From Oopsacas minuta (Eukaryota > Animalia > Porifera): a stretch of 16,465 nt of DNA. This document shows positions 1 to 16,465 of the stretch, one piece after another (positions within the stretch are counted from its first letter, which is position 1; each line of letters begins with the position of its first letter). A program made the position numbers and the translations under genes. The stretch lies in NCBI GenBank assembly GCA_024704765.1, contig JAKMXF010000127.1, positions 1 to 16,465 of the forward strand, in the 5' to 3' direction. The notes below the pieces were generated by a model. The model was not told the DNA's origin. It did no database searches and saw nothing but the letters and a program-made list of their open reading frames with translations.

Positions 1-127
1 ATCGACAATATATAAGGTATTAGGGTGAATAATGCGTTAGAATACTTGAACTGACATTATAATAAGATAGTACTCAGATCTAACAGTATTTACATTGATA
101 AACTAGATAGATGGTTTCATTAGAATA

Positions 128-155
128 GGTGCCAAGACTTTTGAAACACCCTGTA
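128..155. mobile_element. Possible right end of a Tc1/mariner-type element (partner end not in window)
   Basis: Reverse complement reads TA-CAGGGTGTTTCAAAAGTCTTGGCACC, a typical TA-flanked CAGGGTG terminus. No partner TIR is visible. Confidence 0.3.
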
Positions 156-197
156 CAAACCTGAAAAAACATAATACAGCAGCATGAGCTACGGACA

Positions 198-281
198 GCG
201 TCAGGTGACGCCAGGAGCGGCGATAAAGCAAAAGCTTTCCATGACCTGCCATGTTTATTACGCAATGACGTCGTTGCGTCA
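198..281. promoter_or_regulatory. CpG-rich cluster of bZIP (CRE/ATF, C/EBP-like) motifs
   Basis: GCGTCA-GG-TGACGC inverted repeat (198-211); TTACGCAA (258-265); near-palindrome ACGCAATGACGTCGTTGCGT (260-279). Four TGACG half-sites in 84 bp of otherwise AT-rich DNA. Confidence 0.3.
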
Positions 282-633
282 TGATACAGTGGGACCCAAG
301 TTCCGTAATCCGAGATTGCCAGATACTAGTCCTTCTATTTAAGGAGTCTATGTACTAAACAGACAGCTGAGACTCATGTAATTCAATTGGAGATTTCAAT
401 TCGGTGATATCTAAATACTTTGATTTGAAAAGAGGAGTTCCAAAACAAGATGCAGGTGAAATACATTTTCTTTTGTTATTAGAATTCTTCAGTACCTGAT
501 AAGACCCCATCGTCATAATCTCTTGGAAGAAGACATTCTTCATAATCAGAATCAATTCGCGGGCTATATAGAAACCATGATTTGTCTTTTATACGGTTAA
601 CCGCCCAACGAATTTCTTCCTCTTCAGGGATGG

Positions 634-1372
634 TTATTGAGGGTCCTGGGTGCGCTTACAAAGTGGTACACTATGATTGGGTGTATATGATTCTTTTATA
701 TTAAAGCAGAGATTAGACTACATAACGCGAGCAACAGGGGCTTTATGTCTAACATCTCGACCATAGACTATTCTATTAAAACACTGAATGGCTCTAAATT
801 GATGTGAGCTTGGGGGATAATACGATTCAATTGTTTGCTGCAAAACTGTACTGAATGCATAAAAATGGATAAGACCAGTAAATCCTCCAGGAATAGAAAC
901 TTGTTCGAGGATATTATGGTAAGTAGTAATACACTCAGTCTTAGCATTGAAGTCTTTGATATAATCATGAAATTCTTGGGTTTGGGGATCGTATAGTTTA
1001 CGGTGTTTCAGTATATCTAAAGTTGTAAATAATCTTAGTCTGAAACGTTCTTCTTGATGCCCATAATCGCTTTTTCATACAGCTCAAAGCAGACAGTTTG
1101 TCAACAAGAACAGGACATGGCACAACATTGTTCAGTATTACTGGGTGGAAACACTTAATAATTGAAACTGCTATAAGATTTGGGTCAGAAGAAGCTTCAA
1201 AAGCTTCAATGGTAGGTGAGTGAGGAATAAAGTCTTGGCATAATTCAAGAATAATTTCCACATTTTGCTCAACAAGTAGTAATTTGTCAGGTAGATTTTT
1301 CATTAAGTATGTCAAAAATTCAAAGAATAGGCCATAAAGTACTTTAGAATTGGTATAAATTTTAAGATGCAT
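634..1372 (-). pseudogene. Vertnin-like (OTU-fold cysteine protease) domain, pseudogenised
   Basis: ORF 998-1372 runs to ...VVPCPVLVD, then a frameshift at about 1099 gives NCLL*AV*KSDYGHQEERFRLRLFTTLDILKHRKLYD...PGGFTGLIHFYAFSTVLQQTIESYYPP...FNRIVYGR...ARVM*SNLCFNIKESYTPNHSVPL. This matches vertnin-type motifs D(G)NCLFRA, ALSSVLQ..I.S.YP, NR.I, MWS and PNHFVP. In-frame stops at 1084-1086, 1075-1077 and 718-720. Confidence 0.7.
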
Positions 1373-1502
1373 AGCTTACAAAGAAAAGAAAAGTTTGTTT
1401 CATCCCATATGTTCAAGTACAATTGTGTTGAAAGTACAAAGCAACAATTGCAATTATTAACATAAATAAATTCGCTTCATTATCTTCTAAGCAAGATTGA
1501 CA
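1369..1502 (-). pseudogene. Probable decayed PHD-type zinc finger
   Basis: CQSC (1502-1491), C-N-N-C with a 1-nt insertion (1462-1450), a FQHNC remnant in a shifted frame, and terminal CKLC (1380-1369). Spacing resembles C4HC3 but needs frameshifts. Confidence 0.35.
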
Positions 1503-1684
1503 GGACACTTTGTTTTTCTTTGGAAGCATAAATACGTAAACTTGACAGTAACTTACTGATTTCGCTGGATAGATAACAAAATACATGAAATAAAAAAATA
1601 AAAATAGAATACTGAGAAATCTAGATTAATATATTTCACCATTTCCACCGTTTTCCACCACTTTCATCCATTCAGTCAGACCCA

Positions 1685-2190
1685 TTAAATATCATTTTGT
1701 TCTAAAGTACGTAGTTGAAGTTGGATAACTATCCGTTTGGCTACAAAAATAATTGTACATTGAGAGATAACATCAAAATGAAACAGTCCTATAGTGTTAT
1801 GTATCTGATGCAATATAACACCCAGCTTCTGACCGCCATACACAAGGTTGCATTGTGTTGGGATCAGACATTTGTCGTGCATGAATGCCTCGTCAATTCT
1901 CCAATAGTGAGGATCATCATGAGTAGCATTGATGACTAATACATCTATTTGAGCTAGAGCTCCTAAAATAGCTAATTCAACGGTAGTTCCCCATTCGTCC
2001 TGCAATTTAATGCAGTCCAAATGTTCATAAAATTCCTGCTCAAACGTAATTGCCAGACATCTGCATGACGTTTAGTATTTGTCTTGGTTTTCACAAATTT
2101 TAACAAATAATTTAGTTTTCAATTGGTTATACAATGTCTCTGTACCGAAAATTATATGAGAGAGAGTTCGGTATAAGCAATTACCGTCAC
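1685..2190 (-). pseudogene. OTU-family deubiquitinase-like domain (main part), pseudogenised
   Basis: From 2188: DGNCLYRTLSHIIFGTETLYNQLKTKLFVKF. After a frameshift at about 2040-2075: FEQEFYEHLDCIKLQDEWGTTVELAILGALAQIDVLV...GLFHFDVI. OTU Asp (2188-2186), Cys (2179-2177), WG..xEL helix and His (1780-1778) are all recognisable. Confidence 0.8.
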
Positions 2191-2632
2191 CATAGACTAC
2201 TATACAATACAGATAGGAAAGTAGCCGAGTAACGAATAAAAAAGAGAGGTCATTTTATACATCTCATAAAAGTTAAATTAACCCTTCAAAATTTGTAAAT
2301 TGAACTTTTTTATTGTTAGAAAATGTAAGGAATCAGTTAAAACTACTTAAAAGGTTCAAACGGCCATCCTTCATCTCGTTTAGCCGCATTCAAATCACAT
2401 CAAAATTCACACAAATGCTCATCAAAAATAGAAATTCTTGTATTTCGATGAATTAATGTCCTCTATTTATTCATATGGTATATATAATTAGCACGTTTTC
2501 TTTAGAATAGAATTCGGATCACATCTTCATATCATATTTTTGAAAATTTATAAATCTATTTTTGATAAATATATTATTTTCATGTCCATGGTATAATTCA
2601 TAAATTTTTCTTCCAATAAGCTATCTTTAAAA

Positions 2633-3187
2633 GGGGTTGTTTTGCAGAAATTGGTCCCCTATAAAACTGGTCCAGTGGGGCCAGTTTCTGCAAATTTCAA
2701 ATTTCTTGTAGAATTTGGTCCCCCATGCAGAAATTGGTCCCCCCGGTTTAACTACTGATTGTGGTTAAATGCGGTTAACACAGCACTTTATAGATTCCAC
2801 AAATAATTGACAAAATGTTCCTCTTGTCCCCCATTAGTGATTACTTAATAGGCTTATTTGTGGAATCTATAAAGTGCTGTGTTAACCGCAATTTAACCAC
2901 AATCAGTAGTTAAACCGGGGGGACCAATTTCTGCATGGGGGACCAAATTCTACAAGAAATTTGAAATTTGCAGAAACTGGCCCCACTGGACCAGTTTTAT
3001 AGGGGGACCAATTTCTGCAAAACAGGGTGCATGCTTTAGTTAGAATTTTAAGTTTGTCATTAGTTAGAATTTTCTGAATTGTAACAAGTTAGAATCAATT
3101 TTTAGTCGATTGTAACAAGTTAGAATCGACTAAAAATCGATTCTAACTTGTTACAATTCAGAAAATTCTAACTAAAGCATGCACCCC
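2633..3187. mobile_element. Palindromic MITE with GGGGTGCATGC termini, nested in the P-like element
   Basis: Removing 2638-3028 restores GGGGTGCATGCTTTAGTTAGAATTTT...AAAATTCTAACTAAAGCATGCACCCC. It is flanked by TTTAAAA on both sides (2626-2632, 3188-3194). Superfamily uncertain; an AGGGG/TTAA (Kolobok-like) reading is possible. Confidence 0.75.
2638..3024. mobile_element. Ginger-like (TGT...ACA) MITE, 387 bp, innermost insertion
   Basis: TIR arms 2638-2806 and 2854-3024, near-identical apart from homopolymer indels, with a 47-bp spacer. Perfect 4-bp TSD GGGT (2634-2637, 3025-3028). TGT/ACA termini. Confidence 0.85.
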
Positions 3188-3526
3188 TTTAAAATATGGA
3201 TTTAATTTGAGTGTGAAGTACACATACGAATTCAAACATAATTACCATAAACTACATTTTTAACAAAAATATTTTGAGAAAATAGTCAAATTATATAAAT
3301 GCTAACGTCATCGCATAAATGGTGGCTAAACGAGATGAAGGATGGCCGTTTGAACTTTTTAAGTAGTCTTAACTCATTCCTTACATTTTCTAACCATAAA
3401 AAAGTTCAATTCACAAATTTTGAAAGGTTAATTTAACTTTTATGAGATGTATAAAATGACCTCTCTTTTTTATTCGTTACTCGGTTACTTTCCTATCTGT
3501 ATTATATAGTAGTCTATGCCCGTTAC

Positions 3527-3554
3527 CTATACTGTCCAAAATACTATGATAGCC
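3527..3554 (-). pseudogene. N-terminal piece of the OTU domain displaced by the transposon
   Basis: Reads GYHSILDSI(G). Joined across one TSD copy it gives GYHSILDSIGDGNCLYRTLS in frame. Preceded by in-frame stops. Confidence 0.6.
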
Positions 3555-4347
3555 TTAGTTTTAGGCACACAGTAATCTTGGTTATAGTAAAGTTATTGAC
3601 AGAATCTGAACCAGATAATGGGTCAATATATACTGAGTTAACTTCTTGCTATGGATTAGAGAAGCTAGTATCAGTTAATGACAAATCCATTAAAGAAGCA
3701 TCAGTTTGTGCCATGGAGGGATGGGTAGATATTACCAAGATCGTTTGGAATAATTCTTATAATCTACGTTTCTAACCTATACCCCTCCTGATGGGGAGTA
3801 GTTACCCCTACATGTACATACCATCACCTTCAAACCTCTAAGGTTCTATACTTTACTCAATGCGACCCTCTTGATCATAGGGACTTTCGGCACTCATGGC
3901 ATGGTGTCTATTGATACTGAAGATTTTTCTATTTTACTTATCGCAACTGAGAATTTTGACCTCGCAGAATATTCTAGAATAATACTTGTCAAGCATTTAT
4001 TGTTACTTTTCACATTGATGTTACCATAGATAGTCTATGATACACCTGTTTATCAATTAAACTTCCTTAGCTTAGACGAAGGTATAGTGTGAATTATTGA
4101 AAATAGTCAAATCTCAAAATATAAGAATTATTCAGGTGGTATTCCTTGAAATTGGGTGCAAATGGCTATAATTAAATTCTTGCATCTATTGATTTCCATA
4201 CGTATGTATAAAAAGGAAGGCCTTATCCTAATTCTTGAATATTTATATCTTAGAATATGTTATATGTATCGATTAAATAGGGGGCATAATGTATACGTAT
4301 ATTACTATAGGTATTGGCCTATTCCACTGGTAACATTAATTCTAGTA

Positions 4348-4681
4348 ATGATCAGATATAGACATTTGTTCCGCAGTTTAGCTCCGGCCAAACACTCGAA
4401 TATATTTATTTCCCTACCGAGGTATTTTCACTCAGAGGATGAACAGTCTGTCTCTCAAATTGGATCTGTTCTTGACAGGACAGACACAACTCTAAAGCAG
4501 AATGGAGAGAGTATCAGAGAGATGGTGACTCGGTTAGATACTACTTTACATAGGATAAGACAAGGTGGAGGAGAAGAGGCTAAGAAGAAGCATGTAGCTA
4601 GGGGAAAGCTTCTAGCCAGAGACAGGATATCTCTTCTACTTGACCCTGGTTCTAACTTCTTGGAGCTATCTCCTTTAGCTG
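4348..4681 (+). CDS. MCCC2: Methylcrotonoyl-CoA carboxylase beta chain, mitochondrial - exon 1
   Basis: ATG at 4348. Basic, acid-free presequence MIRYRHLFRSLAPAK..., then GGGEEAKKKHVARGKLLARDRISLLLDPGSNFLELSPLAG. Donor G|GTAAGT, phase 1. Confidence 0.92.
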
Positions 4682-4815
4682 GTAAGTACAATTTATATTC
4701 TCATTAATGCCATATTACAATATTCTATGTCAGTATTCTATAGATTATATGGGTAGTATAATCCCAGTGTTCTCCCCAGGGCATCTTATCGGTGTATGGT
4801 CATGTGTATCTAAGG

Positions 4816-4894
4816 TAGGGTTCCCAACCTTTTTTACTCGTTGACCCCCTTTATTCTTCCAAGCGGTCCATGGACCTCAGGTTGGGAACCGCTG
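4816..4894. mobile_element. Small hAT (Charlie-like) MITE
   Basis: TAGGGTTCCCAACCT...AGGTTGGGAACCGCTG termini. Degenerate 8-bp TSD ATCTAAGG / TTCTAAGT. Related to 15594-15662. Confidence 0.65.
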
Positions 4895-4944
4895 TTCTAA
4901 GTTATTTTGGGCCTCAATGGGATTAGGTATTTTATGCATAAATA

Positions 4945-5144
4945 CCATATACAGCTTTATTTGTGCAATTTGATTATATTATGCATACACAATTTTATCA
5001 AATGGAAATATACTTGTGCGATACAATCAATCATGTATCTAATAGCAAGTTATTTTCGTTTATAAAAGTTGTGCGTAAAAAATATTGTGCGAAATGCGAA
5101 CGTTCGGATGATTAAATATATCGCACGAATAAAGCTGTGTACGG
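4945..5144. mobile_element. pogo/Tigger-like (Tc1-mariner) MITE, 200 bp
   Basis: TA on both sides (4943-4944, 5145-5146). 25-bp TIRs CCATATACAGCTTTATTTGTGCAAT vs CCGTACACAGCTTTATTCGTGCGAT (21/25). Confidence 0.75.
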
Positions 5145-5331
5145 TAGTTAGTTAAATCTATAAAATACAATGAGGACTAATCACTATTCTAACCATACAG
5201 ACCTCGATTATCCGGAACCTTCAATTATCCAAGCACAAATATTATATAGACATTCCTTAGCTGCTTTGATCTCAAATAGTTCCGATAAATATAATAGAGA
5301 AGTAGAGTCTAATGTATTTAACCTCTTGTAG

Positions 5332-5673
5332 GCTACAAACTGTACGGGTCTGAAGAGGTACCAGCTGGAGGTATCATAACAGGAATTGGCCCCATTAACG
5401 GAAGAGAATGTATGATAGTAGCTAATGATGCTACCGTAAAAGGAGGAACGTATTACCCTATCACCGTAAAGAAACATCTACGAGCTCAAGAGATTGGCGC
5501 CCAGAATCAGCTGCCCTGTATATACCTAGTGGATTCTGGTGGAGCTAATCTACCTAGACAGGAGGACGTATTTCCAGATAGAGATCACTTTGGGAGGATA
5601 TTCTATAACCAAGCTATTATGTCTAGCATGTCTGTACCTCAGATAGCTGCTGTCATGGGTTCTTGCACTGCAG
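5332..5673 (+). CDS. MCCC2: MCCC2 exon 2
   Basis: Acceptor [25 protein letters not shown]...[25 protein letters not shown]...[28 protein letters not shown]...VMGSCTA. Ends at a GC donor, CAG|GCGAGT. Confidence 0.95.
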
Positions 5674-6165
5674 GCGAGTTATATTAGTCCCCTGAAGTTG
5701 ACTATTACTTCATCACAATTCTGAATCATAACCTTGAAGAGATTCAACATTAACAATTTGACCTGATTGGGGAATATAGATTATTCGTCAATGTGGAACA
5801 TTGAAGCAAACCATATTCCTTAGGTAATAATGTTCGAGGGGGACAATAGTCTCTAGTGATAAAGTTCGAGGAACATTATTCACGGAGAACCTGTGTTGTT
5901 TTGAGGGGTGGGCTCGTGGGGGCCCCGCCCACCTACTTTTGTTCCTGGTGACCGTTTTCACTGAGTTTTTAAAAGAGTTAACTTGAATAGGGAGCACTGC
6001 CCCTCCTCTATTTCGATTTTGGCAAACAAACTACTTCGGGGAACACTATTCATTGTTACACCGGATTCACATGGGCCAGATATTTCGGTACAGTACATTT
6101 ACTTACACTCAGTTGCTAATTCTGAGTTTAGTATTATTGATTTATATACACATCCTTACTTATAG

Positions 6166-6538
6166 GTGGTGCGTATGTACCTGCCATGGCTGATGAGAGT
6201 ATTATTGTCAAAGATAAGGGTACCATATTCCTAGCAGGTCCCCCATTGGTACGAGCTGCTACAGGGGAGGTAGTGACAGCACAGGAGCTGGGAGGAGCAG
6301 ATCTACACTGTAGAGAGTCAGGAGTTACTGACTACTTTGCAGTAGATGACAGACATGCTATATCTCTTGTCAGGAGAATTGTGTCTCGTCTCAACAAGAA
6401 GAAACCAGTTGATTTAGAAATTAAGACTCCAGAGGAACCTCTATTCTCTCAACAGGAGATGCATCAGCTAGCTTCTCCTAACGTACAGAAGCCCTTCTTG
6501 ATGTATGAAATACTGTCTAGGATAGTAGACGGTAGTAG
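6166..6538 (+). CDS. MCCC2: MCCC2 exon 3
   Basis: Acceptor TTATAG. GGAYVPAMADESIIVKDKGTIFLAGPPLVRAATGEVVTAQELGGADLHC...RIVDGS. Donor AG|GTGGGT, phase 2. Confidence 0.95.
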
Positions 6539-7031
6539 GTGGGTTATGTTATTCCTGGTATTTAGATACAGATTGTTGTCTGTTTGTTTGAGTGATTTTG
6601 TATTTGAATTGCGGTATAGTCTCGAATGGGTATAGTATATGTGGATCAATTCATTATAGCAACTAGAATATACAATTAAACAAAATAAGAAATTTTAGTA
6701 AGCAAATTTAATACTTAATCTAACTTGAGGCACTAAGCTCTACCGCGCAGCGATCTAGCAAGCAAAGCGCGCTAGTGTTTATAATTTGGAAATGTTTGTT
6801 CATCAAGTTTGACCAATTTATTGGGAAAGTTCGTCGTCAAGTTTTTTCATCTGATAACAATTATCGGTTCGAGGCTTATATTGTTCGTATGCAGTACTTC
6901 CCGCCTCTAGATATACCCTAGAGCAGGGTGTATGCATACTTACGTATTAATTTAAGTAAAATTATTTATAGACATACCCATATTCTGTCAATACTCCCTT
7001 ATCGTAATAATGCTAAATGCGTGGTCTAGGT

Positions 7032-7594
7032 CAGTGTTTCTCACCCTTATCCGAAGTCAGGCACACTAATTTCTTCAATACTTTTCAAGGCACATTTATT
7101 AAGCGTGAATTAAACTTTTGTGAACCCGCGGTGTCAAGGTTACTAGAAATATATCATGGACACTCATAAAATGTGTCATCCATGGTATCTCCAGTAACTC
7201 AAGAATGTGGCAACTTTATACTGACAAAAATTTTGATATTTTGCAAAAGGTATCTTTAGATCGTTTCATATATTCACTTTGAAATTAATGATGCATTATT
7301 TACGATACCATAAGGCATCAAAGAATGGCATATTTTAACAAATAAATGCTTACTATACACACATTTTCACATATTCCTGAATTTTTGCATATAAAGGTTG
7401 ATAATATATTGTTCTAAAATATGCAATACATTTATTCGGGCAAAAATGCACCGTTTCTACAATATTGAATCTACACGTAAAATACCTTCATCTCCGACCG
7501 CATCCCTGGTCCAAAATTCACAAAAGGTTGGCACTACTTATATTTTGGTGACACACTCAACAACGTTCTGAGGTATACCGGTTGAGAACCATTA
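7032..7594. mobile_element. Non-autonomous hAT (Charlie-like) element, 563 bp
   Basis: Perfect 8-bp TSD GTCTAGGT (7024-7031, 7595-7602). Imperfect TIRs CAGTGTTTCTCACCC / GGTTGAGAACCATTA. Confidence 0.8.
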
Positions 7595-7700
7595 GTCTAG
7601 GTTATCTGAACCTGACGAGCCAAGCTCTTAGTTATAATTGTATAGCTAACTCATTTCTTAATTAATAGCTATTACTATTGTATTATCTAATTTTGTTCAG

Positions 7701-8023
7701 ATTTGATGAATTCAAATCTCTATATGGTCAGACGTTGATTACAGGATTTGCACACATCCACGGTTACCCAGTTGGTATTCTAGCTAACAACGGAGTTCTC
7801 CTGTCTGAGTCAGCTCTGAAAGGTACTCATTTCATAGAGCTCTGTTGTCAGAGAGGTATCCCGCTATTATTCGTACAAAACATTTCTGGATTTGCGGTAG
7901 GAAGAGTAGCAGAGGCTGGAGGTATTGCTAAGAACGGTGCTAAGATGGTGCATGCTGTAGCAAATGCTAAAGTGCCTAAGATCACACTGATTGTAGGAGG
8001 GAGCTTTGGTGCTGGAAACTACG
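7701..8023 (+). CDS. MCCC2: MCCC2 exon 4
   Basis: Acceptor [38 protein letters not shown]...QNISGF...[35 protein letters not shown]. Donor G|GTATGT, phase 1. Confidence 0.95.
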
Positions 8024-8350
8024 GTATGTTTGACTGTATACTTGTTATGAGTGCAGTGTTTACCCCCGTTAGGATTAATCTTTGATGCTAACTTAGCATT
8101 TGATTATTTACCTCCAATCGAATAGTTGTTACCTCAAATAGTCCATCTACCAAATATGTTACATCTGGGTGAGTAATACTGCGTATGTAGAATAGTTATA
8201 ATTACACATTCTAATTTGGCATAACACCATTGGCAAGTGGTAATTAGTATGATAACTAAAGGTCTATATTTGGTAAGCCGAATATATTTAATTCAAATAT
8301 CCCACCACTCAATTTTCAGACCAAATTTTATTCGTGAGAATTTGACAGAG

Positions 8351-8400
8351 AAATTATATAATAATAATAATTATTATTATAATAATTATTATTATATAAA
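8351..8400. repeat. Pure A/T tract of alternating (TAA)n/(TTA)n blocks
   Basis: 50 bp containing only A and T, with self-complementary TAA/TTA blocks, about 150 bp upstream of the nested PPM1G ATG. Confidence 0.7.
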
Positions 8401-8548
8401 CACTATGATATCCAATATAAACTGTATAAGATATTGCATACTATCTATATTTACTCTCATTGACTTTATTAATTAGCAAAGCTAATACAGCAATTACGTC
8501 ATCATTTTAAGAATCCTACAGAACTACACTTACTCAAGTTATATAGTT

Positions 8549-10228
8549 ATGGGAGCTTTCTTAGCCGTACCGAATACGAAGAAACATAGTTGTAGTGGAA
8601 GTGGTACTCACGAGCATATCACATACCACTACGGAGCCTCGTGTATGCAGGGATGGAGGGCTAGGATGGAGGATACATACAACTCTATACCTGCTTTAGA
8701 TAAAGACACAGGATTATTCGCTGTGTATGACGGTCATGGAGGAAAAGAAGTAGCTCTCTACTGTCAAGAGAAGCTTCCTGATAAACTTAAATCTGATCCA
8801 GCATTCTTAAGCGGTAAGATAGGAGATGCTCTACAAAATATATTCTTAGAGCTAGATGATGAGGTCAGAGGGAATCAGGCTGGATCAGAGATGAGAGAAC
8901 TATTGCGAAAAGAGGATGGCAGTATTCAAGGTAGTGACTCTAGCACAGATGAAGAATACAAACCTAGTACTGACGAGGAGTTGATGCTGAAACAGGAAGC
9001 AAACATCCCACTAGATGAGATAATCGCTCAATTCGGACCTCCTACTGACGGAGGCAGCAGGAAATCTATGTTACAAGCTCTGTTTGAGGAAGGACTTGAG
9101 GAGACCAGCTCTGATGGAAGTGAAGAGGAACTCACTCCCAGTGAAAGTGATACTGAAAGATCTGGAGAGGATTCTCCATCTCCTTCTCAAGATAAGGATG
9201 ATACGAAGTCTCCATCACAACCAAAATCTACAAATGGAATTCTCAAAAAATCAGATGATAGCTACGAAGATGTGGCGCAATCTAGCGATATATTCGCGCT
9301 AGACGCTAGCTCCAATTTAGAGGTTCCATTCATACAACCCTCCTCCCTCCCCTCTCCTATAAAATCGCCTGACAAACTGTCTCAGTCTGAATCTGATAAT
9401 CCTGAATTAGAAGAGACAGAAGCTACTCTGAAGAGGGAGCTAGAAGAATTGGACAGAACACCTCTCCTGCCTGAGACCGCTTCTAGTGACGAGGAGCTGT
9501 GTACGGAGTCTGAGGAGAAGCAGCCCCTTTATAAATTGAATCGTAAGAACAAGAGTGAGGGGTTTGACAGTGGTACAACAGCTGTGGTGTGTGTCATATA
9601 CAAAGGTGATATTATAGTAGCAAATGCTGGAGATTCTAGATGTGTACTCTCCAGGCAGGGAGAAGCGTACCCTCTCTCATTTGATCACAAACCAACAGAT
9701 ATAGAAGAGTTGAAGAGGATTGATAAAGCTGGGGGTACAGTGGGACTAGATGGGCGTGTCAATTCAGGACTTAATTTATCCCGTGCAATCGGTGATCATA
9801 TCTACAAACTGAACAAAGAACTGCCTCTACAGGAACAAATGATATCCGCACTTCCTGATATCAATAGCACTACTCTACAGTCAGGTGATAGCTTCATACT
9901 GCTAGCCTGTGATGGCATATTCAACGTAATGGATAATCAAGAAGCTATCACATTCGTACAGAACAGATTGGATAAGATAAACTTGTCAAAGGAGGGACCG
10001 TCTGCTCTCGCTCGTATTTGTGAGGAATTGTGTCAGGGTTGTTTAGCAGACGATACTAACAATGATGGATCTGGCTGTGACAATATGACAGCAATAATAG
10101 TTGTACCTGACATCAGTAGCTCCGATTCTAAACCAAACTCAAATTCAAACTCCAGCAGGAAAAGGAAATCCTCTGATAGTACAGATAGTTCTAAGAGATT
10201 GAAATCTGGCAGTATAGACTCGTGTTAA
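8549..10228 (+). CDS. PPM1G: Protein phosphatase 1G-like (PP2C-gamma), intronless, nested in MCCC2 intron 4
   Basis: 559-aa uninterrupted ORF. N-terminus MGAFLAVPNT (MG myristoylation type). PP2C motifs MQGWRARMED, DGHGG, ANAGDSR, DHKP, GRVNSGLNLSRAIGD, LACDGI, CDNMT. Long acidic/Ser-rich insert and a basic C-terminal NLS-like tail (RKRK...KRLK), both characteristic of PPM1G. Confidence 0.93.
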   Translation: MGAFLAVPNTKKHSCSGSGTHEHITYHYGASCMQGWRARMEDTYNSIPALDKDTGLFAVYDGHGGKEVALYCQEKLPDKLKSDPAFLSGKIGDALQNIFLELDDEVRGNQAGSEMRELLRKEDGSIQGSDSSTDEEYKPSTDEELMLKQEANIPLDEIIAQFGPPTDGGSRKSMLQALFEEGLEETSSDGSEEELTPSESDTERSGEDSPSPSQDKDDTKSPSQPKSTNGILKKSDDSYEDVAQSSDIFALDASSNLEVPFIQPSSLPSPIKSPDKLSQSESDNPELEETEATLKRELEELDRTPLLPETASSDEELCTESEEKQPLYKLNRKNKSEGFDSGTTAVVCVIYKGDIIVANAGDSRCVLSRQGEAYPLSFDHKPTDIEELKRIDKAGGTVGLDGRVNSGLNLSRAIGDHIYKLNKELPLQEQMISALPDINSTTLQSGDSFILLACDGIFNVMDNQEAITFVQNRLDKINLSKEGPSALARICEELCQGCLADDTNNDGSGCDNMTAIIVVPDISSSDSKPNSNSNSSRKRKSSDSTDSSKRLKSGSIDSC

Positions 10229-10575
10229 TTAAACGAATAGCTTATTATCACTAATCACGTTTATATAATGCTTTAGTGCTGTAGCCTCTGCTCTCTCTAT
10301 TTGCTACTTATTTTTAAAGAATTCATCCCTTACATTCAATATGCCACTTTGTGTAGACTTTATAATGAATCAGCTGTTCATGTGCTTTCTGTATGTAGAT
10401 TGTTGCACACTTATTACTATGCACTTTGAAATACACTCTTTCATACATTATTATAATTATTTTCTGCCCCAAATTACGATACAAAAGTTATAATTTCGCT
10501 TCGTGAATCGCGGAACTCTAACAATAATTATTTCGCTTGTACTACTACCAAATCAGTTATCCATTATTTGTGTAG

Positions 10576-10916
10576 GAATGTGTGGGCGTGCCTACTCCCC
10601 TCGCTTCCTGTTCATGTGGCCTAATGCACGGATATCTGTAATGGGAGGAGAACAGGCTGCAGGGGTACTCGCTCAGATAAAAGCTGTTGCAGCTCGTAAG
10701 CAGGGAAAAGAATGGACTCCTGAACAAGAGACAGCTTTTAAAGCTCCAATAATTAAAGCATTTGACGAGCAAAGCTCTGCTTACTACAGCAGTGCTAGAC
10801 TATGGGATGATGGTGTTATTGATCCTACAGATACTAGACATGTGTTAGCTCTCAGTCTTAGTGCTGCATTAAACGCACCCATAGAGGACACACAGTTCGG
10901 AGTGTTCCGGATGTGA
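10576..10916 (+). CDS. MCCC2: MCCC2 exon 5 (terminal)
   Basis: Acceptor GTGTAG. (G)[28 protein letters not shown]...[13 protein letters not shown]...FGVFRM-stop. The five exons sum to 1713 nt (570 aa plus stop), frame-consistent. Confidence 0.95.
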
Positions 10917-11503
10917 AGTGGGAATGATTAGGCATTTCTTGTTCGATTCTCTTACATTACACTTAGTTATGAATATGTATTGTATTATAGTATAGATATT
11001 GTAGGGTATCAGAGAATTTAGTATGTACGCGTACACACGAGAAACTACCTCTACCTCTACCTCTTGGTTGTTGGTTTGGATCGGGTTTGGAAAAGATGTA
11101 TACCTGTTGCATGGGATTCTGATCGGACTCATTAAGTCTATCAGTCAGATAATTTGTTCGAAATTGTCTAAAAGGAAAATGTAGTCCTGTACTGATGTAC
11201 CATATTGCATTTTAATCGGACTCCTGATAATGGCCATGTCGGGACTGCTAGATTTTGTGCGGTCTCATCGATAGAAGTCATTTTCGGTTAAGAAGAACAA
11301 ATACGTATGTACACAAAATCGGGTCTCTACAATGCTTATTCAATTGTTATTACTCCGGTTAAGGCGAAAATATTTGACCGCCGGGCAGGTTCCTATTCAC
11401 GACTGTTCTCTTCCAAAGGAATCTTTGAATTTTGTATGAATAATTTATGAAGGTGTATATATGAGTCGATATATAGGATCTGCTGTGAGGTTAATTCTAA
11501 ATA

Positions 11504-12096
11504 ATGTCAGAGGAAGATTCACCAGATTTGAATATACCTGGAGAAGATGATGCAATAAGACGAGTTGATAACTCCGTTGCTGGTGATAATGAATCAGATT
11601 TTGAATCTGAATATTCTCTAGGACACCAAGAAGAAATAGGCAAGAGAGTAGAAGATATGTTCACTCTTCGTCTTTTGGATGAATTGGGGAGTAACTTTTC
11701 AGAATCTACACCTTCCCCAAGAGTAGATGATGGGGAAAGATTGTTTGGCGGTCACATGAGTCTGTTACAGTTTATCAACACAATATCATCTCTCCTACAG
11801 ACTCAGGAGTTCTCGTCACAACTGAGAATTCTATTCCAGAAGTTAGACACACGAGGGACTGGGTTTCTCTCCTGGAGTAAGCTATGCTCCTACTTGCTGA
11901 CCTACTTGAGAGAGAAGACTCAGGCAGAGAGGAGAGAGAGACATGTGCTACAAGATAAACCCAAATTCTCCAGAAGTCCCTACAGCAGATCTGTTACTGT
12001 ATTGCTTGTCTATTTGGAATCAATCAAGAAATATCTGCTCGTCAGTAAGGATGGAGTTATTAGTCTATGGACACGAGATCTGACACCTATCTCTAG
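11504..12096 (+). CDS. EF-hand-like + WD40 protein (WDR49/WDR64/EFCAB8/WDY-like) - exon 1
   Basis: ATG at 11504. Acidic N-terminus, then LFQKLDTRGTGFLSWSKLCSYL (EF-hand-like) and YLLVSKDGVISLW (WD-like). Donor AG|GTAGAT, phase 2. Confidence 0.8.
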
Positions 12097-12433
12097 GTAG
12101 ATATACATTATTATTCACTACTCTTGTTACAACTATATACGTATATAGACGTTGTGTACAAGCCTCCACGTATGTTTTAAGATTTGGTAAAAATATGCGT
12201 TATAATGAATTCAAGAGTGGCAAATAAGATTCAACTTATTCGATATACTTAACTTGTCAGGATTTATTGAATTTTATTCACTTTCTTGATAAACAAAATA
12301 AATACATATTCCTCATCTGGAAATTGCGAAATTCGAATTCAAATAGATGCCATGAATAATTTCCTTAAATAGACAGACAGACAGACATAACTTGAGATAT
12401 AATAATATAGATTTATTTTGAGTATATATTTAG

Positions 12434-12854
12434 TTACAAACTTCAATCTCTCCTACCTGGTCCTATCAAGCTCAAAGGAGCTCCTTCTTACAAACCTAAA
12501 GCTAAGGTGTGGGTAACAAGTGCTGTATTCTTCCCTGAGTTAAATAAATTAATACTCTCTACAACATCTTCTGATATCTACTTCATCTCTTTCCTTCCCC
12601 CTGACTCCTTCTTGGCTCAGTACCAACTCACTGAATTACCTAGTCCTGCCTTCTCTCTAGCTTCTCACGAGCAGTCTAGCTTGTTAATGCTGTTATGTGG
12701 ATGTGCTGATGGCTCTCTACTCGCATTGAGGTTCCTCTCACCCGAACAGGGATTATTCTCACAAGAACATACTTCTAAGCGTGATGAGTGTGTTAAGGTG
12801 TCTGGTAGGAATCTACATAGATATCAGCAGTTTGTAGTTGCTGCTACTTATCCG
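12434..12854 (+). CDS. WD40 protein exon 2
   Basis: Acceptor ATTTAG in the matching phase. KVWVTSAVFFPELNKLILSTTSSDIYF...LLCGCADGSL. Donor CCG|GTAATT, phase 0. Confidence 0.8.
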
Positions 12855-13188
12855 GTAATTACTCATTACGTTACTTATTAGTTGTTAATTTGACAAGGTT
12901 TGGCAAATATTGAATATTGAAAATTACTCGTGCACTAAGTTATCATAAAATACTGAAAAGATTGACAATTCTGATAAATGTGAAACCATAAATGCTATTA
13001 CATAACTACAGTGGGACTTGCATAATTCGATTCGCTAATCAGACAAGTATTTTCATATCAGATTATGTAGGTTTCACTTTATACACGCTGCAACAAAGTT
13101 ACATCGTGTATGTTGAATGAAAATTTAATTTTTTTGCAACATTGTTGAACCATGTATGTTGCTTTGTTGCATGTAATCTCATCAACAG

Positions 13189-13727
13189 ATCCACAACCAG
13201 TGGGTGAGAAGAATAGAATACCTCCCTTCCTTCCAGAGTGCAATCACCTGCTCACATTGTACGAAGGTATCTCTAGCTATTACAGACCTCCAGAGGATCA
13301 AGCAACCCTATCTCTTCTCTCTCCCTAAAGGAATATCTTGTTTCTGCTACTGTAATCAACTCACCCTACTCCTTACAGGATCAGTTGACCGTATAGTCCG
13401 TGTCTGGTGTCCTTACGTCCCATTCAAACCTACTGCTCTACTCATGGGCCATGAAGCATTTATAACAGATGTTATGGTGTATTATCCTAAGGGAGTATTC
13501 TTATCATTAGATACCGGGGGTATGGTTCGTATATGGGACGCTATCTGGAATAATTGTATACAGTTCGTACAGCTTGTATTCCCGCTACCTTCTCAATCCT
13601 GGGAGTTTGGACCTCGTTCCTTCTTCACTGGAGAAGTGAGCAGCTCCCTCCACTCTACCTGTGCTAACCATCTGGCTAGCTTCGGACTAGCTCCAGGTAC
13701 AGGTGAATCAGAATTCCAAGGAATCAG
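13189..13727 (+). CDS. WD40 protein exon 3
   Basis: Acceptor CAACAG. IHNQWVRRIEYLP...LLTGSVDRIVRVWCPY...LMGHEAFITDV...SLDTGGMVRIWD. The 3' boundary (AG|GTGTTA, phase 2) is inferred from frame compatibility with exon 4. Confidence 0.8.
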
Positions 13728-13751
13728 GTGTTAAATAATTACACTATAGAA

Positions 13752-14072
13752 CAGTGGCGGCGGACCGAGGAGAGCGAACGTGCGATCGCATCCCCCCCCC
13801 AAAAAAATTAACTCAACAAATACCCAAAGTTTTGATGGTACAATTATTCTAAGGGTGGAAGCAGACGTACAATTTCATAATCTGTAGCAGTAGAAATATC
13901 CTACATTTCCCAATTACGAGGGATTACTCTTTGTAATACCTCATCCCCAAACTTTGAATATGGGTTTACGCTTATTCTAGCACATATAAGTGTCAGTAAA
14001 ACTCTTTGATTCCTGTGTATTGACAGCCACTTTGACCGTCCTCCTCAGAAGAAATTCCTACCGCCGTCACTG
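13752..14072. mobile_element. Non-autonomous hAT-like element, 321 bp
   Basis: TIRs CAGTGGCGGCGG / CCGCCGTCACTG (11/12). 8-bp TSD CTATAGAA / GTATAGAA (7/8). Confidence 0.75.
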
Positions 14073-14375
14073 GTATAGAATGAAGTGTATTTTAATACAG
14101 TAGTTAATTTAGGCCACTCCAATTTAATAGATAGTTTCCCTTACAGAGGAATCCAAATATCATGCAGGCGGGCGGTTCATTTATTCAATATTCTACATTT
14201 AGAATTTGAATATTTTCGAATGGAAAGTTATAGAAACACTGTCGAATAATGAATAAAATGATGAAGAAATCAATGCAGGCTCCAAAATACATGCGGGTGG
14301 ATGATGGGAAACAATGTATTGAATTGGAGTTGCCTTACTGATATTTACCGTCCTATTTATACTTGTTCCTTCTAG

Positions 14376-14751
14376 AGGGTGTTCTCTTAAAGCTCCCCCT
14401 TGTGCAGCATTATACGCCTCTACATTCAGTTTGGTAATAGTGGGATCAGAAGACTCCACAATATTCACGTATGACATATATACCGGTAGGAGATTGTATG
14501 TGATTCCATCAGCACATGCAAGAGAGGAAATAACTGCCATGTGTATTGACCAATCCGGGAGGAGAGTAATCACTGCGTCACGCATTGGACAAGCTAAAGG
14601 TTGGGACGTTAATACAGGCGAATTAATGCAAACATTTGTAGCAGTCTCTCCCACTGAAACTACTGCTCTTCTGCCTCTAGCTAAGAAGAATCTATTGTTT
14701 TCAGCTGGTTGGTCTAAAGAGATTATTGCTTATAAAGATAGGCCTGAAAAG
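14376..14751 (+). CDS. WD40 protein exon 4 (gene continues beyond window)
   Basis: Acceptor CTTCTAG. CAALYASTFSLVIVGSEDSTIFTYDIYTG...AHAREEITAMCIDQSGRRVITAS...GWDVNTG...SAGWSKEI. Donor AAG|GTGAGT, phase 0. No stop codon reached. Confidence 0.82.
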
Positions 14752-15593
14752 GTGAGTTTATTGCTAATTATTTTAATTATATAATCCATACTTACTTATC
14801 CAAATGGTATAAACTCTATAGTGTTAGCTTGGGGGTTGCTGGTCCCCCAGGGAAATTGTCAGGAACCTGTGTGGAAACCCACTGGCACATCCCTGCATCC
14901 CAAAAGCAACCCCAAAGAGGATATGCTAGCTGCTCCTTTAGTTGTTAAGTGTTTTATTCTAAACGAGCCGCTTCGCTTGCTCGCACTGAGCACTTTGTGT
15001 TTGCAAAAGTCTAAAATTGCAAAATATTTGTTTTTGTACAAAAGAGAAACTTAAATATGCAAATTCGGATTTAGCATCCATTGTTATCAAAGAAGAATTC
15101 TCTAAGTATCTTTCGAGATTTCAATTATTTGTTTGCTTTATATTCATAAAAATTGCAAATAAATTTACATTTAATTAAATCGGAATTGAACATACTCGAT
15201 TACCCAAAATGTAATTGTTTAATTTCCTATATCATCACCAGAAGGCTATGTTATTCCCTATATTATACACACATATCATCTCGCCCTATCAATATGATAC
15301 AAAATGGACAAACAAACAAGCAAATACTATAAATATTGAAGCAACTTGAATTTTTCATTTTGAAAATGGTGATTGTATCTACTTACGTATTCGAATGAAC
15401 CCCCTATCAAAATGTTGTTAACTATAACTTGTATATATATTTGATCCCAAAGAGTATGTGGAGAGGAAAGATGGATCACTCTGTTGAATACGTCACAATC
15501 TCGCATTCTCAATGAATATATTATTCCAACATCGTCTTATGACCACAATGATTACTTTTTGAACATGAAAATTGTAATCATAAATCCATAATG

Positions 15594-15662
15594 CAGCGGT
15601 TCCCAATTTTTCACCTGTGGACCCCTTGCTGTTTTCCATGGACCCCAGATTGGGAACAACTG
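15594..15662. mobile_element. Small hAT MITE, same family as 4816-4894
   Basis: CAGCGGTTCCCAAT...ATTGGGAACAACTG termini, shared internal GACCCC and TCCATGGACC. Degenerate TSD CCATAATG / TCCTAATG. Confidence 0.65.
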
Positions 15663-15842
15663 TCCTAATGTATCAAATGGAAGTGTCTCGTATCAAAATC
15701 GAGAACAAATGGAATAGACAGCGTCATGGGCGCCCGAAACTCTCCAACGTCAGGGGTGTGAATTTTATGTTCCTATTTGAAAAGTCAAAATGTATGAATA
15801 TTAGGTCAATAATATAGAAGTTTGTGTGGGTAATAAAGATCA

Positions 15843-16003
15843 CAGGGCCGTAGCCATGAAAATACAAGTGGTTCGGGTTGGATACAGCACAAACAAGACA
15901 AAGTGGTCAGGTTAACTGGACCAGTTGGTGAATTATTGGAAAATTTGGTAGCAAAATCGGTCAGATTGAAACCTGACCAACCGGACCGATGGCTACGGCC
16001 CTG
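15843..16003. mobile_element. MITE with perfect 15-bp TIRs (hAT-like termini)
   Basis: CAGGGCCGTAGCCAT ... ATGGCTACGGCCCTG. No TSD recognisable. Confidence 0.6.
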
Positions 16004-16465
16004 ATATATTGTATAAAAGTGTGACTCTAGCCAGGGGGTATAATTCTATGTCAATATATTTTTAAATATTCGTCCAGAGGTGGGTTAAATGTATACCCAG
16101 AACGCAAGAAGGATCTAAATCGATCTCAGATAGTAGTTACGTGTTGAGATCAGGTCACGGGTCTCTCAGAAAATCATATTGATCGAAAAAACGAGGTCCT
16201 TGAGATTTTTCATGATTCTTGTGTAGAATTTTGCGTAGAATCCGATTCTGTTGCCAAAAAAATATTTCTCACACAAATTTTTGAGTTATTTTATATTTTT
16301 TTGTAAAAAAAAAATTTTTTTAGTTCCCATTTTTATATGTTGTCGGGTTGCTAATTTATCATATTAGAATCATCGTTATCACTCATACATTGAATATAAT
16401 ACATCCATCAGTCACATATAGAATAAATTAAGTACTTATAAAATTAACGAAATTAATTTCCTTGA

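Follow-up and report, generated by a model that had tools for sequence, protein, structure and literature searches.

The last coding intron of MCCC2, the gene for the beta subunit of 3-methylcrotonyl-CoA carboxylase, contains, in the glass sponge Oopsacas minuta, a complete and intronless gene for a PPM1G-type protein phosphatase, located on the same strand as its host. The same layout is found in six related lineages, the phosphatase frame is maintained by selection, neither gene has a second copy in the genome, and a transcript of the phosphatase is available from a relative. The nest is real, old, conserved and functional; the guest would probably be expressed autonomously, and the host transcript would be spliced across it.

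Organization of the host gene

The window, i.e. the whole stretch of DNA analyzed, corresponds to the entire 16,465-base contig C127. A five-exon MCCC2 gene is found on its plus strand, organized as follows.

4348..4681, plus strand: MCCC2 coding exon 1; starts MIRYRHLFRSL..., donor GTAAGT; start codon and donor position are kept in relatives
5332..5673, plus strand: MCCC2 exon 2; Pfam Carboxyl_trans match; the next intron has a GC donor, GCGAGT, at 5674
6166..6538, plus strand: MCCC2 exon 3; Pfam Carboxyl_trans match
7701..8023, plus strand: MCCC2 exon 4; Pfam Carboxyl_trans match; ends ...GGSFGAGNY plus G (phase 1)
8024..10575, plus strand: MCCC2 intron 4, the last coding intron; GT...AG, 2552 nt, contains the guest gene
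10576..10916, plus strand: MCCC2 exon 5; Pfam Carboxyl_trans match; ends FRM, stop TGA

The exons were searched singly, their boundaries were read from the sequence, and the continuity of the frame was evaluated by length arithmetic: the five exons total 1713 nt, which makes an open frame of 570 codons and a stop. The matches of exons 2 to 5 to the Pfam profile cover successive parts of it. The end of exon 4 reads ...GGAAACTACG/GTATGT at 8023/8024, with the donor GT at 8024; exon 5 starts as ...TTTGTGTAG/GAATGTGTGGGCGT at 10575/10576, with the acceptor AG at 10574-10575 and GA ATG TGT GGG CGT as opening codons. The resulting join reads GAGNY-G-MCGRAY, a single Gly codon being split g/ga after its first base (phase 1). 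These two boundaries had been placed in the first-pass annotation exactly to the base, and its numbering of the intron as the fourth is correct, when coding exons are counted. The mean intron length in the O. minuta genome is 341 bp (PMC10280926).

Six related lineages, indicated as L008, L009, L010, L011, L015 and L016, were compared, which together with the window make seven. All four MCCC2 intron positions are common to the relatives. The GC donor of intron 2 (window 5674-5679, CAG/GCGAGT) is also present in the Vazella-like loci L008 and L011; L009, L015 and L016 feature a GT at this position, and the sequence of L010 stops short of the site. Downstream of MCCC2, on the same strand, the window contains a multi-exon gene (11504-14784) with an EF-hand-like N-terminus and WD40 repeats, which also follows MCCC2 in L010 and L015, and is more distant in L011.

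Copy number was assessed on the whole genome (G000; 61,460,524 bases in 365 contigs), where MCCC2 is single-copy. The two other carboxyltransferase matches found there, G000:C210:516821-517105 and G000:C222:1652765-1653085, show identities of 51% and 39%, respectively, with exon 4 of MCCC2; both belong to uninterrupted frames, of 538 and 543 aa, so that these paralogues appear to be intronless.

The guest gene

Intron 4 contains a sole long open frame.

8549..10228, plus strand: guest gene, PPM1G-type PP2C, single exon, 559 aa

The encoded protein matches Pfam PP2C (PF00481) at E 7e-70 and, by comparison with solved PP2C structures, features intact RxxMED, DGHGG, DSGTTAV, GDSR, DHKP, LSRAIGD, ACDG and GCDNMT motifs; four of them (RxxMED, DGHGG, ACDG, GCDNMT) are invariant across the seven species. 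Alignment to 2I0O and to PPM1A is obtained in two stretches, residues 1-118 and 336-518, separated by a 217 aa insert (residues 119-335), which is acidic and Ser-rich (25% Asp+Glu, 22% Ser+Thr). This acidic insert, which splits the catalytic domain, is the hallmark of PPM1G. The protein starts with MGAF (Met-Gly-Ala-Phe) and ends with a basic tail, RKRK...KRLK. All named matches among its top 120 are called PPM1G or protein phosphatase 1G in at least one source: judging by best matches, the guest belongs to the PPM1G (PP2C-gamma) subfamily, rather than to other PP2C paralogues. The reading of the locus given in the first-pass annotation, an intact, intronless, PPM1G-type coding sequence on the strand of the host and wholly within an MCCC2 intron, is therefore borne out by coordinates and motifs.

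A search of the genome for further copies, proposed in the same annotation along with a comparison of MCCC2 introns in relatives and a dN/dS estimate, returned only one PPM1G; the next-best PP2C is 50% identical and does not contain the insert. P0001, the model publicly available for the guest in O. minuta, is 414 aa long and starts at the internal Met146, omitting residues 1-145 (window 8549-8983); the N-terminal catalytic half, including RxxMED and DGHGG, is therefore missing from it. The true guest product is 559 aa, not 414, and the locus corrects the public gene model in this respect.

Conservation, selection and age of the nest

The nearest homologues of the guest, P0002 to P0008, share with it 49-70% identity and are found on eukaryotic contigs of ENA and Logan metagenome assemblies. 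In each of the six related lineages the phosphatase frame lies on the same strand, between the GGSFGAGNY and MCGRAY exons of MCCC2, and the intron bearing it is flanked by a phase-1 G/GT donor and a TAG/G acceptor: intron and phase are the same throughout. The guest frames are complete in all seven species, at 558-601 aa, once the MGAF start is used, and the insert is conserved as well.

The Vazella lineage is represented by four independent assemblies (L011 to L014), all with this layout. A Trinity-derived protein of Vazella pourtalesii, P0126 from EukProt, is collinear with the genomic frame of L011 and identical to it at 557 of 558 positions, which identifies L011-L014 as V. pourtalesii or a very close relative. 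It also provides direct evidence for transcription of the guest orthologue in Vazella, and for the lack of splicing within its coding sequence.

Four pairs of guest sequences have dS < 1, and give dN/dS values of 0.15-0.19; all comparisons of the window with a relative give dS > 2 or no calculable value, as synonymous sites are saturated. On the pairs that can be measured, the guest is under purifying selection.

These results bear directly on the possibility, considered in the first-pass annotation, that the nest derives from an assembly error or is a recent processed copy. Misassembly, a recent processed retrocopy or a pseudogene might be suggested by the lack of introns in the coding sequence and by the limited length of the contig (16.5 kb). 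The layout, however, is common to seven species and to four assemblies of one of them, a parent copy is absent, low dN/dS is found along with saturated dS, and a full-length transcript exists in a relative: this explanation is considered refuted.

The PPM1G-like gene of a demosponge, Halichondria panicea (P0121), features about 10 coding exons, spread over 13.6 kb, versus the single exon found in seven glass sponges, and no MCCC2 sequence is present within 10 kb of it. Since this gene is multi-exon and located elsewhere, the move of PPM1G into MCCC2, along with the loss of all its coding introns, occurred on the glass-sponge side, between the divergence from demosponges and the separation of the seven lineages sampled. 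Of the six related loci, five derive from metagenome contigs, and the depth of the clade is judged from sequence divergence only. The Halichondria PPM1G-like gene (L017:12293-18023, minus strand) is itself a host: a ZU5-domain gene, in antisense orientation, is annotated inside it.

The locus thus provides a clean and datable same-strand nest of two single-copy housekeeping genes, which has outlasted the saturation of synonymous sites.

Non-coding signals around the guest

In comparisons between species, parts of the guest flanks can be aligned, in contrast to the other MCCC2 introns, for which no alignment is obtained. Three candidate elements are described.

8470..8478, plus strand: TAATTAGCA motif, 71-79 nt upstream of the guest ATG; candidate promoter-proximal element
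8544..8546, plus strand: TAG, two bases upstream of the guest ATG; may act as a 3' splice acceptor, for a spliced leader or a 5'UTR intron
10300..10383, plus strand: conserved non-coding block of about 84 nt in the guest 3' flank, 64-68% identical to five relatives

Identity in the 3' block exceeds that of four-fold degenerate sites of the same gene, which is 37-42%. No conserved fold is predicted for the block, no other copy of it is found in the genome, and an Rfam search of intron 4 revealed no known RNA family at E up to 1. The block probably corresponds to the guest 3'UTR or to signals for 3' end formation. The hexamer ATGAAT was also considered as a general poly(A) signal, and dropped, since its conservation downstream of the guest is not matched downstream of MCCC2.

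Upstream of the guest, ATTAGC or ATTAGA is found at -44 to -77 from the ATG in six of the seven species. An ATTAG(G)C motif (window 10925-10935) is also located 6-14 nt after the MCCC2 stop codon, again in 6 species out of 7. The intron upstream of the guest includes, at window 8354-8399, an AT-rich simple repeat (ATAATAATAATTATTATT...), which is self-complementary and resembles a repeat of contig C66. No repeat or transposon origin could be assigned to the guest flanks: the upstream one matches the AT-rich simple repeat only, and the 3' block is unique.

The TAG preceding the guest ATG is at -2 in five of the seven species; it is found at -1 in L010 and at both -9 and -13 in L009, so that a YAG lies just upstream of the ATG (1-13 nt) in every species. 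When scored by a weight matrix derived from 26 true MCCC2 cis-acceptors, these start-proximal AGs fall between the 30th and the 97th percentile of background AGs. A trans-spliced leader has been reported in the glass sponge Aphrocallistes (PMC10282587), and the guest TAG could therefore be a leader acceptor. The host start was examined for comparison (window 4325-4347): its ATG is preceded by an invariant YAG-TA-ATG in all six species reaching the site (the window, L008, L009, L011, L015, L016), and a CTAAC-like (or CTTAC) motif, resembling a branch point, is located 11-18 nt upstream of this AG. On these features the host YAG, which ends two bases ahead of the ATG, convincingly looks like a 3' splice site, as acceptor either for a spliced leader or for a 5'UTR intron. 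The case for an acceptor is weaker for the guest than for the host.

Expression of host and guest

In the proposed scheme, the guest is its own transcription unit, whose start signals would lie within about 250 nt, or less, upstream of the ATG, since in Vazella only 247 nt separate the host donor from the guest ATG, leaving no more room. The 5' end of its mRNA would probably be spliced, possibly to a spliced leader, at the TAG just upstream of the ATG, and its 3' end would be generated within the conserved block, approximately 70-155 nt past the stop. Ordinary cis-splicing of the host transcript, joining 8023 to 10576, would give full-length MCCC2 and discard the whole guest as intron; such splicing is proposed because exon 5 is conserved and single-copy. 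The metagenome collection contained no exact exon 4-exon 5 junction, and no RNA-derived match was found to the exact guest products of 559 aa and 527 aa (from Met33), or to N-terminal fragments. Sharing a template would need no special mechanism, and the same would hold for hundreds to thousands of other nested genes of glass sponges.

The main rival to this scheme is an operon embedded in the intron. The guest would have no promoter, and its mRNA would be released from the MCCC2 pre-mRNA through trans-splicing of a leader at the TAG, together with intronic cleavage and polyadenylation, each primary transcript yielding either MCCC2 or PPM1G. Such an arrangement would be compatible with the common strand, with the 247 nt available in Vazella, with the constant presence of a TAG or YAG 1-13 nt before the guest ATG and with the leader described in a glass sponge (PMC10282587); in addition, the branch-point motif and YAG conserved before the host ATG imply that start-proximal acceptors exist at this locus. 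The candidate acceptor of the guest, however, is indistinguishable from background AGs, and the motif that six of the seven species share at -44 to -77 from the ATG suggests local control: an intronic operon is therefore regarded as rather unlikely. If it were true, one promoter would feed two unrelated housekeeping genes, with a binary choice for each transcript, and an operon inside an intron would have persisted while the sampled glass-sponge lineages diverged.

The TAG might also be used in cis, as the acceptor of an alternative last exon: joining MCCC2 exon 4 to position 8546 would generate a truncated MCCC2-PPM1G fusion, and the phase-1 donor, together with the two bases between TAG and ATG, would keep it in frame in the window, L008, L011, L015 and L016. 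The frame is lost, though, in L010 and at both TAGs of L009 (-13, -9), where only a weak AAG at -5 is in frame; three lineages in frame versus two out is about what chance would give. Moreover, the protein encoded by the Vazella transcript begins with MGAF and is 558 aa long, with no fusion. In a fused product, the sole MCCC2 gene would also lose its conserved C-terminus (113 residues), and the conserved Met-Gly start of the guest would become internal. Such a fusion is very improbable, and independent transcription of the guest, with splicing of the host across it, is the preferred interpretation.

Origin of the intronless guest

Retroposition, followed by the loss of the original PPM1G copy, is the likeliest origin of the guest, and is preferred because a single event covers both the relocation and the loss of about nine introns. 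No second PPM1G, which might represent the parent copy, is found in the genome of the window, and the guest flanks contain no poly(A) remnant, conserved A-tract, target-site duplication or flanking direct repeat. At the age of the guest, such marks would be erased, and an orphaned retrogene is therefore possible. Alternatively, introns may have been lost stepwise, or as part of a genome-wide process, the gene having moved at the DNA level. Introns are scarce in this genome as a whole: 9872 of 16,340 models are single-exon (PMC10282587), and introns average 1.59 per gene (PMC10280926). Since about 60% of the O. minuta gene models have a single exon (PMC10282587, table 1), an intronless gene is not special here.

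Comparison with known systems

PPM1G (PP2C-gamma) proteins of other animals, whose best solved relative is the Ser/Thr phosphatase 2I0O, share with the guest the PP2C fold with a long acidic insert, the Met-Gly start and the basic C-terminal tail. The guest differs from them in being a single exon within MCCC2; vertebrate PPM1G is multi-exon and is not known to be linked to MCCC2.

The premise of the first-pass annotation, that most nested genes are antiparallel to their hosts, turns out to be overstated, as the two orientations have been described as 'broadly similar' in both mouse and human (PMC11694760). The same annotation also maintained that a shared strand forces host splicing to compete with initiation or termination of the guest; such competition may reasonably be inferred, and is the kind of interplay seen at mouse H13/Mcts2, where transcription of the guest drives premature intronic polyadenylation of the host (PMC13309782). 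Like PPM1G in MCCC2, Mcts2 is an intronless guest, probably retroposed, inside a host intron. Mcts2, however, is a young duplicate, with a parent elsewhere, and is controlled by imprinting and DNA methylation, whereas the guest described here is the ancient, sole copy of an essential-type gene; of the two pairs, host-guest interplay is known only for H13/Mcts2. Operons resolved by spliced leaders, found in nematodes and tunicates, are similar in having genes on the same strand and an acceptor close to the downstream ATG. In those operons the downstream gene sits after the upstream one, whereas here it lies inside its intron, and co-transcription is hypothetical.

The closest comparison is with glass sponges themselves, where nested genes are a published hallmark of the genomes: 2432 genes (12.4%) are nested in Aphrocallistes vastus, many of them conserved (PMC10282587). 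The PPM1G-MCCC2 pair was not found named in that paper, which contains no strand statistics. The features described there are the same as in the present case, namely a single-exon gene wholly contained in the intron of an unrelated host, a layout conserved between glass sponges, and a compact genome of mostly one-exon genes. The nest is thus a further example of a known glass-sponge arrangement, rather than a new kind of system; its conserved flanks make the locus convenient for asking, from available glass-sponge RNA data, how same-strand guests start and end within host introns, and whether the spliced leader is involved.
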